Shown here: positions 1-64,000 of the stretch, piece by piece
How positions within the stretch are numbered: the stretch's first letter is position 1
How the letters are laid out: the number at the start of each line of letters is the position of its first letter
DNA from: Escherichia phage vB_EcoM_G2540-3
DNA: 64,000 nucleotides
Sequence record: MK327944.1
Direction: 5' to 3' (one strand)
Made by a program: the position numbers and the translations under genes
The notes under the pieces: generated by a model
The model's input: only the letters and a program-made list of their open reading frames with translations
Database searches by the model: none
Told to the model about the DNA's origin: nothing

Positions 1-2178
1 TTAGGCCGCAAGGGCCTTCATAGTTTTAGCGATTTGGGAGACTTCATCATCACTTAAAGAGTTGCGATAACCGATGAAGTCGGAAACAATACGGAATTTC
101 TTGGTAAACTCAGCAACCATTTTATCACTGTTTTTTGAAGCATTATTTGATAATACATCAAAAAGATTAGTTACTGTCCAGATGTCATGACCGATGGTAT
201 CTTTTCCACCATTAAAATATACACCGCGCAATGAACTAACTATATTAGCGAGTCGTGTATATTCTTCAGAAACTTCATCTGTACTGAAGTACTTCATCAT
301 AAAATCTAGTTCAGGATACTTGATAATTTTATCAATATATCGTTGAGCTGAACTTGAATAACCTACGTACTTATCATAATCTACATCATCAAAAGCATCT
401 ACATATAAATCACGCAGAGTTTCAAAAATACATTGGCACTGACCGAGTTCTTTTACCTTTTTCTGCAAAAGCGGACGAATAACATAAAACTCATTAATGC
501 CAATAAGATTAGCCATACGAATCAAAATATTCATAGATGGATGACAAAGAGATGTAGTACCATCCATAGAGAAAATATCAGAACGATGCATATACGCTAC
601 ATACCCAGTAATTTCATCTGCTTCTGATGTGAGCGTAAATAATTCCTCTTTTTCCCAGCGCCCGTCTTTAATTTCAAACTTAAATGCTGTAGCAGCTTTA
701 GGACGAGGAGCTTTACTTTTAACTACCTTTGGAATATAGCTTTTAACTAAAGCTTCAATTTCTGACAAATAATGAATGTTAACTTCATCACTTTCAAACA
801 TCGCCATAATATCAGGAAGCAAATCAATCTGCGATTCTACTTCTGGATTAATAAACAGAAGGCGTTCGTTGTGATGAATATTCAAAGTGTTATTAAATTC
901 ACTATCATCTAACGCATGTGCTAATCCACGGACAATATTAACACGATTTTTAATATTATCAATAACGATATTAATTTTTGTTGCATTAATACCAAACAGA
1001 CGATAACTTGATGCAACGGCTGAAGTTTCATGACTTTGCTTAATGCGCTTCAGTCGAGGGTCAAGATTTACTTCATACACAACTCCTGCATTGCATAACT
1101 TACTGTCAGGTTCAAACATGCTCTGCATCTTTTTATATGACAGATTTTTAGTCGTAAATTTGACTGAATTACTAATCATATAATCTCGAGCAGAATACCC
1201 CATCTTCATCAATTCACGATATGTATGACGGGGAGATGTGGATTCTTTAAATCGTTTTACATCTTCATTAAATGCTTTCTCACTGAGTTCTTTAACTCGT
1301 TCAATAATATTTTTACGAGTACGATCATCCAGTGAAAGAGCCTCGCGAGATGGAGCAATATCAAGTGAACCCATTGGAAACTTAATGTAATTCACTTCAT
1401 TGCGAATGCTTAGCCAGTTACGGTCTCTAATAACACCATCGATAGGATAAACAATACCGCCATAGATAGCATATAATCCACCACGATCAGGCCAGTATCT
1501 TTCTGGATTTACACCGTAATAGTCATTAAAATCCGGAAAATAATCAATTTCGCGGTCAAGACCATTAATGATAGCCAAATCTTTGAATGGTCGCATGATA
1601 TAAGAAACTTCATAAGCAAAGTTTCTAAAGTCTTTTTCTTCAACTGGAACTACGATTTCAATACCAGTTTTATCATCTGGACCCATTTCTTTTACGAATG
1701 TAGGTTTAATCTGCGGACCGTCACCATCCATGTAAGCTACATAACCACGAATTTCGCCTTTATGATATGAAGTAATACTAAATGTATCAGTATAACTAAA
1801 CGGAGATTTAGAACCTAAACCAAATCCACCAATGAAATCGTTAGATTCAGCCTTAGATGAACTGAAGTATGAATTATACAACCCAGGAGAATTATCATCA
1901 CCCTGAATATCAAAATCGCTCATACCCGGACCAAAATCTCGACAAACAAATCGCGGATCTAATCGTCCTGGAACTTGTATGATAAATTTTTCAGGATTTC
2001 CATTAAGTGCATGGGCATCAATCATATTAGTAATTAATTCACGGACTACTGCACGAATCTTGTTTGTATACAAATCAGATGACAGAATTTTAAATACTTT
2101 AGGAGATGCTGTGATGCTAAATGCTTTTGATTTAGAACCATTGCCAAGAATTGTTTCTTTTTCAGTGGTGATAATCAT
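1..2178 (-). CDS. rIIA: rIIA protein, 725 aa (rapid-lysis / Rex-exclusion locus; N-terminal GHKL-type ATPase-like region)
   Basis: Complete 725-aa ORF with stop at 1-3; length and position beside rIIA.1 and gene 39 match T4 rIIA; N-box-like motif [11 protein letters not shown]. Confidence 0.85.
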
Positions 2179-2188
2179 AATTTCCTCA

Positions 2189-2392
2189 TTAATTCATATT
2201 ACGCTTAATAACTTCAGCAACTTCTAGTAATTCATCTTTAGTTGCAGTGTCGGATTGAATTTTATCTCTAATATCTTTAAAGCGGTTTTTAAATTCTTCG
2301 GCTTCTCCCATATCGAAAAAGCGTTGAATGATTCTATATTCTCGATGAACTGCTTTATCAAAAAGTTCTAAATTTACTTTATATGATTTCAT
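2189..2392 (-). CDS. rIIA.1-like small protein, 67 aa
   Basis: Small ORF immediately upstream of rIIA, in the position of T4 rIIA.1; early promoter directly upstream. Confidence 0.55.
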
Positions 2393-2417
2393 TTCAATAT
2401 CCTCATTTGCCCAATTA

Positions 2418-2447
2418 ATTATACCACATCCTTGTGGTAAAGTAAAC
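2418..2447 (-). promoter_or_regulatory. T4-type early promoter (before rIIA.1 and rIIA)
   Basis: Minus strand GTTTAC, 18-nt spacer, TGGTATAAT. Confidence 0.65.
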
Positions 2448-4267
2448 TACTGGCTCATCCATTCTTTACGAAGGTCAGCATTATCTCCCATGAGCATTTC
2501 AAAAAGCTCTTTCCAGTTCTCAGGAAGTTTAACAACATCATATACTGGATTTTGAATCATCTCACGATATTCAGATTTTTCCAAAGAGCCAAGTCCTTTA
2601 ATATAACGGATGCTATGTTTAGGTAGAGCATCTTTAGCACTCTCATATTCAGCGACTGTATAAAACCATTCTTGTTTTTTACCAATCTGTGCGATGATTA
2701 CAGGAGTTTTGACAAAGCGAATTCGTCCTTGCTCAAACAGTTCTGGCCAATTACTAAAAAATCCAAGCAGAGAAGGATAAATGCTTCCTAGACCATCATG
2801 GTCAGCATCAGTCATAATAGCAATATTATGATAATTCAAGTTTTCAGCTTTTTCACCGAGAACTAATCCAGTGATTGCGCAAATATCAAACAGTTCTTTG
2901 TTTTTAAGCATGTCAGCATATGACATACCCCAACTGTTGAGAACTTTACCACGTAATGGATAACCACCGTGAAGTTCTTTATCACGAACATCAATAAGAT
3001 ATCCGATAGCCGAATCACCCTCAGTCAAGAAAAGAGTAGTATCAGCATCTTTACCACAAAGATTCGCTTTAATATGTTTATGAACCTTAGCTTTAGAAGC
3101 CTTTTTAGCTGCTTTAGTTTCTGCTGCTTTTTCTGCCGCTAATTTACGAGCCAAAGCAGCTTCAATAATCGGCATTAGAATTGCTTCATTATTTAGAATA
3201 GCACGTGAAATCTTTTTAGCATCAAGTTGAATATGACTACGGATTTCACCAAATGGAGAAGTCAAACGCTCTTTAGTTTGAGAATCAAATCGCATGTTTT
3301 TCATATCACGGACAAACATAACGATAGTCAAACATTCTTTAACGCGTGCTTTAGTCACATCAATTTTGAACTTACGTTTGATTTGTGGAATAAGGTCTTC
3401 ACAAATATCATCCATAACACAGTCAATGTGATGGCCACCATTCTTAGTGTGAATGTTATTCACATAAGTTAATTGACGAAAACCATCCGGTGAACGACCA
3501 ACCGCAATAGAGCAATTTTCTTGTTCTTGAACGATAGCATGCTCATCATATTGGCGTGCATATTTCTTAAAATTGCCCTGAACCTTTTTACCATTAAAGG
3601 TAAATTGAATATCAGGATAAACTACTGCAAGTGTCTGGAGACGATCTAGTGTAATGTCAAGATAAACTTGGGACAGCTCATTAGTTTCAAATGACATAAA
3701 ATCAGGAATGAAAGTAACGCGAGTTCCTTTCCATTTTCCTGGAATAGTTTCCCATGATTTATTTTCCATGCCATTTGAACAACGAACTACAATATTATTT
3801 TGACCATCACCAGTTTCACCGACAAACATCACAGAAAAAATGTTTGTCAAACTAGAACCAACACCATTCATACCACCGGTGACGCGTTCTTTATCATCAC
3901 CGAAGTTACCACCTGCTTTTGGAATAGTCCAGGCAGCAACAGGACCAGGAATTTCTTCACCAGTAGGTGTTTTGACCATCGCTTGTGGAATACCGCGACC
4001 GTTATCTTCAACTGTTACTTGATTGTTTTTAATAGTAATATTAATTTTATTTGCGAATTTAAACTTAGTACGAATACCTTCATCTACTGAGTTATCGATA
4101 ATTTCATCAATAAGCTTAACAAGACCAGGTACATACTGAACACTTTCCCATTTACCAAACAGAAAGCGCTCATGCATTTCATTAGCAGAAGAGCCAATAT
4201 ACATGCCGCTACGCTTTTTGATATGTTCAATATCGCTCAGAATTTTAATTTCATTCTTAATCATCAC
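2447..4267 (-). CDS. 39: DNA topoisomerase II large subunit gp39 (GyrB-like ATPase) with gp60-equivalent region fused, 606 aa
   Basis: GHKL ATPase motifs (IIDNSVDEG, EDNGRGIP) and TOPRIM-like region; a single 606-aa ORF equals T4 gp39 plus gp60, as in T2/T6. Confidence 0.9.
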   Translation of the reverse strand: MMIKNEIKILSDIEHIKKRSGMYIGSSANEMHERFLFGKWESVQYVPGLVKLIDEIIDNSVDEGIRTKFKFANKINITIKNNQVTVEDNGRGIPQAMVKTPTGEEIPGPVAAWTIPKAGGNFGDDKERVTGGMNGVGSSLTNIFSVMFVGETGDGQNNIVVRCSNGMENKSWETIPGKWKGTRVTFIPDFMSFETNELSQVYLDITLDRLQTLAVVYPDIQFTFNGKKVQGNFKKYARQYDEHAIVQEQENCSIAVGRSPDGFRQLTYVNNIHTKNGGHHIDCVMDDICEDLIPQIKRKFKIDVTKARVKECLTIVMFVRDMKNMRFDSQTKERLTSPFGEIRSHIQLDAKKISRAILNNEAILMPIIEAALARKLAAEKAAETKAAKKASKAKVHKHIKANLCGKDADTTLFLTEGDSAIGYLIDVRDKELHGGYPLRGKVLNSWGMSYADMLKNKELFDICAITGLVLGEKAENLNYHNIAIMTDADHDGLGSIYPSLLGFFSNWPELFEQGRIRFVKTPVIIAQIGKKQEWFYTVAEYESAKDALPKHSIRYIKGLGSLEKSEYREMIQNPVYDVVKLPENWKELFEMLMGDNADLRKEWMSQ

Positions 4268-4316
4268 TTATCCTCGTTTGGTTTCGGGAATATTATACTC
4301 CGGTAATCATAAAGCT

Positions 4317-4334
4317 AAAGGCCCGAAGGCCTTT
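4317..4334 (-). other. intercistronic UUCG-tetraloop hairpin before gene 39
   Basis: Minus RNA AAAGGCC-UUCG-GGCCUUU overlapping the upstream stop codon. Confidence 0.55.
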
Positions 4335-4603
4335 TATTTAAAACGAATAGTCGAATCCTTGAAGAATAGTCCAGAACATACTGTTCCTTCTACTTTCTGC
4401 CCAGTAGGTCCAATAGCACGAAATCCAGTATGCTGGAAATCATTTTCAGAGCAACCGAACCAATTATATCCAGTGATTTCAATATTAGTAAAACCACTTG
4501 AAGACAAAACTTTGGTTGCATTATCAGCATCAGTACATCCTATTAAAGACACTGCTAATACTAATGCTGCGATAGAACGATTAATATATTTCATAATTTT
4601 CAC
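4334..4603 (-). CDS. putative lipoprotein, 89 aa
   Basis: Signal peptide followed by lipobox LIGC (MKIMKYINRSIAALVLAVSLIGC). Confidence 0.55.
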   Translation of the reverse strand: MKIMKYINRSIAALVLAVSLIGCTDADNATKVLSSSGFTNIEITGYNWFGCSENDFQHTGFRAIGPTGQKVEGTVCSGLFFKDSTIRFK

Positions 4604-4971
4604 TTAAATTTAATGGCTTGAAGAAGACTAATAATTCTCAAGCGACTTCCTTCATCTTTAACTGTAAAAGAAAGAGGGTCACCAGATTTCATAGTGATAG
4701 TGCATTCAAAAGCAAAACCTTCGGGAACTTCTTCGAAGAAGTCAAATTCTTCATCATAAATTAGAACATTACTCTGAAAACTGTGAAGAATTTTTCCGTC
4801 ATTTCCAGATGCTGTACTAATCATTGTAACATTATTACCTTTCATATCTTCAACGATAAATTCGCTTGTAGATATTACAGCATTAATAGAACCATTCCTA
4901 TAAATAGCAGAAAATAGATATTTCTTTTCTTCACCTTCGCGAATGCGATATTTCTTACCGATTTTAAACAT
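4600..4971 (-). CDS. hypothetical early protein, 123 aa
   Basis: ORF in the tightly packed minus-strand early array; start overlaps upstream stop. Confidence 0.5.
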   Translation of the reverse strand: MFKIGKKYRIREGEEKKYLFSAIYRNGSINAVISTSEFIVEDMKGNNVTMISTASGNDGKILHSFQSNVLIYDEEFDFFEEVPEGFAFECTITMKSGDPLSFTVKDEGSRLRIISLLQAIKFK

Positions 4972-4973
4972 AA

Positions 4974-5150
4974 TTACCCTTTAAGTAAGTCGTAAAATCC
5001 GCCATTCACATGCTTAGGGGCAGAGACTAACCGAATAGCAATCCGATGACAATCAGGACATACATCAGTATCTCTTTCAGAAATTTTCTTGATTTTTTCG
5101 TATTCTTTTGCGCAGTCTTTTGATTGACATTTATAATCATAAAGCGGCAT
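4974..5150 (-). CDS. FmdB-type zinc-ribbon small protein, 58 aa (below ORF-track cutoff)
   Basis: MPLYDYKCQSKDC...CPDCHR pattern; RBS AAGGAA 5 nt before ATG at 5150; fills the gap between flanking genes. Confidence 0.5.
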   Translation of the reverse strand: MPLYDYKCQSKDCAKEYEKIKKISERDTDVCPDCHRIAIRLVSAPKHVNGGFYDLLKG

Positions 5151-5152
5151 AA

Positions 5153-5566
5153 TTATTCCTTAAAGTGAGCTTTCAACATCTGATACAAGGACCATGCCTG
5201 TTCATCATTTTCAATAGTAACTTTCATTACAGGGAATTTAGATTGATCAGTTATCGGTGCAGATTCTTCCTGCTCTTCAGCTGCCTGGTATGGATTTTCA
5301 ACTTCATTAAAGAATTCAGCTTCATTCGATGAAAGCCAAATAAAATCTTCATCCAAAATATCTTTACCAGAAGATAGTACTAAATTTCCAGCAAATGACA
5401 TAATTTTAATAGGACGCCCAAGAGCATCCACATCTAAAATTTTAAAAGGATGCATACCTAAACGGCGTGCATAGATTCCGTTATCAGTATGGTCTTTAAT
5501 AAAATTTTCTTGAGCTTGTTTATTTTTAAACTGATACCATTTATTAACTTCAAATTTAATAGCCAT
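5153..5566 (-). CDS. hypothetical early protein, 137 aa (occupies the T4 goF position by synteny)
   Basis: ORF only; the synteny-based name is a guess. Confidence 0.5.
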
Positions 5567-5781
5567 TAATAAATTTCCTTCCAGTAAGTTGTACCATCTT
5601 CAGTGATTTCACGAAATACACCGTAAATTGGTTGTTTATCCCCAACCTTTTCATACACATAAACCGAAGTCAAGTGAGTAAACTTAGCAGTGTGTTCCTT
5701 TTGAACTACTACCAAATCTGGATCGAATAACACATCTTCAAATTCGTCATTAGTGCAGTTCTGAACAATTTTACGTTTCAT
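5566..5781 (-). CDS. hypothetical early protein, 71 aa (occupies the T4 cef position by synteny)
   Basis: ORF with RBS GAGGAAA; same size as T4 cef but not verified. Confidence 0.5.
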
Positions 5782-5953
5782 TACAATTTCCTCGTTAATT
5801 GAACATTGGAGCGATGCGTTTCAGAAGAGTAGCAGCACCTTTGGCAAATTTTCCATTTTATTCTCCAAATTATTTTCTATATCAGTAGTTGATATTGATA
5901 TAGTACCATAATCAACTACTGATGTATATAGTTTTATGAAAAAATTTTAAACT

Positions 5954-6445
5954 TTATGCATAGCGAGCTTTGCTGTAGTGTTTAATCCAACTTTCAGGAA
6001 TGACTTTGTATGTTCCTAAAAATACCGCGTTGTATAACTTAACGCCATCTTCTACCCATTGATCAGTAATGTATGCACACATAGCGCGAGTACGCTGAGG
6101 AAGTGGTTGTCCACCTTCGGTAAATTCAAACTCATAAGGAGCAATGAACTTGATAGCTTGACCAAGTTTCCACTTAAAGTCTACACCTACATGCGAAGTA
6201 TCAATCGTTTCAATTCCTTTAGCAGGAACAGCTTTCAAAAACGCAGGCTCAAGAAATTTCCATCGAACATAACCAAACTGGGGCTTAGACATTCCATCTT
6301 TAGCAATGATACGTACTTTTACTTCAGAATCTTCATCTTTAACACCATGTTTAAGCTGAATGCTTACAACTTCGACCAATTTTCCTGCTGCTTTAGAACG
6401 GGATTTATCAGATACACGAGCAATTTCACCGATATTAATATTCAT
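5954..6445 (-). CDS. hypothetical early protein, 163 aa; paralogue of the disrupted gene at 6518..7066
   Basis: C-terminal segment AYITDQWVEDGVKLYNAVFLGTYKVIP resembles the out-of-frame segment of the neighbouring gene; early promoter at 6490..6519. Confidence 0.6.
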   Translation of the reverse strand: MNINIGEIARVSDKSRSKAAGKLVEVVSIQLKHGVKDEDSEVKVRIIAKDGMSKPQFGYVRWKFLEPAFLKAVPAKGIETIDTSHVGVDFKWKLGQAIKFIAPYEFEFTEGGQPLPQRTRAMCAYITDQWVEDGVKLYNAVFLGTYKVIPESWIKHYSKARYA

Positions 6446-6489
6446 AATTATCTCTCACTTGTTAAAAAGATTTTATACTCCACAGGACC

Positions 6490-6519
6490 ATTATACTCTG
6501 GTCCCAAGAGTTTGTAAAC
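6490..6519 (-). promoter_or_regulatory. T4-type early promoter
   Basis: Minus strand GTTTAC, 18 nt, TATAAT; upstream of 5954..6445. Confidence 0.6.
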
Positions 6520-7066
6520 TAGCTTAAACGAACATTAATCACTGCGCTACGAGGAACTACAGAGTATTCTCCAGCATGAACTACGTTCAGAAGTTCAACG
6601 CCATCTTCAATCCACTGGTCTGTTACCCAACCACAGATAGGATTATCAAAAGGACGACGGATAGACACAGCAGCACACAACAGGTCTGTAGGGTCTTGTT
6701 CTTCAACTTCTTGGAACAGGATGAACTCATCTTCATAAACCAGGTTTTCTTTATTTTGTTATTATCTAACCGGCGACCGTGGATGACGTAAGATTTGTCA
6801 AACCACTCACTTTTGGCAAATTCTTCAACAATAAATTCGCCTTCGCCAAAAACATCAGTCAGAGTTTTATGACCAGAAATCAAGGCATTAGTTTTAATTT
6901 TAGGTTCAACCAGTTTGTAGGTTTTGCCGATTTCAATAGCGGTAGTCATAATAGGTTCCTTAATTTCCAGTGGTTTAACAGGGCATACATAAGTGCTTAC
7001 AACATCAAAATCAATCAGTTTAGCTACCGGATTTGGTATGTATTCAGGATTATAATTAAATTTCAT
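6518..7066 (-). pseudogene. frameshifted paralogue of 5954..6445 (N-terminal part 6623..7066, C-terminal part in the -1 frame ending about 6518)
   Basis: Translating the -1 frame downstream of the A-rich run near 6745-6765 gives ...PICGWVTDQWIEDGVELLNVVHAGEYSVVPRSAVINVRLS, homologous to the C-terminus of 5954..6445. Confidence 0.5.
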
Positions 7067-7068
7067 AA

Positions 7069-7569
7069 TTATCTCATTTCAATAAAATCTACGAGTTCAG
7101 CATGCGATTTGCGGAACATTACTTGGTGCCCACCAATGATAACTTCATCTTCAGGAACTTCGTATACAGCGAGATAAAATCCTTTAGAAGATAATTCTTC
7201 CCGCTCTTCTCGTGTGAACCATCTCATCATATCATATTCACTAGCGAAAGCAAAATGATAAAGACCTATAAACCATCCTGGAATATGATATTCTACTCCA
7301 ACATAATCTTTCTTGAACTTAGTATTAATTACTATATTAGCGTTTTTAACTAATAGTTTATCTTCGTGTGGTAAAGGAATTCTTTTATTATTATCGCTAT
7401 GATGCATAAAATTAGGTCTGTCATAACCTACGTGTAATAGCCACTCTTCGCTCCATGAATCTATTATACTCCTGTACGGCGTTATTTGAACACAAAGATT
7501 TCGACGTATTGTTATAGCATCTTCATAATCAAGAATACTAAACGATGATTCAACACGATAAATTTTCAT
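7069..7569 (-). CDS. hypothetical early protein, 166 aa (occupies the T4 motB position by synteny)
   Basis: Start moved to internal ATG at 7569 with RBS GAGGA, so that the early promoter at 7597..7626 lies upstream. Confidence 0.5.
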   Translation of the reverse strand: MKIYRVESSFSILDYEDAITIRRNLCVQITPYRSIIDSWSEEWLLHVGYDRPNFMHHSDNNKRIPLPHEDKLLVKNANIVINTKFKKDYVGVEYHIPGWFIGLYHFAFASEYDMMRWFTREEREELSSKGFYLAVYEVPEDEVIIGGHQVMFRKSHAELVDFIEMR

Positions 7570-7596
7570 TTTATTATCCTCAGTAGCTATGGTGTT

Positions 7597-7626
7597 ATAA
7601 TACCACAACTAACCGAGGAAGTAAAC
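7597..7626 (-). promoter_or_regulatory. T4-type early promoter
   Basis: Minus strand GTTTAC, 18 nt, TATTAT; upstream of 7069..7569. Confidence 0.6.
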
Positions 7627-7632
7627 AACTTT

Positions 7633-8316
7633 TTATCGTTTTGTTGTAAGAGATAGAGGATCGCAATCTTCCTCTGACGGAGCATCTTCAAGACCCATAG
7701 CATATCGCAAAGCATACTTCATCATCAGAATATCTTTCGCACAGTCATGAATAGAATCATGCGCAACGAATCCATCTAAAGTTCCTTTTGGAAGAGGACA
7801 CGTGGTCATATCACGAACAAGCAGAAGTGCTTCAATTCTGGTACGAATATCACGCTGATTCCAGAATTTACATGGTTCTAACTTAAATGTGTCAAGCTCA
7901 TTCTCAGAAACACCATTAAGACGTTGAATATCACGAATGAGATCGACTAAAATTGGAAAATCAAACGACATTCCACGGCACCAGCCTTGAGATTTCCAAG
8001 GATCGATATTATGTGCATTGATGTAATCATTAAATTTTGCAATACCATCGATGGTGCTTACATCTTCATCTGATGGTGCAATATTTTTTCGAGCTTCAGG
8101 AGACTGATTTTTCCACCATTCGATAGTGCTTTTAGTAAAAAGACGATGTCCTTTTTGGCTTTTTAAATCAAATTTGATTTTAATGCCGCGTGAAACTAAT
8201 TCATCAAATGTTTCAACTACTTCTGGGTTAGGGTCAAAAGCAATTACAGCTAAATCAATAACAGCTGCTTTTTCACCACTTCCCATTGTTTCAAAATCTA
8301 TAATAAAATCAAACAT
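7633..8316 (-). CDS. dexA: exonuclease A (DexA), DEDDh 3'-5' exonuclease, 227 aa
   Basis: 227 aa with N-terminal MFDFIIDFETMG (exonuclease motif I) and a later HDSIHD motif; position before dda. Confidence 0.8.
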   Translation of the reverse strand: MFDFIIDFETMGSGEKAAVIDLAVIAFDPNPEVVETFDELVSRGIKIKFDLKSQKGHRLFTKSTIEWWKNQSPEARKNIAPSDEDVSTIDGIAKFNDYINAHNIDPWKSQGWCRGMSFDFPILVDLIRDIQRLNGVSENELDTFKLEPCKFWNQRDIRTRIEALLLVRDMTTCPLPKGTLDGFVAHDSIHDCAKDILMMKYALRYAMGLEDAPSEEDCDPLSLTTKR

Positions 8317-8591
8317 TAAATTTTCCTTGCTAAATCGCGAATTTGACCTACAGTATAGTCTTGAATATAAACTTTATTAATAGGTTCATCAATAAATTTT
8401 GCCATAGATTCAATATCTTTTTGCATCTCTTCAAGACTGTATATTATCTTTAAAGCTTTTTCGCGAATAGTAATATTTTCAGGACCAGAATTTTTCTCAA
8501 TGACAGCTTTAACATTTGTCATAAGAGATTTAAACTGACACCAACTTAATTCAATCATTAATAACCGCCTTATAAAGATGGCTAATTTCAC
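8316..8591 (-). CDS. hypothetical small protein, 91 aa (dexA.1 position)
   Basis: ORF only; start uncertain and overlaps the upstream gene. Confidence 0.45.
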   Translation of the reverse strand: MKLAIFIRRLLMIELSWCQFKSLMTNVKAVIEKNSGPENITIREKALKIIYSLEEMQKDIESMAKFIDEPINKVYIQDYTVGQIRDLARKI

Positions 8592-8811
8592 CTAAAATGT
8601 AATCACTGATTGTAACAGTTTTTACTTCACCACAAAAGAATTCTAACGCAATCAAATCTCGTTCGATTTCTTCCAATTGAAGCATTAACTTGCCTGATTC
8701 AGTTTTCACATTTTTGCGATTTTTGCTATAAGCTATTTCATAAATTTCGCTTACTTTATCTTGAAGAAGATAAAACTGATCTTTAGTTATTTCCACGAAT
8801 AGCTTCCTCAA
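8551..8811 (-). CDS. hypothetical small protein, 86 aa (dexA.2 position)
   Basis: ORF only. Confidence 0.45.
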   Translation of the reverse strand: MRKLFVEITKDQFYLLQDKVSEIYEIAYSKNRKNVKTESGKLMLQLEEIERDLIALEFFCGEVKTVTISDYILGEISHLYKAVIND

Positions 8812-8817
8812 ATTTAA

Positions 8818-10137
8818 TCATACATAAAATACATCATAACGACCACGGGTAACACCAACATAAAGAAGTTGTTGAGCTAATTCAGCATCTGCATAATGAA
8901 TACAAGGCGTATAAATGAAAGCACGGTCTACAGACATACCCTGAGCTTTATGGAATGTTGATGCAGGAAGTGCTTTCACTTTACTGAACTGTGATTTAGC
9001 ATCCCAAAAATCACTCCACGGAGCTTTTCCGCCTTTGTTCCAATTTTTATAAGTTTCTGCCGTTTTACCTAAAAATAGGTTAAACTTATATAGCTCTTCA
9101 TCAGATGAAATTATTTTAATCTTTTCACGATAATATTCATCATCGCCATAAGTTTCTACTGTTAAATCCCAATGACGAATTAAGTATTCTCCAGGAACAC
9201 CACGAGCTTTAACAAACGTTGATGTATACTCTGCTTCTATAATACGAACTAATTGTCCGTTATTAAAAATAATTTCTGATACAGGCTTTCCATCAATTTT
9301 ATATGTTTTAATTAATGGTTCCTGCATTACAATAATTTCACCGACAATAAAATCTTTATCAGTTTCAAAAATCTTTTTACGAATAATGCTATTTAACTTA
9401 TCAACAGATTTATTCGTAAATGCCATTACGCGATTTTCAAACAAATCATCTAGTGATTTTACGATTGAAAAATAATTTACCATAAAATCGCGTAAAGCGG
9501 TATCACCAATAAATCCACGTACTCCATGCCCGTCAACAATTTTATCATAAATCCACTTACCGTTACGAACGTCAGTAGCTACATCAATAATAGGAGCATT
9601 ACTGCGTTTAACTTCAGTGAGTTCGCACTGATAAAAATCTTTATGCGTAAAGAATGGACTGATATAAGCAGTATTTTCTCCTGGGTCAACAGGTCTAATT
9701 TGCTTATTATCCCCTATTCCAATTATAGTACACCAAGGTGGAATAGTTGAAAGCAGAATTTTAAATAGCTTTCTATCATACATTGACACTTCATCGCAGA
9801 TTAATACTCTGCATTTAGCTAAATCTGGTACTTCCTTCTGTTCAAAAAGAACATTTTCTTCATATGTTACTGGGTTAATTTTAAGAATACTATGAATAGT
9901 ACTTGCTTCTTTCCCTGATAGTTTTGAAAGAATCTTTTTAGCTGCATGAGTAGGAGCTGCTAAAATAATACCAGTTTCACCCGTAGATATTAAAGCTTCA
10001 ATGATGAACTTGGTAAGAGTAGTCTTACCAGTACCAGCAGGTCCATTAATAGTTACATGATGTTTCTTTTCTTTAATAGCCTTCATAACAATGTTAAAGG
10101 CATTTTTCTGGCCTTCGGTCAAATCATCAAATGTCAT
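8818..10137 (-). CDS. dda: Dda SF1B DNA helicase, 439 aa
   Basis: Walker A GPAGTGKTT, Walker B LICDEVSM; 439 aa as in T4 Dda. Confidence 0.9.
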   Translation of the reverse strand: MTFDDLTEGQKNAFNIVMKAIKEKKHHVTINGPAGTGKTTLTKFIIEALISTGETGIILAAPTHAAKKILSKLSGKEASTIHSILKINPVTYEENVLFEQKEVPDLAKCRVLICDEVSMYDRKLFKILLSTIPPWCTIIGIGDNKQIRPVDPGENTAYISPFFTHKDFYQCELTEVKRSNAPIIDVATDVRNGKWIYDKIVDGHGVRGFIGDTALRDFMVNYFSIVKSLDDLFENRVMAFTNKSVDKLNSIIRKKIFETDKDFIVGEIIVMQEPLIKTYKIDGKPVSEIIFNNGQLVRIIEAEYTSTFVKARGVPGEYLIRHWDLTVETYGDDEYYREKIKIISSDEELYKFNLFLGKTAETYKNWNKGGKAPWSDFWDAKSQFSKVKALPASTFHKAQGMSVDRAFIYTPCIHYADAELAQQLLYVGVTRGRYDVFYV

Positions 10138-10445
10138 CGTAAATTCCCTGCAATTGGTATACTAACAATACGCCCAGTATCTAAAATTCGCTGATATAAT
10201 CTTTGTGTGTCTACGTCAGGCTTAACATGTTTAACTTCTATTTTATTAAACCAAAATTTACGTGGAGTCTCAACTAATCTTGGAATTCCCTTACCTAAAG
10301 CTAGTTGATACTGCTCTTTAAGAGTGGTAAATACTTTATCAGCAATCTCCCTTTCAAAAAATACAGCAGGACGATGTTCATCAAGAGGAACAGGAACCGC
10401 AAATCCATCTTTATCTCTATACACTATCGCATATACATAAAACAT
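10134..10445 (-). CDS. hypothetical protein, 103 aa (dda.1 position)
   Basis: ORF translationally coupled to dda. Confidence 0.5.
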   Translation of the reverse strand: MFYVYAIVYRDKDGFAVPVPLDEHRPAVFFEREIADKVFTTLKEQYQLALGKGIPRLVETPRKFWFNKIEVKHVKPDVDTQRLYQRILDTGRIVSIPIAGNLR

Positions 10446-10446
10446 A

Positions 10447-11193
10447 TTATCCTCGGATAAGTTTAAAAATTGAACAATTTAGCGGGTATCCTCTTTTCAG
10501 TTTAAGTTTATCAATAAAAGACAAGTTTTGATACCGCTCTACACCTTGAATAATTTTATCACACATATCATATTGCATTTCTGCTTCTGACAACTTTTTC
10601 ACAGTTTTCCAATCCGAGCCTTTAAGAAGAACGTTCAATTTAACAACTTCAGCGCCTTCTGCTATACGAGAACCATCAATACGAGCTTTGAGTGCTATAA
10701 TCGTTAGCTTAACGTCAGAAGTTTGTTTTGATTTAGAAAGCTGAGAAATGTGTTCAATTCGGTTTTCACGTTTTTTCTGTATAGCTTTAATTTGATTATA
10801 AGTCTTTTTGATTTTAGCCCATTTCTTTTCATCTAAATTTAGTTTATGAACTTTTTTCGCAGATGAACGACCAATTCGCAAAGCAAATAAATCACGCTTT
10901 TCAATCAACTCTTCTAAAGTATAATCAGAACGAAATGTATTATACTTTTTCTTTACTGCAATAACATTCCCTTTAATATATCCAACGTTATTATCAAAAC
11001 GTTCTAACGATAATTTCTCTCCTTCAATACGATTATCAAAAGGTTCTCCTGAGTAAGCGCAAACTTTCTGATCTAAAATGTTCTTAATGTAATTGAAGTC
11101 TAAGTTAAAATCTTTAGAACGTCTTTTAGCTGATGCCTGAGTGTGCTCTAAACGACGTGTAATTTTACGAATTTGATTTTTAGATAGTTTCAT
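10447..11193 (-). CDS. hypothetical early protein, 248 aa (T4 srd position; degenerate HNH-like segment)
   Basis: Size and position consistent with Srd; segment CAYSGEPF...ERFDNNVGYIKGN; early promoter at 11224..11253. Confidence 0.45.
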   Translation of the reverse strand: MKLSKNQIRKITRRLEHTQASAKRRSKDFNLDFNYIKNILDQKVCAYSGEPFDNRIEGEKLSLERFDNNVGYIKGNVIAVKKKYNTFRSDYTLEELIEKRDLFALRIGRSSAKKVHKLNLDEKKWAKIKKTYNQIKAIQKKRENRIEHISQLSKSKQTSDVKLTIIALKARIDGSRIAEGAEVVKLNVLLKGSDWKTVKKLSEAEMQYDMCDKIIQGVERYQNLSFIDKLKLKRGYPLNCSIFKLIRG

Positions 11194-11223
11194 ATTTTTC
11201 TCACGGACGGGTTAACTACTTAT

Positions 11224-11253
11224 ACTATAACATTTTTACTTCAGCTTGTAAAC
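11224..11253 (-). promoter_or_regulatory. T4-type early promoter
   Basis: Minus strand GTTTAC, 18 nt, TATAGT; upstream of 10447..11193. Confidence 0.6.
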
Positions 11254-11309
11254 AACTTTATGAAAAATGCTTTAAAACTTTCATGGTATAATGAATCTAA
11301 GTCCTTCCA

Positions 11310-11912
11310 TTATAGATTAAATCCTTCAAAATCAAGAGTATAGATAGTGTATGTTGAATACTTTTTATACTCATATCTATCCGCAATTCTAAATACACTT
11401 CCAGCTGGTATCATTACTTCTTGTTCATCTGAAACTAATTCCATATTACGATAGCGATGGCTATCCGGAAACTTAAAACTTGGACTATATTCTTTACAAC
11501 GTAGAGCTTTTATAGCATACTCCTGGAAATTAAATACCATAGGAGCTTTGAATTCAAAAATAACTTGCGTATTGTATTCTAATCCAGAAGCAAAATGTAG
11601 AGCTATATTTTTATCATATGAAGCTGATACTACTTTATCAAATGTAATAATATCAATTCCTTGATTTAACACTTGCTTAGTCTCAACTGGAACACCTCTC
11701 CAAAGAGGTTTATCGTTTGGTTCCAAACGAGATTTGATTATTTCATTTAACCAAGAATGATCGTCTGGCTTATTAGTAATACAATGAATTAAAAGTTCAA
11801 TTTCGGATAAATTAAATCCTTCAGAAAGTAATTCTTCACGAATAGAAGCACGCACCGATGCATCCATTGATTTGATTTTAAAATCTTTTAATTGCATTGC
11901 TGAATATTTCAT
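11310..11912 (-). CDS. modA: ADP-ribosyltransferase ModA, 200 aa
   Basis: R-S-E ART signature: LWRGV, SAS, EQEVMIP; 200 aa; tandem with its paralogue. Confidence 0.8.
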   Translation of the reverse strand: MKYSAMQLKDFKIKSMDASVRASIREELLSEGFNLSEIELLIHCITNKPDDHSWLNEIIKSRLEPNDKPLWRGVPVETKQVLNQGIDIITFDKVVSASYDKNIALHFASGLEYNTQVIFEFKAPMVFNFQEYAIKALRCKEYSPSFKFPDSHRYRNMELVSDEQEVMIPAGSVFRIADRYEYKKYSTYTIYTLDFEGFNL

Positions 11913-12544
11913 TCAACTACCTCAATATCATACACTTTAAATGTTCCAAATGAATCATGTAATTTTTCTTTTGAAATAGAAGTTATTTTATACTTTCCAA
12001 TTGGAATCATCCATTCTTGTTCACGCACAATCATCATTAAGTTATCAGTACGTTCTGAATCTAATCCATCAGTATCTTCATATGTATACTTAAACTCAGT
12101 ATTAGGAGAAGAAAGTATAATATCGCTGATATGGTCAGAATAATTAAAAGCTTTATCAGTTTTTAAGCGAAGTACTATTTCAGTGAAATATTCAGCATAA
12201 GAAAAAGAACACGCTGTATGCAAACTAGTAGTAAATGAATCTACTCTGTTCGTTGAAAACACTTCTCCAACTTGTAAATCTTTAATGAGTTCTTTTGTCG
12301 ATTTTGATATACCACGATATAGCTGATAAGGTGATTTAGTTAAATGCTTTTTAATGATTTTATTCAACTGCCGATGAAGAGCTTCATTCTTTTTGGCTTC
12401 CATACATTGCCAAAGAACTGACTGTTCAAAGTCAGTAAATTTTTCACAGACCTTTTTATACATATCATATTGAAAATCAACGCTTTCAGCTTTTATAGAT
12501 AACTGTTCAACATCTGCAAGATTAATAATCATGATAGCCTCCAT
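11909..12544 (-). CDS. modB: ADP-ribosyltransferase ModB, 211 aa
   Basis: R-S-E ART signature: LYRGI, STN, EQEWMIP; RBS GGAGG; early promoter at 12559..12588. Confidence 0.8.
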   Translation of the reverse strand: MEAIMIINLADVEQLSIKAESVDFQYDMYKKVCEKFTDFEQSVLWQCMEAKKNEALHRQLNKIIKKHLTKSPYQLYRGISKSTKELIKDLQVGEVFSTNRVDSFTTSLHTACSFSYAEYFTEIVLRLKTDKAFNYSDHISDIILSSPNTEFKYTYEDTDGLDSERTDNLMMIVREQEWMIPIGKYKITSISKEKLHDSFGTFKVYDIEVVE

Positions 12545-12558
12545 ATACTTCAGAAGCT

Positions 12559-12588
12559 ATCATATCATTGTTAGGAAGGAAAGTAAAC
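12559..12588 (-). promoter_or_regulatory. T4-type early promoter (modB-modA)
   Basis: Minus strand GTTTAC, 18 nt, TATGAT. Confidence 0.6.
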
Positions 12589-12599
12589 AACTTTTTGAA

Positions 12600-12782
12600 T
12601 TATTTTGCCCAGGGAGCCCAGGGCGGAGGGTCAAGATGGTATGAAGCTAGTTCTTCTAAAAGAGCATCTGGAGCTTCAATTCCATAATTCTGTAATACTA
12701 TACGGTACTCTTTCTTATAATCACTAGAATCATTCTGGATATTCATAGAATGATTATCTTCTAACATCTCAAATAAATCCAT
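12600..12782 (-). CDS. hypothetical small protein, 60 aa
   Basis: ORF only. Confidence 0.4.
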   Translation of the reverse strand: MDLFEMLEDNHSMNIQNDSSDYKKEYRIVLQNYGIEAPDALLEELASYHLDPPPWAPWAK

Positions 12783-12790
12783 ATTAATTC

Positions 12791-13273
12791 CTAGCGATAA
12801 AAACCAAAATAACGATTAGCTTCAATAATTTTTCTTTCTTCTTCGGACATTCTCCAGCGCAGTCCAACATCAAAATGAGCCCAGACCATCTTAACAAATG
12901 CATTTATATCTTTAATATCTTCAATAATGAATGTTTTACTTTTAGAAGGTTGACCTGCTAAATTAAGCGCTAATTTAACTTTATCGTCTTCAAACAGGTC
13001 AAAAAGACCATATTCATGGGCTCTTTTATAGCCTTTAATAGTTAAAGCTTCAGAAGAAGAAAAAGGTGAATCAGTATTCTGCAAAATATCTTCAGTATGC
13101 TTTATAATTAGAATAACATTTTCTGGATATTTTCTTTCTTTTATATCTTTAATTAAAATATCCGGATTTTCTGCTAAAGGAATAATTAATGAGCACTTTT
13201 TATCAAGTGTATTTACTGATTTACCTTCTTTAGACATAAATTCTATTGAATAATGTTTTGCTACTTCAATCAT
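12791..13273 (-). CDS. hypothetical protein, 160 aa
   Basis: ORF in the early array (T4 mrh region). Confidence 0.5.
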
Positions 13274-13430
13274 GTGATTTCCTCTTGCCTACTAATGGGC
13301 CGTCAGGAATTTTGTTTTCCTGGATATATTTCTCATTTTCTTCCATCATTTTACTGCCAATTTTAAGAAGCAAATCCAGTGCTTCATTTGCTTTAGCCTT
13401 GGCCTCTTCTAGCGTCATGTTCTTGTTCAT
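13266..13430 (-). CDS. hypothetical small protein, 54 aa (below ORF-track cutoff)
   Basis: [21 protein letters not shown]...; exactly fills the gap between neighbours, with ATGA overlap to the downstream start. Confidence 0.4.
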
Positions 13431-13630
13431 GATTTATCCCCATAGATATCTCTCATCAATTTAAGTGCTGAGCGTTCTAATTTCTTTTCTTTCTCAGCAC
13501 TAATCATTGATTTCATCCATTCTTCCGATTCATTCTGCATTTCTTTATTTGCTTGTTCAACCCAACCATCATCAATATACATTGAGTTTGGTCTACTGAA
13601 CCATTCAAGCATCTTCTTCAGAACTTTCAT
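13427..13630 (-). CDS. hypothetical small protein, 67 aa
   Basis: ORF only. Confidence 0.45.
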
Positions 13631-14090
13631 TTGTTTTACCTAAAACAATAGTAGGAGCATCGTCAAATTCATGAATTTTTAGCAATTTTGGATTTAAATT
13701 ATTCCATACATAATAAATAAAGTATGATAAAGCATCTTCACTCGCAATTATAAATTTATTTCCTTCATTTATTTTCCAGTCATATACTGAATCGTACGAA
13801 TAAAAAGATAAAGGATTACCATTATATTGTTCTGCGCTAACATTAATGTATTCGGATTTAGTAAATGCTTCAATTGCTCTAAACGGACTATTTGGCACAG
13901 TTTCAATAATTCCGATCTTTTTAAGTTTTATTTCAACATCTTCTGGAACTGGCATTGAAACGAAATTTTCTACGAGATACATAGGGTTACAATAACCCTT
14001 ATCAATCACTACGGCTACAGTAATTGGAACATCTTTAGCAAACAACATGCTATTACTGCTAATATACATTTCAAACAAAATCGCTTCCAT
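13605..14090 (-). CDS. hypothetical protein, about 161 aa
   Basis: Start set at ATG 14090 with RBS GAGGAAAATT. Confidence 0.5.
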
Positions 14091-14098
14091 AATTTTCC

Positions 14099-14593
14099 TC
14101 AATCGCAAGATGTAGATGAACAACCAGAATCACAAGAACTTCCACATGAATCACCAGTCCAAGAACTAACAGCCGTGACTGTTATAATAGGAGCGGTATC
14201 GATATAGCTTTCTGAACGTCTTGAATCTAAATGTTCTTTTAACTTTTTAGAATTCAATGGAAGCGCACCTGCACCAACATTACCAGCTTTTTCTGGTTGA
14301 CGAATAATTTCTTCCATCGTATCGTCGCTCGCATAAACATTAGTATCATATGAATCAGAACTAGACTGTGTATTAGATGATGTAGTAGGTGTTGACCAGC
14401 GCCAAGGATTTTTATAATATTCTTGGGCTTCTTCATAAGTCATAGTAACTGCTTCTACTGTTCCATCTCCCATATAAACATACTCAACTACAGTTAAAGG
14501 AAGGTAGTCATTTGAAATAGGAACTACACCTTCCCCAGGAGTCGTAGAGAAAAAATCCGTAAAGAAACTTTTAAACCAATTAAAGATAAACAT
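14099..14593 (-). CDS. hypothetical protein with hydrophobic N-terminus and Cys/Ser-rich C-terminal tail, 164 aa
   Basis: N-terminus [15 protein letters not shown]; C-terminus [21 protein letters not shown]. Confidence 0.5.
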
Positions 14594-14799
14594 TACAAAA
14601 AGCCTCTTTTGAATTCAACTTGCTTCTCACCATAATCATATCGAATCTCTGCATTAAATTCGACAGAGCCATCTGCGTACATCATAAATGAATGCACAAC
14701 AACTTCTGTAGACCATGGTTGTAGTTCATATTTCTTCATTACATGTCGTGAAATGATAATATCTAAATCTTCATTTGGTTTAATCCAGCGATTTAACAT
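14593..14799 (-). CDS. hypothetical small protein, 68 aa
   Basis: ORF with early promoter at 14826..14855. Confidence 0.5.
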   Translation of the reverse strand: MLNRWIKPNEDLDIIISRHVMKKYELQPWSTEVVVHSFMMYADGSVEFNAEIRYDYGEKQVEFKRGFL

Positions 14800-14825
14800 A
14801 GTGCTCTCCTCTATAAGATAATTCT

Positions 14826-14855
14826 ATTATACCATACTCATTTTGGAAAGTAAAC
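14826..14855 (-). promoter_or_regulatory. T4-type early promoter
   Basis: Minus strand GTTTAC, 18 nt, TGGTATAAT. Confidence 0.65.
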
Positions 14856-14860
14856 CGTTT

Positions 14861-14890
14861 AAATGAAAAAAGGACTCCCGAAGGAGTCCT
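14861..14890 (-). terminator. intrinsic terminator after soc
   Basis: Minus RNA GGACUCC-UUCG-GGAGUCC followed by UUUUUUCAUUU. Confidence 0.8.
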
Positions 14891-14897
14891 TGAATTA

Positions 14898-15134
14898 TTA
14901 ACCACCTATTGATGTAGGCGTAAACATTGCAGCATTCTTAGTTTTCCAAGTTGCTGCATCGGAAACTACATCAGAATATGCTGCCTTTTCAGAAGGAAAG
15001 GTCTGATAATGAGAATCTGCAATACGATGCTCGTTAGAATAGATTTCAAATGGAACAGAAACTTCCATACCTTTAACTTCTTTGCCTTCACCCGCTGGAT
15101 GAGTAAAGGTCTTGATGTTAACGAAACCACCCAT
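14898..15134 (-). CDS. soc: small outer capsid protein Soc, 78 aa
   Basis: VNIKTF...HYQTFPSEKAAYS matches the Soc signature; late promoter upstream and strong terminator downstream. Confidence 0.85.
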   Translation of the reverse strand: MGGFVNIKTFTHPAGEGKEVKGMEVSVPFEIYSNEHRIADSHYQTFPSEKAAYSDVVSDAATWKTKNAAMFTPTSIGG

Positions 15135-15165
15135 AATAAACTCCTTTATTGTTTAATTACAAGTG

Positions 15166-15173
15166 TATTTATA
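15166..15173 (-). promoter_or_regulatory. late promoter (soc)
   Basis: Minus strand TATAAATA about 30 nt before the soc ATG. Confidence 0.7.
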
Positions 15174-16020
15174 AACCATTTTCAAACCTCTTTATCATAT
15201 TTATATAGTTTTCATCGGGATAACCTAGACTAACTGCTAACTTTCTAAAATTGACATATTTAGGTTTGTTGTTATTAATCCATAATTCTCTAAGCTCTTT
15301 TTCATAATTCCATTTAAGTTGATTTCTGCGTGCAGTTTTGCTTAAAGTTTTTCCTTTAGCTTTTAAAGCCTTTTCGGATGACTGTTTTAATTTTTGAATA
15401 TTTAAAACTTCTTCTATAGATAAATTATTTTCCTTTGAATACCTTATGCAAAAATCTTTTACTACGGCTATTAGGCAATTTTTGTGAGTACCTAAAATTT
15501 CTGGATTATTTTCTTCAACTAAAATTCCCCAATATCTTCGGTAGCGAGGCATATCCCTTGAAATCCAGTCATTATACCAAAAATCAAAGTTGGAATACAT
15601 GAAAGATTTTCTTTTGCGAAGAGTATCTTGGTTTATCCATTGCTCACGTTTATCAGCCCATAACTTAATAGTAAAGTCTTTCTCTAAGTCAGAAAGCTTC
15701 TTAAATTGCGAGCTATTTACTGAGGTCATTCTCTGGAATGCATTCAGCAGTCCAAATCTTCCAGTTGAACATAAGAGATAGTGAACATATATGTGTTGAT
15801 ATATTGGGAGATATACTCTATTCCAAGGATATATTTTAAAATCACTATACTCAGGAAATGCGCATTTAGGAAGTATATGATGGGCTTCTGTTTTAGATTT
15901 AATGTTAGTGTTTAACTTATACTTATCTATAATTTTTAAGTACTCATCTAAAAGTTCCCATTGCGGGAACTTTTCTTTAAGAGCAGATTTGAAATTAATA
16001 TCCATTATCTTGACGTTCAA
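15169..16020 (-). CDS. HNH (Mob-type) homing endonuclease, 283 aa
   Basis: EAHHILPK...H motif; C-terminal LRELWINNNKPKYVNFRKLAVSLGYP module shared with four paralogues in the window. Confidence 0.75.
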   Translation of the reverse strand: MNVKIMDINFKSALKEKFPQWELLDEYLKIIDKYKLNTNIKSKTEAHHILPKCAFPEYSDFKIYPWNRVYLPIYQHIYVHYLLCSTGRFGLLNAFQRMTSVNSSQFKKLSDLEKDFTIKLWADKREQWINQDTLRKRKSFMYSNFDFWYNDWISRDMPRYRRYWGILVEENNPEILGTHKNCLIAVVKDFCIRYSKENNLSIEEVLNIQKLKQSSEKALKAKGKTLSKTARRNQLKWNYEKELRELWINNNKPKYVNFRKLAVSLGYPDENYINMIKRFENGL

Positions 16021-16513
16021 AATTATGTTTGTTCTTCAGATAATAAAGTTTAAAGATTTCTTCAGCAGTAAGACCAAGACCTTGGAACATATTCAGAACG
16101 AAATGGAGAATATCAATCATTTCAAATTTAATTTCCAACTGGTCTTGCGGAGACAAATCAGTAATCAGAGTTTCACGACGTTCACCATGCTGCGACTTCC
16201 AAGGTTTCCATACAGCAGATGCATCTTTTTCACCATTACTCATACCACCGAGAGAAGTCAGAAGTTCACGGAATTCATCGTCAATATAATCTTTCTGATT
16301 ACGCAACCAATCAACAACTTCACCGGCAGTAGCCAAGTCATCAGGATGACGATTATATTCAGGTTTATCTTTAGCTAAACGAATCTGCAGAGATTTCTGC
16401 ATGTCAAGCATAACCTGCAGCGGGTCTTTTTCATCACCGAGAATATCCCAATATTCATTTTGAGCTTTATCAGCGCCTTCGATCAGTTGACTACATTCGT
16501 TGAAATGTGGCAT
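15995..16513 (-). CDS. 56: dCTP pyrophosphatase gp56 (MazG-like), 172 aa
   Basis: Size and all-alpha MazG-like sequence; position between soc and gene 61. Confidence 0.8.
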   Translation of the reverse strand: MPHFNECSQLIEGADKAQNEYWDILGDEKDPLQVMLDMQKSLQIRLAKDKPEYNRHPDDLATAGEVVDWLRNQKDYIDDEFRELLTSLGGMSNGEKDASAVWKPWKSQHGERRETLITDLSPQDQLEIKFEMIDILHFVLNMFQGLGLTAEEIFKLYYLKNKHNFERQDNGY

Positions 16514-16514
16514 G

Positions 16515-17165
16515 TTATTTTTCCTTTCTTATGAAGTTTTCTATCATATGTCTATAGCAGATATTAGGATAACCTGCCTTGACAGCTATTTTATTAAATT
16601 TTGTGCGCTTAGGTCTATTATTATAAACCCATAATTCATAAAGCGCATCATAACTATTCCATATTTCTCCTCGCCTAGGATTTGGTAAACCATATCGAGG
16701 CGAATTTTTACCGCTAAATCTTCCTTTTCGGGCTTTACTCATATTAGCCTTGGCTTCATCGGATATAATTTTACCTTTATGAGCTAGACGCATTTTGGCT
16801 TTAGTTTCTTCTGGAGTCTTTTTACCTTTAATCCATGACGGCTTGCCATATCTAGGATTATTTTCACCCGAGAAAAGAACAGAGTTTTGGATTTTAAGGG
16901 TTTCTATTAATCTACTTGTTAATTTAACACCTTTATTATATCGCATTAAATTTACAGCATAATGCAATCCTCTCACATCTGGATATATTTTAGTTAATAA
17001 TCTATGAGCTATAAAATGCTCACGCGCAGTTAACTCAACAAGATTGTTTTTGCCATCTGCTCCTCCCATACATCTAGGAATTATATGATGGCGTTCTTTA
17101 TATCCGCCAAGATGCCGGCATTTAGCTTTTGTAATTAAAGCCGAGTAAATTTTTTGGTAATTCAC
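16515..17165 (-). CDS. HNH (Mob-type) homing endonuclease, 216 aa
   Basis: HHIIPRCMGG...NLVELTAREHFIAH motif; MotA-box middle promoter upstream. Confidence 0.8.
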   Translation of the reverse strand: MNYQKIYSALITKAKCRHLGGYKERHHIIPRCMGGADGKNNLVELTAREHFIAHRLLTKIYPDVRGLHYAVNLMRYNKGVKLTSRLIETLKIQNSVLFSGENNPRYGKPSWIKGKKTPEETKAKMRLAHKGKIISDEAKANMSKARKGRFSGKNSPRYGLPNPRRGEIWNSYDALYELWVYNNRPKRTKFNKIAVKAGYPNICYRHMIENFIRKEK

Positions 17166-17198
17166 ATATATCCTTTCAATTCATGGGTTAGTAGATTA

Positions 17199-17222
17199 AT
17201 TATACAATAAATATATAAAGCA
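17199..17222 (-). promoter_or_regulatory. MotA-box middle promoter (before HNH gene 16515..17165)
   Basis: Minus strand TATTGCTTTAT, 13 nt, TATAAT. Confidence 0.5.
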
Positions 17223-17235
17223 ATAAGGAGGACAT

Positions 17236-17436
17236 ATGGTACAAAAATTAATGGCACTTGTTAATGCCATAAAAGGTAATAAAAAACGTATAGCTTTTAC
17301 TATTTCTGCTATGATAGGAATTTTACTTTGGAATTTTGTTTTATCGCCAGTTGCTATTGCACATGGCGTTAGTATTCCAGTAATTACTCTTGATACATTC
17401 GTAGATTTAGCATTTGCTTTAGTTGGGTTAATTTAA
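17236..17436 (+). CDS. small hydrophobic protein with two predicted transmembrane helices, 66 aa, on the plus strand
   Basis: Perfect SD AAGGAGG 4 nt before ATG; two hydrophobic segments; convergent with gene 61. Confidence 0.5.
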   Translation: MVQKLMALVNAIKGNKKRIAFTISAMIGILLWNFVLSPVAIAHGVSIPVITLDTFVDLAFALVGLI

Positions 17437-18461
17437 ATCTTAGCATATTTAGATAACCGCATTTTAGCCATCAACCCCTGGGCGATATTATTTTTCATAT
17501 ATTCCATAATTTGTTCAGGGGTTGCACCTTCCTTTCTAATCATATCATTAACATCTTTTGATTTCCAGGGAGATTTATCCCAAAACATAACCCTTTCTCC
17601 TGCATCAACTAATTTAGTCATTCGTTTGATAGTGTCAGGATGACGAGGTTCATTATCTAAAACCCACACACGTCTATCTTTAAATGGAACAATTTCTAGG
17701 TCTAATTGACCGCCCGTAATAGCTATACCATTTTCAATAAAAAGTGAATCTATAGGTCCTTCTAGAACATATACATCGCCATCTTTAACTCGTTCAACAC
17801 CATAGATTTTTGTTGCCTCAGGATAAGCTTTGATGGTGATATATTTTTGAGGAGCATCTTTCTTTAATGCACGTCCTTGAAAAGACTCAGCTTTTCCATT
17901 AGCATTATAAATTGGAATAACAAGACGAGGCTCAGGTATTTCCTTTTTATATGTTCCTGGTGCTATACTATTAACTAATTTAGGCCATTCGGTTGTAAAC
18001 CAAAGATATTTCCATTTATCCTTTGGAATACAACGAGCTTTTACGTATTTTATAATTGGATGGTCTTCCGTCAGTTTATCTAATCTAATGCATGACGGAA
18101 GAGATTTAATTATTTTCTTCTCAGGTTGTTTAGGAAGTTCTTTAGGTTTTTCTACTGGACGACTTTTACCTTTTTCTTTTCTTATTTCAAAGATATACTC
18201 ACGATATAAATCAGGTTCAAACTCCTTTAAATATATTCCGATTGGTGCATGATAGTTACAGTTATAACAATGAATATTTCCTTCATTATTATCACCGTAA
18301 TACCATCCACGGGCTTTATTTTGGTCGGTTTTTGAATCTCCACAAACAGGGCATCTAAACCGTAATTTAAAAGTTGAACTATTATTTACTTGTGTGAATT
18401 TAGGTAAATGAGCTAGCGCACGATATGCAAACTCATTATCAATCCAAGGTATTGATGACAT
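17433..18461 (-). CDS. 61: DNA primase gp61, 342 aa
   Basis: Zinc ribbon CPVCGDS...CYNCNYH plus TOPRIM region; 342 aa as in T4. Confidence 0.9.
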   Translation of the reverse strand: MSSIPWIDNEFAYRALAHLPKFTQVNNSSTFKLRFRCPVCGDSKTDQNKARGWYYGDNNEGNIHCYNCNYHAPIGIYLKEFEPDLYREYIFEIRKEKGKSRPVEKPKELPKQPEKKIIKSLPSCIRLDKLTEDHPIIKYVKARCIPKDKWKYLWFTTEWPKLVNSIAPGTYKKEIPEPRLVIPIYNANGKAESFQGRALKKDAPQKYITIKAYPEATKIYGVERVKDGDVYVLEGPIDSLFIENGIAITGGQLDLEIVPFKDRRVWVLDNEPRHPDTIKRMTKLVDAGERVMFWDKSPWKSKDVNDMIRKEGATPEQIMEYMKNNIAQGLMAKMRLSKYAKI

Positions 18462-18627
18462 TTTTACTCTTCTTTTTCTTTAGATTCCTCTTTTTCTTTT
18501 TAGGAATCTGTTCAGGACCTTTATTTACTACAGCGCCTGACGTTGTTCCAGTAGAGATATTTTCAGGATTACCACCTGAATCTCCAGCTACCATATCTTC
18601 TTTGATAAATTCTTTATATGTTTTCAT
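18439..18627 (-). CDS. hypothetical basic small protein, 62 aa (61.1 position)
   Basis: ORF with RBS AGAGG; lysine-rich C-terminus. Confidence 0.45.
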   Translation of the reverse strand: MKTYKEFIKEDMVAGDSGGNPENISTGTTSGAVVNKGPEQIPKKKKRNLKKKKSKNVINTLD

Positions 18628-18650
18628 ATTAACCTCTATTCATAAAAGCA

Positions 18651-19256
18651 TTAAAAATTTGGGTCATCAATAGAAACTTTTACTTTAAACTGTTTTTCTG
18701 ATGGTAATTCATATCCGCATATTACAATTTTGTGATCAATATCAAAATACACAGAAGCAATATGATTAATGATGTTTTCAGTAAAGTCTAAATCAACCTC
18801 AATATCTTTTTGACCACAACCCAAAGGATAAATAATGCGAGTAATTCGATTATCTTTAACAAAGATTCCACCAATATACTCTGTGCTGCGTTTAAAGTCT
18901 ACGCGCCGCCGAAATGAAAAATATTCAGGCTCTTTATGAGCTCGGCTCATAGGACACAACGAATAACTAGAATAAGAGATGTCAAATCCTACACCTTCAA
19001 TATGAACTAAATTGTCATGATTAAACCAATTATAATCGTACGCCAAGTCCATTAGATTATAATATGTAAAAGGCACCGGATTAACATCACTAGTCACAAG
19101 CACGTAATTAGCAACTGCTATAATTTCGTTGTTTTTAACGAATACAAACCGCGATTGATGCGAATGACCTGGACCTGCGTTTTCACGATTAATGATATAA
19201 CACTGGGCACCTTTATATTTGTACGTGTCTTTGCACTTGTGCATTTGATAAAGCAT
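18651..19256 (-). CDS. hypothetical protein, 201 aa (61.2 position)
   Basis: ORF only; identity not verifiable from sequence. Confidence 0.5.
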   Translation of the reverse strand: MLYQMHKCKDTYKYKGAQCYIINRENAGPGHSHQSRFVFVKNNEIIAVANYVLVTSDVNPVPFTYYNLMDLAYDYNWFNHDNLVHIEGVGFDISYSSYSLCPMSRAHKEPEYFSFRRRVDFKRSTEYIGGIFVKDNRITRIIYPLGCGQKDIEVDLDFTENIINHIASVYFDIDHKIVICGYELPSEKQFKVKVSIDDPNF

Positions 19257-19549
19257 TATTCACCTACCACTTCAGCGATGATATTTTTATTATTGAAGTT
19301 TTTATCGCAATACAGAACGTAATTATACTGCATTACACCACCAGACTTAAGCTGTTTTTGCACTTCAGCTTTCATTTCAGGACGATCACGCTCAACGATA
19401 TTCATAATATCTGCTTCAATCTGAGTTTCAACCTCAGTCTGATCTGCAGTCATAGACCATTCGCACAAATCTTTATCATAACCTGCCATAGCAGGCTGAG
19501 CAGCGCAAGAAGCTAAAGCAAAAATTGCAGCAAAAACAAATTTTTTCAT
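19256..19549 (-). CDS. sp: periplasmic protein, 97 aa, likely Spackle (Sp)
   Basis: Signal peptide MKKFVFAAIFALASCAAQPAMA; 97 aa; position between 61 and 41; RBS GGAG; early promoter at 19578..19607. Confidence 0.55.
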   Translation of the reverse strand: MKKFVFAAIFALASCAAQPAMAGYDKDLCEWSMTADQTEVETQIEADIMNIVERDRPEMKAEVQKQLKSGGVMQYNYVLYCDKNFNNKNIIAEVVGE

Positions 19550-19577
19550 GATAATCTCCTCAGTAGTTTATGTTTAT

Positions 19578-19607
19578 ATAGTATCTCAATTTCTAACAAA
19601 AGTAAAC
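19578..19607 (-). promoter_or_regulatory. T4-type early promoter (before the sp-like gene)
   Basis: Minus strand GTTTAC, 18 nt, TACTAT. Confidence 0.6.
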
Positions 19608-19861
19608 TATTTTATTTCCTCAAGTTCGTTAATCAATAAAAGTTCTCTGACGCTAAAAACAAAGAAAAATGTGTTCCCATCAACCAGAGCATGACCGCTA
19701 ATAGAACACCCTCTGCGGAATTTAGAAACTTCACAATCTAGAACTGTAAAGGGTTTTAATCCTATGACTTTAGCTGTGCGTCTATTCAGTTCACAACCAC
19801 TTGCGAATTTTTCCAAATCTTCTTCTGATTTAAACTGATATTCTCTATTAACTAGCATCAT
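19607..19861 (-). CDS. hypothetical protein, 84 aa
   Basis: ORF with RBS GGAG and early promoter at 19893..19922. Confidence 0.5.
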   Translation of the reverse strand: MMLVNREYQFKSEEDLEKFASGCELNRRTAKVIGLKPFTVLDCEVSKFRRGCSISGHALVDGNTFFFVFSVRELLLINELEEIK

Positions 19862-19892
19862 TTTCTTTTCTCCGCGATTAGCTGATAGAATT

Positions 19893-19922
19893 ACTATAAC
19901 ACAACTCTATCAGCTTGTAAAC
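19893..19922 (-). promoter_or_regulatory. T4-type early promoter with -10 inside a 9-bp inverted repeat
   Basis: Minus strand GTTTAC, 18 nt, TATAGT; arms GCTGATAGA and TCTATCAGC. Confidence 0.6.
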
Positions 19923-19924
19923 TA

Positions 19925-20167
19925 CTATTTTACTAGCATCAATAACTGTTTCTCTAACTTGACGATTTTACGAAAGTATCTTTTGCATTGGCGAATCTGT
20001 CGCTTCGTAGGGCGCACAGCAAACTTAATAAATTCCACTCGACCAAATGGAGGACTTTCTTCTGCTGGAATATCTAACACCAATTCCCACGTATCCGCAA
20101 TAAGTGCCTTGAATTGAGTATTTTTCCTGACATTATACGGAGTAGGTTTAAATAAAACAATATGCAT
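19925..20167 (-). CDS. hypothetical protein, about 80 aa
   Basis: Start set at ATG 20167 just after the upstream stop. Confidence 0.45.
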   Translation of the reverse strand: MHIVLFKPTPYNVRKNTQFKALIADTWELVLDIPAEESPPFGRVEFIKFAVRPTKRQIRQCKRYFRKIVKLEKQLLMLVK

Positions 20168-20168
20168 A

Positions 20169-20351
20169 TTATCCTCGGCAATCCACTTCACATACTTTCT
20201 TGTCATCAATGAAAGCTTTAACTAGCGCTTTATTAACTTCAGCATATTGAGTAGTAGCCCATTGAACGTCATCTTTCATCATTGTGATTTCTTTAGTAAA
20301 CATGCTTTCATTCTTAAACCACCCCATAAAAACTACCTTTACCAATTCCAT
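20169..20351 (-). CDS. dmd: Dmd-like antitoxin (discriminator of mRNA degradation), 60 aa
   Basis: 60-aa ORF in the 61.5 position with RBS GAGGAG and its own early promoter. Confidence 0.55.
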   Translation of the reverse strand: MELVKVVFMGWFKNESMFTKEITMMKDDVQWATTQYAEVNKALVKAFIDDKKVCEVDCRG

Positions 20352-20380
20352 AAAAATCTCCTCATTTAACCAACAAGACT

Positions 20381-20410
20381 ACTATACCATAGTCTTGTCA
20401 GCTTGTAAAC
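20381..20410 (-). promoter_or_regulatory. T4-type early promoter (dmd) with -10 inside an 8-bp inverted repeat
   Basis: Minus strand GTTTAC, 18 nt, TATAGT; arms CAAGACTA and TAGTCTTG. Confidence 0.6.
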
Positions 20411-21837
20411 TAAAATTTTAATTCATTCGCCAAAGCATCTAACTGGGCTCGAGTAGATTCATTTCTTTGATAGCGATTCTGCTCAGCTTGTATCTGTTGT
20501 GAACCTGCTACTTCGTTCACTTCAGTTGGAGTAGAATCTTGCTCAATTTCTACCCATTTCTGATTTCCTTTTTGAACACCCATCAAAAACTTATTCCATT
20601 TATTCTTATCACCATATCGTGATTTGATTTGCTTAATTAGTTGTTGTTCAGCAGCTGCTAACTCCTCGGTTTCAATGACCGCAAGCATAAAATCGGCTGT
20701 TGCTGGAAGACCGGCAGATTCTGCAATATCGCTCATGTTAACATCAGAAGAATCCCAAGCTTGTTTACCAACCTGTGCTGCGGTCCAAAGAACAGTTTCG
20801 GTTTCAACAGCCAGAGCACGTAATTCTTCTGCGATAGCTTTAACAGTTGTGTAACTATTTTCTGAATAAACTCTGATGCGGCAAGATTTACAAATACCCA
20901 GATAGTCAACAATAATGATTGTTGGAACAAAATTCTTCTTGAGCTTTAATTCATTTAAAAGCGACCGAAATGTATTAGCGTCTGCTCCACCAGTAGGATA
21001 CTGTTTAACGATTAAACGGCCGAGAGTAGATTTCTCACGCCATTTTTCCATTTTTCCTTTATATTCAGCGTAAGAAATATGCCCATCATCAATGTCATCA
21101 AGAGAAACATCGAGCATATTAGCGTCAATACGTTTAGCACAGACTTCTTCTGCCATTTCCATGGAAATGTAAAGAACATTATGTCCGAGCTGCAAATAAT
21201 CTGCTGCCAATGAACACAGACCTAATGACTTACCAACGTTAACACCAGCCATTAAAACGTTCAGTGTTCCAGTTTCAGCTCCGCCTTTAGTAATTTTATT
21301 TAGAATTTTGAGTCTAAATGGAACCTTACGAGCTTTATTCATATAAGATAGCCAACGTGCTTCATAGTCATCCATCCAATCATGACCAACGTAACTATCA
21401 AATGAAATTGATAATGCTTGACGCATGATGTCAGGAATAGCACCTACATCTGGCATTTTCTTATTTCGTTTTTCCGGAGGAAGCTCAGCATTAGTTTGGA
21501 TTTCAATTATTTTAGACGTAGCATTAAACATCGCCCTTTGCTGAACATATTTTTCTGTTTCTTTTACTAACCAGCTGTGGTCTTCTGGAGAATCGGTTAG
21601 TTTCGAAATAAGTGTTTTTACGCCAGAATATTCCGTTTCAGTAAATGAACTATTTTCTAATGCAACATTTAACGCATTAATAGATGGAACGCTATGATAC
21701 TCATTAACATGAGATTTAATTAATTTGAATGTATTTTTAGCTGGACCACTTTCAAAATATTCTGAATCCATATATGGCCAAACTTTTGAAAAATAAGCTT
21801 GATCAAATATGAGATGAGAAAGAATAATTTCTACCAC
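20410..21837 (-). CDS. 41: replicative DnaB-like helicase gp41, 475 aa
   Basis: Walker A GVNVGKS, 475 aa, position between 61 and uvsX. Confidence 0.9.
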   Translation of the reverse strand: MVEIILSHLIFDQAYFSKVWPYMDSEYFESGPAKNTFKLIKSHVNEYHSVPSINALNVALENSSFTETEYSGVKTLISKLTDSPEDHSWLVKETEKYVQQRAMFNATSKIIEIQTNAELPPEKRNKKMPDVGAIPDIMRQALSISFDSYVGHDWMDDYEARWLSYMNKARKVPFRLKILNKITKGGAETGTLNVLMAGVNVGKSLGLCSLAADYLQLGHNVLYISMEMAEEVCAKRIDANMLDVSLDDIDDGHISYAEYKGKMEKWREKSTLGRLIVKQYPTGGADANTFRSLLNELKLKKNFVPTIIIVDYLGICKSCRIRVYSENSYTTVKAIAEELRALAVETETVLWTAAQVGKQAWDSSDVNMSDIAESAGLPATADFMLAVIETEELAAAEQQLIKQIKSRYGDKNKWNKFLMGVQKGNQKWVEIEQDSTPTEVNEVAGSQQIQAEQNRYQRNESTRAQLDALANELKF

Positions 21838-21846
21838 ACTTACTCC

Positions 21847-22203
21847 TTAAAAGAATTTAAATTTTTTCTTTGACCTTTTATTAAATGCATCTTGTAGTTG
21901 CATTGTAATACATTTTTCTACATGAGGAGCTAACTCAGCTTTTCTTTCTTGGTCAAGAACAGCAAAGTCCATTACGACTTTTCCATCAACCCAATCTAAT
22001 TTTGTCACATACACAATGTGTGTAGAACCATCTTCTAGTTTAATGACAATCTCCTGGATAACATTTTCCATGGCAGATTTAATTATCTTAAGAGATTCAT
22101 TAAAAAGACGTTCTTTTCTTTCTTCTTCCCCCTCCGAAGAGGGGGATTCGTCGATAATTTCTAGATCTAAATCATCTTTATTCATTAAATTCTTCCATAT
22201 CAC
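21847..22203 (-). CDS. gp40-like protein, 118 aa
   Basis: Position between 41 and uvsX; acidic N-terminal region. Confidence 0.45.
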   Translation of the reverse strand: MIWKNLMNKDDLDLEIIDESPSSEGEEERKERLFNESLKIIKSAMENVIQEIVIKLEDGSTHIVYVTKLDWVDGKVVMDFAVLDQERKAELAPHVEKCITMQLQDAFNKRSKKKFKFF

Positions 22204-23359
22204 TTAACTGATCTAGGTCAGTTTCTAAATCAGCTGCTGATTTACTTTTACTTTCTGGAGATTTAAATTTTTCAACCTTTGAGTTAATCAATTCATCAAC
22301 TTCAGCTTCAACAATTTTATTACTATCAATAGCACCTAATTGATAAGCACGTTTAATAGCATCTCGGAATGGTTGATGCTTAAATAAAGGACCCCAGAAT
22401 GTAGTGCAATTGGTATCTTTTGCGCGCCAAGATTTTTCTTCGCGAATCATCTCGCCGGTTTCTTCATCAAGAAATTCACGAGCATACCAGCCATTTTTAG
22501 GTTTTACTACAAATCCTAATTCAAGAGCCATATCTAACAACCCAGAATAAGGATCGATACCACCGTCAAATTTAACATCAATAAAGAATTTACTTTTTTC
22601 TTTGACGGTACGAGATTTTTCTACATTTAGAACAAATTGATACCCCTGAAGATCAGAACCATCTTTAATCTGACGCTTACCGATAATGAATACAGTATCA
22701 GCCGAATACATCACGCCTGTACCACCTGTCATCACGGTTTTACTAAACATTTCAATTGTTTCAATTGTATGGTTAACCGCAACGCATGGAATGTTTTTAA
22801 TACTAAAATAAGGAGTAACGATACGGAATAATGACTTCAGTGATTTAGCACGAGTCATATCTGCCACAGATTTTTCATTCAAGGCATCTTCCGTTTCTTT
22901 CTTAGAAGCCATATTACCGATTGAGTCGATGAATACAATAACTTTTTCACCACGCTCGATAGCTTCAAGCTGATTCACCATATCAATTTTCAGTTGTTCA
23001 ACTGACTGAATTGGTGTATGAATTACTCGTTCCGGGTCAACTCCCATGGATCGCAAATAAGCTGGAGTGATACCAAATTCGCTATCATAAAATAGACAAA
23101 CTGCATCAGGATATTTGTTCAAATACGCCGCAACCATAGTCAAAGACATATTTGATTTAAAGTGTTTAGAAGGACCTGCAAAAATGGTTAAACCAGACTG
23201 CATACCACCATCAATCGCACCGGAAATAGCAATATTAAGCATTGGGATTTTTGTACGGATTACATCCTTTTCATTAAAGAATTTAGATGTAGTCAGTTCA
23301 GCAGTCATTTTAGAAGTGGAAGCTTTAATCAAACGGGATTTTAAATCTGCAATAGACAT
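22178..23359 (-). CDS. uvsX: UvsX RecA-like recombinase, 393 aa
   Basis: RecA fold with Walker A GPSKHFKS; size close to the 391 aa of T4 UvsX. Confidence 0.9.
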   Translation of the reverse strand: MSIADLKSRLIKASTSKMTAELTTSKFFNEKDVIRTKIPMLNIAISGAIDGGMQSGLTIFAGPSKHFKSNMSLTMVAAYLNKYPDAVCLFYDSEFGITPAYLRSMGVDPERVIHTPIQSVEQLKIDMVNQLEAIERGEKVIVFIDSIGNMASKKETEDALNEKSVADMTRAKSLKSLFRIVTPYFSIKNIPCVAVNHTIETIEMFSKTVMTGGTGVMYSADTVFIIGKRQIKDGSDLQGYQFVLNVEKSRTVKEKSKFFIDVKFDGGIDPYSGLLDMALELGFVVKPKNGWYAREFLDEETGEMIREEKSWRAKDTNCTTFWGPLFKHQPFRDAIKRAYQLGAIDSNKIVEAEVDELINSKVEKFKSPESKSKSAADLETDLDQLSDMEEFNE

Positions 23360-23412
23360 TCATTTTTTCCATAGGCATCATTATATTTTCCTCACTGGTT
23401 AAAGATAGGGTA

Positions 23413-23436
23413 ATTATAACACAATAAATTTAGGCA
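23413..23436 (-). promoter_or_regulatory. MotA-box-like middle promoter (uvsX)
   Basis: Minus strand TAATGCCTAAA (one mismatch to TGCTT), 13 nt, TGTTATAAT. Confidence 0.45.
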
Positions 23437-24279
23437 TTAATCAACTGCTATTGGATGAATAGCATTAAACTTATGAAACGCTTCTGATTTTTCTTTGCGC
23501 GAAACACACATGCGAAGAACCTTTAATGGCTCATCTTCTTCACCCAACGATTTTCTCTTTTCAATATTCGATGTTTTCCAACGAGCTTGCTCTGGAAATT
23601 CTCTATTGATTTGCTCAAGCGCTCTATTATGTTTAGAATTACTACGAATTGAGCTGCATCCGCCAGGAGCTTGTGCTTTTCCGGATACAACCAGATATTT
23701 GAACAAGGCCAAATGTGGATAACCTTGATTAATTAAATTGAGAAATGCATACATATCTTCGCATAAATCAATTTTTCCATACCCAATTTGTTCTGTTGTA
23801 AGTTTTCCAAGGTCATACCATGTATTCGTGAATCCATATGAATTTTCACGATAATTACCCCAAGATGAAGTAATTTTAAAAATAGGTAGACGAGCATGGC
23901 CATGATAATACCCGCAATCCATGGCATCTTCAACGTATTGAATTAATTCATAGAACTGTTCACGGGTTAATTGATTAATTTTATCTACGCAGCGACGATC
24001 ATCTTTCTTTCGCATTGAACTCATACGAATAGTAGTATCATCATCGATCATCCAAATTCGCTGACCTGCATACATATCAGTAATTGCTTTACGAGTTCCA
24101 GCAATTCCATTAACATCATCAGGAATAGTTATAATTTTAGCTCTAGACCCATAAGCGTCATAATAAGCTTTTTCTTCGTGTTTACGTACTACAATATGAG
24201 GTTCATAATCAGATGGAAACATATCAAGGGCAGAAACTGCCCCTACGCGTTGATAGCTCGGAATTACGAATTGAATCAT
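23437..24279 (-). CDS. GT-A-type glycosyltransferase (DxD), 280 aa; candidate beta-glucosyl-HMC-alpha-glucosyltransferase of T2/T6 type
   Basis: IWMIDDDTT DxD motif; sits where T4 carries beta-gt (between uvsX and gene 42) but is not T4 beta-gt-like. Confidence 0.5.
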   Translation of the reverse strand: MIQFVIPSYQRVGAVSALDMFPSDYEPHIVVRKHEEKAYYDAYGSRAKIITIPDDVNGIAGTRKAITDMYAGQRIWMIDDDTTIRMSSMRKKDDRRCVDKINQLTREQFYELIQYVEDAMDCGYYHGHARLPIFKITSSWGNYRENSYGFTNTWYDLGKLTTEQIGYGKIDLCEDMYAFLNLINQGYPHLALFKYLVVSGKAQAPGGCSSIRSNSKHNRALEQINREFPEQARWKTSNIEKRKSLGEEDEPLKVLRMCVSRKEKSEAFHKFNAIHPIAVD

Positions 24280-24917
24280 TTAAGTGCCTTGCATTTGTCA
24301 AAATGGTATCTTGTCATATTTGGCCCACGTCCTTTTAGTCCGCAATGCGGACATATTTTTTCTATCAAATTATGAGGTTTTCCTTTACGATTTTTAGACA
24401 TCGTTTCTTTAATTATTTTAGCTTTTTCTGCGCCAAAAATTTCTTCATAAGTTTTACCAGAATTTTCCTTTGCTCGATTTATAATTCCATATGCCTGCTC
24501 ATTTTTACCATACATTGGATTACCTTCGCCTTTCATTCTTTTAGAATGATCAGGACGCTTGATTCCACGAAAGGCATTTCCGCACTTATATCTTTCTTCT
24601 GGAGATAGTTTTTTACCGTACATTCCATTTAATTTGCCTGGAAAACTTCCTCCCCATGCTTCATTCTTTAAATTATATGAATCCGGACAATTAGCAGCAT
24701 CTAAACAAGTTAAAATAATTTCTTCAACCTGTCTAAACATTGGTCCTTCATATAATATTTCTTTATTAAAGGATTTTATTCCATATTTCTTTTTAGCATG
24801 TTGCCAAACTACACCCGAACCATCATAATTCGGGTTGTGACCATCATGACTTCCTATATACCACTTTTTAGTTTTAGGATGTTTATACTTATAAACATGT
24901 GGCACATTTACTTCCAT
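24276..24917 (-). CDS. GIY-YIG homing endonuclease (Seg-like), 213 aa
   Basis: N-terminal VYKYKHPKTKKWYIGS GIY-YIG motif; C-terminal zinc-finger-like CPHCG. Confidence 0.75.
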   Translation of the reverse strand: MEVNVPHVYKYKHPKTKKWYIGSHDGHNPNYDGSGVVWQHAKKKYGIKSFNKEILYEGPMFRQVEEIILTCLDAANCPDSYNLKNEAWGGSFPGKLNGMYGKKLSPEERYKCGNAFRGIKRPDHSKRMKGEGNPMYGKNEQAYGIINRAKENSGKTYEEIFGAEKAKIIKETMSKNRKGKPHNLIEKICPHCGLKGRGPNMTRYHFDKCKALK

Positions 24918-25648
24918 TTTCCAGTATAATCCTTTTTAGCAATATGAGTTTCACCAGTGTTCCACCAATGGTCAACTAAATAAAACTGATTTTCGTACAC
25001 ATGAAGACTTCCAACGTTCCATATAATAGAACCTGCTTTATATTGCCGCGATGGGTCGCCTGCATTCAAATCAGATACTAATTTATCTAATACGTATTTT
25101 TGCCATGCATAGTCATTACGATAGCCTGCCCAGCAATCATTGCTTCTCATGTTAACTACTGCATTGACTTTCTTATCACGAATCAGATACTGTACTGTAT
25201 TCGTACACATGAAATCTGACATACCATCTTTATTGTAGTCAAACTGCATGGATGGACGAGTATAAATCATGATACCACGTCGAGAATCAGGATTTTGACC
25301 AAGTTCAGCTAAACACATATCATACTGGGCATAGTTATCTTCTGACCAGATAGCCCAACCATAATTCGAGTTAATTTCACCTTTAGAAGATGCTACCTGT
25401 TGCCAAATCTTTGGCGTTTCGCCTGGAATATCTTTAACAAACAGACTTTGAGACTTATACCATTCAAGTTCACGTTGAATGTATTCATCATTAAGAGCAC
25501 CAAAAATAAAAGGTTCATCTGCTACAAATGATGCGCCAATAATTTCAATAGTTTTAACACCAGTTTTATCAACTACGAAATCTTTTTCCTTTAATGCAAT
25601 TCCCAAATGAAGACGGGTTTCTTCAACTGTCATAGAGTCATTAATCAT
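24908..25648 (-). CDS. 42: dCMP hydroxymethylase gp42, 246 aa
   Basis: Thymidylate-synthase-like fold, 246 aa as in T4 gp42. Confidence 0.85.
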   Translation of the reverse strand: MINDSMTVEETRLHLGIALKEKDFVVDKTGVKTIEIIGASFVADEPFIFGALNDEYIQRELEWYKSQSLFVKDIPGETPKIWQQVASSKGEINSNYGWAIWSEDNYAQYDMCLAELGQNPDSRRGIMIYTRPSMQFDYNKDGMSDFMCTNTVQYLIRDKKVNAVVNMRSNDCWAGYRNDYAWQKYVLDKLVSDLNAGDPSRQYKAGSIIWNVGSLHVYENQFYLVDHWWNTGETHIAKKDYTGKWK

Positions 25649-25655
25649 TTAAACC

Positions 25656-25805
25656 TCAATTGATACATTCATATTTAACTTGTAACAGTAATAAGCTCCA
25701 GCCTAAAATAATAGTTGGAATCATACAAGGAACTGCTACGCTATAGTATATACTTATTATAATCATCAAGATTAAAAGCAACACTGCTAAAATTTTGCTT
25801 TTCAT
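25656..25805 (-). CDS. small membrane protein, 49 aa (below ORF-track cutoff; imm.1 position)
   Basis: MKSKILAVLLLILMIIISIYYSV...; ATGA overlap with the imm stop. Confidence 0.4.
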   Translation of the reverse strand: MKSKILAVLLLILMIIISIYYSVAVPCMIPTIILGWSLLLLQVKYECIN

Positions 25806-26053
25806 TCCTTCTCTCTGATGATAATTACTTGATTTTGCTGTACAGATTTTTTAGTTTCACCCGCAATTGACCAAATAAATGTAATAAACCAACCAATGAT
25901 TGACCAGTTAAACAGTAAAGATGTGAAAAAGATTCCTACTGTCGATTTTGACCCACGCATCAAGGCGATGAACCACGGAAGCATGTATATAATAATAGCC
26001 AACACACCTGAAACTAAAACCATAAAAATTGAACCTGCTACTAAAGTTTCCAT
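25802..26053 (-). CDS. imm: superinfection immunity protein Imm-like membrane protein, 83 aa
   Basis: 83 aa with two hydrophobic helices; position between 42 and 43. Confidence 0.6.
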   Translation of the reverse strand: METLVAGSIFMVLVSGVLAIIIYMLPWFIALMRGSKSTVGIFFTSLLFNWSIIGWFITFIWSIAGETKKSVQQNQVIIIREKE

Positions 26054-26060
26054 GTTTTCC

Positions 26061-26441
26061 TCACTTAGTCAAATTTTTTACACATGAATTATAAGAATTT
26101 ACTACATACTCCATCGGAGCATTTTTACCAGTACGCCATTGATAATTATTAGCCCAATTTGCCCAAAGCACGGCGCAGTAATTTTCAATTTTTTCTTCGC
26201 GTGTAATTACATCTGAATTACGATATGCTTGTGCAGATTCATCTGGACGAATAGCTTCGTCAAAATTCGCCTGCATTTGTTCTACTGTCTGTTTTGGAGC
26301 TTCTTTATAACACTTAACATTAGGATTATAAAATTTGCTTGAACAGTTTACAATTTTTCCTACATCAGATTGATTTACTACCGGTCCTTGAGCTACACAA
26401 CCAGTAAGACCCAATGCAATAACCAAAATAGCGATTTTCAT
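26061..26441 (-). CDS. lipoprotein, 126 aa
   Basis: MKIAILVIALGLTGC lipobox; start trimmed to ATG 26441, since the ORF-track N-terminal extension is translated promoter/leader DNA. Confidence 0.55.
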   Translation of the reverse strand: MKIAILVIALGLTGCVAQGPVVNQSDVGKIVNCSSKFYNPNVKCYKEAPKQTVEQMQANFDEAIRPDESAQAYRNSDVITREEKIENYCAVLWANWANNYQWRTGKNAPMEYVVNSYNSCVKNLTK

Positions 26442-26475
26442 TTCATTCTCCAAATCCGCATCAGTTGATAGTTGT

Positions 26476-26505
26476 ATAGTACCATGGAAGAACAAGGATG
26501 TAAAC
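26476..26505 (-). promoter_or_regulatory. T4-type early promoter with conserved leader module
   Basis: Minus strand GTTTAC, 18 nt, TACTAT, followed by ACAACTATCAACTGATGCGGATTTGGAGAATGAA-ATG. Confidence 0.6.
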
Positions 26506-26585
26506 AGTTTTGTGAAAAAATTTTTAATGAATTCAAAGGATCCAGAATCATCTGTTTTTCATAAGTATAGATTTATATTACTTGT

Positions 26586-26610
26586 ATGAAAAAGGGACCC
26601 GGAGGTCCCT
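26586..26610 (-). terminator. intrinsic terminator after gene 43
   Basis: Minus RNA AGGGACC-UCCG-GGUCCCU followed by UUUUUCA. Confidence 0.7.
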
Positions 26611-26622
26611 AGATTTATTCTA

Positions 26623-29319
26623 TCAGCCAAACAGGAAGTCTAACGAAGCTTTTTCTTCATAGTCCATACCAGCCGATTCACACATACCTGCAAGCGGTTT
26701 AACAAACGATTTTTGGAACAAAGTTGAGTAGTCAATCCAAGACAGTACATCAGAACGAATTTCTTTTGGAAGTTCTGTACCCGACGGCCAAGCAATGCAC
26801 TTATCACCAAATGGATTTCCTTCACGTAATGGAAGAACCATTACCTTATTTCCATCCAAAATTGGAGCTACACCCAGACCACTAACAGCTCGACGATAAG
26901 TTAGCACACCACGAATATGGAACGGACATTTAAATCCTGGCCAACCTTTATCATCATATTTCGCTATATCGTTCGCAGTTTTTACTTCAGCAATAACTTT
27001 ATAGTCAAGTTGACGATATTCTTTCTCGAAGTTCTTGTAATATTCTTGGACAGACTCTTCACCTTCCTGAAGAATACGACGAATACTTTCTTCGAGAGCT
27101 TCTTGCACTGCCTTTGGTGTTGAACTCTGCTGAGTTTCCATACCCATGATTTTTAGATGCGGTTCAGCAAATCGTTTATCTTCCATATCATAAACGTTCA
27201 GAGCATAACGCTTTTTCGCTTTCCAAAATCCGCCGACGCCCTTTGAACCAAGTGGAGGGCAAGAAATAGCTTCACGGTCCATATGCATCAGATGCTCGCG
27301 GTTATTCATATAATCACATAACTCACGATATGCAACATCAATCATAGGTTCCATCTTTTTCTTACCGAACTGATTCATGAATTCAACTAAATCGTTCTGC
27401 TCTTTGAATCGGTCAAGACCAACTTTTTCAATAACTTTATCTACGCAAACATATACCGAATCAGTATCACCTGCTGCAATGAAATCTTCATCATTAGTTC
27501 CGCATACTTTATTCAGATATTCATTAATTTTACGAGCAATCCACTGAATACCGACTTGGCCAAAAATTGTGATAGCAGTAGCATTTCGCAAATCATAGTA
27601 ACGGAAATGAATATTACCAAGAGCACCATAAAGACTGTTAATAAGAATTTTACGGTTCAGCTGATTTGTATTAGCAAGTGTAGCCGCTTTTTCACATTCT
27701 TCAATCAGACTATTAAGAACAGATTCAGTATAATTCGATAGCTCATTTAAGAAATCATCACTGAACTTAACATATCGTTCAACTTCTGGTTTAGTTGAAC
27801 AAGACCCTGCGCCTTTCATAATAATCTTTTTAATAGCTTCGGCATTCATTTCTTCAGCGAACATTTTCTTTTTCCAGTCTTTACGCTGGAAAAATACTTT
27901 AGCGATTTCCTTTGGAATGATACCTTCTTGATGCTTATCATACATCCATCCATTCGGAGAACAAGAATATTCATCACTTGGTTTAGGAGCTGTTCCTGCG
28001 ATATATTCATGAATTGGATGAACTTTGAACTGACCACGAATAGTTTCAGGACTAATGTTAACCTGACGAATAATGCTAGGATACAGAGACGTCAAGTCAA
28101 AACTCATAATATATCGACGAGCAATCGGTTTAGGTTCAAACACAAATGCACCCGGAAAACTCTGTTTAACGTGCGAACCTTGTTGAGGAATAACCTTGTG
28201 TTCACCTTTCAACGAGTTAAAAATAATAGCATCCCAAGTTTTAATAGGACTCATTACACCAGAAAAAGGCATTTTAGCGTAATAAGACATACTTAAAACT
28301 AGATCGATAAACCCGCGAATTTTATCGATTGCTTGAACTGATTCTACGTCAATGATGTTATAACTAATGTATCGTTGATGATTAGTCTCACGAAGTTTAT
28401 TAATAGGACCGTCGTATGGTAATTTACCTTTTTTGGTTTCATGTTGAGCAACTGATTCCAAAGAGAATGACGGCAAATTAGTAAATGCGAACTTCTTGTA
28501 CAAATCTAAATAATCAAGAATAGATACGCCATCAATAGAATAAATTTCTTTGCTACCGTACATATTTTGAATTAGTTTAGATTTTACCCGACCGATTGGA
28601 GAGAAACGTTTCATACTACGTTCGCCCAGAATCATTTTAACGCGATTCATAATATATGGAACGTCAAATCCCTCAATATTCCAACCAGTAAAAATAGCAG
28701 GTCGTTTCTGTTCCCAAAGATTGATATATTCCATGAGCATATCGCGCTCATTATCGAATGGCATATAAATTACTCGGTCAAGAATTTCTTGAGGAACTTC
28801 ATCACCACCTTCACAGTCAAGCTTAGCAGCTAACTTTGCATCCCATTTTGATACTGAACCGTACATTGAATTCAAAAGGTCGAAAACATAAAAACGGTCG
28901 TCAATTGAATCATAATGAGTGATAGCATCAATTTCATATTCTGCTTTCATTGGGTCAGGAAATTTATCACCAGTAACCTCAATGTCGCAGTTAGCTACAC
29001 GAACAAATTTTCGGTCATAAACAATTTCTGAACCATACGTATCACTGATATAAGCGAGTTTAAAATCGTTCATACCGAGAGCTTCGAGACCGATGTCTTC
29101 CATTCGCTTCATCCAATCTCGAGCATCTTTCATTGATGGAAATTTTTGAGGAGCGCAATTTTTACCATAAATGTCTTTGTATTTTGACTCTTCCTTACAA
29201 TGCCTAAACATAGTTGGAAGATATTCTACTTCACGAGTACGTTCCTTTCCGTTTTCATCAATATAACGTTCAACAATGTTATTTCCGACTGTTTCAATAG
29301 AGATATAAAATTCTTTCAT
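26623..29319 (-). CDS. 43: DNA polymerase gp43 (family B), 898 aa
   Basis: 898 aa, exonuclease and polymerase motifs (for example YGDTDS at IAAGDTDSVY). Confidence 0.95.
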   Translation of the reverse strand: MKEFYISIETVGNNIVERYIDENGKERTREVEYLPTMFRHCKEESKYKDIYGKNCAPQKFPSMKDARDWMKRMEDIGLEALGMNDFKLAYISDTYGSEIVYDRKFVRVANCDIEVTGDKFPDPMKAEYEIDAITHYDSIDDRFYVFDLLNSMYGSVSKWDAKLAAKLDCEGGDEVPQEILDRVIYMPFDNERDMLMEYINLWEQKRPAIFTGWNIEGFDVPYIMNRVKMILGERSMKRFSPIGRVKSKLIQNMYGSKEIYSIDGVSILDYLDLYKKFAFTNLPSFSLESVAQHETKKGKLPYDGPINKLRETNHQRYISYNIIDVESVQAIDKIRGFIDLVLSMSYYAKMPFSGVMSPIKTWDAIIFNSLKGEHKVIPQQGSHVKQSFPGAFVFEPKPIARRYIMSFDLTSLYPSIIRQVNISPETIRGQFKVHPIHEYIAGTAPKPSDEYSCSPNGWMYDKHQEGIIPKEIAKVFFQRKDWKKKMFAEEMNAEAIKKIIMKGAGSCSTKPEVERYVKFSDDFLNELSNYTESVLNSLIEECEKAATLANTNQLNRKILINSLYGALGNIHFRYYDLRNATAITIFGQVGIQWIARKINEYLNKVCGTNDEDFIAAGDTDSVYVCVDKVIEKVGLDRFKEQNDLVEFMNQFGKKKMEPMIDVAYRELCDYMNNREHLMHMDREAISCPPLGSKGVGGFWKAKKRYALNVYDMEDKRFAEPHLKIMGMETQQSSTPKAVQEALEESIRRILQEGEESVQEYYKNFEKEYRQLDYKVIAEVKTANDIAKYDDKGWPGFKCPFHIRGVLTYRRAVSGLGVAPILDGNKVMVLPLREGNPFGDKCIAWPSGTELPKEIRSDVLSWIDYSTLFQKSFVKPLAGMCESAGMDYEEKASLDFLFG

Positions 29320-29321
29320 AG

Positions 29322-29357
29322 ATATTCCTTAGTTTATAGCCCGAGTTATTAGGCTCT
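29322..29357 (-). promoter_or_regulatory. gene 43 translational operator (hairpin plus RBS)
   Basis: Minus strand RNA GAGCCUAAUAACUCGGGCUAUAAACUAAGGAAUAUCU-AUG: short hairpin immediately 5' of the gene 43 SD. Confidence 0.55.
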
Positions 29358-29378
29358 TGATATATTATACTCCAAATA

Positions 29379-29394
29379 AGGGGCCGAAGCCCCT
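29379..29394 (-). other. intercistronic UUCG hairpin (regA to 43)
   Basis: Minus RNA GGGGC-UUCG-GCCCC at the regA stop. Confidence 0.55.
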
Positions 29395-29397
29395 TGC

Positions 29398-29766
29398 TTA
29401 ATTACCAATCGTATATTTAGGAACGAGTTTCCATTCATGTTTTTGTTTAAAAGAAATAACTCGGAAGTTATTAGTTAAATCTTTCATAAAAGTTCTTTGA
29501 CCAGGAACGATTTCAATCAGTCCCCAATCTTCTAATAGCCATGCAATCGAATCACGACGAACTTCATCTTCTTCTGTCATTTCAACTTGGCGACCATCCA
29601 TACGAAGCATTTCTTTAAAATGAACGATATAGTATAGTCCTTTTTTCTGAAGAATATGACAGGACTGATACAGAACTTTATCTTTATTATTAGCAATTCC
29701 CATACGAGTCAAAGTTTCTTTTACTTTCAGAAAATCTTCAGGTTTTTTAAGAGTAATTTCAATCAT
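29398..29766 (-). CDS. regA: translational repressor RegA, 122 aa
   Basis: 122 aa, position between 62 and 43. Confidence 0.85.
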   Translation of the reverse strand: MIEITLKKPEDFLKVKETLTRMGIANNKDKVLYQSCHILQKKGLYYIVHFKEMLRMDGRQVEMTEEDEVRRDSIAWLLEDWGLIEIVPGQRTFMKDLTNNFRVISFKQKHEWKLVPKYTIGN

Positions 29767-29767
29767 T

Positions 29768-30331
29768 TTACCATTCCAATGCTAGTTTTTTGAGTTGTTT
29801 CTGTTCTTTTACGTTCTTAGTCACTTCTTTCAAAAAATCATCCGTGACTAAACCTTTTAGTTCTTTTAATACTAAAGGAAGTTTTCCATTTTTAGTAAGA
29901 ATTGATTTATAGTTAATTGCATCATTTGTATTAACTTGATACCGCTTAGCAAGTAACTTAATAACCAATACTTCGGTGGAATCTTCAACCAGTTTTGCCC
30001 ATTTACCATATCTTTTACCACGAGGAACTGCAGCCATTAGATAATTAAAATGAGCTTCATCACTTAATCCAGAACCGATTAAATTCATAGCATATACGGC
30101 TGGCATGCACTCTGGAAATTGTGATAATGCATTTTCAACCATGAATTTTGAATAATCTTTTTGAGCAATAGAGCATTTAGTTTTATTATTGATAGCTCCA
30201 ATTATTTCAAAAAATTCATTTTCAGCTTTTTCTTTAAAAGAATCAGCAGCGGATTGGACAGCTGTCCAATCTTTTGAATACCAAGCAACTTGATGCTCGT
30301 TTAATTGAATATCATCTTCAAATAAGCTCAT
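29768..30331 (-). CDS. 62: clamp loader small subunit gp62, 187 aa
   Basis: 187 aa, coupled downstream of gene 44. Confidence 0.85.
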
Positions 30332-30332
30332 A

Positions 30333-31307
30333 TCACTTCCACTGCATTTCGCATGCTAATTGAATGAAAAGATATGCTAAATGTAATTCCGTATTAGCCG
30401 CAATTCCGTGATACTGGTTATTTTCACCAACAATTTCATACATACGAATAATACTTTGCGGAGTTACGCGTGTATAGATTTCTTCGGCAAGTTTACCTAC
30501 GAACCACGAATAATCAGCTGCATATTTTGGTGCTAAAGCTCTGAGCTGTTTAACATCTTTATTTTTGAGAGACTCAAGAACATCATCAATAGCACCACGA
30601 TCGTTAGTAACCAGTGATAAAATACCAGCATCCAAAACACCTTTAGATGAATAACTATCGAGCTCGCCAATAGTTTTACGAAAATCAGGAAAATTCTTTT
30701 TAACCAAAGCTGCTACAACTTTCATATCAGCTATAGCAATTCCTTCATGCTTACAGATTTCAGTCAATCGACGAATCATCTGCTTCATCATTTCAATTTT
30801 ATCTTCATCGGTCGGTTGACCGAATGTAATAACTCGACAGCGTGACTGAAGTGGTTTAATAATACCATCAATATTGTTAGCAGTAATAATAATACTACAG
30901 TTTGAACTATAAGCTTCCATAAAGGAACGAAGATGTCGCTGAGACTCTGCTAATCCTGAACGGTCAAATTCATCAATGACGATTACTTTTTGACGACCAT
31001 CAAATGAAGCTGCACTAGCAAAATTAGTCAAAGGACCACGAACGAAATCAATTTTACAATCTGACCCATTCACAAACATCATATCAGCATTTACGTCATG
31101 ACACAATGCTTTTGCTACGGTTGTTTTACCTGTTCCTGGAGAAGGAGAATGAAGAATAATATGTGGAATCTTACCTTTACTTGTAATAGATTTAAAGGTT
31201 TCTTTATCAAAGGCGGGAAGAATACATTCATCGATAGTAGATGGACGATATTTCTGTTCAAGAATGTGTTCTTTTTCATTTACAGTAATCATAATTTCCT
31301 CATTCAA
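30333..31307 (-). CDS. 44: clamp loader ATPase gp44 (AAA+), 324 aa
   Basis: Walker [11 protein letters not shown], Walker B VIVIDEFD. Confidence 0.9.
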
Positions 31308-31322
31308 GTTTTAATGTAAATT

Positions 31323-31345
31323 ATAGAGGGCCGAAGCCCTCTATT
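31323..31345 (-). other. intercistronic UUCG hairpin (45 to 44)
   Basis: Minus RNA AUAGAGGGC-UUCG-GCCCUCUAU between the gene 45 stop and the gene 44 start. Confidence 0.55.
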
Positions 31346-32030
31346 AAAAGTCGTGGGTAGAATCAGCTTCAAGAGCTACTACATAATTCGCGTGTTCACC
31401 TTCAAATTTAGCAGCACCTTGTTTACCTTTTGCCCAGAGCAGAAGTTTATAATTTCCTGGTTGCATTTTCATATTTGCCATATTGATAATGAAATTAAAT
31501 GTATTTTCACCATCATAATCACCAAGAGTCAAAGAATATTTAACACGGGTCAAAGCAGAATCTTCTACTTTATTAAAACCGTTAATTACGATTTTACCTT
31601 CTTTTACTGTGATAGCGATTGTATCAATCTGCAGACCACGAGATACACGCAATAGTTGTTGAAGGTCTTCAGCTTTAATTTCAGTAACAACAGATGCTAC
31701 CGGGAATGGAATTGGTTTATTAGGAGCAACTACTGTACTCGGATCGGCTGCTGGCCAAAAAATTGTTGAACGGGCATCAGCAATTTTAATATTACCATCT
31801 TCTGACTGGGAAATTTCTGCATCGTCATTAACTAGAGACAGAATACCGAGAAAACCGTTCAAATCGTAAATTGCTACATCAAAATCAATAGTGTCAGAAA
31901 TATTTGCTTCCGCATAAGTGGTACCATTAACCGCGCGAGTCATAATAAATTGACCGGATTTAAGCATAATACCGGAGTTAATAGTAGCGAAATTTTTAAG
32001 CAGAGCAGTAGTATCTTTAGACAGTTTCAT
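31344..32030 (-). CDS. 45: sliding clamp gp45, 228 aa
   Basis: 228 aa, position 45-44-62-regA-43. Confidence 0.9.
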   Translation of the reverse strand: MKLSKDTTALLKNFATINSGIMLKSGQFIMTRAVNGTTYAEANISDTIDFDVAIYDLNGFLGILSLVNDDAEISQSEDGNIKIADARSTIFWPAADPSTVVAPNKPIPFPVASVVTEIKAEDLQQLLRVSRGLQIDTIAITVKEGKIVINGFNKVEDSALTRVKYSLTLGDYDGENTFNFIINMANMKMQPGNYKLLLWAKGKQGAAKFEGEHANYVVALEADSTHDF

Positions 32031-32061
32031 GTAATTTCCTTCAATTCAAATGAGATTTAAT

Positions 32062-32084
32062 TTTATAACTAATTTAATAAAGCA
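32062..32084 (-). promoter_or_regulatory. MotA-box middle promoter (gene 45)
   Basis: Minus strand AATTGCTTTAT, 12 nt, TATAAA. Confidence 0.5.
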
Positions 32085-32085
32085 A

Positions 32086-32475
32086 TTAACGATTAAAATC
32101 AGCAGCAATTGTTTCCGCAACAATTTGAGCAGCAACAATTAGACGTTCATCTGCATTACCACAATAATCATCTTCAAGGCGTTCACCACATGAAGTCATA
32201 ATAAATTTGGCGCCAGCGTTTAGAGATTCTGCCGTATGTTTGCGCATCAGTTCAATCCATTTATCACTCACTTCACGATCGATAGCTTCATAATACGCAT
32301 GACGAGCAGGTGCAGATTTAATTTTGTTCTGAATAACTTCCATTGCGTTATCAGAAAGAGACAAAACCCATGCTCGACGAATTTTATTTTGGTTTTGCGG
32401 ATTTGATTCAGAACGCACGTGTTTTGGCTGAATATCTTTTACATCAACAGTATAATTCACAGTAATTTTAGTCAT
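32086..32475 (-). CDS. rpbA: RNA polymerase binding protein RpbA-like, 129 aa
   Basis: 129 aa, position upstream of gene 45. Confidence 0.6.
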
Positions 32476-32484
32476 AATACACCT

Positions 32485-32673
32485 TTAGTCATAATAATCA
32501 GTAACAGTCCAAGCTTCATTTCTATTGGACATTATTTTCGTATATTCTGCTTTAAATGCATTTTTGAGCATAGATTCAGTAACTATATGCTCTTCATTAG
32601 AAAAATTATTTCTCAGAATATATCGTTTTATTTCAGGAATAGTTAATAGATGCTGTCCAGTTGAATATTCCAT
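32485..32673 (-). CDS. hypothetical protein, 62 aa (45.2 position)
   Basis: ORF only. Confidence 0.45.
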   Translation of the reverse strand: MEYSTGQHLLTIPEIKRYILRNNFSNEEHIVTESMLKNAFKAEYTKIMSNRNEAWTVTDYYD

Positions 32674-32728
32674 GTTTTTCCTCCATAGAGATTATACTCT
32701 AATAAATTAAAGCATAATCTCTTATAAA

Positions 32729-34411
32729 TTAAACCATTACAGTAAATCGACCAACTTTCTTCATTTGAAGATGCTGACCATATTCTTGTGGGTCATGGTC
32801 TTTATGCGAAATTATAAAAACATTAGTGTTTTTCATTGAATTTATAATATTAGCTACACCTTTAATACCTTCGGCATCAAATGACCCATCAAACACTTCA
32901 TCAAGAATTAATGTACTAATACTAACACCAGATACAATAGAAGCAATATCACGCCAAGTAAATAAAAGAGCAATATCGATTCGTGCCTTTTCGCCTTCAC
33001 TAAATGAAGCATAACTAAAATCTTCACGACCACGGGATTTAATTGTCTCATTAAATTCTTCATCTAATGTAAACACATAATCCGCTTCCATTATTTTAAG
33101 ATAATGGTTAATCTGCTTATTAAATAATGGAATGTACTTTTTAATAATAGCACCTTTAATACCAGAATCTTTGAGCATATCAGTCAAAATTCCTCTGTGG
33201 TATTTTTCCATTACTAAATTAGTTTTTGTCTTAACAATTTTATCAAGTTCTTCTTGAAGCAGTGCTATTTCATCAGCATGGTCAATAAACTCAGATGATG
33301 CTTTTTCTATAGCCGCTTTAACTTTTTTAGCTTTATCTACCGTCGTGATTAAGGATTGCTTTTTATTGCGAATATCATTTGCCAGCGTCTGCTGGGTTTT
33401 AATATTATCTCGGTATTCATCAACAAGAACTTTTAAATTATCACGATGTGTTGAAAGCTGTTCAAAAGAATGCGTGCATTCAGAAATTTTATCTTTAATT
33501 TTAGAAACAACTTTATCACCGGAACTTAATTGTGACAAACAGGTTGGACATAATCCACCTTCGTGATACATATTAATGACTTTATTATACGAGTCAATTT
33601 TTGATTTAATTAAAACTGCTTCTTGACCGATTTTATTAAATGCATCAGTTGGGTCTTCATCCAAAACAATATTAACTAATCTTTCGTTAGCTTCTTCTAT
33701 TTCCGATTTTAGCGTTCTAGCTTCTTTTGCCAAATCATCATACATATTTTGCAGACGAGTAAGGTTGTCACCCGTTAATTTTTTCTGGCGTTCAACGTTA
33801 TCATTATATATTTTAATTTGTTGGATAATACTATCTTTTTTAACATCAAGCACTTGGTTCTGCGAATTTAATTCGCGTATTAGTGCTTTATTAAGCTTAT
33901 CCATTTCAGCTAATGTTCCTACCTCAAGCAGGTCTTCCACAAGTTTTCTTCTTGCAGGAGTGGATAGGCCCATAAAAGGGGTATATCCAGCCGTGCCGAG
34001 TACGACGATCTGTTTGAAACTGGTGTATGACATTCCGATAAGCTGTTCAAATTCTGCTTGGAAATCTTTACTGCTGGCAGATTCATTAAGACGTGTACCG
34101 TTAACGGTGATTTCGAAAACATTTGGTTTTTGTCCTCTTTTGATATAGTACTTTTTCTCATCATATTCCATCCACAGTTCAACTAAAAGCTCTTTCTTAT
34201 TTGTGCTGTTTATTAATTGACCTTTCTTTACATCACGAAATGGCTTGCCAAAAAGCCCAAATGTGATGGCTTCTAACATAGTAGACTTACCACCGCCATT
34301 TCGTCCAGTAATAAGAGTTTTTTGAGCCTTATCTAGTTGAATGTCAACTCCATTTTGACCAACTGACATTATATTTTTATATTTTACTCTATTAAGTTTA
34401 AATGATTTCAT
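32729..34411 (-). CDS. 46: recombination endonuclease subunit gp46 (Rad50/SbcC-like ATPase), 560 aa
   Basis: Walker A GRNGGGKST, coiled-coil middle region with CPTC zinc hook, C-terminal Walker B ILDEVFD. Confidence 0.9.
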   Translation of the reverse strand: MKSFKLNRVKYKNIMSVGQNGVDIQLDKAQKTLITGRNGGGKSTMLEAITFGLFGKPFRDVKKGQLINSTNKKELLVELWMEYDEKKYYIKRGQKPNVFEITVNGTRLNESASSKDFQAEFEQLIGMSYTSFKQIVVLGTAGYTPFMGLSTPARRKLVEDLLEVGTLAEMDKLNKALIRELNSQNQVLDVKKDSIIQQIKIYNDNVERQKKLTGDNLTRLQNMYDDLAKEARTLKSEIEEANERLVNIVLDEDPTDAFNKIGQEAVLIKSKIDSYNKVINMYHEGGLCPTCLSQLSSGDKVVSKIKDKISECTHSFEQLSTHRDNLKVLVDEYRDNIKTQQTLANDIRNKKQSLITTVDKAKKVKAAIEKASSEFIDHADEIALLQEELDKIVKTKTNLVMEKYHRGILTDMLKDSGIKGAIIKKYIPLFNKQINHYLKIMEADYVFTLDEEFNETIKSRGREDFSYASFSEGEKARIDIALLFTWRDIASIVSGVSISTLILDEVFDGSFDAEGIKGVANIINSMKNTNVFIISHKDHDPQEYGQHLQMKKVGRFTVMV

Positions 34412-34426
34412 TTTGTATCCAATTGT

Positions 34427-35281
34427 TCACAATGAAGAAAATTCTTTAACTAAAGCCTGTAATGAAGCCTCTATTGGATATCCATTCTTAACTAACATTT
34501 TCCTAAACATTACATGTTTAGGACGATTATATGATATCCACAATTCATACAATTTATCTTTATTATCCCAATGATAGCCTTTTCGTCGAGATGCTATATG
34601 AGCTTTTCTAATCTCCGGATTTTTCCAACTAGCAGCTACTGAATTTGATATAGCTATTTTATATTCAGGTTTTGATAAAGCAGCACGAACAGCCTTTTGG
34701 TGTTTAATTTTATTTTCTTCGTTATTAAACCATTCCCTTGAAGCAATTGAAATTTTTTGTTTTGTTTTAAAATTATTTAATCTTTCTTTGTTATCTTTCC
34801 TATTTTTTGCTACTGAAAAATATTTTAATGCCCTTTCTCTAGCAGCATTTCTATTTTGCGGATTTGAATAATACTGTTGAAGCCTTTTTGATATTGTGTC
34901 ACTTACATCTTGTTTTATAAAACTATATTCAGCAGCTATTAAATCAACTTCGGCTAAAGATAAATTTTTATATGTTTTTCCTGACATCATTCTATTTAAA
35001 GCATTTAGCATTTTTCCATTTTTACCTTTTGCTAATAAGAAATGTGCTTTAAAATGATTAAAATGACTTAAATTAACTAAATTCCATGTAGATTTTAAAT
35101 ATTCAGGAAATATTGATTTAGGAAGCACGTGGTGTGCTTCCGTTTTACCTGGAGTTTTAACAGTTGAATTCATAGAAATAAAATTAATGTAAGACTTGGC
35201 GTCTTCTTCACTCAACGCTAATTTTTCAACTAATTCCTTTATTAAAAATTCATCATTAATGTCAAGTTTAAAATTCTTCAC
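34427..35281 (-). CDS. HNH (Mob-type) homing endonuclease, 284 aa, GTG start
   Basis: EAHHVLPKS...H motif; C-terminal LYELWISYNRPKHVMFRKMLVKNGYP module. Confidence 0.75.
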   Translation of the reverse strand: MKNFKLDINDEFLIKELVEKLALSEEDAKSYINFISMNSTVKTPGKTEAHHVLPKSIFPEYLKSTWNLVNLSHFNHFKAHFLLAKGKNGKMLNALNRMMSGKTYKNLSLAEVDLIAAEYSFIKQDVSDTISKRLQQYYSNPQNRNAARERALKYFSVAKNRKDNKERLNNFKTKQKISIASREWFNNEENKIKHQKAVRAALSKPEYKIAISNSVAASWKNPEIRKAHIASRRKGYHWDNKDKLYELWISYNRPKHVMFRKMLVKNGYPIEASLQALVKEFSSL

Positions 35282-35493
35282 AAAAGATTCCTTTTAATGT
35301 ATCTTTTAGACCATTCTATCATATCATCATAATCTAAAAAGTATTCGTCAAATTCAGCCATGCAAACAACGCCTTGTGCTGTTTTTGATGTAATGTAAAT
35401 TATTCCAACATATCTAGAATCTTCTTCGATATAATCAATATTTGCTATGAATTCATCATTAATGTCAAATGTCGAAAACTTCACAGTATGCAT
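35278..35493 (-). CDS. hypothetical small protein (46.1/46.2 position)
   Basis: ORF; an alternative GTG-AAG start at 35484 mirrors the start of the adjacent HNH gene. Confidence 0.45.
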   Translation of the reverse strand: MHTVKFSTFDINDEFIANIDYIEEDSRYVGIIYITSKTAQGVVCMAEFDEYFLDYDDMIEWSKRYIKRNLL

Positions 35494-35728
35494 CCTTAAT
35501 ACAAGATACAGCCATATCTCGTAATGATTTAGGTGTGTCATTATCTAAAATGTTGAAGTTAAAAGATACAGCCCAGTCAGTGCAGACTGTAACCTTTTTA
35601 ATACAATTATCTTCAACCTCTAACGGTTCAAACCAATATTCAATAATTTCTTTATGCCCAATATCATCTTTTACTTCGCATTCAAAATGCTGACTCATCA
35701 TAACATTTTTAAATTCATCAAAAGTCAT
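35465..35728 (-). CDS. hypothetical small protein, 87 aa
   Basis: ORF coupled to gene 47. Confidence 0.45.
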   Translation of the reverse strand: MTFDEFKNVMMSQHFECEVKDDIGHKEIIEYWFEPLEVEDNCIKKVTVCTDWAVSFNFNILDNDTPKSLRDMAVSCIKDAYCEVFDI

Positions 35729-36744
35729 TGTGTTGCCTCTACATATAACTGATTTGCATATTGAATAAGTGCTTCACGGTCAGAATCAGTGATGTCTGGA
35801 ATTGCATTAATGTATTCTTCCATCAACGTCTGAAGAGATTGAACTTCAACTTCTTCACTGTCATCTGACTCGACAGAGTTATCAATCTTTGACACAACTC
35901 GTAATGAATGCACAACTTTTTCTAGTTCAGATTCGAACTTCGTCAGATTTTTGTCTACTTCAGTTACTATAACACGTACTGATAGATTTGTAAAATCTTT
36001 ATAGTCAATTTTTCCTTTAAACGGATAATGAATTCTACGATGCCAGGTAGTATTGTTTGGAATAAATTCCATTCGTTCTGTTTCTGTATCAAACATCCAG
36101 AACCCGCGAGGGTCATTCTCGTCACCTGCAGTTAGTGTCCATGGTGTCCCAATATATCTGACGTTAGCAGCCTCAGAGATAGTATGGAAGTGACCAGACC
36201 ACACTTCTTTATAAGTCTTAAGGAAATCAGGTTCAAGACCGTGAGATTTCATTCCTTTATAAAAATAAAATCCATTCAGTTCCCAGTGACCAACACAAAA
36301 AGAAGCAGAAGAAGTTTTTATGTGCTCGAGAATTTCACCAGTATTTTCTTCACACATCCAAGGAATTAAATCAATTAAACATCCGTCAAAATCTACTGTA
36401 GTAGGCTTATCATACACTTTAACATTAGGATATTTAGCCAAAAGCTCAGTAGAAGCATTTGGATGCATTACATTTTTGTAGTGGAGATCGTGATTTCCTA
36501 CAATAGTATGTAATGTGATTCCAGCGTCATCAAGCATTTGAACTATTTCACGGGCAAACTCCATAGTTTTATGTGTAATTGCTTTTCGCACATCAAAAAT
36601 ATCACCATATTGAATCCATACAGTAATTCCATTTTTCTTAGAATATTCTATCGCTTGCTTAATTCCATCAATTTGAATACCGCGAATCCACTCATCATCA
36701 GCTTTAACGCCTAAATGCCAATCACCCAAGTTTAGTATTTTCAT
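35725..36744 (-). CDS. 47: recombination nuclease gp47 (Mre11/SbcD-like), 339 aa
   Basis: Phosphoesterase motifs MKILNLGDWHLG, GDIFD, GNHD; 339 aa. Confidence 0.9.
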   Translation of the reverse strand: MKILNLGDWHLGVKADDEWIRGIQIDGIKQAIEYSKKNGITVWIQYGDIFDVRKAITHKTMEFAREIVQMLDDAGITLHTIVGNHDLHYKNVMHPNASTELLAKYPNVKVYDKPTTVDFDGCLIDLIPWMCEENTGEILEHIKTSSASFCVGHWELNGFYFYKGMKSHGLEPDFLKTYKEVWSGHFHTISEAANVRYIGTPWTLTAGDENDPRGFWMFDTETERMEFIPNNTTWHRRIHYPFKGKIDYKDFTNLSVRVIVTEVDKNLTKFESELEKVVHSLRVVSKIDNSVESDDSEEVEVQSLQTLMEEYINAIPDITDSDREALIQYANQLYVEATQ

Positions 36745-37345
36745 GGTGTCTTTTCCATCCTAATTTAGCTGCTTTTGAAACCAGTTCTTTAATTTTTCCT
36801 TTTGTCCATTCAGGACCAGGAGGTTCATGACATAACATTTGCTTAACTCCGTTATTATACCATTTTTTACCTTTATTATGTGATGAAGCTTTAAATTTAT
36901 TTGACCTTCCTTTTACATAACCTTCTGGAATATAAGGCAAAAAGGCAGATTTTCCTGTTAATGGATCATGTGAATGTATATTTCCTTTACAATTATGAGA
37001 ACCATATAATGGATGATTTTGTCCTTTATTATCTCTTCCAAATGAACCTTTTGGAGCAGCATATGACATATTAAAGAATAATGGATTTTTAACTGCATCA
37101 TGCAATCGTTGATAATATAACTCGCATTTAATAGCTTCTTCACGCGTATCAAATTCAGCTAAAATGCATGAATCAAATAAGTGAGGATTATCTGAAAGCT
37201 CTTTATTATAAATTTTCTTATACTTTTTAGATAAAACTGAACCATGATATCCAGCTAAATGCCTATCTAAAGACGTAGATCCAATATAAAAAGGAGGAAG
37301 TTTATCTCCGCTATATATTGTTAAATAAGTTATATATTTTTTCAT
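36722..37345 (-). CDS. GIY-YIG homing endonuclease (Seg-like), 207 aa
   Basis: N-terminal YITYLTIYSGDKLPPFYIGST... GIY-YIG-like motif. Confidence 0.65.
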   Translation of the reverse strand: MKKYITYLTIYSGDKLPPFYIGSTSLDRHLAGYHGSVLSKKYKKIYNKELSDNPHLFDSCILAEFDTREEAIKCELYYQRLHDAVKNPLFFNMSYAAPKGSFGRDNKGQNHPLYGSHNCKGNIHSHDPLTGKSAFLPYIPEGYVKGRSNKFKASSHNKGKKWYNNGVKQMLCHEPPGPEWTKGKIKELVSKAAKLGWKRHHENTKLG

Positions 37346-37482
37346 ATATCAAGAACCGTCATTGAAATGCAAAATAAAATTATTGAAATAAACCCATCTG
37401 GTGTGCTAAAGAACCCAATCCAACATGCTCTAGTGAATAGATAAAATGCAAGAAAAAGTATCACATATCCAAGAAATATCAT
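37342..37482 (-). CDS. small hydrophobic peptide, 46 aa (below ORF-track cutoff)
   Basis: MIFLGYVILFLAFYLF...; RBS GGAG; stop overlaps the start of the GIY-YIG gene. Confidence 0.35.
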   Translation of the reverse strand: MIFLGYVILFLAFYLFTRACWIGFFSTPDGFISIILFCISMTVLDI

Positions 37483-37505
37483 TATATCAAACTCCGTATA
37501 AAGCT

Positions 37506-37523
37506 AAAGGGCCGAAGCCCTTT
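37506..37523 (-). other. UUCG hairpin after alpha-gt
   Basis: Minus RNA AAAGGGC-UUCG-GCCCUUU overlapping the alpha-gt stop. Confidence 0.55.
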
Positions 37524-38724
37524 ATTTTGTAATAATGTCAAACTGTTCTTTAAAGCAGAAGCTTGAATCTTGATGCTGATACAAAAATTCATAAGCTTTT
37601 TCGCGTTCGCGGTCATAAAGAGTTCGGTCAGATGACAGTTCTTTAATACGTTCAAATGTTGATTCCATGTCATTTTCATCAAACCAAATGATACCGCTAT
37701 CATGCGAGGTCAAAGGAGTATTATCAACACGGAATTTTAAATTTTCGCCAGTAGATTTCCAAAATACCGGAATTGTTCCACATGCACCAAGCTCGAGATG
37801 AGTATATTCTAAAGAGCGCTGTAGATATTTTTTATCCAACTTACTCAACTGATAACCAAAACCGGATTTACTCATACGTTCAAGCATTTCGCTATTTACA
37901 TAACGGTCAAGAATTTGCGTTGGCAAATTAGGAGCAATTTTAATTTGGTCTACTTGATGAAGACGATAATACTCGTATGGAATTCCTTTTTCTTTAATAG
38001 GAATGAACGCTGGAGAACGTTCCAGACCTTCCATAATAGTACTTAGTCCTGCAGGTTTAAGATGTTTTTCATGAAAATCAAACATCTGATAAAAACCTTT
38101 CCATGTAGTCGTACGACCAATCCAACGGTTGATATTCATGTTAATTTCAGAAACATCTTTCCAGTAGGTTGATCGAACCTTCGCAATATCCATAGGAGGC
38201 TGAAAGTTATATACTGTCGGCGCTTCTTCAATATCATCAAACAGAGAAACTGTTTCCGGATACCATTCTTTCATCAGAACTTTATTAAAATCGCCATTAT
38301 CAGAATGGCTAAAAATAACATCAGCTCGACGAACAGTTTCTTCTAATCCCAAATTTCGACGCAAAGAAAGAGAAGAATGGTCATGCTGATAAACTACAAC
38401 ACGAACAGAAGGTTTAATGTTATCAATAATTTTTTTATAGTTATTAATAGTGTCTTCTTCAACCCAAGTAGCAGGAACTGAATTGATAATTAGAATATCA
38501 CAATCATTTACCAGCTTAAGTGTTTTATCGTATTCTTTTGCCAATAAAACCGGAATTGAAAATGATTTATAATCATGCGCGCAATTACGAGTAAATGATT
38601 TATCTTTAGCATAAACCAAAGTCACTTCATGACCATTTTTAATAAACCAATCACGTTGCTCGAGTGAGAATTTAGTTACACCACAACCTTCAAGACCTCG
38701 AGCCATAAAAATACATACTTTCAT
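37522..38724 (-). CDS. a-gt: DNA alpha-glucosyltransferase, 400 aa
   Basis: 400 aa; N-terminus MKVCIFMARGLEGCGVTKFSLEQRDWFIKNGHEV is alpha-gt-like. Confidence 0.85.
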   Translation of the reverse strand: MKVCIFMARGLEGCGVTKFSLEQRDWFIKNGHEVTLVYAKDKSFTRNCAHDYKSFSIPVLLAKEYDKTLKLVNDCDILIINSVPATWVEEDTINNYKKIIDNIKPSVRVVVYQHDHSSLSLRRNLGLEETVRRADVIFSHSDNGDFNKVLMKEWYPETVSLFDDIEEAPTVYNFQPPMDIAKVRSTYWKDVSEINMNINRWIGRTTTWKGFYQMFDFHEKHLKPAGLSTIMEGLERSPAFIPIKEKGIPYEYYRLHQVDQIKIAPNLPTQILDRYVNSEMLERMSKSGFGYQLSKLDKKYLQRSLEYTHLELGACGTIPVFWKSTGENLKFRVDNTPLTSHDSGIIWFDENDMESTFERIKELSSDRTLYDREREKAYEFLYQHQDSSFCFKEQFDIITK

Positions 38725-38748
38725 TTAATATCCTCTTTGTTTTGGTTT

Positions 38749-38772
38749 ATTTTACCAAAAATTTATAAAGCA
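38749..38772 (-). promoter_or_regulatory. MotA-box middle promoter (alpha-gt)
   Basis: Minus strand ATTGCTTTA, 13 nt, TGGTAAAAT. Confidence 0.5.
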
Positions 38773-38774
38773 AT

Positions 38775-38794
38775 ATAGGAGCCGAAGCTCCTAT
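38775..38794 (-). other. UUCG hairpin before the alpha-gt middle promoter
   Basis: Minus RNA AUAGGAGC-UUCG-GCUCCUAU. Confidence 0.5.
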
Positions 38795-38964
38795 CCACAT
38801 AATACGCCATACAGAGGCTCGTTAGAACTTTTAAATTTTATGCGCTTATATTTTATAGTTCCTTCTGCTTTAGCTTTATCATGAGACTCTTTAAAGCGTC
38901 TCATCATTTCCTCTTTAGAGGAACGAATTTTATTATAATCTATTTCAGAAGTCTGGGTGTTCAT
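38791..38964 (-). CDS. hypothetical small protein, 57 aa (below ORF-track cutoff)
   Basis: MNTQTSEIDYNKIRSSKEEMMRRFK...; stop abuts a UUCG hairpin. Confidence 0.4.
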   Translation of the reverse strand: MNTQTSEIDYNKIRSSKEEMMRRFKESHDKAKAEGTIKYKRIKFKSSNEPLYGVLCG

Positions 38965-38967
38965 CTT

Positions 38968-39174
38968 TCATAACTGCCACCATTTTTTGACTTGATAAGA
39001 ATCAACCCACACTTTCATATTAGGGTCTGCTCTTACAATAGGAGAATTAACTTCTTTAATTGAACTATCATGGTATTCTTTTTCAGAAATTTTCACACAA
39101 AGATGACCATTCAAAGATTCAGTAAATCCTGCATTAATTTTAAGACGCTTGAATTTTACGTGTGTAAGCATCAA
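38968..39174 (-). CDS. hypothetical protein, 68 aa
   Basis: ORF only. Confidence 0.45.
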   Translation of the reverse strand: MMLTHVKFKRLKINAGFTESLNGHLCVKISEKEYHDSSIKEVNSPIVRADPNMKVWVDSYQVKKWWQL

Positions 39175-39457
39175 TCATATCCTCAATCTGCGATCTAGTA
39201 GTCTTCCAAAGAATACTGATGAGTTCATCGTTATATGGCTGTTTTAGAATATCCCGACTTTTCTTGATAGCATATTCGTATTGAGCAAAATTATTATTTT
39301 CAGCTGCAATCTGAGCGTGCTTATAAAGACGATTCAGTTCGCGTTTGTTTTTAGACAATAACTTATTTGCTTTTCTTTCTGCTTCAAGACGGTTCTTTTC
39401 TTCAATAGAAGAAATAAGCTTTTCCACTTCATCATTAATTTCGGGTTTATCAGTCAT
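39140..39457 (-). CDS. hypothetical helical protein, 105 aa
   Basis: ORF only. Confidence 0.45.
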   Translation of the reverse strand: MTDKPEINDEVEKLISSIEEKNRLEAERKANKLLSKNKRELNRLYKHAQIAAENNNFAQYEYAIKKSRDILKQPYNDELISILWKTTRSQIEDMIDAYTRKIQAS

Positions 39458-39458
39458 A

Positions 39459-39677
39459 TTATTTCTCTAATATAAAATAAAAATCATCATCTGTTAAATG
39501 ATACCGATAATTTAATTCTACACCATTAGATTTAAAAGCGGTATCATACGGATTTTCTGGATCAATATCAATGTCAAGAGCTAAAACTTCCCTGAGATAC
39601 ATTTTAAGTAAATAGGGAATAGCTTCAACTTCAGGTATTTCTTCCAAGAATCCGGAGAGGTTAATCGTTAGCCTCAT
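39459..39677 (-). CDS. hypothetical protein, 72 aa
   Basis: ORF coupled to gene 55. Confidence 0.45.
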
Positions 39678-40224
39678 ATAAAAAATCCAAACTAGGAGAA
39701 TCGTCTACAACACTTTTCTTTTCAGCCCCCGGTGTTCTATAGGTTGATTCTTCGTAATGCGTCATTTTATCGTAGATGTCTTGAATAAAAGTTTCATCTA
39801 CTAACGCAACCATATCGTCGTCACGGCTGTCATAGACATTGTGAACGAAGTAACTATATTTCTTTGCAACTTCCTTACGTTCTTTTTTAATACGTTGGAC
39901 GAATGCATTAAAACAAGCTTGAGTTATATACGCATGTGGGTTTTTATATTTCGTTTCATCAAAATTATGAAGCCCCTTAATAGAAGCTTCTATACCATCT
40001 GCAATCATTTCTTGTTTCCAAGACTGGGTGTATCCTGAAAAGTTGAAACGTTTAGATAAGCCTTCTGCAATAAGCATAATGGCTAATCCGATAGTATCAT
40101 TTTGACGAACTACTTTATTTGGGTCTTTATTATTTGCTAATTCTGTTTTCCAATCAATAATAGCTTGTAAAAGCTCTTTATTGTTTACGTAATTATATTT
40201 AGGCTTAGTTTCTGACATTTTCAC
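39661..40224 (-). CDS. 55: late-transcription sigma factor gp55, 187 aa
   Basis: Size and position after alpha-gt; region-2-like sigma segment. Confidence 0.85.
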
Positions 40225-40296
40225 CTCTTAGCTCAATTCATAGATCTATTATATCATAATATTTGAAGATCTATCTTAAAGCACAGAGGATATCAG

Positions 40297-40566
40297 TTAT
40301 CTAAGTAAACAGTATGCTTGGAACACTTTCTCCATCATCTTTTTAAATTCATGAATATCTATATAATGACTAGTTAAATCAGCATGATATAAAAAGTCTA
40401 AAAACTTTTCATGTGTGCTAACATATTCACTTTCATTTAATTCAGAAACATGACTTTCCCAATATCCAACACCAGTCTTATTTGGGAAAAATGAAATTTT
40501 CATGTATTGGTCAACATAGAAAATGCCATAATTTTCAATAGTAATAGAAATATTAATAAATTTCAT
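40297..40566 (-). CDS. hypothetical protein, 89 aa
   Basis: ORF only (55.x region). Confidence 0.45.
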   Translation of the reverse strand: MKFINISITIENYGIFYVDQYMKISFFPNKTGVGYWESHVSELNESEYVSTHEKFLDFLYHADLTSHYIDIHEFKKMMEKVFQAYCLLR

Positions 40567-40778
40567 ACATTCATCAACTTAGCCGCTTCAAGAGCTGCAT
40601 CTAGTGAATCAAATTGGTCAACATATTCAATCAATTCGCCATAATTGGCATATAACCACCATTGGCTAAATTCATACTCAAGGATGAATCCGTTTCCTTC
40701 AATTTGAGTTAAACCAATGCCATTTGTATTTACTTCATATCCAGCAAGACGCAAATCGTTAATAAGAGCTTCGTTCAT
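40563..40778 (-). CDS. hypothetical protein, 71 aa
   Basis: ORF only. Confidence 0.45.
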   Translation of the reverse strand: MNEALINDLRLAGYEVNTNGIGLTQIEGNGFILEYEFSQWWLYANYGELIEYVDQFDSLDAALEAAKLMNV

Positions 40779-40780
40779 AA

Positions 40781-41107
40781 TTATACCTTAGTAATTTTCA
40801 GGTCTGCAAATTTTTTCTTGCGTTGATTTTTCATACGACGAATAGTTTTATCGGAAATTTCATGCTTTTGATAAGCTTTAGATTCTACACCAAAAGCTTT
40901 AACATCAAATTCTGACAAGATATATTGAACCAACAATTCACGGACAGTATTGCGTCCAATCTTCTGATCATTCTGTTTCATCGTCTGATGAAGCTCTTTT
41001 TCCCATTTATCCAAAATTTGAGGAGTTACAATATCGCCTTTTTCTAGCAAAGAAACTACTTTATCATATGCGTAAGAATTAATGACGTTTTTAATTTGAA
41101 TAGTCAT
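40781..41107 (-). CDS. hypothetical protein, 108 aa
   Basis: ORF with RBS GAGGA. Confidence 0.5.
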   Translation of the reverse strand: MTIQIKNVINSYAYDKVVSLLEKGDIVTPQILDKWEKELHQTMKQNDQKIGRNTVRELLVQYILSEFDVKAFGVESKAYQKHEISDKTIRRMKNQRKKKFADLKITKV

Positions 41108-41142
41108 ACATTATCCTCAATTACGTTAAAATTTTATTATCC

Positions 41143-41161
41143 AAAAAGGGCCGAAGCCCTT
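41143..41161 (-). terminator. UUCG hairpin, possible terminator or attenuator
   Basis: Minus RNA AAGGGC-UUCG-GCCCUU followed by UUUGG; overlaps the stop of 41160..41360. Confidence 0.5.
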
Positions 41162-41360
41162 AGCTAAACTTTTTGGCACCCTTCCAGCCTTCATACATCA
41201 TTGCGGCTGATATTAATATTGCTCCTGAGCAACTTGAATATTTGTGATTCCAAAACCAGTTCAGAAAAACTTCATCATCAATACCTTGGGCTATCATATT
41301 TTCAAAGAACTGACGACGAGATTCGGCAATTCGTTGCGATAATTTAGATTCAGGATTCAT
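41160..41360 (-). CDS. hypothetical protein, 66 aa
   Basis: ORF only. Confidence 0.45.
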   Translation of the reverse strand: MNPESKLSQRIAESRRQFFENMIAQGIDDEVFLNWFWNHKYSSCSGAILISAAMMYEGWKGAKKFS

Positions 41361-41492
41361 TTAAATTTTCCAGTTACCATTTTCATCAATAAATTTAATC
41401 CAGTCATTTACTGACCACTTAGTTGTATCACCTTTTGGAGTAACATTTAAAGTATATAGCCCTTGCTTAAAAAGCATTCGTTTGATATTCAT
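41361..41492 (-). CDS. hypothetical small protein, about 43 aa
   Basis: Internal ATG 41492 with RBS GAGGAAAAT, immediately after the upstream stop. Confidence 0.35.
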   Translation of the reverse strand: MNIKRMLFKQGLYTLNVTPKGDTTKWSVNDWIKFIDENGNWKI

Positions 41493-41499
41493 ATTTTCC

Positions 41500-41793
41500 T
41501 CAGCTGTAACGATAACACTCGTTTGATTTGCGTTTAGCAACTCGTTGAGAAGTATTATAATCAAAATCATCGTCAATGTAAACTGATTTTTTCAACTTTC
41601 TTACTTCACCGCGTAATTGACGATTTAACTCATCTTTAACTTCTGAATCAATGCCTTTCATTCTACGCCATTTATCTGAGCGAAAAATGTTTTCAACCAT
41701 ATCTTTATGACTTACACCGTCTGGAGCTTTACGCTTTCCAAAATAGTCATAATCACGAACTTTCAAGTCTTTACGACGATACGTTTTACCCAT
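41500..41793 (-). CDS. hypothetical basic protein, about 97 aa
   Basis: Start set at ATG 41793 with RBS AAGGAA. Confidence 0.45.
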   Translation of the reverse strand: MGKTYRRKDLKVRDYDYFGKRKAPDGVSHKDMVENIFRSDKWRRMKGIDSEVKDELNRQLRGEVRKLKKSVYIDDDFDYNTSQRVAKRKSNECYRYS

Positions 41794-41962
41794 GGAGTTT
41801 AATTTCCTTAGCAACTGAACTAAATACAGCACGATCACAAATCATACGTTTGTTCCATTTAATCACAGTATAATGAACATCTAGATCATCGACTGCTGTA
41901 ACAATAACGATATGTCCGTTAACGCGATAATACTGGTCAATTTTAATCTCTTTATCAACCAT
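41786..41962 (-). CDS. hypothetical small protein, 58 aa (below ORF-track cutoff)
   Basis: MVDKEIKIDQYYRVNGHIVIVTAVDD...; RBS GAGGAA; early promoter at 41993..42022. Confidence 0.4.
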   Translation of the reverse strand: MVDKEIKIDQYYRVNGHIVIVTAVDDLDVHYTVIKWNKRMICDRAVFSSVAKEIKLHG

Positions 41963-41992
41963 ATCAATTCCTCAAAGGCAATTCATATGTTA

Positions 41993-42022
41993 ATAATACC
42001 ACAGTTTGAACTTGTTGTAAAC
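41993..42022 (-). promoter_or_regulatory. T4-type early promoter
   Basis: Minus strand GTTTAC, 18 nt, TGGTATTAT. Confidence 0.6.
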
Positions 42023-42103
42023 AACTTTGTGAAAAATATTTTAGGGAATGATAAGAAAGGAACGATAGCTTAGAATGGTAATATACAGAATGTTAGAAAG
42101 AAA

Positions 42104-42117
42104 GGCCCAGAGGGCCC
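42104..42117 (-). terminator. GC hairpin after nrdH
   Basis: GGCCC-AGAG-GGCCC stem-loop just after the nrdH stop. Confidence 0.45.
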
Positions 42118-42120
42118 GTC

Positions 42121-42444
42121 TTAATCTTCTATGATATCTCTATCATATCCAAGTGAAATGAGAGTTTCTTTGAAGTGTTTAATGTTCTTTTGTCTAGAAT
42201 CATTAATGAAAATGACTGGATAACGAATGTTAAGAGATGTGAATCCAGCGCGTTTAGCAAGAGATACAATCAGTGGACGATCATACTCAATCTTACCGTT
42301 ATTTGTAAGAACTTTATAGAAAGTAAAAGGAGCATTGAGCTCCTTTAGAAGTTTTGTAACTGATTGACATCCAGGACAACGACCTACTTCATCTGGAATT
42401 CCATAGACTTCAATCTTATTCTTTAAGTTCGAGTTTTGTTCCAC
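42121..42444 (-). CDS. nrdH: NrdH-like glutaredoxin/thioredoxin-fold redoxin
   Basis: CPGC redox motif; the start is uncertain (a GTG at 42444 is proposed; the ORF-track start overlaps the upstream gene). Confidence 0.55.
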   Translation of the reverse strand: MEQNSNLKNKIEVYGIPDEVGRCPGCQSVTKLLKELNAPFTFYKVLTNNGKIEYDRPLIVSLAKRAGFTSLNIRYPVIFINDSRQKNIKHFKETLISLGYDRDIIED

Positions 42445-42727
42445 GAGAAATAATTCCTTGGTAAGCCCAATAAGGAGGATTAACAGAATCATCACCAGAA
42501 TTTTCTTCAGGGAAATAAACCTGGATAACGAAGCCGGATTCATCAAAGGTAAAATAAACCGTAGGCAGTTCACCTAACAAATCGGCACGAGCATTAATTT
42601 CTTCGAGATCTCGTTCACGTCCAGCCCAAAAACTAGGATTTAGACTACATTCGTAAAAATAATAGTCATTACCGAACATATCAAACCCCTTCCAACTCTC
42701 TACCACATACTGCTCAAAACTAATCAT
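42416..42727 (-). CDS. hypothetical protein, 103 aa
   Basis: ORF only. Confidence 0.45.
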   Translation of the reverse strand: MISFEQYVVESWKGFDMFGNDYYFYECSLNPSFWAGRERDLEEINARADLLGELPTVYFTFDESGFVIQVYFPEENSGDDSVNPPYWAYQGIISRGTKLELKE

Positions 42728-42729
42728 AA

Positions 42730-42969
42730 TTAAGCCTTTTTATCAAGAACAGCATTCAGCTTGTTAGTAATTTTATCCAGACGCTCATTGAATTCGCTAG
42801 AAGATAAGCCTTTTTCTGGAGAAATCAAACTAATCACGAAAAATATAGCAATAAAAGGAATAAGGAAAATAGCTCCAACTGCCATAAACAAAAAGAACGT
42901 TACGGTTGTAAGAAAATCAGCTAAACCTTTACGAAATTTATACATATTTACCCTTAATTGATTAACCAA
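42730..42969 (-). CDS. small membrane protein, 79 aa
   Basis: Central hydrophobic stretch FLTTVTFFLFMAVGAIFLIPFIAIFFVISL. Confidence 0.5.
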   Translation of the reverse strand: MVNQLRVNMYKFRKGLADFLTTVTFFLFMAVGAIFLIPFIAIFFVISLISPEKGLSSSEFNERLDKITNKLNAVLDKKA

Positions 42970-43059
42970 GCATTGATAAGCACTAAACTGTATTGCGAAT
43001 AAAATTCTGGACCAAAATGAAAAATCATATCATTTATAGTGTCCATAATATAATTCAAT

Positions 43060-43530
43060 TTAATCATGTTTCCACACCCCATCGGTATTTGACCAAAGTC
43101 GCTGATTATCTGATCCTCGCCACAGCTTTTTAGTCGGAAGATTTTTCTCATACTTCCCATCAATAATAACATCAACATATTTAAGCATTTCTAGTTGTTT
43201 AATATCTTCAAACTTATATCCTGTCCACAACCAGATATCTTTCTCCGGAAATCTTGCTTTAACCCAAGAAACTAAATTTGAAATCTCTTCTCGGTTCTGT
43301 GGATAAAGTGGGTCACCACCGGTTAAGGTAAGGCCTTGGATATACGATTTGCTTAAATGGGACGCAAGTTCTTTAACGGTATTCATAGTGAATAACTGTC
43401 CGTTACGAGCATTCCAAGTACTACGATTATAACAACCTTCGCATTTATGCAAACATCCAGTGACGAAGAGAACGACCCTACATCCAGGGCCGTTAACGAA
43501 ATCGCATGGATAAATTCTATCATAATTCAT
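43060..43530 (-). CDS. nrdG: anaerobic ribonucleotide reductase activase NrdG (radical SAM), 156 aa
   Basis: CxxxCxxC cluster CLHKCEGC after MNYDRIYPCDFVNGPG; start trimmed to ATG 43530. Confidence 0.85.
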   Translation of the reverse strand: MNYDRIYPCDFVNGPGCRVVLFVTGCLHKCEGCYNRSTWNARNGQLFTMNTVKELASHLSKSYIQGLTLTGGDPLYPQNREEISNLVSWVKARFPEKDIWLWTGYKFEDIKQLEMLKYVDVIIDGKYEKNLPTKKLWRGSDNQRLWSNTDGVWKHD

Positions 43531-44152
43531 CTTTATATTTCCAAGTATATCCCTTATGAATAGATTGAATTCCTTTGCAACATTTATAAACAGCAGAATG
43601 AAAAAATCCTGCATTTCTTATTTCAGTTGCTCCAGTTAGTTCTATTGTATTTCCGTCTGGTGAATAGCCAATAACCGTTTTGGTGTTAAAGCGATTTCTA
43701 GAACTATTTTTGATATGCTCTTTATGATTAGTAGACAAAGTTCTTCCTGTTAGCCCATCAGATATCCTTTTTCCAAAATCATCAGGAAGAGTTACTTTAG
43801 ACCTAGCTATGCTCATTAGCTTCTTAGTTTTATCGCTTCTTTTTGCGCCACGCTGATTTTCAAATTTCTTAGCTTTTGCATACGCGTATTGTGAAGAAGT
43901 AACTTTTCTATGCTTACTATTACTCATTATCCAATATGCATCATACATCTTTCCACCATATATTTTAGCCAATAAATGGTGAGCAGTATAGTGGGCCTTA
44001 TAAGTTAAAAATACTAAGTTGTCTAAATCATCTGAACCACCCATACTTCTTGGAATTATATGATGAAGTTCATACCCGGCTTTAGTTTGACGGGGCTTAG
44101 ATGGGTGTTCAGCAGAATTAACTAGATTTGAATAGATTCTGTCATAATTCAT
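43520..44152 (-). CDS. HNH (Mob-type) homing endonuclease, 210 aa
   Basis: HHIIPRSMGGSDDLDNLVFLTYKAHYTAH motif; inserted between nrdD and nrdG. Confidence 0.8.
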   Translation of the reverse strand: MNYDRIYSNLVNSAEHPSKPRQTKAGYELHHIIPRSMGGSDDLDNLVFLTYKAHYTAHHLLAKIYGGKMYDAYWIMSNSKHRKVTSSQYAYAKAKKFENQRGAKRSDKTKKLMSIARSKVTLPDDFGKRISDGLTGRTLSTNHKEHIKNSSRNRFNTKTVIGYSPDGNTIELTGATEIRNAGFFHSAVYKCCKGIQSIHKGYTWKYKDEL

Positions 44153-45966
44153 TGGTGTTTAACCCTATGCATGATTTCTTTGTTTTTACCGAGATTAAAT
44201 CCGCGTTCGTTCGGATTTCCCAAATAACCACATGTTCTTCTTATTGTGTTCATCTTTTTAGGATCAGTTTCTCCACAAATAGAACAAACAAATCCGTTTT
44301 CAGTAGGAGTCATTTCATGGGTACTTCCACATGTAAAACATTTATCTACTGGCATATTAACACCAAAATAATCTAAATGTTGTGCAGCATAATCCCATAC
44401 AGCCTCAAGACCCTTTAAGTTATTTTTCATATCAGGAAGTTCAACATAAGAAATGTGACCACCTGTCGCAATGAAATGATATGGCGCTTCACGAGAAATC
44501 TTTTCAAACGGAGTAATATTTTCTTCTACTGAAACATGGAAACTATTAGTGTACCAGCCTTTATCGGTAACATCTTTTACACTTCCATATTTTTCTGTAT
44601 CAAGTTTACAGAAGCGATAACAAAGGTTTTCAGCAGGAGTCGAATATAAACTAAAAGCAAATCCGGTTCTTTCAGTCCACTGTTTAAGATGAGCATTCAT
44701 TTTAGTTAAAATTTCTTGTCCAATATCACGACCGACAAGAATATTCAATTCGTGAATACCAATGTATCCTAAAGACACTGAACTTCTACCGTTTTTAAAT
44801 AACTCAATTATGTCGTCATCAGGTTTAAGACGAACCCCGAATGCACCTTCTTGGTAAAGAATAGGAGCAACAGTCGCTTTAACTCCTTTTAAGGAACTAA
44901 TTCTACACATCAAAGCTTCAAAACATAAATCCATTCGTTCATTAAATAGCTCAACAAATTTCTGTTCATTGAATTGTGTTCCAATATAAGAATCTAACGC
45001 GATGCGAGGAAGATTCAGTGTTACAACACCAAGATTATTACGTCCATCAAGAATTTCATTACCAGTCGAATCTTTCCATACGCTCAAGAAACTACGGCAA
45101 CCCATCGGAGAAACAGGAACTGAAGAACCGGTAATAGCTTTATTGTTCTTAGCTGAAATAATGTCAGGATACATTCTTTTGCTTGCGCACTCTAGAGCAA
45201 GCTGTTTAATATCATAGTTCGGATCGTCTTTATAAAGATTAACACCTTCTTCAACGAACATAACAAGCTTAGGGAAAATAGGAGTTATCCCGTCACGACC
45301 AAGACCTTTAATACGATTTTTCAGAATTGCTTTCTGAATCATTCGTTCAGTCCAGTCAGTTCCCGTACCAAATGTAATTGTTACAAAAGGCGTTTGTCCG
45401 TTTGAACTAAAGAGAGTATTTACTTCATATTCATAAGCTTGGAATGCATCGTATACGTCTTTTTCTGTTTTAGACTGGGCGTAATTCAACGCATCAGCGA
45501 TTTGCCATTTTTCTGCATCTTCAATATGTTTTGCATAGGTGCGTTTAACATAAGGAGAAAGTACTTTGTCTACATTCGCAAAAGTCGTTCCACCATATTG
45601 ATGGGAAGCAACCTGTGCAGTAATTTGTGCCATAATTGCAGTAGCAACACCGATTGATTTAGGAGTTTCAATCTGTGCATTACCAAGCTTAAATCCGTTC
45701 TCAAGCATTCCTTTTAAATCTACTAAACAGCAATTAGTAAATGGAAGAGCAGGGGAATAATCAATATCATGGAAATGGATAATTCCGCTTTCATGCGCTT
45801 TCATAATAAAAGACGGGACCATATTTTTGGCAATGTGTTTAGACACAATACCAGCCATAAGGTCCCGTTGAGTTGGAAAAACACGAGAATCTTTATTAGC
45901 ATTCTCGTTCAAAAGGTCTTTATTAGTTTTATGAATCAATCCTTCAATTTCTTTTTCAATTGTCAT
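44149..45966 (-). CDS. nrdD: anaerobic ribonucleoside-triphosphate reductase NrdD, 605 aa, uninterrupted
   Basis: 605-aa continuous ORF; C-terminal zinc ribbon CFTCGS...CSICG and glycyl-radical region. Confidence 0.9.
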   Translation of the reverse strand: MTIEKEIEGLIHKTNKDLLNENANKDSRVFPTQRDLMAGIVSKHIAKNMVPSFIMKAHESGIIHFHDIDYSPALPFTNCCLVDLKGMLENGFKLGNAQIETPKSIGVATAIMAQITAQVASHQYGGTTFANVDKVLSPYVKRTYAKHIEDAEKWQIADALNYAQSKTEKDVYDAFQAYEYEVNTLFSSNGQTPFVTITFGTGTDWTERMIQKAILKNRIKGLGRDGITPIFPKLVMFVEEGVNLYKDDPNYDIKQLALECASKRMYPDIISAKNNKAITGSSVPVSPMGCRSFLSVWKDSTGNEILDGRNNLGVVTLNLPRIALDSYIGTQFNEQKFVELFNERMDLCFEALMCRISSLKGVKATVAPILYQEGAFGVRLKPDDDIIELFKNGRSSVSLGYIGIHELNILVGRDIGQEILTKMNAHLKQWTERTGFAFSLYSTPAENLCYRFCKLDTEKYGSVKDVTDKGWYTNSFHVSVEENITPFEKISREAPYHFIATGGHISYVELPDMKNNLKGLEAVWDYAAQHLDYFGVNMPVDKCFTCGSTHEMTPTENGFVCSICGETDPKKMNTIRRTCGYLGNPNERGFNLGKNKEIMHRVKHQ

Positions 45967-46436
45967 TTTAAACTCTTTCTAAGCTGCTTCTTAAATGAAG
46001 CTATTAACTGTGTTTTGGTGTCAGATTCATTATATTCAAATCCTCTTTGAAGCATCTCGGCCATCATTTCCTCTTTTCCTAAACGAGAAAATTCCTTTGA
46101 TTTATCTCCAACAAAGTTAGGGTGAATATTATTTTGGGTGTAATCGGATTTTAAATAAGTAAGTAAATTTTCTAACCATTCAAGATAATCAACCCCTTGT
46201 CCCTTTAAGCCAGAACGATTAAATTTGTGCTTCATTTGACCTTCTGCGGCATTGCAGAGATTACAAAGCAATCCACGCACCTTTCCTGCTTTTGGTCCAT
46301 TTAATTCATGGTCATGGTCGAGGTGATTAGCTTGAACATCAGGATTTAGTTCTCGTTGGCAAATTAAGCATTTACCGTTTTGTGCATCATAAAATTTCTG
46401 TTTTTCTTCTTTATATAATTTGCCAGTCAATAACAT
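45963..46436 (-). CDS. 49: endonuclease VII (gp49) Holliday-junction resolvase, 157 aa
   Basis: 157 aa; CLICQ...HLDHDHE...CNLCN zinc and His motifs. Confidence 0.85.
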   Translation of the reverse strand: MLLTGKLYKEEKQKFYDAQNGKCLICQRELNPDVQANHLDHDHELNGPKAGKVRGLLCNLCNAAEGQMKHKFNRSGLKGQGVDYLEWLENLLTYLKSDYTQNNIHPNFVGDKSKEFSRLGKEEMMAEMLQRGFEYNESDTKTQLIASFKKQLRKSLK

Positions 46437-46477
46437 AATAAACCCTTACCTTAAATAGATAAGGGTATTTATTATTT

Positions 46478-46981
46478 TCAAGTATTGTAAAACATTTGAT
46501 TCAATCGCTTATATTGCCGAATCTTTTGGTCAGAAAAAGAAATTTGGGTTTCAAGCCATTCAATGTACTCTGCGGCAGCTTGCATTAAATTTCCTTCATA
46601 ACCATCGTTATTTTCTTGTGCAGCTAATTTAGCTAATGCGTATGAAATACGTTCACCTTGAAAATCAGCTTTAGGCTTCTGAACAACTTGATTAGTTCTC
46701 TCTACAACTTCTTCAATTTCGCCATTTTCTACTGATTCAGTATTCCACAAGCACCAATACGTAATTGGCTTATCGTAGATGTTAATAATCTTTCCATCAG
46801 AAAGTTCAATTTCAATAATTCCAGTATCAGGCTCTATATCATCTTCACATTCTTTTGCAAGTTCACGAACTTTAAAGACAGTACCTGCACTAAGTTCCGG
46901 CCAGTAATTACACAGCCCTGTATCAGCACGATTAATTCTAAACCACTTATCTACTGTAATCATGTCCCATCTCCATATCAA
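46478..46981 (-). CDS. hypothetical protein, 167 aa (T4 pin position)
   Basis: ORF only; the synteny assignment is tentative. Confidence 0.45.
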   Translation of the reverse strand: MIWRWDMITVDKWFRINRADTGLCNYWPELSAGTVFKVRELAKECEDDIEPDTGIIEIELSDGKIINIYDKPITYWCLWNTESVENGEIEEVVERTNQVVQKPKADFQGERISYALAKLAAQENNDGYEGNLMQAAAEYIEWLETQISFSDQKIRQYKRLNQMFYNT

Positions 46982-47086
46982 TTAAGTCATTTATCGTTGG
47001 TTCATTATATATTGTTTCTTCATCAGTGTAAACCGGTTCTTCCGGCTCTGGCTCTACAGTTTCCCATCTAGCCGCCCACCAAGGTT

Positions 47087-47407
47087 TTATAGCGTAATCC
47101 ATTCTCGTACTGTCTGAGTTACTACACGTTCATGGGGCTCGACTAGTTCAACAGTCGGAACTGCATAATACCAGTCAGAATGATAAGAACCTGACCGAGA
47201 TTCATTTACAGCCACATGTACATTATGTTTTGGACTAAAGTAAACACACTGACGATATTGACATTTACCATCTTGCACCCAGTCTTCTATTTCGACAGGT
47301 TTAAGATAATCGGAAAAATCGAAATCATAGTTTTCCGAAAATGCATCATGGTCTTCAATGATTTCGCTCAGAACTGCATCAACATCTAATTTATTTTCAA
47401 TAGTCAT
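47087..47407 (-). CDS. hypothetical protein, 106 aa
   Basis: ORF only. Confidence 0.45.
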   Translation of the reverse strand: MTIENKLDVDAVLSEIIEDHDAFSENYDFDFSDYLKPVEIEDWVQDGKCQYRQCVYFSPKHNVHVAVNESRSGSYHSDWYYAVPTVELVEPHERVVTQTVREWITL

Positions 47408-47417
47408 TTTTCACCAA

Positions 47418-47627
47418 TTAATTTCGCAATTTATTAAGTTCTTCATCATCAATCCAGGATTCTAGTCCTGATGGCAGGTCACATTCAATTTCCCAAAGAA
47501 GTTCTTCAATTTTCTGAAGACGATCTAGTTCTTCGGCTGGAATAGTAACCATTGACGGAGCTCGTGATACATTAATATCGTAAATCATATTTACCCCAGT
47601 TTGACCATGCAATCGCCGTATTTCCAC
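47418..47627 (-). CDS. hypothetical protein, 69 aa
   Basis: ORF only. Confidence 0.45.
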   Translation of the reverse strand: MEIRRLHGQTGVNMIYDINVSRAPSMVTIPAEELDRLQKIEELLWEIECDLPSGLESWIDDEELNKLRN

Positions 47628-47806
47628 TTAGAAATAGACTTTTCGCCATTAGAATAATAAACTTCGAGTTTAGCACGATTATTTTTAATTTGAATAACCT
47701 TGGCTGTCATCAAAGTTCCATACCCATAATAAACTGCAACTTCATCACCTACATATACCGCGCTTCCGCGGTAATCATGAATATAGTCAGTTCCTTCGAG
47801 CATCAT
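47591..47806 (-). CDS. hypothetical protein, 71 aa
   Basis: ORF coupled to nrdC. Confidence 0.45.
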   Translation of the reverse strand: MMLEGTDYIHDYRGSAVYVGDEVAVYYGYGTLMTAKVIQIKNNRAKLEVYYSNGEKSISKWKYGDCMVKLG

Positions 47807-48066
47807 TTAAAATATTCTCGCAGTTGGTCAAATCCACCAATATGACTTCCATTAGGAGCAAATACCTGAGGCATTGTCAAGCCGATTTGAGTATCACGAC
47901 CTAGTTTAGTCAGAAGCTCAGCGATTTTCTCATCATCAAAAACACCTTTTTCCGGCATAATGTTGATAAATTCAAACGGCTGTTTCTTCACAGTCAAAAG
48001 ACGTTTTGCATTATCGCAATACACGCATTTATGAATGTTGCTATCATAACCATATACTTTAAACAT
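47803..48066 (-). CDS. nrdC: thioredoxin NrdC, 87 aa
   Basis: MFKVYGYDSNIHKCVYCDNAKRLL with CVYC redox motif; 87 aa. Confidence 0.85.
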   Translation of the reverse strand: MFKVYGYDSNIHKCVYCDNAKRLLTVKKQPFEFINIMPEKGVFDDEKIAELLTKLGRDTQIGLTMPQVFAPNGSHIGGFDQLREYFK

Positions 48067-48067
48067 A

Positions 48068-48310
48068 TTATTCCTTAATTCCTAGTACTTGTTTAAAAGT
48101 CTCGTCGTAATCAAGACTTTGGCCCGTTTGTTCTTTATGTTTGTATATAATATCACTTACTTCTGATAGCATATTTTTATATGAACGAGTTAAAGCTGAT
48201 TTAAGCACGCTGTATCTATCAGGAAATTTACCATGTTCATTATAATAAGCTATTGCTAATTCACGGACTGCCTTTTCAGCAGTCTCCATATATTCTTTAC
48301 GCTTTGTCAT
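48068..48310 (-). CDS. hypothetical protein, about 80 aa
   Basis: Start set to internal ATG 48310 to limit overlap with the upstream gene. Confidence 0.4.
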
Positions 48311-48611
48311 TTTCTTCTCGGTCAAATCGGTGTTTACAATGGCGACATTTATAACGAAGATTACTAGTCTGCCAATGGACCAATTGCACCTGTTCAGTTC
48401 CACATTCAGGGCAATTAGGAACGTTTTTAGAAGCACGTTCGCGGCGTTCAACCATGACCATTACAGAATCCCAATTAATAGGGCTGCTATAATCATCACA
48501 ACCATGAATCTTTCCACGCATTTCCAAATCGTCTTCTTCACCGGCCATAATAATTTTAATTAAACTGGAATTACTTGAAGCTGCAATGTCTTCTAATAGA
48601 CGCTTTTTCAT
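48297..48611 (-). CDS. zinc-ribbon protein, 104 aa
   Basis: CPECG...CRHCKH four-Cys ribbon near the C-terminus. Confidence 0.5.
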
Positions 48612-49540
48612 TTCAATATCTCAATAGCATTACGTAAACCATTTGCTTTTGCATTAAGAGCTTTTAACAATTTGGTGTGTTCTGCAATTTGGGCTTCAAC
48701 TTCAATCAAACGAGCATTGAGATATTCGCGTTCTTCACTCAGATTATCAACCTTTTCTACTTTAGGCTCTTTTACAACTGTCTTATATGTATTAGGGTTC
48801 TTCAGTTTAATTAGAATGCGTGAACTGTATAACATTGAACCATTATCTTCGGTTTCGTCATACATTTCCACTACGTCCATAATTTTTAACATCATGCGGA
48901 GTTTATAAGACAACGAACGAATAGTTTTGTTGTGCTTATTAATTTCTTTAGCTGTCATGGTGCCAAGATTACGTGAGTAATAATAAGGAACCTGGATATT
49001 AATTAATACTGATGAACCACCTGGCTTGTGTGTTACTTCATCAGCAATAACCCAGTCCTTAACATGAACTGTATTTGTACGGTCATCGCCCGCGGTAAAT
49101 AGTTTGCGAGCATGCTTAAAAAGCATATTCACTTGGTCATTGAATTGACAAGCAAATTTATCAGCAAATTTAGTTTCAGGAATGGTAGAAAACCAATCAG
49201 CCAAATGAGTCTTTTTAACATCATTAACAATAGTAAATTCAACCAAATCGGTTATAGATGTCTCAGATTTAATGAAGCTCGGCTTCATAAAGTTTTTAAT
49301 GTTCTCATGAGCTACAGTAGAAGATAACATACGAGAACGTTTAAACCATTCAAGCAAATTGCCTAACGAATGAGAATAAGCGTTTTGAGTATCTTTACAG
49401 ATATGATTTTCCTGACCAACATATTGAAGGAAATCACGAAGAATATTATTATTGATTACTGCCCTGTGTCCTATCTGATAATTACGATGTTTAGTAATAA
49501 GACTGTCAAAATAATCAATATAATGTTTACGAGTTTTCAT
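48608..49540 (-). CDS. hypothetical protein with C-terminal coiled coil, 310 aa
   Basis: Long ORF; C-terminal heptad-like region EEREYLNARLIEVEAQIAEHTKLLKAL. Confidence 0.55.
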   Translation of the reverse strand: MKTRKHYIDYFDSLITKHRNYQIGHRAVINNNILRDFLQYVGQENHICKDTQNAYSHSLGNLLEWFKRSRMLSSTVAHENIKNFMKPSFIKSETSITDLVEFTIVNDVKKTHLADWFSTIPETKFADKFACQFNDQVNMLFKHARKLFTAGDDRTNTVHVKDWVIADEVTHKPGGSSVLINIQVPYYYSRNLGTMTAKEINKHNKTIRSLSYKLRMMLKIMDVVEMYDETEDNGSMLYSSRILIKLKNPNTYKTVVKEPKVEKVDNLSEEREYLNARLIEVEAQIAEHTKLLKALNAKANGLRNAIEILK

Positions 49541-49548
49541 GGTGTTCC

Positions 49549-50460
49549 TTAAGATTTAAGTAAATCAACAATTTTAATTAACTTTTCACGCTCAGATTTA
49601 GCTTTACTACTCAGTCCAGATAGTCTGAAAATTTCATCATCATATTGTTGAATAGAAATATTCAGCTCTTCAATCTGTTTATTAAAATAATCAATTTGTT
49701 CAGAATGTTTTTCGTTACTACGAACTGATACAGGTTTTGTAGGCAATTTAGTTGAACTAGATTCATCCGGGCGATAAATTAAAATACAACTTGAACCAAT
49801 TGGACATTTTGCACCAGATGAATATTCTAATGTTCCGGCTTCTTTTAAAACTTCAAAAGCTAAACAGAGATGATGCCCCATATTAACATAATCAGTAGAG
49901 CGAGCTCTGATGTAATAATCATCTCCGCGAATACTAAATTTAAAGCATTTAAGGTCTTCTGTATTATTGGTCTTAAAAATCATTTGTTTATTTAGACCTT
50001 TAGCTAATCGAGCGCCTAATGCTAATAATCGTCGTTGATTTTCCCACAAATCTGCGATCATTTGGTCAAATGATAATTTCGGCATTAGTCGACCATAAAG
50101 GTCATATCCTTTATTATAATTACGAAGGATTTCACTCGCATTAATACGAGACAATGCTCCAATTTTATTAAGGGCTTTCATAATGCGATTAGATAAACTC
50201 ATTCCAGATCCGTTTGTTCGCTGCAAATGTTTTTCTAATCCAAATCCAATATCAACTTTAAACTTATCTAAAATTTCTGCATGAACATCTCTGTCAATAA
50301 CATTCAAATCCAAAGTTGAGTTAAATCTATGAAAAAATTTATCTGGCTCTGCACTGCGAAATACAGTCCATTCATTCATCATTTTTTTATTAACTAAAGA
50401 TTTAATTACTGCATTGACATTATTAATTACTACTGACATATTTTCCTCACTCAATTTCAA
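49549..50460 (-). CDS. hypothetical protein with C-terminal coiled coil, 303 aa
   Basis: Long ORF; C-terminal coiled-coil-like region. Confidence 0.55.
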   Translation of the reverse strand: MKLSEENMSVVINNVNAVIKSLVNKKMMNEWTVFRSAEPDKFFHRFNSTLDLNVIDRDVHAEILDKFKVDIGFGLEKHLQRTNGSGMSLSNRIMKALNKIGALSRINASEILRNYNKGYDLYGRLMPKLSFDQMIADLWENQRRLLALGARLAKGLNKQMIFKTNNTEDLKCFKFSIRGDDYYIRARSTDYVNMGHHLCLAFEVLKEAGTLEYSSGAKCPIGSSCILIYRPDESSSTKLPTKPVSVRSNEKHSEQIDYFNKQIEELNISIQQYDDEIFRLSGLSSKAKSEREKLIKIVDLLKS

Positions 50461-50854
50461 TTTTACTAAATATACAGAATAAGATGGAACAGACTATATA
50501 AGCACCACACACAGATTGAACTAATACCATTCCAAAGAACCAAATAATATTATCAAACAGTGTCTGTTTTACGTCGAAAGGACGTAAACTTACAGTAATA
50601 TTATCACCTTTTTCTATTGAAGAATACATCTCTGGGGAAATATATTCACTAAATCTATAACCGTCTTTGAGTTCATATACGGCAATAAACGATAAACTAG
50701 ACCCCTTTCCTTGAGTTCCTGCAAGGGTATTAACTACAGTAACATCATAATCTTTATAATGCATATAATCATTAATAGCATAATAACCATATGCAATTAC
50801 TATACATAAACAACATATCAATAAATTCAATCTTTTAATTATCAACTGTTTCAT
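50447..50854 (-). CDS. membrane protein, 135 aa
   Basis: N-terminal and C-terminal hydrophobic helices. Confidence 0.5.
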   Translation of the reverse strand: MKQLIIKRLNLLICCLCIVIAYGYYAINDYMHYKDYDVTVVNTLAGTQGKGSSLSFIAVYELKDGYRFSEYISPEMYSSIEKGDNITVSLRPFDVKQTLFDNIIWFFGMVLVQSVCGAYIVCSILFCIFSKIEIE

Positions 50855-50909
50855 AATAATCTCAATTAAAAGGGCTTAGAACCATTATACCATCCTTGGT
50901 ATAAAGCAG

Positions 50910-51437
50910 TTATGCGAGTACCGTCTTTAACCGTTCTTCAAACTTCCGAAGAGTATTCTGGCGTTCAGCTCTTTGCTTTTTGTAAGTTTCAATACGTTCT
51001 GAAATGAGAGTGTATCGTTCATTTACTGATTCTTTCATAAAATCAGGAATTTCACGAGAAGCTTTAATCTCGTCAAATTTATCAATAACAGCTTGCTCTT
51101 CAGCAATTAAGTTATCATACATCAAAATATCTTTCTTGATGAACTCAATATCTTCTTGAGTTACACGAGATAATTTAGATGCTTTATCCTTTTTGTACTG
51201 TTCGTTAGTATCACGAGACCAGTGTAATGTACGATTTTTATTCGTATTCTTGTAAATTTCTACAATACCAATCTCATCAATAATAACGATCCAATTCCAA
51301 CGAGATTTGTAAATTTGCCCTCCGTCAACCGTGATTTCACCTCCGATTGAGATGTCATTAAAGAACTTGCTTTGTGCTTCAGATTTAAATTTACCATCGT
51401 TGTAATTTACCGGGTTGAAAATATCTTTAGCGTTCAT
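50910..51437 (-). CDS. hypothetical protein, 175 aa
   Basis: RBS GGAGG; early promoter at 51465..51494. Confidence 0.55.
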   Translation of the reverse strand: MNAKDIFNPVNYNDGKFKSEAQSKFFNDISIGGEITVDGGQIYKSRWNWIVIIDEIGIVEIYKNTNKNRTLHWSRDTNEQYKKDKASKLSRVTQEDIEFIKKDILMYDNLIAEEQAVIDKFDEIKASREIPDFMKESVNERYTLISERIETYKKQRAERQNTLRKFEERLKTVLA

Positions 51438-51464
51438 TTGTGTTCCTCCGTAGTTGATAGTTGT

Positions 51465-51494
51465 ATAGTACCACAGAGGAACAGTCTTGTAAAC
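51465..51494 (-). promoter_or_regulatory. T4-type early promoter
   Basis: Minus strand GTTTAC, 18 nt, TACTAT, followed by ACAACTATCAACT. Confidence 0.6.
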
Positions 51495-51496
51495 AA

Positions 51497-51811
51497 CTAA
51501 AAGAAACTTCTTTCACAATTTTTTCCACTGAACCAAGCGCTCACTGCTTTCTTAGTCTCAGGAGCAGTGTTATCCATAAACCATTCAAAGGCAGCCTTTT
51601 TATGATTCTGGAGGGCTTCTCGGGCTTTAATCTGCTCACGGTCTATTAACACTAACATATGAGCCTTTCTTGTCACCAAGGGCTTCTTATGATTCTTGGA
51701 GTATTCCCAGTCATTTGTCCAACGCATTGTCGTTGCGAACTGATGAATCGCGTCTTTAATTTTAGTTTCATAAATTTCACGAGCCTTTGAGTATAACATC
51801 ACTACCTCCAT
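51497..51811 (-). CDS. hypothetical protein, 104 aa
   Basis: ORF only. Confidence 0.45.
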   Translation of the reverse strand: MEVVMLYSKAREIYETKIKDAIHQFATTMRWTNDWEYSKNHKKPLVTRKAHMLVLIDREQIKAREALQNHKKAAFEWFMDNTAPETKKAVSAWFSGKNCERSFF

Positions 51812-51900
51812 TTACCAGTTTAATTCTAATCATCTTTTTGATGGCAGTCCATATAATCTATTTCTGAACTGCCTTTTTGTCATAGAAGTCCTCTTATGAA

Positions 51901-52869
51901 TTATTTCAGAAGAGTAACCTCAGCAATTTCTTCCCAACCGTTTTTGTCGGTCATAATAAAGTCAGCAAGATAAAGAGCAGTACGCAGTGAAACATTGCGT
52001 AAACGATTAACATTAACTTTCATCCATGATAATGCTTTATAAGTTTCTTCATCAGAAAGACCGCGCTTTTGCATCATGTCAGTTGAAAGAATAACATCTT
52101 CAACCCTGACCATAATTTCTTCATTAGTGTGAACACCCAAATCCAAATAAACCGAGCGGGACACTAATGCTTGTAAATGTGGAGCAAGTTTAGTACCACG
52201 GTCTAATTCGCGGTCAATGTCAACGTTTGTGATAAAAACAATCGTTCCTTTAAATTCAAACTCACGCTCAATGCCTTTTTCTTCTAAGTAAGAAGACGCA
52301 GTGCTCCAGCAGACTTTACGGGTCTCTCCGGTGTCCAGAGCAGCTTTCAGAAGATTAAGAATGTCCATATCAGAGAAAACATCCACATCATCAATCAAAA
52401 GGACAGAATTCTCTTCACGATTATTCCAAAGCTGTTCATAAAGACCAATACCAGAGATTTTACCATTAATGCTTTTATATTCAATGTATCCAATATCATT
52501 TGCTTTATTTAAAGCTTTATCTAAAGAATACGTTTTACCAATGCCTGCCGCACCAGAGATAATTAATGAACGAATGTTTCCGTTAATAATACCATTCGTC
52601 ATCATTCCCATAACATTAAATCTTTTATTAATGCGGGTTTTCATATCTTCATACGATTCTTTAACTTCTTCAACTTTTACACCATCATATGAAATGTCTG
52701 ATTTGTAAACCCAAACACCGCGACGTTTACCGTCAATTTCAACAAAAACTTTACCATCTCCTTGTGCATCTACTGGAGCATTATCTGGGAACCATTCGCC
52801 TAAGAGCTCAAAAGTTCCAGAGATTTCTTTACCGAAGTAGATACCCTTATTGATAGTTACAGTTTTCAT
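51901..52869 (-). CDS. P-loop (AAA-like) ATPase, 322 aa
   Basis: Walker A GAAGIGKT and Walker B LLIDDVD; start trimmed to ATG 52869 after RBS GGAG. Confidence 0.6.
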   Translation of the reverse strand: MKTVTINKGIYFGKEISGTFELLGEWFPDNAPVDAQGDGKVFVEIDGKRRGVWVYKSDISYDGVKVEEVKESYEDMKTRINKRFNVMGMMTNGIINGNIRSLIISGAAGIGKTYSLDKALNKANDIGYIEYKSINGKISGIGLYEQLWNNREENSVLLIDDVDVFSDMDILNLLKAALDTGETRKVCWSTASSYLEEKGIEREFEFKGTIVFITNVDIDRELDRGTKLAPHLQALVSRSVYLDLGVHTNEEIMVRVEDVILSTDMMQKRGLSDEETYKALSWMKVNVNRLRNVSLRTALYLADFIMTDKNGWEEIAEVTLLK

Positions 52870-52903
52870 TTTATTCTCCAAATCCGTATCAGTTGATAGT
52901 TGT

Positions 52904-52933
52904 ATAGTACCATAAAGCTTTATGCTTGTAAAC
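52904..52933 (-). promoter_or_regulatory. T4-type early promoter with conserved leader module
   Basis: Minus strand GTTTAC, 18 nt, TACTAT, followed by ACAACTATCAACTGATACGGATTTGGAGAATAAA-ATG. Confidence 0.6.
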
Positions 52934-52956
52934 AATTTTGTGAAAAAATTTTTGAA

Positions 52957-52984
52957 ATAAAAAAAAGGGAGCCCGAAGGCTCCC
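52957..52984 (-). terminator. intrinsic terminator after 52987..53997
   Basis: Minus RNA GGGAGCC-UUCG-GGCUCCC followed by UUUUUUUUAUUU. Confidence 0.8.
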
Positions 52985-52986
52985 TA

Positions 52987-53997
52987 TCATTTATAATAAC
53001 TTCGGTGGTTTTCAAGATAAACCTGTTCGAGGAAATTATTCCAAAAGCTCATATCTACTGTTTTAGGCATACCATTCTTAGAAGCTTCAGTAGATGCTGC
53101 TTCTACTTGATCGACCACATCTTCCAAAAACTCTTGAACTGTTTTAAATGGATGTTTACCCAACTTCACGTCGAGAATAAATGGAGCATCTTGGAGTGGA
53201 TAAACCAAGTCACCAGTTTTGTAAATTTCCAATAGTTGAAGTCCACCACGACAAGCATGACTCAGAGCTTTCCAGTCAATACCTTCATTGGCTTCGGCCT
53301 TACGAGCACGTTCACCATATTCAGCATCTAATTTGTTCAGTGACTGCTTAAGCTCAATAAGAGAAAGAGTTGTCTGATATTTACGACCCAACACTGTGTA
53401 AAACGTTTGTGGGCCTGTTTTCTCATGATTATGGAACACCCATTCACAGAATTCGTTTTCTGGAAGACGATGCTTAATATCTTCAACTTTAGTACGACGC
53501 TGCTTAATGGAACCGTCTTCTTGGTAATCAACCCATTGCTCAGGGATTTGATTAACTACTTTCAATACATCGCGTAATGCAGCCAAACGAGAACCCTTGA
53601 CACCATATTTAGAAGCTTGCTTGCGGACATATCCTAAATAGGATTTCATGTTAGTCGTATAAAAACGAGAACGGTTGTCTTGAATAAACTTCCACACATC
53701 AGGCAAATCAGATTTAACCACTAGTTCAGGTGGAGTGTGAAGCATATCCAATGCTACAGTTTCACCATCTACTGCTAATTTAAAGAAATATTTAAGACTG
53801 TATAGTTCATGGTCAATATCATCTTTAGTGTTTTTAGATGATGTGTTGTTGGTATTTTTACTCATATGCTCTTTAACATTTCCGATAAGAATATCACGAG
53901 CAGGAGGAACAAAGATTTCTTTAAAATCTACATCAGATTCTGGGGTAGAAGTTCCATAAAGATGACTACCAAAATAAGACTTAACTACAGTTTTCAT
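52987..53997 (-). CDS. Pol-beta-superfamily nucleotidyltransferase-fold protein, about 336 aa
   Basis: GS...DVD motif (SYFGSHLYGTSTPESDVDF) typical of minimal nucleotidyltransferases; start set at ATG 53997. Confidence 0.55.
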   Translation of the reverse strand: MKTVVKSYFGSHLYGTSTPESDVDFKEIFVPPARDILIGNVKEHMSKNTNNTSSKNTKDDIDHELYSLKYFFKLAVDGETVALDMLHTPPELVVKSDLPDVWKFIQDNRSRFYTTNMKSYLGYVRKQASKYGVKGSRLAALRDVLKVVNQIPEQWVDYQEDGSIKQRRTKVEDIKHRLPENEFCEWVFHNHEKTGPQTFYTVLGRKYQTTLSLIELKQSLNKLDAEYGERARKAEANEGIDWKALSHACRGGLQLLEIYKTGDLVYPLQDAPFILDVKLGKHPFKTVQEFLEDVVDQVEAASTEASKNGMPKTVDMSFWNNFLEQVYLENHRSYYK

Positions 53998-54760
53998 TAT
54001 TAGACCTTTCATAATCTTCATTAAATTGTACAATCAATCGATGATAATTAGATTTTGGATATCCTAATTTACTTATATAAGTTCCGAATGACCCACGTTT
54101 AGGTCTATTTAATTTAATCCATAACTTATAAAGTAAGTCATAGTCTTGCCAATGTTTACCAGTTCTTTGTCTAATTTTAGATGAATTTGATTGTTTCTTT
54201 TTAGTTTCAAAATTATTCAAAGATTTTTTGACTGCAGCAGAGTGTTTTTCTTTAACTCCCGGTCGTTTAAAAGCAGCTTTCACCCCTTTAGATATTTTTT
54301 CTTTAACTTCCGGTTTGTTTTGTGCTTCTAACTGGGATTCTGAAATTTTAGCCCTTATTTCAGGAAGACTTAATGTTATCGAACGTTTTTCTCTGTATTC
54401 ATTAGACTTCCACATTTCTTTCATTGTATTAGAATGTATTTTTGAAAATTTTTCTCTAACTAACTGATATCCTCTTGAAGTTAATTTGAGATTTCTTCCT
54501 AAAGAATCTTCTCCAAAATTATAAAATGACCACCATGCATAAATTAATCCAGGCGAATTATAATGAATTTTAGCTAAAAGCCAATGGGCTATAAAATGCT
54601 CTCTAGCTGTTAATAAAACTAGATTATCAGAATCATCATTACCACCAATACAAGATGGAATAATATGATGCTTTTCCGTATAAAAATTTAATTTAGATTT
54701 ATCTAATTTTCTGAGTTTTCCTTTCTTAATTAAATTATTATATACTTTAGTATAATTCAT
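53981..54760 (-). CDS. HNH (Mob-type) homing endonuclease, 259 aa
   Basis: HHIIPSCIGGNDDSDNLVLLTAREHFIAH motif; C-terminal LLYKLWIKLNRPKRGSFGTYISKLGYP module. Confidence 0.8.
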   Translation of the reverse strand: MNYTKVYNNLIKKGKLRKLDKSKLNFYTEKHHIIPSCIGGNDDSDNLVLLTAREHFIAHWLLAKIHYNSPGLIYAWWSFYNFGEDSLGRNLKLTSRGYQLVREKFSKIHSNTMKEMWKSNEYREKRSITLSLPEIRAKISESQLEAQNKPEVKEKISKGVKAAFKRPGVKEKHSAAVKKSLNNFETKKKQSNSSKIRQRTGKHWQDYDLLYKLWIKLNRPKRGSFGTYISKLGYPKSNYHRLIVQFNEDYERSNNENCS

Positions 54761-54834
54761 TGGTTCTTCGTCTCATTTAATTTTGCTTTGCATTTATAAC
54801 ACATGTCTGTTCCACTTGAAATAAACATATTTCC

Positions 54835-55401
54835 TCACTTTGAAATCATAGTTGGAATGACAGAATCAAGATAAGTCTTTAGCGCAATAGCTTCGTCTTT
54901 TGTAAATGTAACAATATGTGCTCGAAAATCGTCAATTTGGCGAATAGTTAAGACATCTCCTTCTTCATAACATTTTGATACATTTAAAACAGTTTCATCA
55001 TTCTGATCGCACTGATCGCAAGCGTTAGTAATAATAGCATTGCAATTTTTGAGCCATTTTAAACTATGTTTTCTTTCATTAGAATAATAAAAATATTTAA
55101 TCTTAGCTATAAAACTATCCCAATGGATAACTGATAAACACATTGACTCACTTTTAATATTAAATCCTGGGCATGAAGAATAAAAATGAATTTTGTGCTC
55201 ATCATTGATGCTTACTATTTTATCAGTATAAGGATATTCAATTTGGATTAAATGAACGATTTCACTAGGCGTAAAATATAGCATATCGTCTTCTTGCGTC
55301 AAACGATACATGTTATTTACTTTTTCTATAGCCAATTCACCAAAAAGCGGACTAACTTCTAATACTAATCGTTTCATATTGATTCTCTTCGACTCACTCA
55401 C
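54835..55401 (-). CDS. hypothetical protein, 188 aa, GTG start
   Basis: RBS AAGGAG 10 nt upstream of GTG; Cys-containing C-terminal half. Confidence 0.5.
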   Translation of the reverse strand: MSESKRINMKRLVLEVSPLFGELAIEKVNNMYRLTQEDDMLYFTPSEIVHLIQIEYPYTDKIVSINDEHKIHFYSSCPGFNIKSESMCLSVIHWDSFIAKIKYFYYSNERKHSLKWLKNCNAIITNACDQCDQNDETVLNVSKCYEEGDVLTIRQIDDFRAHIVTFTKDEAIALKTYLDSVIPTMISK

Positions 55402-55536
55402 AATTACATACTCCTTTGAATAATATCAATAATGTTGTTCACCAGATTATAAGTAAACATTGGGTAATTATATTGAATCATCACATACACAACAAACAAA
55501 ACTTTCATTCTCTTCTCCTTGACCGTTGACAAGATT

Positions 55537-55566
55537 ACTATACCATAACCTTGTCAACTTGTAAAC
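55537..55566 (-). promoter_or_regulatory. T4-type early promoter with -10 inside a 9-bp inverted repeat
   Basis: Minus strand GTTTAC, 18 nt, TATAGT; arms GTTGACAAG and CTTGTCAAC. Confidence 0.6.
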
Positions 55567-55568
55567 CA

Positions 55569-55742
55569 TTAAATGACGTTTTCAATAAAATTCTGAAGCT
55601 TTGTGTGAGCATCAACCATAATTTTCATTTCTTCCTTTGCGAAAGCTGTACCTCTTTCCCGAGCAGAATACTCATAGTCAGAAACTGCATTAGCATATTC
55701 TTCAATTAGCTTCATTAAAAACATTTGCTTTTCAGTTTTCAT
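55569..55742 (-). CDS. hypothetical small helical protein, 57 aa (below ORF-track cutoff)
   Basis: RBS AGGTGG 5 nt before ATG; first member of an array of four small genes. Confidence 0.45.
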   Translation of the reverse strand: MKTEKQMFLMKLIEEYANAVSDYEYSARERGTAFAKEEMKIMVDAHTKLQNFIENVI

Positions 55743-55926
55743 TATTCCACCTAATCATTTCAAGATATTGAACTAACTTAGCTTTGGATTTATCCAAATC
55801 CTTTTTAGCTGCTTCTATACCGTCGTATGAATATCCTTCACAGTGCTCAACTGCCAATTGATATGAATCTATTTCAATATCACGTGCTAATTTAATGATT
55901 TTTTCAAACTGTTCACGTGTTAGCAT
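55732..55926 (-). CDS. hypothetical small helical protein, about 64 aa
   Basis: Start trimmed to MLTREQFEKIIKLARDIE; resembles the next gene upstream. Confidence 0.45.
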   Translation of the reverse strand: MLTREQFEKIIKLARDIEIDSYQLAVEHCEGYSYDGIEAAKKDLDKSKAKLVQYLEMIRWNNEN

Positions 55927-55927
55927 A

Positions 55928-56131
55928 CTAAACTCTCGTATTATGATCAATAATTTCATCAAGAAACATATCTAACGCTTCTAAAGCATTATCAACTTTA
56001 GCTTCAAATTTTTCAATACCTTTATTTGCAATGCCTGCCGAAAACCAAGCAAAGTCACTAAGTTCCTCATCTGCTTTGCGAATTAAAGCTACCAATTCTT
56101 TAATTTTATCTGCTTGTTCAATTCTAGTCAT
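55928..56131 (-). CDS. hypothetical small helical protein, about 67 aa
   Basis: Start trimmed to [19 protein letters not shown] with RBS GGTGG; resembles its neighbour. Confidence 0.45.
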   Translation of the reverse strand: MTRIEQADKIKELVALIRKADEELSDFAWFSAGIANKGIEKFEAKVDNALEALDMFLDEIIDHNTRV

Positions 56132-56319
56132 TATTCCACCACATATGAAAGAGAGAATATTGCACACGCCATATGAGTTGCAGCTTCATCACACATATCA
56201 TAACGTTTCTTAAGAAGTTCTACAAGTTCTTCACTAGTAACTTCATCCATGTCGACGAAAAAATCACCATTAATGATGACGTAGATATTTCCTTCTTGAT
56301 TGAGTGCTTCAATTTTCAT
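56131..56319 (-). CDS. hypothetical small acidic protein, about 62 aa
   Basis: Start trimmed to [10 protein letters not shown] with RBS GAGGAG; early promoter at 56348..56377. Confidence 0.45.
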
Positions 56320-56347
56320 GATGTTCTCCTCTTTATCCGATAGTTGT

Positions 56348-56377
56348 ATAGTACCACAGCTCAAACGGAAAGTAAAC
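56348..56377 (-). promoter_or_regulatory. T4-type early promoter
   Basis: Minus strand GTTTAC, 18 nt, TACTAT, followed by ACAACTATC. Confidence 0.6.
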
Positions 56378-56381
56378 CGGC

Positions 56382-56410
56382 AAAATGAAAAAAGTCTCCC
56401 GAAGGAGACT
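56382..56410 (-). terminator. intrinsic terminator after 56415..56801
   Basis: Minus RNA AGUCUCC-UUCG-GGAGACU followed by UUUUUUCAUUUU. Confidence 0.8.
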
Positions 56411-56414
56411 AATG

Positions 56415-56801
56415 TTATTCGAGGGAAAGAAGATACTTACTCTGGTAAAACATTCCAGTAATATCATCTATCGTGCTTTGAATGGCTGGAGGCATTTCTT
56501 TATAAATGCTGTTAGATTGATCTAGTATGCGATCAATCATTTTAATTGTGTCGGTAGGAAGTTTACTGGCATCTGGAATTGAAGGCGTGTATTTTCTACC
56601 AGAATACCCCAAATATTGCTCACCAAATTTATCAATCAAATCTGGCAACTCGGAGAAAATAAAATCGTATGCTTTGTGTCTAGCATAACTTTTAGTTTCA
56701 AAATGTGCAGAATGAAAATAAGCTTGTGCAGCCATTAATAAACCTAAGTATTCATCTGCCTTTGAAGGTTTTCCACTTTGTGAAAAGTCGCTGAATTTCA
56801 T
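56415..56801 (-). CDS. hypothetical protein, 128 aa
   Basis: ORF followed by a strong terminator. Confidence 0.5.
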
Positions 56802-57091
56802 TCAGTCTCCAATTTAATGTTCATAATTCTAGCGTATGATTGTGCCATCTCCGCGCCTCGCTCTATACATTCAAAATCGGAAGAGCACGGGTCATTTTTA
56901 TAAGTCGTTCGCATAAAACTATAGAACTGTTCAGATGATTCTACGCTTTTGTTTTCAAAAAGCATATAAACGTGTCTAATACCAGATTCCATAAATTTAT
57001 CAAAATGAGAATCGACATTCGCTTCAATTGGTGGAGATAAAGCAAATGCTAATCCTAGCATGGCAAATAGTGCCGTTGCTTTTAAGGCCAT
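56798..57091 (-). CDS. rI: lysis-inhibition regulator rI, 97 aa
   Basis: 97 aa with N-terminal signal-anchor MALKATALFAMLGLAFALSPPIEA; position before tk. Confidence 0.75.
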   Translation of the reverse strand: MALKATALFAMLGLAFALSPPIEANVDSHFDKFMESGIRHVYMLFENKSVESSEQFYSFMRTTYKNDPCSSDFECIERGAEMAQSYARIMNIKLETE

Positions 57092-57103
57092 AAAGGCCTC
57101 CTA

Positions 57104-57316
57104 TCATTTTTGTCCTGTATTTACTTTATGCCGATGCACGGCCTTAACTTTATCAAGGTATTTTTCAAAATTTCGCAATCTAGTATAGTCTGCCGGAGAT
57201 TGGTTGAGTGATACTTCTCGACGCAAAGCTGAAATGATATTTCCAACTTCCCTACGAATTTCATCTAATTGAAGAACAGTAAGATTGCGAAGTTGCTTTT
57301 CAGTTAATTGTAGCAT
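57104..57316 (-). CDS. hypothetical protein, 70 aa (rI.1 position)
   Basis: Late promoter TATAAATA at 57342..57349 upstream. Confidence 0.5.
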
Positions 57317-57341
57317 ATATACCCCTTTAGTTAGATAAACC

Positions 57342-57349
57342 TATTTATA
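57342..57349 (-). promoter_or_regulatory. late promoter (before 57104..57316 and rI)
   Basis: Minus strand TATAAATA. Confidence 0.55.
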
Positions 57350-57358
57350 ACTTTTGCA

Positions 57359-57940
57359 CTAACCGAGCTTTTTAGTTAATTCATTCCAATGTTTTCTACA
57401 CAAAGAAACATAAATTTCATCACCAATACAGATTTGATTACCTTCTTTAACTGGTGTTCCATCTTCCATTAATCGAGCTGTTATAATAGCTTTTTTACCA
57501 CAATGACAAACTGCCTTTAGTTCAATAAGTTTATCTGCAATCGCCAAAAGTTCTTTAGAACCTTCAAATAATTTTCCAGCGAAATCAGTCCTTAGCCCAT
57601 AAGCCATAACAGGAACATTATATGTATCAACAATTCGACTTAATTGATGCACCTGTTCAGTTTTTAAAAACTGAGCTTCATCTACAAATACACAATGAAT
57701 ATCTTTTTGTGCTTCAGCCCATTTATAGAACTCAAAAATATCCATATCATCCGTAATAATATTCGCTTCCTGCTTAATTCCAATGCGAGAAACGACTTCA
57801 CAGACAGAATCGCGAGTATCAATAGCAGGCTTAAGAACTAATACACCCATTCCGCGTTCTTTATAATTATGTGCAGCAGTCAAAAGAGAAGCAGATTTTC
57901 CAGCATTCATTGCTGCGTAAGTAAAAATTAAACTCGCCAT
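57359..57940 (-). CDS. tk: thymidine kinase, 193 aa
   Basis: P-loop AAMNAGKS; 193 aa; zinc-ribbon-like CHCGK...C near the C-terminus. Confidence 0.9.
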   Translation of the reverse strand: MASLIFTYAAMNAGKSASLLTAAHNYKERGMGVLVLKPAIDTRDSVCEVVSRIGIKQEANIITDDMDIFEFYKWAEAQKDIHCVFVDEAQFLKTEQVHQLSRIVDTYNVPVMAYGLRTDFAGKLFEGSKELLAIADKLIELKAVCHCGKKAIITARLMEDGTPVKEGNQICIGDEIYVSLCRKHWNELTKKLG

Positions 57941-57949
57941 ATCACCTTC

Positions 57950-58135
57950 TTAAAGCATATTCACATAAGCTATTAATTCGTTTTCTTTCTTATCAAACCG
58001 ATCAGCAAATTCTTCTTGCTGTTCGGGAGATAGCGGGCCGTATTCATCATAAAAGGTGTTTGCTTCTGTATGCTCATCTAGAAGTTCATGGATAAGCTCA
58101 AACAATTTATCTTTTTGTTCTTTACTCAGACTCAT
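57950..58135 (-). CDS. hypothetical acidic protein, 61 aa
   Basis: ORF only. Confidence 0.45.
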   Translation of the reverse strand: MSLSKEQKDKLFELIHELLDEHTEANTFYDEYGPLSPEQQEEFADRFDKKENELIAYVNML

Positions 58136-58305
58136 ATATTAATTTCCAGGAGTTTTAAAATAATTCGCTTTTGCTTAAATATTTCCATAGTTAAATGACC
58201 AGTATCTTTTTGACCGATTCCAATGGCAAAACCTTTATTGACAGCGAGTTCAATTAAATTATCAAGCTCACGTAACACTTCATACTGTAACTCAAAACTA
58301 TTCAT
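58132..58305 (-). CDS. hypothetical small protein, 57 aa (below ORF-track cutoff)
   Basis: MNSFELQYEVLRELDNLIELAVNKG...; ATGA-coupled at both ends. Confidence 0.4.
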   Translation of the reverse strand: MNSFELQYEVLRELDNLIELAVNKGFAIGIGQKDTGHLTMEIFKQKRIILKLLEINI

Positions 58306-58514
58306 TTCGGTTTACCTTCTTTAACGAAATCTGGATAAGGATAAAATCCCGAATAAAATCCTTCACCTTTATGATTGATGCATCCTTTATTAGAACAATA
58401 GCACCAATAATCGAAATCACAAGCCATTTCATCGTTGCATAAAGCAAAAACAACTGGCCATTTACACTTTTCACAATGGGCATTTTTAAGAATACTAGTT
58501 TGGCTCATAACCAT
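58302..58514 (-). CDS. Cys-rich small protein, 70 aa
   Basis: CEKCKW...C..D...YWCYCSNKGCINH pattern suggests metal binding. Confidence 0.5.
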   Translation of the reverse strand: MVMSQTSILKNAHCEKCKWPVVFALCNDEMACDFDYWCYCSNKGCINHKGEGFYSGFYPYPDFVKEGKPK

Positions 58515-58732
58515 GTAACCTTTAAGCAGTATTCTTCTACATGCTGTTTACGACCTTTCTTATCAATAAAGGTATATTCAACGAATGTTCCAATGTAGTC
58601 TTTATCTACATCATGCGGACTATTAATTGGACATTTAGTACGGCAAATGCGTTCCCATTGACGAATAATTACTGCCTTATTCTTTGGGTCATATGGATGT
58701 GGATAATGTATATTCATAATAACGGTTCCCAA
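58505..58732 (-). CDS. hypothetical protein, 75 aa
   Basis: ORF only. Confidence 0.45.
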   Translation of the reverse strand: MGTVIMNIHYPHPYDPKNKAVIIRQWERICRTKCPINSPHDVDKDYIGTFVEYTFIDKKGRKQHVEEYCLKVTWL

Positions 58733-59181
58733 TCAACAATCACAATTTCTAATTTAGAGGAATATGTATCTAAAATCCCCTCAATAATATCCCAGTTCCC
58801 TTTACCTATGCCTGCACCAATCCTAGGCATATAGATTGTAGGTTTAATCAGTTTATTTTCACCAAACTCATTTAATTCTAACATACAATTCATTAAAGCG
58901 GAATACTCAAAATTTGGCCCTGGTTGAAATTGAGTATAAAGGTTGAAGCAATACGCTTTATGAGTCCTAAAATATTTTTCATAGACTGAGTAAGAACCGA
59001 GTTTAGTTACATCACCCCATTCAGTCTGTAATTTATCAGCTTCCAAAATTTTAGGGAAAGCTTTGGTTAATTGACCCGCTACGCCTGAACCCATAGTATG
59101 AAAACAATTGCATCCATGCGCAATATTTTTACCTTCAGCGAAAAGGGCGACAATATCGCCCTTGATATATTTTACAATCAT
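58714..59181 (-). CDS. macro-domain protein (putative ADP-ribose binding or hydrolase), 155 aa
   Basis: KGDIVALFAEGKNIAHGCNCFHTMGSGVAGQL and IYMPRIGAGIGKGNWDII match macro-domain core motifs. Confidence 0.6.
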   Translation of the reverse strand: MIVKYIKGDIVALFAEGKNIAHGCNCFHTMGSGVAGQLTKAFPKILEADKLQTEWGDVTKLGSYSVYEKYFRTHKAYCFNLYTQFQPGPNFEYSALMNCMLELNEFGENKLIKPTIYMPRIGAGIGKGNWDIIEGILDTYSSKLEIVIVDWEPLL

Positions 59182-59519
59182 CTAGTACTCAATCCTCGAT
59201 TATAAGAATCTACCAAACGGTCAACCATTGAATGACAAGCGGCTTTATCTTTCTCCTCCGCAACTGAACATTCTAAGGTATTCCACTTTTTAGCATATCG
59301 TTTTAATAATGTATCGTTTTTGTATCTGCTTGATTTATCTCTTTCTCCGTCTTTATATGCATATATTAATTTCTGCGCAAATTCAGCTTGGCATGCTTTA
59401 TTTTTCCCACAATAATCTGCCGCAGTGCGATTTACATATTCTCTAATTTCAGTATATGATGTATCTGCTAACGCAGAAAATGAAATTAATCCTATACATA
59501 AAACCAAAATTTTAGTCAT
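59178..59519 (-). CDS. secreted or periplasmic protein, 113 aa
   Basis: Signal peptide MTKILVLCIGLISFSALA; paired cysteines. Confidence 0.5.
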   Translation of the reverse strand: MTKILVLCIGLISFSALADTSYTEIREYVNRTAADYCGKNKACQAEFAQKLIYAYKDGERDKSSRYKNDTLLKRYAKKWNTLECSVAEEKDKAACHSMVDRLVDSYNRGLSTR

Positions 59520-60057
59520 TTACTATTTCCAAAAGTTTATTATTTTTAAGGTAATTAGCCTTTTCTAGGACTTCAGAAGCATATTTAGAACCTGCTTTAA
59601 CATTCCATCCCGAATTATAAGATGATATTGCTTTTCTTATATCGCCCTTATGTATATTTAACCAATAAGAAAGTTCAATGTACGCCCAGGAAGCTGAATT
59701 GGATCGTTTATTCAACATTCTTTTTATTTCAGCATCGGTCATATTATAACCAAGTTCCTTAACTCTTGCTCGCATAGTAGGCAAATAATTTTGGAACATT
59801 CCATAAGCGTGATGCTTTGGTTTAGATTTTAAATTAACTCCGCCAGAGCTTTCTTGCCATAAAATAGCAGCCATTATATGACCTAATCCGCTCTTGTGGA
59901 TATTTTTGTGTGTTTTATATTTTCCATCCTTAGAAAATTGTTCCCCGAATTGATACGCGTAACGCATGTTATCGAGTTGGACATTACTGAAAGTATGCTC
60001 GGAGCTATGTGCCATCATTGAAATGGCCAATAGACCAGCGAGTAGTGCTTTTCTCAT
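59512..60057 (-). CDS. lytic-transglycosylase-like (SLT domain) exported protein, 181 aa
   Basis: Signal peptide plus an ILWQESSG segment resembling the SLT catalytic E-S motif. Confidence 0.5.
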   Translation of the reverse strand: MRKALLAGLLAISMMAHSSEHTFSNVQLDNMRYAYQFGEQFSKDGKYKTHKNIHKSGLGHIMAAILWQESSGGVNLKSKPKHHAYGMFQNYLPTMRARVKELGYNMTDAEIKRMLNKRSNSASWAYIELSYWLNIHKGDIRKAISSYNSGWNVKAGSKYASEVLEKANYLKNNKLLEIVND

Positions 60058-60064
60058 GCTTACC

Positions 60065-60526
60065 TCATTGAGTTTTAATTACTGCTTTAGAAGCCTTTCC
60101 TGGTAAACGACGACTGTTGATAATTGCCATCCTGCATTGAAGTGACGGGTTTTTGAACTTCTCGTTAGGTTTACAAACTGTAAATCCAAGCCAAAGATTT
60201 CCATCTGTGATTTCTAAACGTCCAGGACGATATTCAACCCCATCAATAAAATCCTCGTCAATGTCAGGACGCGGAGGCATACTCAGGAATTCATTAACTT
60301 CTAAAACATGGTCTTTTATTTTATGGAATAATTCAAAAACATATGTCTCATCAATCTCCCGTTGAATTGCACGATCAAGAAGATGTTGAGAATATTTTAG
60401 ATGAAACGATGAGACTCCTGCTGCTTTTGATGCCTCACGAATCTCATTGTTAATTTGACGAAACTCCGACTCAAAATGACGACGAAGCTTATTTCTACGG
60501 ATAAAAACTTCTGTATTGATAGTCAT
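60065..60526 (-). CDS. regB: RegB site-specific endoribonuclease, 153 aa
   Basis: 153 aa; position between the tk/vs genes and denV; RBS GAGGAG; early promoter upstream. Confidence 0.65.
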   Translation of the reverse strand: MTINTEVFIRRNKLRRHFESEFRQINNEIREASKAAGVSSFHLKYSQHLLDRAIQREIDETYVFELFHKIKDHVLEVNEFLSMPPRPDIDEDFIDGVEYRPGRLEITDGNLWLGFTVCKPNEKFKNPSLQCRMAIINSRRLPGKASKAVIKTQ

Positions 60527-60553
60527 GTTATTCTCCTCTTAACTGATAGAAAA

Positions 60554-60583
60554 ATTATACCACAGTCAAGAGGAAAAGTAAAC
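60554..60583 (-). promoter_or_regulatory. T4-type early promoter (regB)
   Basis: Minus strand GTTTAC, 18 nt, TGGTATAAT. Confidence 0.65.
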
Positions 60584-60585
60584 AG

Positions 60586-60906
60586 TTATTCTTTAAATCT
60601 AATCAATTTATTCATAGACTTTGTAACTTCTGCACGAACCTCATGTAAGTTTTTAAGCTGTTCAAGACTTTGCTCATAGTAAGCAATTTCATCTTCTTCG
60701 AGGCAGTCCTGTGAATCTTCTTTAAGATAACGTGCATAGTCCTGGAAAGCTTTACGGACTACTTCCTGGAAGTCATCAAGACTTTGAATTTTCTTAGGAG
60801 CAACAGATACACGACGAGGGGCAGTATAATACTCATAACCAAACCCTGCGCTTAATTGAGCCATTAGTATTTTTCCTCTGGTTGGAACACTGCGCGACAA
60901 GCCCAC
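60586..60906 (-). CDS. hypothetical protein, 106 aa
   Basis: ORF only. Confidence 0.45.
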
Positions 60907-61130
60907 ATACTGGCTTCTTTGAGTTTCGTTTTAGCAATAGTTAACTGATCGAGGCTTTCGGCGTAATTCTTCGCGAGTTCATCATCTTCACAGCTATCAA
61001 ATGCTTCCCAGAATTCATCATATAAAGCATCAAAGATAAGCCCTAAACGAACTTCAGCATCTTTGATAGCATTCACTTTACTGATTTTATCGTCAGTATG
61101 TGGTTTATAACCTTTAATGTCTTCAATCAT
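60864..61130 (-). CDS. hypothetical acidic helical protein, 88 aa
   Basis: ORF only. Confidence 0.45.
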
Positions 61131-61344
61131 ATTTTACTTCCTCACCTGTTCCCAAATCATATTCAACTAAACGAATAGGTTCATGAATGCCATATCCTTG
61201 AACAGAAATTTCTGTCGTAGGATAAATTCCATTAATATCACCCATGTTCCATGCTTCGTTAAATTGCTGTTCGCCTGAATTACTAAACCACTCGGCGAAA
61301 GCATTTAGCACATCTTCAGAACCTTCAATAATTATCTTTGCCAT
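61123..61344 (-). CDS. hypothetical protein, 73 aa
   Basis: ORF only. Confidence 0.45.
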   Translation of the reverse strand: MAKIIIEGSEDVLNAFAEWFSNSGEQQFNEAWNMGDINGIYPTTEISVQGYGIHEPIRLVEYDLGTGEEVKYD

Positions 61345-61706
61345 TACAAACTCTCGGTGAAGGTACGAGCGATAACGTCGCGCTGCTGTTCCGGAGTCAG
61401 AGAGTTAAAGCGAACTGCATAACCGGATACACGGATGGTCAGCTGCGGATATTTTTCCGGATGCTTAACTGCATCTTCCAGAGTTTCACGACGCAGAACG
61501 TTAACGTTCAGGTGTTGACCACCTTCAATTTTAACTGTAGGCTGTTGCTCAATTTCAATTTCACGGGCATGCAAACCATAGAAAATTTCTGGGTCTACAA
61601 AAGAGTCCTCTTTAAAGGTTTTAGAGACAATAATTCGTGCTTGAATACCATCTTCAAAATAAATAGTACCTTTATGTGTGCCTTCAAGAATTTGATATGC
61701 TTTCAT
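61344..61706 (-). CDS. autonomous glycyl-radical cofactor (GrcA/YfiD-like), 120 aa
   Basis: C-terminal [27 protein letters not shown] carries the glycyl-radical RVSGY fingerprint. Confidence 0.75.
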
Positions 61707-61712
61707 ATAACC

Positions 61713-62042
61713 TCAATTAGAAAATAAATTTATCCAAGATTGTTCTTTAATTAAAAATGGCTCAGAATCATATGCCATTAAACTCTGTGTGATTAGTCCT
61801 TTAAAAGGCCCATCAATAAATTCCATGGTAAAATATGGAATTTTATTCATTAGCCGTGCATTAGGAGCCGTGCACAAAACTCTGCATCCTTTGAATACGC
61901 CTTTTTGTAATTTGTATTGCTTGGGATAAAATTCGCTCAAAATGTTATTTTTTGCCAAAATTTCAAAATGATTCACCAATTTATTTTTAATAGTTTTTGG
62001 CGAAAAATAAAGATATTCGAAAAGCTGAGTGTCTGTCATCAT
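61713..62042 (-). CDS. hypothetical protein, about 110 aa
   Basis: Start trimmed to ATG 62042, ATGA-coupled to the upstream gene. Confidence 0.45.
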   Translation of the reverse strand: MMTDTQLFEYLYFSPKTIKNKLVNHFEILAKNNILSEFYPKQYKLQKGVFKGCRVLCTAPNARLMNKIPYFTMEFIDGPFKGLITQSLMAYDSEPFLIKEQSWINLFSN

Positions 62043-62578
62043 TGCATTCCGATTACGAAAAACTGTGGACGAGTAATACCACCAATGCAACATTTAATAT
62101 TACAGCAGCAGTGTACAGTGTCAATATGGACACTATAAATCTTATCCATATCAGGAGATTTGACAGGCTCATCAATTATATACAAAATTCGCGAAAGCGA
62201 TAAACCTCTGAACTTGCTTCCTTTATTACCAATAAAACTGCGCACAGAATCAGTAAATAAACGAAAACGTATATCATCATTAGAATAACGCGAAAATTCC
62301 TTTTTAATATTATCTGCGGAAATTTTAGCGTAAGCTGAAGTATTAGAAAGAACAATAACTGTTCCACCGTCATACAACCAATTAGCGGCAAAATTAGTTA
62401 CTGCAGTTGATTTACCAGATTGACGCCCACCATCTAGTCGAAGTGTACAATACTGTTTAAGTAAGTCTTCAAATGGCGGGATATATTCGTTTTTACAAAT
62501 TTCTTCTACTCTAGCATCAGAATGGTGTGTAAAAGCATTCATCAGGGATAGATAAGGACCAGTTAAAAATGTTCTCAT
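62039..62578 (-). CDS. small P-loop NTPase, about 180 aa
   Basis: Walker A GGRQSGKST and Walker B ILYIIDEP; start trimmed to ATG 62578. Confidence 0.5.
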   Translation of the reverse strand: MRTFLTGPYLSLMNAFTHHSDARVEEICKNEYIPPFEDLLKQYCTLRLDGGRQSGKSTAVTNFAANWLYDGGTVIVLSNTSAYAKISADNIKKEFSRYSNDDIRFRLFTDSVRSFIGNKGSKFRGLSLSRILYIIDEPVKSPDMDKIYSVHIDTVHCCCNIKCCIGGITRPQFFVIGMQ

Positions 62579-62723
62579 TTTGTTCTCTCTAGGTTTGGGC
62601 CATTCCATGGCGCATGAATTGTCCATTTCTGTATTTACCCATTACCGCACTTGGGCTCGACCTTATTACAGGTTGGCGGGAATCCCTCACAGAATCATGA
62701 GGTCCAGGTTATTCCCATGTTAT

Positions 62724-63140
62724 TTAAATGTAAATATTTTTGCCGTAATACTTATACCAGTGTGGCTTCATTAAAATTTTTTCATCGAGTCGTTGTTGAC
62801 TCAACTTAATAGCTGATTTGCATGGATTATAATCATTTTTCCATTCTACTGGAATATCGCTGATGTCAGGAACTTCAGTATCTTTTATACTGAACCCGCG
62901 TTTTAAGCATTCCGTTATAATGTCCGATTGACGCTTTCGCAAAAATTCTAACTTATCGTAAAAGAAAGTAACATGACCAGAACCTAAAATAAATTTAGAA
63001 GATATTTTAAAATCTTTAACGCGCTTACCGTTTGCCACATGCTTACGAACTATACCAAAAACACGCGGCAATTCACGGTATTCTGCGATTAAATGTTGAT
63101 CAGCAAGTTCAGATACTAAAGTCAAATTAATACGAGTCAT
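62724..63140 (-). CDS. denV: endonuclease V (DenV) pyrimidine-dimer DNA glycosylase, 138 aa
   Basis: 138 aa; N-terminal [27 protein letters not shown] matches the DenV family. Confidence 0.9.
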
Positions 63141-63165
63141 TTTATCCCTCCAAGTAACTGTGAAT

Positions 63166-63195
63166 ATACTATCACAATTCTAGGAGAAAGTAAAC
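63166..63195 (-). promoter_or_regulatory. T4-type early promoter (denV)
   Basis: Minus strand GTTTAC, 18 nt, TAGTAT. Confidence 0.55.
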
Positions 63196-63199
63196 AACT

Positions 63200-63730
<531 letters not shown>

Positions 63731-63731
63731 T

Positions 63732-64000
63732 TAAAAGAGGCTGTTCATTATTCGGTAAAGTGAAGGACCCATCACATATTGCCACTGAGTACGAGGAATA
63801 AGAGCAAAAGCATCCATCTCTGGAATCATAACGCCATCTTTATTTTCAAAATAAGACTCGCAATGGCAATTTCTAAACATCTCATGCTCTACTGGAATCG
63901 TATAATAAAATAACTGTAAGTCTTTATTACTAGAATATTTAAATACACCTAAGTCTTCTAGAAGGTCTGGATTATAATCGATAAAACCAGTCTCTTCTGA
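63732..64000 (-). CDS. hypothetical protein, C-terminal part only (gene continues beyond the window end)
   Basis: Open frame ending ...ALIPRTQWQYVMGPSLYRIMNSLF with stop at 63732; N-terminus outside the window. Confidence 0.5.

Follow-up and report, generated by a model that had tools for sequence, protein, structure and literature searches.

A repeated early promoter and leader cassette ahead of imm.1 and nrdC.10 in a T4-like phage

Layout of the repeated block and its downstream genes

The window analysed here, a continuous stretch of 64 kb of phage DNA, belongs to a T4-like Tequatrovirus. A 3-kb query taken around the first of the sites described below matched 669 phage records, with T4 identical to the window at 97.4-97.5% and phages FL23 and FL44 the closest at 98.6%. 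In the T4 reference (AF158101), the orthologue of the first gene of interest, imm.1, lies between gene 43 and imm; copy 1 of the block adjoins this gene, copy 2 adjoins nrdC.10, and two shorter copies are followed by nrdC.8 and mobD.5 (Table 1). The hairpin of copy 1 is directly 3' of the gene 43 stop and 88 nt upstream of the -35 element.

Table 1. Coordinates of the two full copies, the shorter members and the genes that follow them in the window
Feature	Coordinates	Strand	Details
imm.1 CDS, cargo of copy 1	26061..26441	(-)	126 aa; DUF5481; LTGC lipobox; ATG 26441-26439
Shine-Dalgarno sequence GGAGAATGAAA	26441..26451	(-)	10/11 to GGAGRAYARAA; the imm.1 ATG begins with its last A
imm.1 initial transcribed region and 5' leader	26442..26475	(-)	holds non-consensus core CTGATGCGGATTT; GGAG 26451-26448
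Predicted imm.1 transcription start	26469		A, 7 nt after the -10
Extended -10, TGgTACTAT	26476..26484	(-)	TG before second hexamer
Block copy 1, TGGTACTATACAACTATCAACTGATGCGGATTTGGAGAATGAAATG	26439..26484	(-)	
Copy 1 promoter spacer TCCTTGTTCTTCCA	26485..26498	(-)	4/14 vs copy 2 spacer
Copy 1 UP-like A/T tract and -35, AAAAATTTTTTCACAAAACTGTTTACA	26499..26525	(-)	TTTACA 26504-26499; 26/27 vs copy 2
Copy 1 intrinsic terminator hairpin AGGGACC-TCCG-GGTCCCT	26593..26610	(-)	7 pairs, 5 GC; followed by T run
nrdC.8 shorter member	51438..51493	(-)	-35 51493-51488; TGGTACTATACAACTATCAACT 51473-51452; own leader ACGGAGGAACACAA; ATG at 51437
nrdC.10 CDS, cargo of copy 2	51901..52869	(-)	322 aa; ATG 52869-52867
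Block copy 2, 46 nt	52867..52912	(-)	TGgTACTAT, leader, GGAGAATAAAA (52879-52869; 11/11 RegB/S1), ATG
Predicted nrdC.10 transcription start	52897		
Copy 2 promoter spacer AGCATAAAGCTTTA	52913..52926	(-)	in T4, 14/14 common to frd.3 promoter
Copy 2 UP-like tract and -35, AAAAATTTTTTCACAAAATTGTTTACA	52927..52953	(-)	-35 hexamer 52932-52927
Copy 2 intrinsic terminator hairpin AGGGAGCC-TTCG-GGCTCCCT	52966..52985	(-)	after nrdC.11 stop; followed by T8
mobD.5 shorter member	56320..56410	(-)	hairpin 56410-56393, followed by T run; -35 56376-56371; TGGTACTATACAACTATC 56356-56339; own leader GGATAAAGAGGAGAACATC; ATG 56319
19-mer GTGGTACTATACAACTATC	26467-26485, 52895-52913, 51456-51474, 56339-56357		four sites

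Both copies have the general form TGGTACTATACAACTATCAACTGAT(G/A)CGGATTTGGAGAAT(G/A)AAATG on the minus strand, copy 2 being the copy 1 sequence with A at both purine positions. Counted from TGGTACTAT through the ATG, 44 of 46 nt are identical (95.7%), or 48 of 50 when the common ATGAAAA is included, and the number of 37-mer matches expected by chance is 0.00. The original prediction had described a near-identical minus-strand block before both genes at 26441-26481 and 52869-52909. Its claim of near-identity is borne out, with limits that fall within 2-3 nt of those we found, and the identity lies well above the level of about 80% below which the repeat was to be regarded as ordinary promoter consensus. 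The promoter-proximal half had also been located at two further sites, 51465-51480 and 56348-56360; it is indeed present at both, about 9 nt away from those positions. The 19-mer GTGGTACTATACAACTATC that the four sites have in common occurs four times in the window against 0.02 expected. A second homologous block lies further upstream of both full copies, AAAAATTTTTTCACAAAA(C/T)TGTTTACA, matching at 26 of 27 positions (26525-26499 versus 52953-52927), and the 14-nt promoter spacer that separates the two homologous blocks is unrelated between copies. All copies are direct repeats.

The genes that follow the two full copies have nothing in common. Imm.1 and NrdC.10 are unrelated proteins, the latter with a Walker-A motif (GAAGIGKT) and weak AAA/STAND matches below the Pfam cut-offs, and the earlier description of one cassette placed before unrelated genes thus holds.

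Early-promoter elements, start codons and leader RNA

The arrangement of elements agrees with the proposal that the block is a promoter joined to a leader: an extended -10, TTTACA at a distance of 17 bp, a UP-like tract, GGAG and an upstream terminator hairpin are all present. Both copies carry GTTTACA (26505-26499 and 52933-52927), corresponding to the T4 early-promoter -35 form GTTTAC(A/T), together with the 17-bp spacer, the TGn extended -10 and a TACTAT hexamer that are expected of such promoters. An A/T-rich UP-like tract, AAAAATTTTTTCACAAAA, is directly upstream of the -35 in both, as in T4 early promoters, and a consensus A/T tract is also found in a set of 30 T4 promoters. GGAG stands 6 nt upstream of the ATG in both copies. 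A consensus for T4 early promoters was reportedly established by Liebig and Rüger in 1989 (J Mol Biol 208:517). These promoters have been described as a UP/-35/TGn/-10 arrangement with additional consensus regions (Hinton 2010, PMC2988021), with GTTTAC at -36 to -31 (PMC1524935). The sites studied here share with them the UP tract, GTTTAC(A), the 17-bp spacer, TGn with TAYWAT and the extra start-site consensus; they also precede early genes on the strand that is transcribed early, and are orthologues of the regions upstream of T4 imm.1 and nrdC.10. We infer that both copies would be active as sigma-70 promoters. A middle, MotA-dependent promoter is ruled out, since the -35 region holds GTTTACA in place of the TGCTT of a MotA box.

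In the open-reading-frame track, imm.1 and nrdC.10 appeared with similar N-terminal extensions, which we reproduced in frame as LFFHGTIQLSTDADLENE-MKIAIL and LFTSIKLYGTIQLSTDTDLENK-MKTVT, with the common form GTIQLSTD(A/T)DLEN(E/K)-MK. If GTIQLSTD.DLEN. were a genuine N-terminal extension shared by the two proteins, it would account for both frames being open with TTG codons upstream, and for the frame being kept by the ACT indel that distinguishes the T4 imm.1 copy. Nonetheless, we give this reading practically no credence and have rejected it. The TTG codons lie within the spacer and -35 region, right after the terminator and before the predicted transcription start; the annotated ATG has GGAG 6 nt upstream; the T4 annotation opens both genes at that ATG; the lipoprotein signal peptide of Imm.1 starts from it; and in relatives other open reading frames follow the same leader, with imm.1 then standing behind a different sequence. 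As the original prediction had supposed, the extensions are artefacts of translating promoter and leader, and the starts of imm.1 and nrdC.10 are fixed at the ATG 6 nt after GGAG.

The two copies do not differ in kind from T4 early promoters; rather, the imm.1/nrdC.10 pair, with the ndd.6 copy in T4, makes up a sub-family whose identity runs on for about 25 nt past the general early-promoter consensus, across the leader as far as the start codon. The minus strand of the window has 13 GTTTAC-N18-TAnnnT sites, and we compared all 78 pairs among them. Over the 40 nt after the -10 the imm.1/nrdC.10 pair agrees at 38 of 40 positions, whereas the remaining pairs average 14.3 (sd 4.7) and the next best reaches 24; its identity is thus beyond ordinary promoter consensus. 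The consensus of 22 T4 early promoters that do not belong to the sub-family gives the generic parts: the extended -10, a weak ctATCaa near the start site and an A-rich Shine-Dalgarno zone, with no conservation from about +12 to the Shine-Dalgarno sequence.

Known functional consensus, namely the -10, the CTATCAA start region and a RegB-type Shine-Dalgarno sequence, explains about two thirds of the 46-nt block, and it could be asked whether the copies were independently optimised to one functional consensus by pure convergence, with no shared ancestry. TGgTACTAT, CTATCAA and GGAGRAYARAA together make up some 27-30 of the 46 nt, and the spacers are unrelated, matching at only 4 of 14 positions. 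However, the 13-nt core CTGAT(A/G)CGGATTT (CTGATRCGGATTT) is specific to the sub-family, with nothing like it in the other early promoters' consensus, yet agrees at 12 of 13 positions between the copies; the pair stands about 5 sd above all other promoter pairs; and the promoters of motA, e.8 and nrdC.8 share progressively shorter 5' parts of the block, a pattern of descent with recombination. We therefore consider convergence highly unlikely, and common descent the better account of the block and above all of its core.

The leaders, about 28 nt long, also resemble targets of early mRNA cleavage. The strong RegB/S1 site has the consensus GG*AGRAYARAA, and its GGA must be unpaired, being protected from RegB cleavage by secondary structure (Uzan and Miller 2010, PMC3014915). 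The fit to this consensus is 11 of 11 for GGAGAATAAAA (nrdC.10) and 10 of 11 for GGAGAATGAAA (imm.1), and 31-nt leaders are predicted to be unstructured, with MFE values of 0 to -0.3 kcal/mol and z about -0.5 to +1. Like established RegB/S1 sites, these are intergenic GGAG motifs that form early-gene Shine-Dalgarno sequences in an A-rich 3' context and are predicted to be unpaired, and an intact regB open reading frame of 153 aa is in the window (60065-60526). The imm.1 and nrdC.10 leaders are best described as candidate RegB/S1 cleavage sites.

Members of the family and rearrangement around them

T4 has the same two cassettes, its imm.1 copy carrying an extra ACT inside an ACTACT repeat. A whole-genome scan of T4 located a third full copy at the ndd.6 locus, which runs on into ATGAAAATCGCT, the first 12 nt of imm.1, as well as partial members at motA, e.8, frd.3, nrdC.8 and mobD.5. 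The motA and e.8 promoters have the block in common up to ...CAACTACTGATACAGA, and those of nrdC.8, mobD.5 and frd.3 up to ...ACAAC(T/C)ATC(AACT). Among phage records the 46-nt block occurs at 1472 places in 533 records, or about 2.8 per genome, and these records are of T4-like coliphages and of Shigella, Yersinia and Salmonella phages. Klebsiella-phage records match the gene 43-imm region and are absent among the names listed for the block. An exact-pattern scan of IMG/VR gave 5 loci with the full leader and 27 with an 18-mer, the latter used for comparative tables; the comparative set, drawn from the window, from T4 and from seven IMG/VR contigs, has 42 members of the family.

The leader GAT(A/G)CGGATTTGGAGAAT(A/G)AAATG precedes at least four unrelated open reading frames at three loci: Imm.1, a 78-85-aa open reading frame (MKIVMGCLAV), NrdC.10 and, at the ndd.6 locus, an 87-aa open reading frame (MKFKFYYAKH), T4 having just an 8-codon remnant there. 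The 78-85-aa open reading frame lies between cassette and imm.1 in 326 records, where imm.1 has its own GAGG Shine-Dalgarno sequence; T4 and the phage of the window are thus among the genomes in which cassette and imm.1 are fused directly.

In all leaders of the imm.1/nrdC.10 type, at three loci and across nine phage genomes or contigs, GGATTTGGAGA is invariant. This invariance, and the position of the 13-nt core outside any known consensus, would be expected if the leader were a dedicated cis-regulatory RNA that, by its structure or by binding a protein or small RNA, co-regulates imm.1, nrdC.10 and the ndd.6-locus gene post-transcriptionally, beyond the action of RegB. Against this, no stable structure is predicted (MFE 0 to -0.3 kcal/mol, with z reaching about +1), and a search of the whole window against Rfam at gathering thresholds gave no match, on which grounds we rejected a structured RNA element in the leader. 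The block also appears from record names to be limited to close T4 relatives, the Klebsiella phages being absent among the matches listed, and within the comparative set the leader accommodates an indel of 3 nt as well as point changes to its core. A dedicated regulatory RNA accordingly seems a most improbable account of the leader. A related proposal, that the core CUGAU(A/G)CGGAUUU and the invariant GGAUUUGGAGA form a post-transcriptional operator for some phage or host factor, is improbable too; if it were true, Imm.1, NrdC.10, the ndd.6-locus open reading frame and the small open reading frame that has taken over the cassette in most relatives would constitute a co-regulated early regulon, instead of just having inherited sequence in common.

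The original prediction had further suggested that the copies create dispersed homology that could drive recombination, with deletions or inversions between copies in related phages as its mark. An association of such dispersed homology with rearrangement is supported, by insertions and losses at cassette edges in relatives, by mosaic promoter modules and by a promoter fusion within the window. In one contig (L026), three open reading frames are inserted between the nrdC.10 promoter and nrdC.10, with a left junction immediately after ACAACTATCAA and a right junction at CCTATCAA...GGAGAATAAAATG, given as CCTATCAAatcaaaGGAGAATAAAATG; another contig (L032) has the same leader and first open reading frame. 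From -35 to -10, the 30-mer of the window imm.1 promoter agrees with the T4 e.8 promoter at all 30 positions. The T4 imm.1 core departs from that of the window in a block of 4 bases and agrees with the ndd.4/5 promoter of T4 at 29 of 30. At frd.3, four phages have four different promoter spacers, of which that of T4 is the nrdC.10 spacer (14/14). Compared with T4, the window lacks ipII and ipIII, and its denV is directly joined to an ipIII-type promoter.

We looked through 50,697 phage records for two of the junctions that recombination between neighbouring copies would leave. The one joining the nrdC.10 promoter to the leader of nrdC.8 was in none of the 613 records that span it, and the one joining the mobD.5 promoter to the leader of nrdC.10 was in no natural genome (1/510), the single record, MZ375356.1, having been rejected as an engineered T4 clone (T4_583L). 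Genes 43, 44, 45, 62, 46, 47 and 55 lie between the two full copies, and a deletion between these copies would therefore remove essential replication genes. Moreover, with every copy in direct orientation, exchange among copies can only delete, duplicate or circularise DNA, and inversions are impossible. The ends of the window-T4 alignment fall near cassettes in 4 of 36 cases (three junctions), a modest excess with a rough P of about 0.03, and for most indels the cause is probably a different one, homing endonuclease genes for example. That T4 recombines at short homologies is known (Srikant et al. 2022, PMC9391042). From the junctions and mosaic promoters above, we infer that the cassette may be a unit of shuffling, for which recombination would be the mechanism.

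The high identity of the two copies might also mean that one locus was recently copied from, or converted by, the other in this genome, the more so as the window imm.1 leader is without the ACT of T4 and so resembles the nrdC.10 leader. This we judge very unlikely. Both copies are orthologous in T4 and hundreds of relatives, and an unrelated spacer separates the homologous blocks. Furthermore, T4 and the window agree in the AAT(G/A)AAATG difference that separates the copies, which speaks against the two being homogenised often; the other (G/A) position is A in both T4 copies. The ACT difference falls in the slippage-prone tandem ACTACT and could have arisen by slippage of this repeat instead of by exchange.

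Relation to known cassettes and likely origin

The features assembled here closely resemble the promoter-early stem-loops (PeSLs), which T4-type phages carry as mobile regulatory cassettes (Arbiol et al. 2010, PMC2839356). In the description that Comeau et al. (2014, PMC4122927) give for the PST/T4 pair, a PeSL consists of a stem-loop, an AT-rich region, TTTACW-N17-TAYWAT, a Shine-Dalgarno motif and an initiation codon. The stem-loop terminator, AT-rich region, -35 and -10 elements, Shine-Dalgarno sequence and start codon are all found here: the stem-loop is linked to the promoter, the Shine-Dalgarno sequence and start codon are at the 3' end, and the setting is beside indels and replacements. 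As with PeSLs, the cassettes precede genes of non-essential or unknown function, with insertions, deletions and replacements between close relatives. In contrast, the stem-loop of copy 1 is 88 nt upstream of the -35 and not immediately adjacent to it. A second parallel comes from T-even phages, whose internal-protein (IP) locus, flanked by promoters and terminators, is polymorphic (Repoila et al. 1994, cited in PMC2839356 and PMC4122927). There too, genes that T-even phages exchange or lose have conserved early-promoter motifs on either side, and the denV fusion of the window is polymorphism of this sort, which the PeSL papers ascribe to such motifs. The IP locus is a different one, and its promoters belong to another sub-family, GTTTACTTTCTC...TGTGATAGTAT.

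The repeat is real, and it represents an already known feature, the early promoter and ribosome-binding-site consensus of T4 together with the PeSL cassettes. Very likely, the imm.1 and nrdC.10 copies are PeSL-type starts of early transcription units whose near-identity reflects common descent, shuffling and selection. On this interpretation, the intrinsic terminator would insulate the cassette from the upstream unit, and a very strong sigma-70 early promoter (UP tract, GTTTACA, 17-bp spacer and TGgTACTAT) would be recognised by host RNA polymerase right after infection, so that a short unstructured leader of about 28 nt would be transcribed. GGAG in its A-rich context may then provide for efficient translation while also offering a RegB/S1 cut site through which early mRNAs would be shut off. 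Duplication and recombinational shuffling would have placed one promoter-leader module before different cargo genes, with common descent applying above all to the 13-nt core, and the module may have been kept by selection on the promoter, the start region and the Shine-Dalgarno/RegB sequence, with occasional patchy exchange between paralogous copies.

The main value of the finding is for annotation, in that it explains the spurious extensions in the open-reading-frame track and marks four boundaries of early transcription units in the window. That such cassettes are preferred sites for the gain, loss and swapping of genes is already established, and the present case raises no new question in this regard. 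Rather, it offers a further illustration of an established practice, by which T4-type phages plug accessory genes into their early programme via cassettes of terminator, promoter and leader.

A third full cassette and the search for exchange products

At its ndd.6 locus T4 has the cassette complete for a third time (Table), and here identity runs on past the leader into ATGAAAATCGCT, corresponding to imm.1 codons 1-4. The reading frame at this T4 locus then ends at a stop after 8 codons, and other phages carry an 87-aa ORF there. The T4 copy looks like what is left of an old exchange with the cassette of imm.1. Among phage records, a predicted inter-cassette junction, the deletion product expected from recombination between neighbouring copies, is spanned solely by MZ375356.1 (L034). 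This record, 'Mutant Escherichia phage T4 clone T4_583L' (151,790 bp), is a reduced genome made by engineering and no natural variant.

Coordinates of cassette-related and variable features
Feature	Location	Strand	
Third full cassette copy, ndd.6 locus	T4 AF158101 ~166990-167090 (L011 ~17000-17090)		
ipIII-type promoter-denV junction	window ~63144-63151	minus	
ipIII-type promoter, short leader and denV start	window 63130-63200	minus	
Second cassette sub-family	window 14826-14900 and 56348-56410	minus	
ORF between cassette and imm.1	L006 2065-2298	minus	
ORFs between nrdC.10 promoter and nrdC.10	L026 1601-2385		
Segment upstream of sp promoter	window 19607-19944		
Segment at nrdC.3-nrdC.5	window 48749-49529		

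Insertions and variation at early promoters

Relatives of the window phage show additional coding sequence at the two cassettes. Between cassette and imm.1, L005, L006, L007 and L020 carry a small ORF (78-85 aa) whose N-terminus is hydrophobic; it was found in 326 phage records and is missing from T4 and the window. At nrdC.10, contig L026 (IMGVR_UViG_3300045988_128797) has three ORFs (49, 87 and 66 aa) inserted between the promoter and the gene, with an early-type promoter inside the insert. The leader and first ORF of this insert recur in another locus, L032, behind a promoter whose terminator hairpin abuts the -10 element because the -35 region has been deleted.

We also observed a second cassette sub-family in the window. 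Its two members resemble each other in the half that carries the terminator and the -35 element (CTCCTTCGGGAG(A/T)C(C)TTTTTTCATTT..CGGTTTACTTTCC), with 23/32 identity in the UP/-35 segment, and their -10 elements and leaders are unlike. Separately, about 300 nt without a T4 counterpart directly precede the -35 element in the early promoter of sp (spackle), and one end of a window-versus-T4 alignment falls exactly at this element.

Gene content relative to T4

At denV, a short leader joins an ipIII-type early promoter (GTTTACTTTCTCCTAGAATTGTGATAGTAT) straight to the start of the gene, and the window has nothing that corresponds to T4 65359-66454, the segment with ipII and ipIII. At window 45428-45431 the nrdD group I intron with I-TevII (T4 44814-45850) is absent, and apparently precisely so; an Rfam search of the window returned no intron and no other RNA family, consistent with the missing nrdD intron. 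In place of T4 49074-51984, which contains the 3' part of nrdC.3, nrdC.4 and nrdC.5, the window has 780 nt that megablast matched to nothing. A published study (PMC9391042) describes T4 nrdC.5 as counteracting Dsr1 defence. Because the nrdC.5 region is replaced at the nucleotide level, this counter-defence gene may be absent or divergent in the window phage.

Follow-up and report, generated by a model that had tools for sequence, protein, structure and literature searches.

A homing endonuclease gene whose first codons match the ancestral start of gene 46 in a T-even phage

The interval upstream of gene 46 and its endonuclease gene

In the window (the whole 64-kb stretch of DNA analysed), the minus strand carries genes 46.2, 46.1 and 46, with an HNH reading frame between the last two (Table 1). 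The original prediction had this frame at 34427-35281 with a GTG start and a small upstream gene, which is 46.1 of T4, ending at 35278, and both are as described. The product of 46.1 matches Pfam DUF5487 over the entire profile (1-66 of 66, E=4.9e-48), the match beginning at a GTG codon, and also PHROG 2327 (E=8.5e-39); its start is either that at 35484 (GTG), as in the T4 annotation, or the ATG at 35493, which is also used in RB18.

The HNH protein matches PHROG 655 'homing endonuclease' (E=4.8e-45) and PHROG 12434 'HNH endonuclease' (E=2.5e-15), T4 mobD is about 30% identical to it (tblastn, E=3e-11), and 'homing endonuclease' is the annotation of this gene in G28, RB68 and others. The HNH (beta-beta-alpha-metal) motif can be read directly as EAHHVLPKS...NLVNLSHFNHFKAH, and residues H50, H51, N67, H73, N75, H76 and H80 are invariant across the variants from three genera. 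A Pfam search gave no hit, to an HNH model or any other, a PDB sequence search found no relative, and a protein homologue search returned only five entries, namely the same cluster, the truncated RB68 form and three proteins at 31-35% identity. No group I or group II intron, nor any other Rfam match, was found at 33500-37500, and the gene lies outside any intron or intein, having its own stop codon next to a gene 46 with its own start. Reading on from an in-frame stop, the GTG at 35281 is the earliest start codon, and it is the sole canonical one in frame. The HNH frame also lacks its own promoter. There is no T4 late promoter TATAAATA nearby, and sigma-70-like sites are at background level. 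A transposon or IS element with target-site duplication was rejected, there being no terminal inverted repeats and no ORF other than that of the HNH nuclease. Judged by these matches, the ORF is a free-standing Mob-type homing endonuclease gene (HEG) with an unusual junction; it is a variant of ordinary homing-endonuclease biology and no new kind of system.

Table 1. Features of the locus, with positions in the window
Feature	Position	Strand	Basis
Gene 46.2 (T4_Y03C family), 3' end overlapping the 46.1 start by 20 nt	35465..35728	-	
Gene 46.1 (DUF5487), stop overlapping the endonuclease GTG	35278..35484	-	Pfam, T4 annotation
Original 19-mer copy in 46.1, codons 6-12, including the TGA stop of 46.2	35450..35468	-	
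Captured gene-46 initiation region, now the first six endonuclease codons	35264..35293	-	identical to T4 46.1/46 junction
17-nt block GACATTAATGATGAATT (DINDEF), endonuclease codons 7-12, equal to 46.1 codons 7-12	35247..35263	-	repeat and codon alignment
HNH (Mob-type) free-standing homing endonuclease ORF, 284 aa, GTG start	34427..35281	-	ORF list, PHROG, tblastn
Insert of 870 bp (290 codons, in frame) compared with the empty site of T4	34394..35263	-	alignment with T4
Putative degenerate 46.1-stop/46-start junction, a third copy, TCTTCATTGTGAACAATT against T4 TCTT--TTGTGAAGAATT	34421..34438	-	weak
Spare gene-46 initiation region	34394..34426	-	sequence comparison
HEG-linked gene-46 stretch, nt 1-63: recoded start and K12, Q19, G21, V22 codons	34349..34411	-	SNP matrix, codon alignment
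Gene 46 (Rad50/SbcC-like recombination nuclease subunit), intact, 560 aa	32729..34411	-	

A captured start, a spare start and a linked stretch of gene 46

Where the HEG is absent, in T4 and 429 naive records, the junction between the 46.1 stop and the gene-46 start reads ...CTTTTGTGAAGAATTTTAAACT(T/A)AA..., and the form found there in T4 and in five further HEG-less Tequatroviruses is ...AAAAGGAATCTTTTGTGAAGAATTTTAAACT(T/A)AA.... The window matches the HEG-less junction up to that sequence and then enters the endonuclease. The GTG that opens the HEG overlaps the 46.1 stop as GTGA, the Shine-Dalgarno sequence AAGGA lies at 35289-35293, and gene-46 codons 1-6 (GTGAAGAATTTTAAACTT, at 35264-35281) serve as endonuclease codons 1-6; the same 17 nt of this region are found in the 429 naive HEG-less records, and the GenBank entry M10160 for T4 gene 46 carries the remark 'gtg start codon'. 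Comparison with phages lacking the endonuclease shows, at the level of nucleotide identity, that HEG codons 1-6, the AAGGA and the GTGA overlap are the ancestral gene-46 initiation region. The original prediction of an initiation region duplicated at the insertion site was sound in that respect, and the homology it noted with 46.1 is real, but the GTG-AAG of the HEG is gene 46's own start and no duplicate of that of 46.1; its 18-nt partner is ATGAAATCATTTAAACTT downstream.

That pairing is a second duplication, which the original prediction had missed: the first 18 nt of the HEG (35264-35281) and of gene 46 (34394-34411) are identical at 14 of 18 positions and include an exact 9-nt TTTAAACTT. 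The TTTAAACTT repeat is part of this imperfect duplication and is explained by a homologous flank brought in with the insert. The insert consists of a 46.1-derived block, the endonuclease, a spacer and a spare gene-46 start, and its junctions are identical in the window, G28, T6, T2, RB51 and SYGD1. The spare start opens with a spacer of 15 nt, ACAATTGGATACAAA (34412-34426), in which a GGA resembles a Shine-Dalgarno element, and continues with ATGAAATCATTTAAACTT (34394-34411); the insert terminates in GGATACAAAATGAAATCATTTAAACTT, beyond which gene 46 is that of T4 for more than 40 nt. Because the 3' end of the insert supplies the GGA, the ATG and recoded codons 2-3, gp46 is still one polypeptide with a single substitution (N3S), its N-terminus MKSFKL... 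replacing MKNFKL.... The sequence ATGAAATCATTTAAA is the native gene-46 start of the HEG-less Mosigvirus PhAPEC2; the spare start resembles that of Mosigvirus, yet the adjoining stretch is T4-like, which counts against a clear donor. A 'genes-in-pieces' split of gp46 was rejected, since two host polypeptides are not produced: upstream of the insert stand only gene-46 codons 1-6, fused to the HEG, and the whole of gene 46 (560 aa) follows downstream.

The overlap between the HEG start and the stop of the upstream ORF suggests translational coupling, as at the nrdA/mobE UAAUGA junction, and coupling of T4 HEGs to upstream ORFs has already been proposed (PMC2988022). By this route the HEG would be translated through termination-reinitiation coupled to 46.1. 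A selfish nuclease gene may in this way occupy the first codons of an essential gene without harm, using the host's ribosome-binding site and start codon for what is probably low-level coupled translation, and bringing the host a replacement.

The HEG is present in 71 of about 568 Tequatrovirus records and missing from about 497, with flanks 96-99% identical. The small upstream gene is absent from no carrier: all 71 HEG-carrying records also have 46.1. The reading frame of the HEG has been frameshifted independently in T2 and RB51, in A-runs, and with its sporadic carriage this makes a life cycle typical of homing endonucleases. The left flank has no HEG-linked SNPs, and the right flank has them at gene-46 nt 1-9 and 62-63. 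In three genera, Tequatrovirus, Mosigvirus and Gelderlandvirus, the HEG is accompanied by the recoded gene-46 nt 1-63, a stretch that stops at about nt 63 each time and is unlike the genus's own HEG-less allele; T4 has the linked stretch and no HEG. From this comparative pattern, gene-46 nt 1-63 is predicted to be an immunity tract, and its naive counterpart to contain the target. Cleavage or nicking probably takes place on the naive allele, at a site within gene-46 nt ~30-65, and the recoded 63-nt stretch travelling with the HEG would be the uncuttable allele. The linked stretch amounts to a concrete prediction of the enzyme's target, and implies that part of T4 gene 46 was shaped by an endonuclease that T4 no longer has. 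The HEG insert also explains the differing gene-46 starts among T-even genomes (GTG AAG AAT vs ATG AAA TCA), and if the start was captured, a gene-46 start other than ATGAAATCA would be expected in HEG-less Tequatrovirus lineages never exposed to the HEG. In STML-198, 46.1 has been lost by a deletion across TGAAA, which is common to the 46.1 and 46 starts; recombination between start regions, as read from this deletion, does occur in the 46.1/46 locus.

The block shared with gene 46.1 and its origin

The exact 19-nt block TTGACATTAATGATGAATT, noted earlier as common to the HNH gene and its upstream neighbour, is not widespread: it has exactly two copies in the 64-kb window (35247-35265 and 35450-35468, both on the minus strand), and no further copy with up to 3 mismatches. 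The 19-mer is among only about 9 exact direct repeats of at least 17 nt in the window, and in a repeat search the similarity reaches over 45 nt (78% identity), the copies being 203 nt apart. Both genes have the predicted GTG-AAG at or near the start, and since each copy begins 16 nt after it, the two are in the same codon register. A chance likeness of two A/T-rich N-terminal coding regions might be imagined, T4 start regions sharing their composition, but a first-order Markov estimate gives about 1.6e-5 exact copies per window, and even near copies at up to 3 mismatches, 0.18 of which were expected, are missing; the expected count and the register effectively refute such an origin, and we regard it as vanishingly improbable.

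Aligned by codon, the 46.1 and HEG starts read GTG AAG TTT TCG ACA TTT GAC ATT AAT GAT GAA TTC and GTG AAG AAT TTT AAA CTT GAC ATT AAT GAT GAA TTT, respectively. The leading TT of the 19-mer is the end of the preceding codon in both genes, and the identity specific to 46.1 is the 17 nt GACATTAATGATGAATT, not the whole 19-mer. The endonuclease N-terminus is thus tripartite, with gene-46 codons 1-6, 46.1 codons 7-12 and the enzyme from about codon 12 or 13, and the first 12 residues should not be counted as part of the enzyme family when this 'homing endonuclease' is annotated. The earlier claim that the HEG copies the 5' end of 46.1 survives for codons 7-12 only, and a fresh local duplication as their source is disfavoured relative to the relic described below. 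The DINDEF block is, on the distribution of the motif, native to 46.1: the 46.1 genes of Mosigvirus, Karamvirus and Gelderlandvirus have a conserved (H/D)(E/D)F, and DINDEF is missing from the HEG homologues.

The direction might be reversed, DINDEF being native to the HEG and acquired by 46.1, or the GTGAAGAAT start being native to the HEG and inherited by T4 gene 46 upon HEG deletion. T4-type HEG-less genomes do have the HEG-linked gene-46 stretch and therefore may descend from HEG carriers by deletion across TTTAAACTT. However, in the 429 naive records, which lack the linked stretch, gene 46 begins with GTGAAGAATTTTAAACTA and its start is coupled to the 46.1 stop, Karamvirus has a similar ATGAAGATTTTCAAA in the same ATGA-coupled arrangement, and 46.1 has a conserved (H/D)(E/D)F in genera where the HEG relatives are without it, so that we consider a reversal very improbable. 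Another notion is that the repeat is a functional cis element, a translational-regulator site or RNA structure kept by selection at both starts. T4 uses translational repressors that bind near start codons, and both copies are at an identical distance from GTG-AAG; but shuffled controls fold as well as the RNA around either start (z = -0.09 and -0.88), Rfam gives no match, and the 17-mer is absent elsewhere in the 64-kb window. Moreover, T2 (GATATT...) and SYGD1 (GATATTAATAATG...) show drift in the HEG copy and none in the 46.1 copy, and HEG-less genomes have a single copy and HEG relatives of other genera none, which is likewise not what such an element predicts; we rate it as extremely improbable.

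HEGs of Mosigvirus (e.g., vB_EcoM_SQ17) and Gelderlandvirus (e.g., SEA1 and the 'MobD-like' gene of Melville) are 43-45% identical to the window's over nearly their full length. Like it, they lie in the 47-to-46 interval directly upstream of gene 46, and they share the recoded gene-46 5' stretch ending near nt 63. They differ in occupying the 46.1 slot, 46.1 being absent, whereas the window's HEG lies downstream of an intact 46.1; and the last 14 nt of each overlap the start of gene 46, whereas the window's HEG begins with gene-46 codons and stops 15 nt before the new gene-46 ATG. Among the Mosigvirus records, 10 of 162 have the HEG; that of SQ17, standing in place of 46.1, is identical to PhAPEC2 46.1 through ATGACGAAGACTGATTATGAAA and divergent after it, and the Mosigvirus HEG keeps that genus's own 46.1 codons 1-7. 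In Gelderlandvirus SEA1 the HEG starts at the start position of the 46.1-like gene, and only the position is kept. The boundary between leader and HEG, at codon 12 in the window and codon 8 in SQ17, falls at an equivalent residue in an ungapped alignment anchored on Y-x-(N/E)-F-I.

Because these relatives sit in the 46.1 slot, the DINDEF block is best read as the relic of a stage at which the HEG was nested in 46.1. The alternative first offered, in which HEG insertion was accompanied by local copying of the 46.1 block, would make the block a one-step scar with no nested stage; for example, repair synthesis from a broken gene-46 end could have taken a few bases from a sister genome, at its 46.1 start, before changing template to the HEG donor. 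The two repeat copies are indeed just 203 nt apart in the same genome and register, the block is flanked by short A/T-rich microhomologies, TT at its left joint and AATT/TTT at its right, and no nested T4-type precursor appeared in any collection searched. Nevertheless, local copying requires two template switches instead of one, and it leaves unexplained the 46.1-start position of the HEGs in two other genera, the own-genus 46.1 leader of the Mosigvirus HEG, and the equivalent-residue boundary in Mosigvirus and the window. We consider it unlikely.

The nested relic implies the following history. The HEG would earlier have been nested in a T4-type 46.1 and used the 46.1 start, as its Mosigvirus and Gelderlandvirus relatives still do, and would then have shifted 203 bp downstream. 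A broken gene-46 5' end (...GTGAAGAATTTTAAACT) may have paired ectopically with the similar 46.1/HEG start (...GTGAAGTTTTCGACATTT|GAC...), priming copying of the HEG, which would leave the left joint abrupt and the right one homologous. Ectopic invasion is a reconstruction and not an observation, since the left joint has only 1-2 nt of microhomology, naive codon 6 being CTA. The predicted nested precursor would have 46.2, then a HEG beginning MKFSTFDINDEF-LIKELVEK..., then 46, without 46.1; directly after 46.2, a T4-type nested HEG would begin MKFSTFDINDEFLIKE..., with the protein start MKFSTFDINDEFLIKELVEK. This precursor is absent from the 71 isolates and from the IMG/VR and JGI metagenome collections: exact-pattern scans gave no matches in IMG/VR for ACATTTGACATTAATGATGAATTTTTAAT and GACATTAATGATGAATTTTTAATAAAGG or in the JGI metagenomes for GACATTAATGATGAATTTTTAATAAAGG, a related-locus search of IMG/VR with the endonuclease protein gave no relatives, and a metagenome search with the three-genus alignment gave 17 distant HNH loci that are uninformative for the 46 locus.

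At the other end of the HEG, a candidate third copy of the 46.1-stop/46-start junction supplies the TGA stop of the endonuclease; the stop region aligns locally with the T4 junction at a score of 20, with a shuffle p of about 0.02 uncorrected for multiple tests. A 46.1 3' remnant there was considered because the C-termini look alike (EFMRKNL vs RYIKRNLL), but DNA local alignments against the 46.1 3' ends of four genera proved no better than shuffles (p = 0.3-1.0); that the HEG may also have kept the 46.1 3' end is a weak possibility.

Taken as a whole, the account of a HEG in the first codons of gene 46, with 12 borrowed codons, a nested origin and a predicted target in the naive allele, seems to us probable. 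The more specific reading, in which the 12-codon leader is the fossil trail of a HEG hopping from the 46.1 start to the gene-46 start by RTGAAR similarity and ectopic strand invasion, carrying a spare start for the essential gene, is tentative, and we would put it a little short of even. If it were true, the mosaic leader would record normally invisible steps of the element's history and the abrupt left joint might mark the position of the broken end; the N-terminal codons K12, Q19 and G21 of T4 gp46 would represent an immunity allele imposed by the endonuclease, the footprint of an absent gene, and the naive allele of the 429 records (Q12, G19, P21, common to other genera) would be ancestral and cuttable.

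Relation to known homing endonuclease genes

The closest parallels in T4 are MobE and MobD, both examples of intronless homing and the latter about 30% identical to the window's protein; all are HNH-type nucleases with a long C-terminal region, encoded by free-standing, sporadically distributed genes between conserved DNA-metabolism genes. MobE has its own AUG in an intergenic slot, whereas the window's HEG takes its start codon, Shine-Dalgarno sequence and first six codons from the downstream essential gene and six further codons from the upstream gene, and provides a replacement start for the gene displaced; its activity is predicted. HEG insertions in coding genes are exemplified by T4 mobA with gene 60/39 and by mobE of Aeromonas phage Aeh1, which splits nrdA. 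As in these, a HEG here lies within an essential coding sequence in a cassette that keeps the host gene working, but there the host protein is split in two polypeptides, whereas gp46 stays one (N3S) because only six codons are displaced and re-supplied.

For endonucleases of the SegF/SegG type, with co-conversion and marker exclusion in T2 x T4 crosses, a length of host flank always goes with the endonuclease gene (PMC2988022). The linked flank of gene 46 similarly fits cleavage at some distance from where the gene inserted (PMC2988022), although the offset here, from comparative sequence, would be about 30-65 bp, and that of SegF/SegG, from crosses, is hundreds of bp. A literature search, incomplete in coverage, found no paper on this gene or its start capture, and an earlier description is possible.

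Elsewhere in the window, a GIY-YIG-like gene at the 47.1/47 junction (36722-37345) has the same start-capture layout, and because of this shared layout, start capture may be a general route into operons with overlapping stop and start codons.

A free-standing endonuclease gene between 46.1 and 46

The window comes from a Tequatrovirus (T4-like) genome, and the 2-kb stretch around the HNH ORF is 99.7% identical to Escherichia phage vB_EcoM-G28 and ~98% identical to RB51, T6, T2 and many more. By its sequence, the ORF belongs to the free-standing Mob-type HNH homing endonuclease genes (HEGs): it matches PHROG 655, 'homing endonuclease' (E=4.8e-45), has ~30% identity to T4 MobD, and shows an H-H...N...H-x-x-x-H motif that is invariant across the three genus variants. 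Pfam and PDB sequence searches with the endonuclease gave no match, no intron or other RNA family was found in the region, and public records already annotate the gene as 'homing endonuclease'. G28, the closest relative, has an extra 717-nt homing endonuclease gene, located between gene 46 and 45.2 and encoded on the other strand (compared locus L002, 6271-6987), that is missing from the window (32673-32729), so homing-endonuclease content differs despite the 99.7% identity nearby.

Features around the endonuclease gene, with the sites of other short exact repeats in the window
Feature	Coordinates	Strand
alpha-gt	37522-38724	minus
47.1	37342-37482	minus
GIY-YIG-like endonuclease	36722-37345	minus
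gene 47	35725-36744	minus
46.2	35465-35728	minus
46.1 (DUF5487)	35278-35484, or up to 35493 with alternative ATG	minus
HNH ORF	34427-35281	minus
gene 46	32729-34411	minus
other exact repeats of 17-22 nt	26460-26525, 51452-51476, 52867-52953, 56341	

The surrounding several kb contain no T4 late promoter (TATAAATA), sigma-70-like matches do not rise above background, and the RNA around the two starts shows no conspicuous structure; the HEG would therefore most likely be expressed from read-through transcripts, with translation by termination-reinitiation where GTGA joins it to 46.1. For T4 mobE and further HEGs overlapping an upstream ORF, this kind of dependence is already a published proposal (PMC2988022).

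The endonuclease is intact in T6, G28, SYGD1 and the window. The frameshifts in T2 (L028; 2 A lost from an AAAA run at nt 609-610) and in RB51 (L029) and RB68 (1 A lost from an AAAAAA run at nt 524) are independent, both are homopolymer slippage, and such copies are the usual decay phase of these elements. For phage 'contingency loci', a 2025 preprint reportedly suggests reversibility. Inside the endonuclease ORF, an 8-bp G+C-rich hairpin (GGAAGCAC-ACCAC-GTGCTTCC, window 35121-35141), flagged on the antisense strand by a terminator scan, coincides exactly with the codons for the catalytic E-A-H-H-V-L-P; it is absent from the homologues in Mosigvirus and Gelderlandvirus.

The mosaic start of the endonuclease gene

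In T4, no gene lies between 46.1 and 46, and the gene-46 GTG start, explicitly annotated as such in an old GenBank entry, is overlapped by the 46.1 stop (...AAAAGGAATCTTTTGTGAAGAATTTTAAACTTAATAGAG..., MKNFKLNRVKY). The window matches T4 through GTGAAGAATTTTAAACTT and then runs, with GACATTAATGATGAATTTTTAATAAAG..., into the endonuclease; relative to T4 the insert is 870 nt, or 290 codons, in frame, T4 sequence is back at AATAGAGTAAAATAT, and a new gene-46 start lies just before it (ACAATTGGATACAAA-ATGAAATCATTTAAACTT, MKSFKL). Because the T4 empty site matches the window at the HNH start and resumes after the insert, the GTG-AAG of the HNH ORF is, on this comparison, the native gene-46 initiation region, including its AAGGA Shine-Dalgarno and its GTGA overlap with 46.1. 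Over their first 18 nt, the HNH ORF and gene 46 are identical at 14 positions, with TTTAAACTT exact. Capture of the gene-46 start, with a spare start supplied to gene 46, is thus a reading we hold with high confidence. Moreover, the GTG at 35281 is the earliest possible start after an in-frame stop, so the endonuclease relies on the captured start.

The original prediction was that the initiation region had been duplicated locally from 46.1. An initiation region is indeed duplicated at the insertion site, but comparison with T4, which lacks the endonuclease, shows that the partner is gene 46, a pairing that was missed; the HNH ORF did not get its GTG-AAG from the 46.1 start. The exact 19-nt block said to be common to the HNH gene and 46.1 is real and not due to chance: TTGACATTAATGATGAATT has exactly two copies in the window (35247-35265 and 35450-35468, both minus strand), where a first-order Markov estimate expects ~1.6e-5, and the 64 kb hold no further copy with up to 3 mismatches. 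Exact direct repeats of at least 17 nt number just nine or so in the 64 kb, this one included, and a repeat search lengthens it to 45 nt (78% identity), its copies being spaced 203 nt apart. GTG-AAG precedes each copy, and both begin 16 nt after it and are therefore in a common codon register. Several other exact repeats of 17-22 nt, such as AGTTGATAGTTGTATAGTACCA and TTTTGTGAAAAAATTTTT, are found in at least 4 places, tens of kb apart, and have the look of regulatory or promoter-type elements common to these sites.

Past the captured start, the match to 46.1 is limited to the next 17 nt (GACATTAATGATGAATT, DINDEF), HNH codons 7-12 corresponding to 46.1 codons 7-12. The motif is by its distribution native to 46.1, because an (H/D)(E/D)F core is kept in 46.1 homologues (HEF in Mosigvirus and Gelderlandvirus, HDF in Karamvirus) and the endonuclease homologues, whose N-terminus is 4-6 residues shorter, lack DINDEF. 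In T2 and SYGD1 the 17-mer of the HEG has drifted by 1-2 substitutions, so identity with the 46.1 copy is not maintained.

A stretch of gene 46 linked to the endonuclease

The junctions are identical in six HEG-carrying Tequatroviruses (window, G28, T6, T2, RB51 and SYGD1). No HEG-linked SNPs occur in the 980 nt left of the HEG, and on the right linked differences fall at gene-46 nt 1-9 and 62-63; hence the left joint is abrupt and the right joint homologous. HEG-less Tequatroviruses have two alleles of the gene-46 5' end (nt 1-66, window 34346-34411; a comparison drawn on loci L003 and L031-L035): a naive allele, CTA AAC CGA GTT AGG TAT CAA ... GGT GGA AAT CCT (YQNIMSVGGNP), and a T4-type allele, CTT AAT AGA GTA AAA TAT AAA ... 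GGT CAA AAT GGG (YKNIMSVGQNG). It is the T4-type allele that flanks the HEG. The phage collection holds 429 naive, ~68 T4-type HEG-less (many of them T4 itself) and 71 HEG-carrying records. The naive allele matches the consensus of HEG-less Mosigvirus, Karamvirus and Gelderlandvirus, and HEG-carrying Mosigvirus and Gelderlandvirus, unlike their HEG-less congeners, have T4-like states (codon 12 is K or S, codon 19 is Q). Gene-46 nt 9-57 of SEA1, a Gelderlandvirus, are nearly identical to T4, and in Tequatrovirus, Mosigvirus and Gelderlandvirus alike the foreign sequence stops close to nt 63.

Co-conversion classically leaves this pattern in the sequence when the cleavage site is offset from the insertion site (background in PMC2988022). 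The predicted cleavage target would lie at ~nt 30-65 of naive gene 46, and the linked stretch would be the immune allele. T4 itself appears to carry the footprint of the element without the element, since its allele is the one flanking the endonuclease; it could have gained the stretch through HEG loss across the TTTAAACTT repeat or through a conversion event that left the HEG behind.

In the literature covered, which is incomplete, we found no description of the junction architecture (captured initiation region plus six codons, six-codon neighbor relic, spare start), of a cross-genus co-converted stretch, or of the linked stretch of T4 without the HEG. All three are variations on established themes: HEG translational coupling, co-conversion and compensating sequence. 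Known cases of compensating sequence are mobA/gene 60 and Aeh1 nrdA-mobE.

Relatives of the endonuclease and the origin of its leader

With tblastn, endonucleases 43-45% identical were found in the same 47-to-46 interval in Mosigvirus (e.g., SQ17) and Gelderlandvirus (e.g., SEA1 and Melville). HEG-less Mosigvirus (PhAPEC2, RB69 and ~150 others) have the order 46.2, 46.1, 46; the 10 HEG-carrying ones have 46.2, HEG, 46, with no 46.1. The SQ17 HEG equals PhAPEC2 46.1 through ATGACGAAGACTGATTATGAAA (MTKTDYE) and diverges directly after. By this alignment, the Mosigvirus HEG sits in the 46.1 slot and retains the first seven codons of 46.1. In SEA1, the HEG begins where the 47 stop meets the 46.1 start, and the junction there is Karamvirus-like (CAGAATCAATGAT). 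When the proteins are aligned without gaps on the conserved Y-x-(N/E)-F-I motif, the leader gives way to the HEG at an equivalent residue, codon 12 in the window and codon 8 in SQ17.

Given these HEGs at the 46.1 start and the equivalent boundary, we do not read DINDEF as a fresh local duplication; it is probably a relic of a HEG once nested in a T4-type 46.1. The nested precursor was not found among phage isolates, IMG/VR and JGI metagenomes, so this stage is one that we infer. The 46.1/HEG and gene-46 start regions are alike (TGTGAAG plus T-rich codons, 12/18 identical). For a HEG leaving such a nested site, a broken gene-46 5' end could have paired with the 46.1/HEG start of the donor and primed synthesis through the HEG, and the other end would then have been captured within gene 46. 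Codon 6 of naive gene 46 is CTA, which puts the left joint at nt 17/18 with a microhomology of just 1-2 nt.

The SEA1 endonuclease (L004, 2489-2510) begins MI-DAET... and that of SQ17 (L005, 2444-2470) MTKT-DYET..., where DYE derives from 46.1 of Mosigvirus. The D-x-E-T common to both, just three residues, may possibly be another leader relic that passed from one genus to another.

Recombination between start regions does occur at this locus. In Salmonella phage STML-198 (Gelderlandvirus; L009, 780-800), compared with S16 (L008, 785-1000), genes 47 and 46 are direct neighbors, and the gene-46 GTG start is overlapped by the 47 stop (ctcGTGAAAACATTTAAG). The sequence fits a clean deletion that removed the 46.1-like gene across TGAAA, common to the 46.1 and 46 starts.

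A second endonuclease gene, at the 47.1/47 junction (36715-37345, minus strand, 207 aa; PHROG 10820/314), has a weak Pfam GIY-YIG match below cutoff (E=3e-4). Its layout is that of the HNH ORF: it starts at the ATGA overlap where T4 gene 47 starts, has ATGAAAA in common with that gene, and is followed 600 nt downstream by a gene-47 restart (ATGAAAATACTAAACTTGGGT; four synonymous changes relative to T4 ATGAAAATTTTAAATTTAGGT), which its 3' end overlaps by 23 nt.

Follow-up and report, generated by a model that had tools for sequence, protein, structure and literature searches.

The shared first codons of mobC and nrdG in T4-like phages: a family motif that recombination has probably used

Results

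The nrdD-mobC-nrdG locus

On the minus strand of the 64-kb stretch of phage DNA that we analysed (hereafter the window), three genes follow one another in the order nrdD, mobC and nrdG. The first, nrdD (44149..45966), encodes the 605-aa large subunit of the anaerobic ribonucleotide reductase (RNR), as judged from the list of open reading frames and from the annotation of T4 and its relatives; it is uninterrupted in the window, the intron of T4 nrdD being absent. The second, mobC (43520..44152), is a free-standing HNH homing-endonuclease gene of 210 aa, identified by its match to T4 and by Pfam. Over residues 28-50 (..HHIIPRSMGGSDDLDNLVFLT..H..AHH) its HNH domain (PF01844) reached 27.6 bits, the cut-off being 21.4, and passing this curated threshold places the protein among the HNH endonucleases, in the Mob-type phage subfamily. 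The third, nrdG (43060..43530), encodes the 156-aa anaerobic RNR activase, and Pfam matches to Fer4_12 (2e-50) and Radical_SAM assign its product to NrdG.

By megablast, positions 42900..44800 are 98.6-98.7% identical to T4 and its closest relatives, whose records give the three genes the names nrdD, mobC ('homing endonuclease') and nrdG, and the window's mobC is identical to T4 mobC (NP_049689) over 622/622 compared nt. These identities mark the source phage as closely related to T4 and its HNH gene as T4 mobC. A 2010 review (PMC2988022) lists mobC as a free-standing HNH gene with activity 'ND' and target 'unknown', and describes it as overlapping the upstream ORF and having a poor translation initiation region.

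Both ends of mobC overlap its neighbors. Where nrdD ends, its TGA stop (44149..44151) runs into the mobC ATG (44150..44152), and the two genes share the four nucleotides ATGA. At the other end, mobC and nrdG overlap by 11 nt, and the mobC TGA stop (43520..43522) is built from nrdG nt 9-11 (TAT GAT, read in the other frame). Because this stop lies inside the nrdG 5' end, the mobC open reading frame depends on an nrdG 5' end that travels with it. A search for the exact T4 late-promoter sequence TATAAATA returned only TATAAAT(G) at 43588, within mobC, and the count of sigma-70-like sites was no different from chance. For the mobC start, the nrdG start and an empty junction, the predicted RNA folds of the surrounding 90 nt resembled those of shuffled sequences (z -0.4 to -0.9), and thus lend no structural support to a special regulatory arrangement.

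The feature that drew attention to this locus is a match between the starts of the two downstream genes. Codons 1-7 of mobC (44132..44152, ATGAATTATGACAGAATCTAT) and the true codons 1-7 of nrdG (43510..43530, ATGAATTATGATAGAATTTAT) both encode MNYDRIY and are identical at 19/21 nt, exactly as reported in an earlier note made from the sequence; the start-to-start distance, given there as 620 nt, is actually 622 nt. The likeness ends at codon 7 (nt 22-60 match at 5/39 positions), and there is no similarity between the two genes upstream of their ATGs. When the 21-mer was sought with up to three mismatches, these two sites were the only ones in the 64-kb window; shuffled sequences gave an expectation of 0.01.

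The start is a motif of MobC's endonuclease family

Counted in register against nrdG nt 1-21, the 19/21 identity of mobC (window 44152, MNYDRIY) stands at the head of a series formed by its paralogues: T4 mobE at the nrdA/nrdB junction (MNYQKIY, 17/21), mobD at window 54760 (MNYTKVY, 16/21), and a mobA-like gene with a GTG start at window 17165 ((M)NYQKIY, 15/21). The last two are the paralogues to which the earlier note had pointed in its caveat that part of the match might be family-conserved, and both were indeed found in the window. The form M-(N/D)-Y-x-(K/R)-I-Y is the usual N-terminus of MobC's HNH family, whatever the location of the gene, and MobC itself, like mobA, mobD and T4 mobE, conforms to the longer family motif M-(N/D)-Y-x-(K/R)-(I/V/H)-Y-x-x-L-I.

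A phmmer search of the full library returned 13,277 relatives of MobC at E<=1e-3, and 113 of the best 160 of these begin M-x-Y-x-x-x-(Y/H). Among these 113 N-termini, position 2 is N in 85 and D in 25, position 5 is K in 48 and R in 37, and position 6 is I in 72; the most frequent form is MNYQRIY, and D at position 4 occurs in only two. One family member (P0064), which sits between baseplate gp5-like and gp6-like genes, has exactly MNYDRIY and shares 18/21 nt with T4 nrdG; further members were located in other unrelated contexts. The seven residues of MobC lie within the variation of the family, at roughly 1%, so that the D-R match in T4 could be intrinsic to the endonuclease. The first 12 homologues had suggested that D4-R5 was unique to MobC, an idea we dropped when the larger sample revealed R5 to be common, D4 rare and MNYDRIY present elsewhere.

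At the nucleotide level, four mob paralogues all carry ATGAATTA(T/C), and the only matches to the exact mobC 20-mer in a scan of IMG/VR were two unrelated family members. Relatives lacking mobD have other genes at the mobD locus, which therefore offers no clean empty site as a control. The excess of mobC over the family baseline (14-18/21 nt) amounts to only 1-4 nt, and the family motif of the earlier caveat is what explains most of the match.

A full-length MobC orthologue (P0013), 47% identical, lies directly upstream of an nrdG homologue in a distant phage. It has its own 5' spacer, and its start (MNYHKIY) matches that of the local nrdG (MNYIRIY) at the baseline level of 15/21 nt. Its position beside nrdG implies that the association of mobC with nrdG is old, and fits nrdG as the target. 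By comparison with this orthologue, the start-on-start arrangement in T4 is a derived state.

Two explanations can be weighed against these data. The plainest is that family conservation plus chance accounts for everything, and that the likeness to NrdG has no mechanistic connection to the insertion. The identities of 15-17/21 nt at other loci speak for this, as do the prevalence of M-x-Y-x-x-x-(Y/H) starts with MNYQRIY as the commonest form, the exact MNYDRIY of P0064 at 18/21 and the unmatched start of the P0013 orthologue; what it fails to account for emerges from the insertion sites described below. The second reverses the direction of descent, with the nrdG 5' end of an ancestor having given the whole Mob-type HNH family its N-terminus. 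The consensus MNYx(K/R)IY is strikingly NrdG-like and the mobC orthologue has long been linked to nrdG, but the HNH motif runs on as Y..IY..LI..A..R, for which NrdG has no counterpart, the NrdG motif runs on as P.DFVNGPG, for which HNH proteins have none, and the members of the family, over 13,000 of them, occupy very diverse contexts. We regard such an ancient capture as highly improbable.

mobC begins on the nrdG start codon of endonuclease-free phages

No gene separates nrdD from nrdG in Shigella phage Sf23 and in nine IMG/VR contigs, where the TGA of the first overlaps the ATG of the second (...aaacaccaATGAATTATGATAGA(A/T)TTTAT), the empty-site junction reading ...aaacaccaATGAATTATGATAGA(A/T)TTTATCCTTGCGAT, and a synthetic empty junction is covered by about 450 phage records. 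At empty sites such as L009 and L031, the sequence ATGAATTATGATAGAATTTAT follows immediately after nrdD. The NrdG N-terminus M(N/K/R)(Y/F)DR(I/F)YPxDFVNGPG is kept across T4-like phages and is conserved at 30 phage loci, endonuclease-free ones included, with looser starts (MNF/MRF/MNY) in phages just 41-60% identical. From this conservation we conclude that nrdG's copy of the shared start is the native one.

The proposal of the earlier note was that the endonuclease gene had inserted between nrdD and nrdG and had duplicated a target site or initiation region in doing so. Its site and position held: the HNH gene is inserted precisely between nrdD and nrdG, on the ATG that nrdG uses in endonuclease-free relatives, with the mobC 5' copy occupying the place of nrdG codons 1-7 at empty sites and an nrdG start regenerated at the mobC 3' end. 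No mobC-specific leader lies between the nrdD stop and the ATG, and the junction must for this reason fall within nt 1-21. The note had also named a pair of observations that would speak against its proposal, namely a different nrdG 5' end in relatives without the endonuclease, together with paralogues that begin alike wherever they are located. The nrdG 5' ends do not differ in this way, since these relatives share MNYDR(I/F)Y, whereas the paralogues do largely begin alike, at 15-17/21 nt.

mobC has probably moved recently between phages

Presence or absence of mobC is polymorphic at a fixed site, with 31 records carrying the gene, about 450 having an empty junction and others containing other endonuclease genes. 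Across all 31 phage records, which come from Escherichia, Shigella, Salmonella and Klebsiella phages, the identity of the mobC body never falls below 99.3%, while its flanks in the Klebsiella phages are up to about 20% different; this disparity points to a recent spread of the gene. Three marks of a homing gene are therefore found for mobC: presence/absence polymorphism, lateral spread and the co-conversion described next.

Three Klebsiella phages carry mobC, and two of them, Wolf_ER13 and Boboto (a Jiaodavirus), were examined. The Klebsiella lineage has a small DUF7415 ORF between nrdD and nrdG, and in both phages it is this ORF, not nrdD, that lies upstream of mobC. Their mobC differs from that of the window at 2/622 nt, both in codon 3 (nt 8-9, TAT to TTC), and TTC is codon 3 of the resident nrdG, whose Klebsiella-type start reads ATGAATTTCGACAGAATCTAC (L005, L028). 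As a consequence, the mobC start in Wolf_ER13 and Boboto (ATGAATTTCGACAGAATCTAT) shares 20/21 nt with the resident nrdG and 17/21 with T4 nrdG. We read TTC as a marker of the resident allele; the opposing pattern would be a ATGAATTAT nrdG start in Klebsiella-lineage phages without mobC.

At the other end of the gene the origin of the sequence is reversed. In both phages nrdG nt 1-113 (43418..43530 in the window) is 100% T4-type, as expected of a co-conversion tract, and the first recipient-type base is at nt 114; over nt 200-471, nrdG shares 96% identity with L005 and 79% with the window. Identity to the window is also 79% at the nrdD 3' end and about 79% for the flanks overall. A resident TTC followed by T4-type sequence places the left crossover within the 11-nt GACAGAATCTA, inside the shared patch. 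On these allelic markers, the transferred DNA is the mobC body plus the donor nrdG 5' end, a footprint of homing-type co-conversion, and the two copies of the shared start are of different origins, the 5' copy following the resident nrdG allele and the 3' copy the donor allele. Because the junctions in Wolf_ER13 and Boboto are the same, the evidence probably represents a single transfer event.

This transfer also bears on a selective explanation, in which mobC and nrdG would have converged on the same first codons, or kept them, for good initiation when coupled to an upstream stop. Neither gene has a well-placed Shine-Dalgarno sequence, both starts overlap or abut an upstream stop, mob genes as a group have been described as having poor translation initiation regions (PMC2988022), and ATGAATTA(T/C) is common to all four mob paralogues. 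Convergence of this kind is nevertheless very unlikely in our estimation: the Klebsiella mobC start acquired TTC in a single step and along with a donor tract, which is recombination rather than a gradual process, the distant P0013 orthologue does not match its nrdG, and there is no RNA structure signal.

A second HNH gene has captured more of nrdG

The same site is occupied in 32 records by a second HNH gene (279 aa), labelled 'mobC' by position in phage PST, whose likeness to MobC is confined to the HNH core (38% over 60 aa). Its codons 1-13 are nrdG codons of the local type and track the resident allele in three backgrounds: the first 40 nt are ATGAATTATGATAGATTTTATCCTTGCGATTTTGTTAATG in PST, as in the empty-site allele of L015/L016; they contain ...TAC...GTGAATG in Paracelsus, as in the empty-site allele of L011; and they are ATGAATTTCGACAGAATCTACCCTTCTGACTTTGTGAATG in Klebsiella phage Roth77, of the Klebsiella type. 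Past codon 13 the gene has its own diverged sequence, and its relatives, for example the mobB-like gene of the window, lack those 13 codons. On its 3' side there follows a recoded, donor-type nrdG 5' end (MNYDRIYPCCFVNGPG), and the gene ends on the same TGA as mobC, at nrdG nt 9-11. An IMG/VR scan for this gene yielded only empty-site nrdG loci and one weak match. To judge from the alleles compared, capture of the nrdG start by the second HNH gene cannot be attributed to the family motif. A segH-like gene is present in SF7 and PM108; segH, a GIY-YIG gene, is said to replace mobC in some T4 relatives.

With these sites in hand, the explanation by family conservation and chance can be judged. 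It leaves unexplained the exact use of the nrdG ATG with the nrdD overlap kept, the 13 nrdG codons of the second HNH gene, and the resident TTC codon of mobC in the Klebsiella phages, a lineage for which it is contradicted. As an account of the whole locus we therefore consider it unlikely, though less so than convergence.

The origin of the repeat as a duplication, the remaining part of the earlier proposal, fares worse. Relative to the empty site, mobC does look like a 622-bp insertion with 21-bp flanking direct repeats (19/21), and 40 nt of nrdG do occur twice where the second HNH gene is inserted. Had the insertion itself duplicated its target site in the manner of a transposon, or copied the initiation region de novo, both copies would derive from one recipient sequence, whereas the 5' copy is of resident type and the 3' copy of donor type; the repeat length is unequal (21 nt for mobC, 40 nt for the second HNH gene); and most of the 21 nt is found in paralogues elsewhere, at unrelated loci. 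No mobC insertion was seen whose two copies agree fully with one another and with the recipient nrdG, so the single recipient origin and fixed length of a transposon-type duplication are both lacking. Homing by double-strand-break repair is not known to make target-site duplications. We give a duplication very little credence.

A synonymous patch in mobC-linked nrdG alleles

Just beyond the shared start, nrdG nt 24-39 (43492..43507) carries a synonymous patch that is a candidate altered target site. The bases A24, C33, T36 and C39 occur in 5/5 mobC-linked T4-type nrdG alleles, and T24, T33 and T39 in 17/17 empty-site alleles; in this sample of 5 + 17, three of the four patch bases (A24, C33 and C39) are found only in mobC-linked alleles. 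The patch looks like a protected target site, but on the allele comparison it could also be just the allele of the donor lineage. In the phage collection there was no empty site with a T4-type nrdG patch, no full-length match to a synthetic junction carrying that patch exceeding 92.5%. Precise excision of mobC between the repeats was also considered, and the empty junction with a T4-type patch that it predicts was not found in the phage collection.

Discussion

Together, these comparisons indicate that the seven-codon match is real, and that what remains of it beyond the family motif is a modest variation on the biology of homing endonucleases, at a locus that is already well known. The explanation that we favor, and consider probable, is that mobC is a homing gene with nrdG as its probable target, and that recombination uses a short microhomology in register so that the gene lands on the nrdG ATG. 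The family start M-(N/D)-Y-x-(K/R)-I-Y would resemble the ancient NrdG start MNYDRIY by coincidence, and recombination would exploit this pre-existing microhomology, with no duplication on insertion. mobC would thereby begin on the ATG that serves nrdG in endonuclease-free phages, overlapping the nrdD stop, and would probably be translationally coupled to nrdD. The moving unit would consist of the mobC body and a donor copy of the nrdG 5' end; with the mobC stop in nrdG codons 3-4, translation of nrdG would probably be re-coupled to termination of mobC.

Several details follow from the same mechanism, each of them conditional on it. Codons 4-5 of T4 mobC (D-R) may have come from a resident nrdG by a similar crossover. 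MobC cleavage, or whatever break initiates the transfer, may fall somewhere from about nt 10 to nt 113 of the recipient nrdG. Genomes that carry mobC may be protected by the synonymous patch at nt 24-39. If the footprints have been read correctly, they place the likely site of MobC cleavage within the initial ~110 nt of nrdG. They also constitute evidence, at the level of sequence, of recent movement of mobC between phages of different host genera.

A broader reading, which we put forward only tentatively, is that the locus exemplifies a third lifestyle for free-standing homing genes in coding sequence, in which the gene is fused in frame to the first codons of its target and carries a recoded spare 5' end in its cassette. 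The fusion would involve 7 borrowed codons for mobC and 13 for the second HNH gene, and the alternatives to it are introns or inteins and gene splitting. If this were true, the endonuclease would take over the translation start of its target, and the recoded spare would restore the gene and might give resistance to cleavage. The borrowed patch would serve as the left homology arm and would permit entry into phages with a different upstream gene, as in the passage from T4-like coliphages into Klebsiella Jiaodavirus.

What the locus adds to general knowledge is of modest size. The gene was already known, and it is the architecture of its insertion that we did not find described: no published account of a shared start with resident and donor copies was encountered in the literature covered, which did not include the key paper of Sandegren, Nord and Sjoberg (2005). 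The locus illustrates how a selfish gene that lacks a promoter can join a translationally coupled operon without breaking it, by taking the downstream start and supplying a new one. Short identical N-termini of neighboring genes can be a recombination scar over a family motif and not evidence of duplication, and a gene that owes the label 'mobC' to its position, as the one in phage PST does, can be another endonuclease.

Among known systems, T4 mobC is the same gene as that of the window; its position is the same, and so are its overlaps, of 4 nt with nrdD and of 11 nt with nrdG. The gene segH, which a 2022 preprint describes as replacing mobC in some phages, sits at the same point between nrdD and nrdG and ends with a stop codon that overlaps the ATG of nrdG. 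It is a nuclease gene of another family than mobC; its start, ATGCATAGG, falls over a diverged nrdD 3' end and includes no nrdG codons. A close parallel is T4 mobE (Wilson and Edgell 2009; PMC2988022), an HNH paralogue without a promoter that targets a neighboring nrd gene with co-conversion, and whose ATG, like that of mobC, overlaps the stop of the upstream reductase gene (UAAUGA), an overlap taken as translational coupling (PMC2988022).

Two further systems resemble the nrdG site in placing an endonuclease within the coding sequence of a host gene. The ORFs of fungal mitochondrial group I introns are in frame with the upstream exon and borrow the start and first codons of their host. They are removed by RNA splicing, whereas nrdG, at a site without an intron, is restored by a second copy of its 5' end in the DNA. 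In Aeromonas phage Aeh1, mobE is reported to split nrdA, so that an endonuclease resides in a reductase coding region with neither intron nor intein and function is kept (Friedrich et al. 2007). Aeh1 nrdA is reportedly left as two pieces that assemble as proteins; here, by contrast, nrdG is whole, its displaced codons having been resupplied.

Apparent exchange and allele recoding at the nrdD-nrdG junction

One compared locus, that of Shigella phage vB_Shso_BCPShso_001 (L059, positions 900-1000), joins a diverged nrdD 3' end (...aaaacATGCATAG) to 'ggttaaacacca' plus mobC, the free-standing HNH homing-endonuclease gene. This nrdD 3' end is normally found with the segH-like GIY-YIG gene (compare L038/L039, 940-960, and window 44153..44175). 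The join is the 9-nt ATGCATAGG, a sequence that makes up the first three codons of segH and that, in the T4-type allele, also provides the nrdD codons M-H-R 16 nt farther upstream; mobC is left 12 nt past the stop codon of nrdD. This arrangement looks like an exchange of segH for mobC by a non-allelic microhomology crossover.

Several loci, that of this phage among them, have an nrdG 5' end of a strongly recoded 'CC' type, ATATACCCGTGCTGCTTTGT, in which Asp10 is replaced by Cys. This allele spans nrdG nt 18-51 (equivalent to window 43480..43513) and was seen in L037, L002, L040, L039, L059 and L063. It borders the second HNH gene, segH (PM108) or mobC (BCPShso) and also occurs at one empty site (ESh24); in BCPShso it forms a short patch within an nrdG that is otherwise T4-type. 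Such a finely interleaved pattern suggests that this ~35-nt part of nrdG has been broken and repaired more than once.

Other genes and elements at the junction

The Yersinia phage PST gene annotated 'mobC / MobC' (L037, 949-1788) is not an orthologue of T4 mobC: the two are only 38% identical, over the 60-aa HNH core, and the PST gene was named by its position. Klebsiella T4-like phages carry an extra DUF7415 ORF of 78-79 aa between nrdD and nrdG (L003, 1032-1271; L040, 824-1057; L005/L028, about 2790-3000), which overlaps the end of nrdD, extends into the start of nrdG, and has a C-terminus that varies with the identity of the endonuclease gene next downstream.

A promoter serving downstream genes is embedded in mobC, according to a 2010 review (PMC2988022). 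The 3' end of mobC in the window holds a late-promoter-like TATAAAT(G) (43588..43594, minus strand), which precedes the start codon of nrdG by ~58 nt and is not an exact match to TATAAATA.

Other HNH genes and nrdD of the window

The fifth HNH gene, mobA-like (16533..17165, minus strand; 62% identity to T4 MobE over 82 aa), was missed by a first-ATG ORF scan because it starts with GTG; its N-terminus reads (M)NYQKIYSALITKAK. For the mobB-like gene (34427..35173), a tblastn search with the second HNH protein gave a match that continues in frame for ~27 codons on the 5' side of the first ATG at 35173 (35174..35254, minus strand). The true start of this gene may therefore be farther 5' than annotated by that ATG, or the N-terminal part may have decayed.

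The nrdD gene of the window (44149..45966) is one uninterrupted ORF of 605 aa. In T4, by contrast, the nrdD coding sequence is joined from two pieces owing to a group I intron that carries I-TevII; without this intron, the window represents a close relative of T4 and not T4 itself.

Follow-up and report, generated by a model that had tools for sequence, protein, structure and literature searches.

Three DUF7438 genes and one unrelated gene make up a small early gene array shared by Escherichia phage vB_EcoM_G2540-3 and T4

Four consecutive small open reading frames (ORFs) in Escherichia phage vB_EcoM_G2540-3 (MK327944.1) raise the question of how many of them are copies of one another and what their products do during infection. 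Even in T4, the large lytic phage studied in most depth, roughly half of the genes are without a function, and many small early accessory genes have recently proved to be counter-defence factors, tk.4 (AdfM) being an example. We analyzed a window of 64,000 nucleotides, the whole stretch of DNA considered here, in which the four ORFs lie on the minus strand, start with ATG, and encode proteins of 57, 64, 67, and 62 aa. The coordinates given in an initial annotation made from the sequence alone were exact, as judged from the ORF listing and from the coding sequences (CDSs) of phages G9062 and T4. The annotated CDSs of G9062 coincide with all four ORFs, and the T4 annotation identifies them, in the same gene order, as mobD.2a, mobD.3, mobD.4, and mobD.5. 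By DNA comparison, positions 55300-56900 match Escherichia phages vB_EcoM_G2540 and G9062 with 100% identity; the array region is present at 90% identity or above in 502 phage records, and the phage can be assigned to Tequatrovirus. The genes and their flanks, from upstream to downstream, are as follows.

Positions 57950 to 58135, minus strand: tk.2-like gene, a DUF7438 copy directly upstream of tk; 61 aa, pI 4.3, phrog_653.
Upstream flank: tk, positions 57359 to 57940; rI.1, rI, and rI.-1 (56415 to 56801).
Positions 56131 to 56319, minus strand: mobD.5; 62 aa, pI 4.2, phrog_3024, no Pfam family.
Positions 55928 to 56131, minus strand: mobD.4; 67 aa, DUF7438/phrog_653, predicted helical hairpin.
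Positions 55732 to 55926, minus strand: mobD.3; 64 aa, DUF7438/phrog_653, predicted helical hairpin.
Positions 55569 to 55742, minus strand: mobD.2a; 57 aa in its full-length form, DUF7438, phrog_2758.
Downstream flank: mobD.2; mobD.1, positions 54835 to 55401 (Pfam T4_y05I_N/C).
Downstream flank, continued: mobD, an HNH homing endonuclease gene, positions 53981 to 54760; nrdC.11, a nucleotidyltransferase gene.

The T4 genes mobD.2a to mobD.5 (older names y05G/F/E; UniProt P39238, P39237, P39236) are orthologues arranged in identical order, flanked by rI.-1 on one side and mobD.2/mobD.1 on the other, and the promoter and terminator are shared. At the amino acid level, mobD.3 and mobD.5 are each 97% identical to their T4 counterparts; mobD.4 is 75% identical and has 67 aa here rather than the 60 aa of T4 because of an indel at the tip of the predicted hairpin. 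The mobD.2a gene is intact at 57 aa, whereas the T4 RefSeq sequence carries a frameshift that leaves a 38-aa ORF and a C-terminal fragment. Overlapping ORFs also exist on the plus strand at positions 55551-55709, 56031-56213, and 56173-56343, where neither G9062 nor T4 has an annotated CDS.

Three sequence signals around these genes are relevant to transcription.

Positions 56393 to 56410, minus strand: intrinsic terminator after rI.-1, AGTCTCCTTCGGGAGACT then TTTTTT; found by terminator scan, annotated in G9062 and G50, and identical in T4.
Positions 56348 to 56377, minus strand: T4-type early promoter of mobD.5; recognized by sequence reading and conserved in T4.
Positions 55537 to 55565, minus strand: second early-type promoter-like site (TTTACA, 17 nt, TG-TATAGT); scan match at 10 of 12 positions plus an extended -10.

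The terminator separates the rI operon from the mobD array, and the sequence between it and mobD.5 reads GGTTTACTTTCCGTTTGAGCTGTGGTACTATACAAC. The mobD.5 promoter consists of a -35-like GTTTAC (56377-56372), a 17-nt spacer (measured from TTTACT), and an extended -10, TGgTACTAT, ending at position 56348; a generic sigma-70 scan missed it because only 8 of the 12 consensus positions match. Across the terminator-promoter stretch, mean column identity to T4 and two IMG/VR relatives is 97%, with no change in the promoter hexamers. Primer extension has mapped the mobD.5 promoter of T4, whose RegB-insensitive transcript served as an internal control (PMC1702504). The genes mobD.5, mobD.4, mobD.3, and mobD.2a are an immediate-early transcription unit read from this conserved promoter. 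No terminator follows mobD.2a, and the transcript therefore probably continues into mobD.2 and mobD.1; the second promoter-like site, located just past the mobD.2a stop codon and ahead of these two genes, may also be active as a promoter. The description of the array as early genes of a T-even phage is borne out by the conserved T4 promoter and by time-resolved RNA-seq and proteomics of T4, in which mobD.3 and mobD.4 are early in both RNA and protein, mobD.5 and mobD.2a are early in RNA without a protein class, and tk.1 and tk.2 are early in RNA and middle in protein (PMC9697503).

Each ORF was also said to have its own Shine-Dalgarno (SD) sequence, and an SD-like motif is indeed found 5-7 nt before every start: GAGGAG for mobD.5, GGTGG for mobD.4, a weak GAGAG for mobD.3, and AGGTGG for mobD.2a. 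The proposed chain of overlapping start and stop codons is present in part, since mobD.5 and mobD.4 overlap by one base (ATGA) and mobD.3 and mobD.2a by 11 nt, but mobD.4 and mobD.3 are separated by a 1-nt spacer (TAG-T-ATG). A search of positions 54700-58400 against Rfam identified no RNA family.

The reading frames themselves carry the mark of selection. Pooled Nei-Gojobori dN/dS, calculated against T4 and five IMG/VR relatives with small counts and non-independent pairs, is 0.08 for mobD.2a, 0.03 for mobD.3, 0.28 for mobD.4, and 0.29 for mobD.5, with synonymous changes dominating in mobD.3 and mobD.2a. These values of 0.03-0.29 indicate that all four frames are under purifying selection. 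The initial annotation had named a lack of evidence for translation as grounds for discarding the array; the ratios and the detection of the T4 mobD.3 and mobD.4 proteins provide such evidence.

Are the encoded proteins related? The second and third ORFs, mobD.3 and mobD.4, had been proposed as paralogues from their shared N-termini, and direct alignment of this pair is marginal (BLASTP E = 0.002; Smith-Waterman z = 3.3, a score reached by 5 of 500 shuffles). BLASTP among the array proteins ranges from E = 0.002 at best down to no hit, and mobD.2a against mobD.3 yields z = -0.2. Direct pairwise alignment is thus too weak to establish paralogy, and profiles are needed. The Pfam model DUF7438 (PF24219; 57 positions, gathering threshold 25 bits) matches mobD.2a at 59.8 bits, mobD.3 at 64.1 bits, mobD.4 at 58.1 bits, and the tk.2-like protein at 68.5 bits, in each case near full length, which places three of the four array ORFs and the tk.2-like ORF in the family. 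DUF7438 spans PHROG 653/2758/4859, with mobD.3, mobD.4, and the tk.2-like protein in phrog_653 and mobD.2a in phrog_2758. Since the Pfam model may itself include these sequences, homology was assessed independently with leave-one-subfamily-out HMMs, each built from all subfamilies save the one tested. These returned mobD.2a at E = 2e-5, mobD.3 at 2e-8, mobD.4 at 8e-10, and the tk.2-like protein at 9e-7, compared with E of at least 0.018 for the best unrelated sequence among the 504 ORFs of the window. HMMs of single subfamilies did not recover the other subfamilies (E = 0.1-1.8), whereas the pooled family profile did. When alignments of orthologues were compared by hhalign, mobD.3 and mobD.4 matched over their full length at E = 4.7e-6, the pairs mobD.4-mobD.2a, mobD.4-tk.2, and mobD.3-tk.2 matched at E = 0.008-0.02, and mobD.3-mobD.2a showed no similarity.

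The proposed relationship of mobD.3 and mobD.4 therefore stands, with significant pairwise similarity emerging from the profile comparisons, but the initial count of two paralogues was too low: the array is duplicated as described and includes three related genes, mobD.2a among them, and a fourth lies at 57950-58135. The three array genes mobD.2a, mobD.3, and mobD.4, at about 25% identity, are ancient paralogues, and the tk.2-like gene is a further one; no nucleotide-level repeat was found between the paralogues, indicating that the duplications are old. The family HMM identified exactly four DUF7438 members in the 64-kb window. In T4 outside positions 50,001-53,999, whose homologous stretch in the window is without a match, it identified only mobD.2a, mobD.3, mobD.4, tk.1, and tk.2. 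The T4 genes tk.1 and tk.2 are situated 2 kb from the array, beyond rI and tk. T4 has both of them, whereas vB_EcoM_G2540-3 is without tk.1 and has one copy at this site, which is 54% identical to T4 tk.2 next to a tk that is 98% identical. Three sets of candidates were rejected as members, namely the window ORF at 40563-40778 (marginal at E = 0.02-0.3, and belonging to DUF5495), T4 pseT.1 (marginal at E = 0.043), and both rI.1 and a 57-aa ORF at 58132-58305.

The remaining array gene, mobD.5, is not a member of DUF7438. It has no match to the Pfam model at E <= 1, hhalign against each DUF7438 subfamily gives a probability of at most 0.5%, and its AF2 model, with three strands and two helices (pLDDT 89), has a different predicted fold. 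The view of the array as four helical proteins accordingly applies to mobD.3, whose model is a helical hairpin (pLDDT 93), and fails for mobD.5. Residues C43, H49, and C52 of mobD.5 are invariant, and its sequences form 10 clusters at 90% identity.

The mobD.3 model, derived from an alignment of 21 sequences, is an antiparallel helical hairpin with helices at residues 4-29 and 34-63 and a pTM of 0.76, and the other DUF7438 copies align with mobD.3 along their whole length. DUF7438 products are acidic proteins of ~60 aa, each predicted to form a single antiparallel two-helix hairpin. The conserved positions are located at the base of this hairpin and have a heptad-like hydrophobic spacing: M-h-T-x-E-Q-x-x-K-I-x-x-L is N-terminal, and L-x-x-F-L lies close to the C-terminus. 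Variation in mobD.4 and tk.2, examined in cluster representatives, is concentrated at the opposite end: the mobD.4 tip (residues ~22-41) is hypervariable, with indels that generate forms of 60-67 aa, while helix 2 does not vary in its C-terminal half. This variability may reflect a relaxed constraint on the loop rather than diversifying selection, dN/dS being below 1 everywhere. All five proteins (the array and the tk.2-like protein) are acidic, with pI values of 4.2-5.3; across the family the pI is 4.1-6.0 with a median of 4.4 (n = 35), and the net charge is -6 for mobD.4, -10 for the tk.2-like protein, -3 for mobD.3, and -2 for mobD.2a. The acidity of DUF7438 argues against nucleic acid binding. 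Foldseek comparison of the mobD.3 model with the PDB produced no significant match (best E = 0.44), and sequence searches of the PDB returned none for mobD.5 or the family profile.

We found DUF7438 to be essentially confined to T-even-like phages of enterobacteria. An exhaustive profile search of 1.84 billion representative proteins returned only 31 DUF7438 representatives at E <= 1e-3, a search with mobD.4 alone returned 5 IMG/VR loci, and tblastn identified divergent members in T-even-like phages of Escherichia, Shigella, Salmonella, Citrobacter, Enterobacter, and Edwardsiella, the carriers including Gaprivervirus TH54, Salmonella phage STML-198, Citrobacter phages Moon and Merlin, and Edwardsiella phages PEi20 and PEi26. 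These divergent genes usually adjoin tk or sit in the mobD array, and across several Tevenvirinae genera the family keeps its length and pattern at 25-45% identity. Copy number varies between phages from three to six per genome. Between mobD.2 and mobD.1, phages G50 and L007 carry an additional, fifth copy together with a Phage_tudor gene; L004 is without mobD.2a, TH54 has three tandem copies, one of them in the mobD.5 position, and in Bas43 mobD.5 is fused to a y05I_C-like domain (P0103). The extra copy of G50 and the TH54 copy, like T4 tk.1, are DUF7438 members. One weak member was also seen on a metagenomic contig of 62.7 kb that carries an integrase.

What these proteins contribute to infection is constrained by genetic screens of T4. 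In CRISPRi-ART, mobD.2a, mobD.3, mobD.4, mobD.5, tk.1, and tk.2 are all scored 'Not Fit' (PMC11879866), and HIDEN-SEQ transposon data classify the same six genes as 'Non-essential', with no significant effect for any of them in the conditional table examined (bioRxiv 10.1101/2025.11.20.689424). T4 also remains viable when the stretch from nrdC.11 to mobD.3 is deleted (PMC9825161). The protein P0052 looks like a fusion resulting from this T4 nrdC.11-mobD.3 deletion. Redundancy among four or five paralogous copies could mask a phenotype, but this is an excuse and not evidence. Our search of the literature on mobD.2a to mobD.5 and DUF7438 found no functional study, target, or phenotype, and PADLOC and NCBIfam gave no meaningful match for the array proteins.

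The hairpins are small, acidic, expressed early, dispensable under laboratory conditions, and restricted to one lineage; they turn over in copy number and have a variable tip on a fixed base. Together these features led us to a tentative reading, somewhat short of an even chance, in which the hairpins are accessory host-adaptation factors, for takeover or counter-defence, that bind host or defence proteins and are neither replication nor structural proteins. The initial annotation had likewise pointed to host takeover or anti-defence, a reasonable idea for which the support is indirect. DUF7438 hairpins would bind their protein targets stoichiometrically at an early stage of infection. The fold, and probably also an interface for dimers or four-helix bundles, would come from the conserved base, and the variable tip would decide whether a given host, defence, or rival-phage protein is a target. 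Adaptation to different hosts would then proceed by duplication, loss, and diversification of the tip. Oligomerization is suggested by the heptad-like pattern only. A proven counter-defence gene, tk.4 (AdfM), which acts against DarTG2, is nearby in the early cluster, and like mobD.2a to mobD.5 it is a dispensable accessory gene under laboratory conditions and variably present among relatives; it has no sequence or fold relation to these proteins, however, and a conditional phenotype is reported for none of mobD.2a to mobD.5. The argument from neighbourhood is also a weak one, as most T4 early accessory genes sit in such clusters. Two further observations speak against protein binders of this kind: the dN/dS of 0.03-0.08 for mobD.3 and mobD.2a fits a fixed target better than an arms race, and the predicted hairpin fold is a generic one, with no Foldseek match in the PDB at E < 0.4. 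If the hairpins are indeed modular inhibitors of host proteins, they would offer a compact scaffold for engineering phage host range.

A bolder version of this proposal, which we consider doubtful, describes the DUF7438 proteins as diversifying early effectors with a four-helix-bundle base and a hypervariable tip, where each paralogue would neutralize a different host immunity or stress protein and the changes in copy number and the tip indels seen among near-identical T-even phages would record an arms race still in progress. The invariant Cys-His-Cys of the unrelated mobD.5 would mark it as a separate effector or partner, dependent on metal and co-expressed with the hairpins.

The hairpins might instead regulate the phage's own programme, either as lysis-inhibition accessories or as small transcription or DNA-binding four-helix bundles like CsoR/FrmR. 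The array is directly downstream of rI.-1 and rI, and rI.-1 and rI.1 are reported to act as modulators of lysis inhibition (PMC2962797). The array is nevertheless divided from the rI operon by a terminator and has a promoter of its own, and its products, unlike RI, have no evident signal peptide or membrane segment in their sequences. The downstream mobD.1 bears Pfam domains named 'y05I-like putative transcription factor', and in geometry the mobD.3 model comes closest to the CsoR/FrmR helices (query-normalized TM 0.86-0.89). Helices 1-2 of CsoR/FrmR, and SSV1 D-63, are antiparallel two-helix hairpins of similar length, the TM of mobD.3 to FrmR/CsoR reaching 0.89. DUF7438 differs from all of these, however, with E of at least 0.44, no third helix, a Cys-His-Cys metal-ligand pattern that is not conserved in the family, no Pfam match, and an acidic composition. 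Identity as a CsoR/RcnR/FrmR repressor was consequently rejected, the overlap being limited to two helices of a generic hairpin at a non-significant Foldseek E of 0.56-0.78, with no match to Pfam Trns_repr_metal and no conservation of the H-C in the mobD.3 loop. The family pI of 4.1-6.0 is moreover unfavourable for DNA binding, and T4 screens report no plaque or fitness phenotype. Taken with these points, a role in regulating the phage itself appears improbable.

We attach still less weight to the idea that the hairpins are DNA mimics or decoys blocking a nuclease or a DNA-binding host protein, which would be a special case of counter-defence. Early expression and the charge of -6 in mobD.4 and -10 in the tk.2-like protein, within a family of median pI 4.4, are in its favour, as is the annotation in T4 of the acidic Arn, a DNA mimic used by that phage. 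Neither in sequence nor in fold was any similarity to Arn, Ocr, or other mimics found, however; mobD.3 (-3) and mobD.2a (-2) are only mildly acidic, and a 60-aa hairpin presents a short charged surface unless it is oligomeric.

Equally improbable is that the ORFs are functionless, as neutral filler or hitch-hikers kept in a hyper-plastic region by linkage to the homing endonuclease gene mobD: they are dispensable in every T4 screen, are naturally lost, truncated, or fused (the T4 mobD.2a frameshift, Bas43 P0103, and L004), and adjoin an HNH homing endonuclease gene that some near-identical phages have and others lack, but purifying selection acts on all four frames, the family is kept across several Tevenvirinae genera, protein products are detected in T4, and the array persists in G9062, which is without mobD.

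The array genes and the DUF7438 family are already catalogued, and neither is a new element. With the anatomy of the array and its family assignment close to certain, the gain lies in sorting the true relatives, in placing the four or five DUF7438 copies of a genome at two sites, in locating the variation at the tip, and in exposing two product names as artefacts. The first of these names, 'helicase loader', is attached to phrog_4859 and to some phage records. We rejected it for these proteins of 57-67 aa, in which Pfam and NCBIfam identify no loader family; the sole link to it is a weak match to phrog_4859, itself a DUF7438 subfamily, and the T4 loader gp59 is the product of a separate 217-aa gene. 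The second, 'Molybdopterin-guanine dinucleotide biosynthesis protein MobD', is given in RefSeq to orthologues of mobD.4, mobD.5, and mobD.1, and was likewise rejected, with no MobA/MobB match in Pfam or NCBIfam. As the product name MobD is shared by the unrelated neighbours mobD.1, mobD.4, and mobD.5, it was apparently misread from the T4 locus designation 'mobD.x', which in turn probably derives from the MobD homing endonuclease.

In some Tequatroviruses, two additional genes separate mobD.2 from mobD.1 (phage G50, L009:2504-2957; a further relative's locus, L007:4729-4914), one encoding a fifth DUF7438 copy of 61 aa and phrog_4859 type and the other an 88-aa Phage_tudor protein, whereas mobD.2 adjoins mobD.1 directly in the window. 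Gaprivervirus TH54 carries three DUF7438 genes head to tail with ATGA-type junctions (L010:2938-3562). The first of these lies at the place held by mobD.5 in Tequatroviruses and thus mobD.5 seems to be restricted to Tequatrovirus. The T4 pseT.1 product (L012; T4 134908-135135) matched the DUF7438 family HMM marginally (E = 0.043 among 1234 T4 ORFs), and may be either a very distant relative of the family or a chance match.

In P0103, a 96-aa protein of Escherichia phage TadeuszReichstein (Bas43), the first ~50 residues of mobD.5 are joined to a T4_y05I_C-like domain, the domain type found at the C-terminus of mobD.1. Such a fusion implies that deletion or recombination has occurred across the array in nature. 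A repeated 12-nt junction, GGTGGAATAATG, combines an SD and a start codon and occurs in two exact copies in the whole 64-kb window:

55740-55751, minus strand, copy 1, at the mobD.2a start
56129-56140, minus strand, copy 2, at the mobD.4 start

At least two matches to this junction were obtained in 5 of 100 shuffles, and its twofold occurrence could represent a duplication relic or a recombination joint between cassettes. Within mobD.5 itself (window 56131-56319), C43, H49 and C52 are unchanged in each of the seven cluster representatives, one of which has just 66% identity. These residues may bind a metal or make up a motif sensitive to redox state.

The 57-aa protein encoded at window 55569-55742 is reduced to 38 aa by a frameshift in the T4 RefSeq mobD.2a (L002:3994-4166; T4 58049-58165 and downstream), where the missing C-terminus, KEEMKIMVDAHTKLQNFIENVI, is found in a different frame directly downstream. 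Because a 174-bp mobD.2a is annotated in the T4 stock used for the HIDEN-SEQ transposon screen (bioRxiv 10.1101/2025.11.20.689424), the RefSeq frameshift is either a sequencing error or strain-specific.

On the tk side, the gene content of window 58132-58732 differs from that of the tk-proximal region of T4, and T4 tk.1 is absent from the window. Following the tk.2-like gene are:

58132-58305, 57-aa ORF with no family, next after the tk.2-like gene
58302-58514, Phage_zn_bind protein of tk.3 type
58505-58732, DUF7202 protein, preceding tk.4

The ORF at window 58714-59181 occupies the position of tk.4, which in T4 is annotated as an A1pp-motif phosphatase and has been reported as AdfM, a macrodomain factor that counters DarTG2 (2025 preprint). 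Given that report and the position of the window ORF, a proven counter-defence gene, with this ORF as the candidate, may lie 2.4 kb from the array.

Orthologues of mobD.4, mobD.5 and mobD.1 bear the RefSeq name 'molybdopterin-guanine dinucleotide biosynthesis protein MobD' (window 55928-56319; relatives' loci L001, L002 and L009), and DUF7438 copies are labelled 'helicase loader' in Pharokka-style records. No match backing either name was found in Pfam or NCBIfam, and both look like annotation artefacts. The window also contains the homing endonuclease gene mobD:

53981-54760, mobD, HNH homing endonuclease, present

In G9062 two unrelated genes occupy the place of mobD, yet the array is 100% identical; the presence or absence of mobD is a local polymorphism typical of homing-endonuclease insertion.
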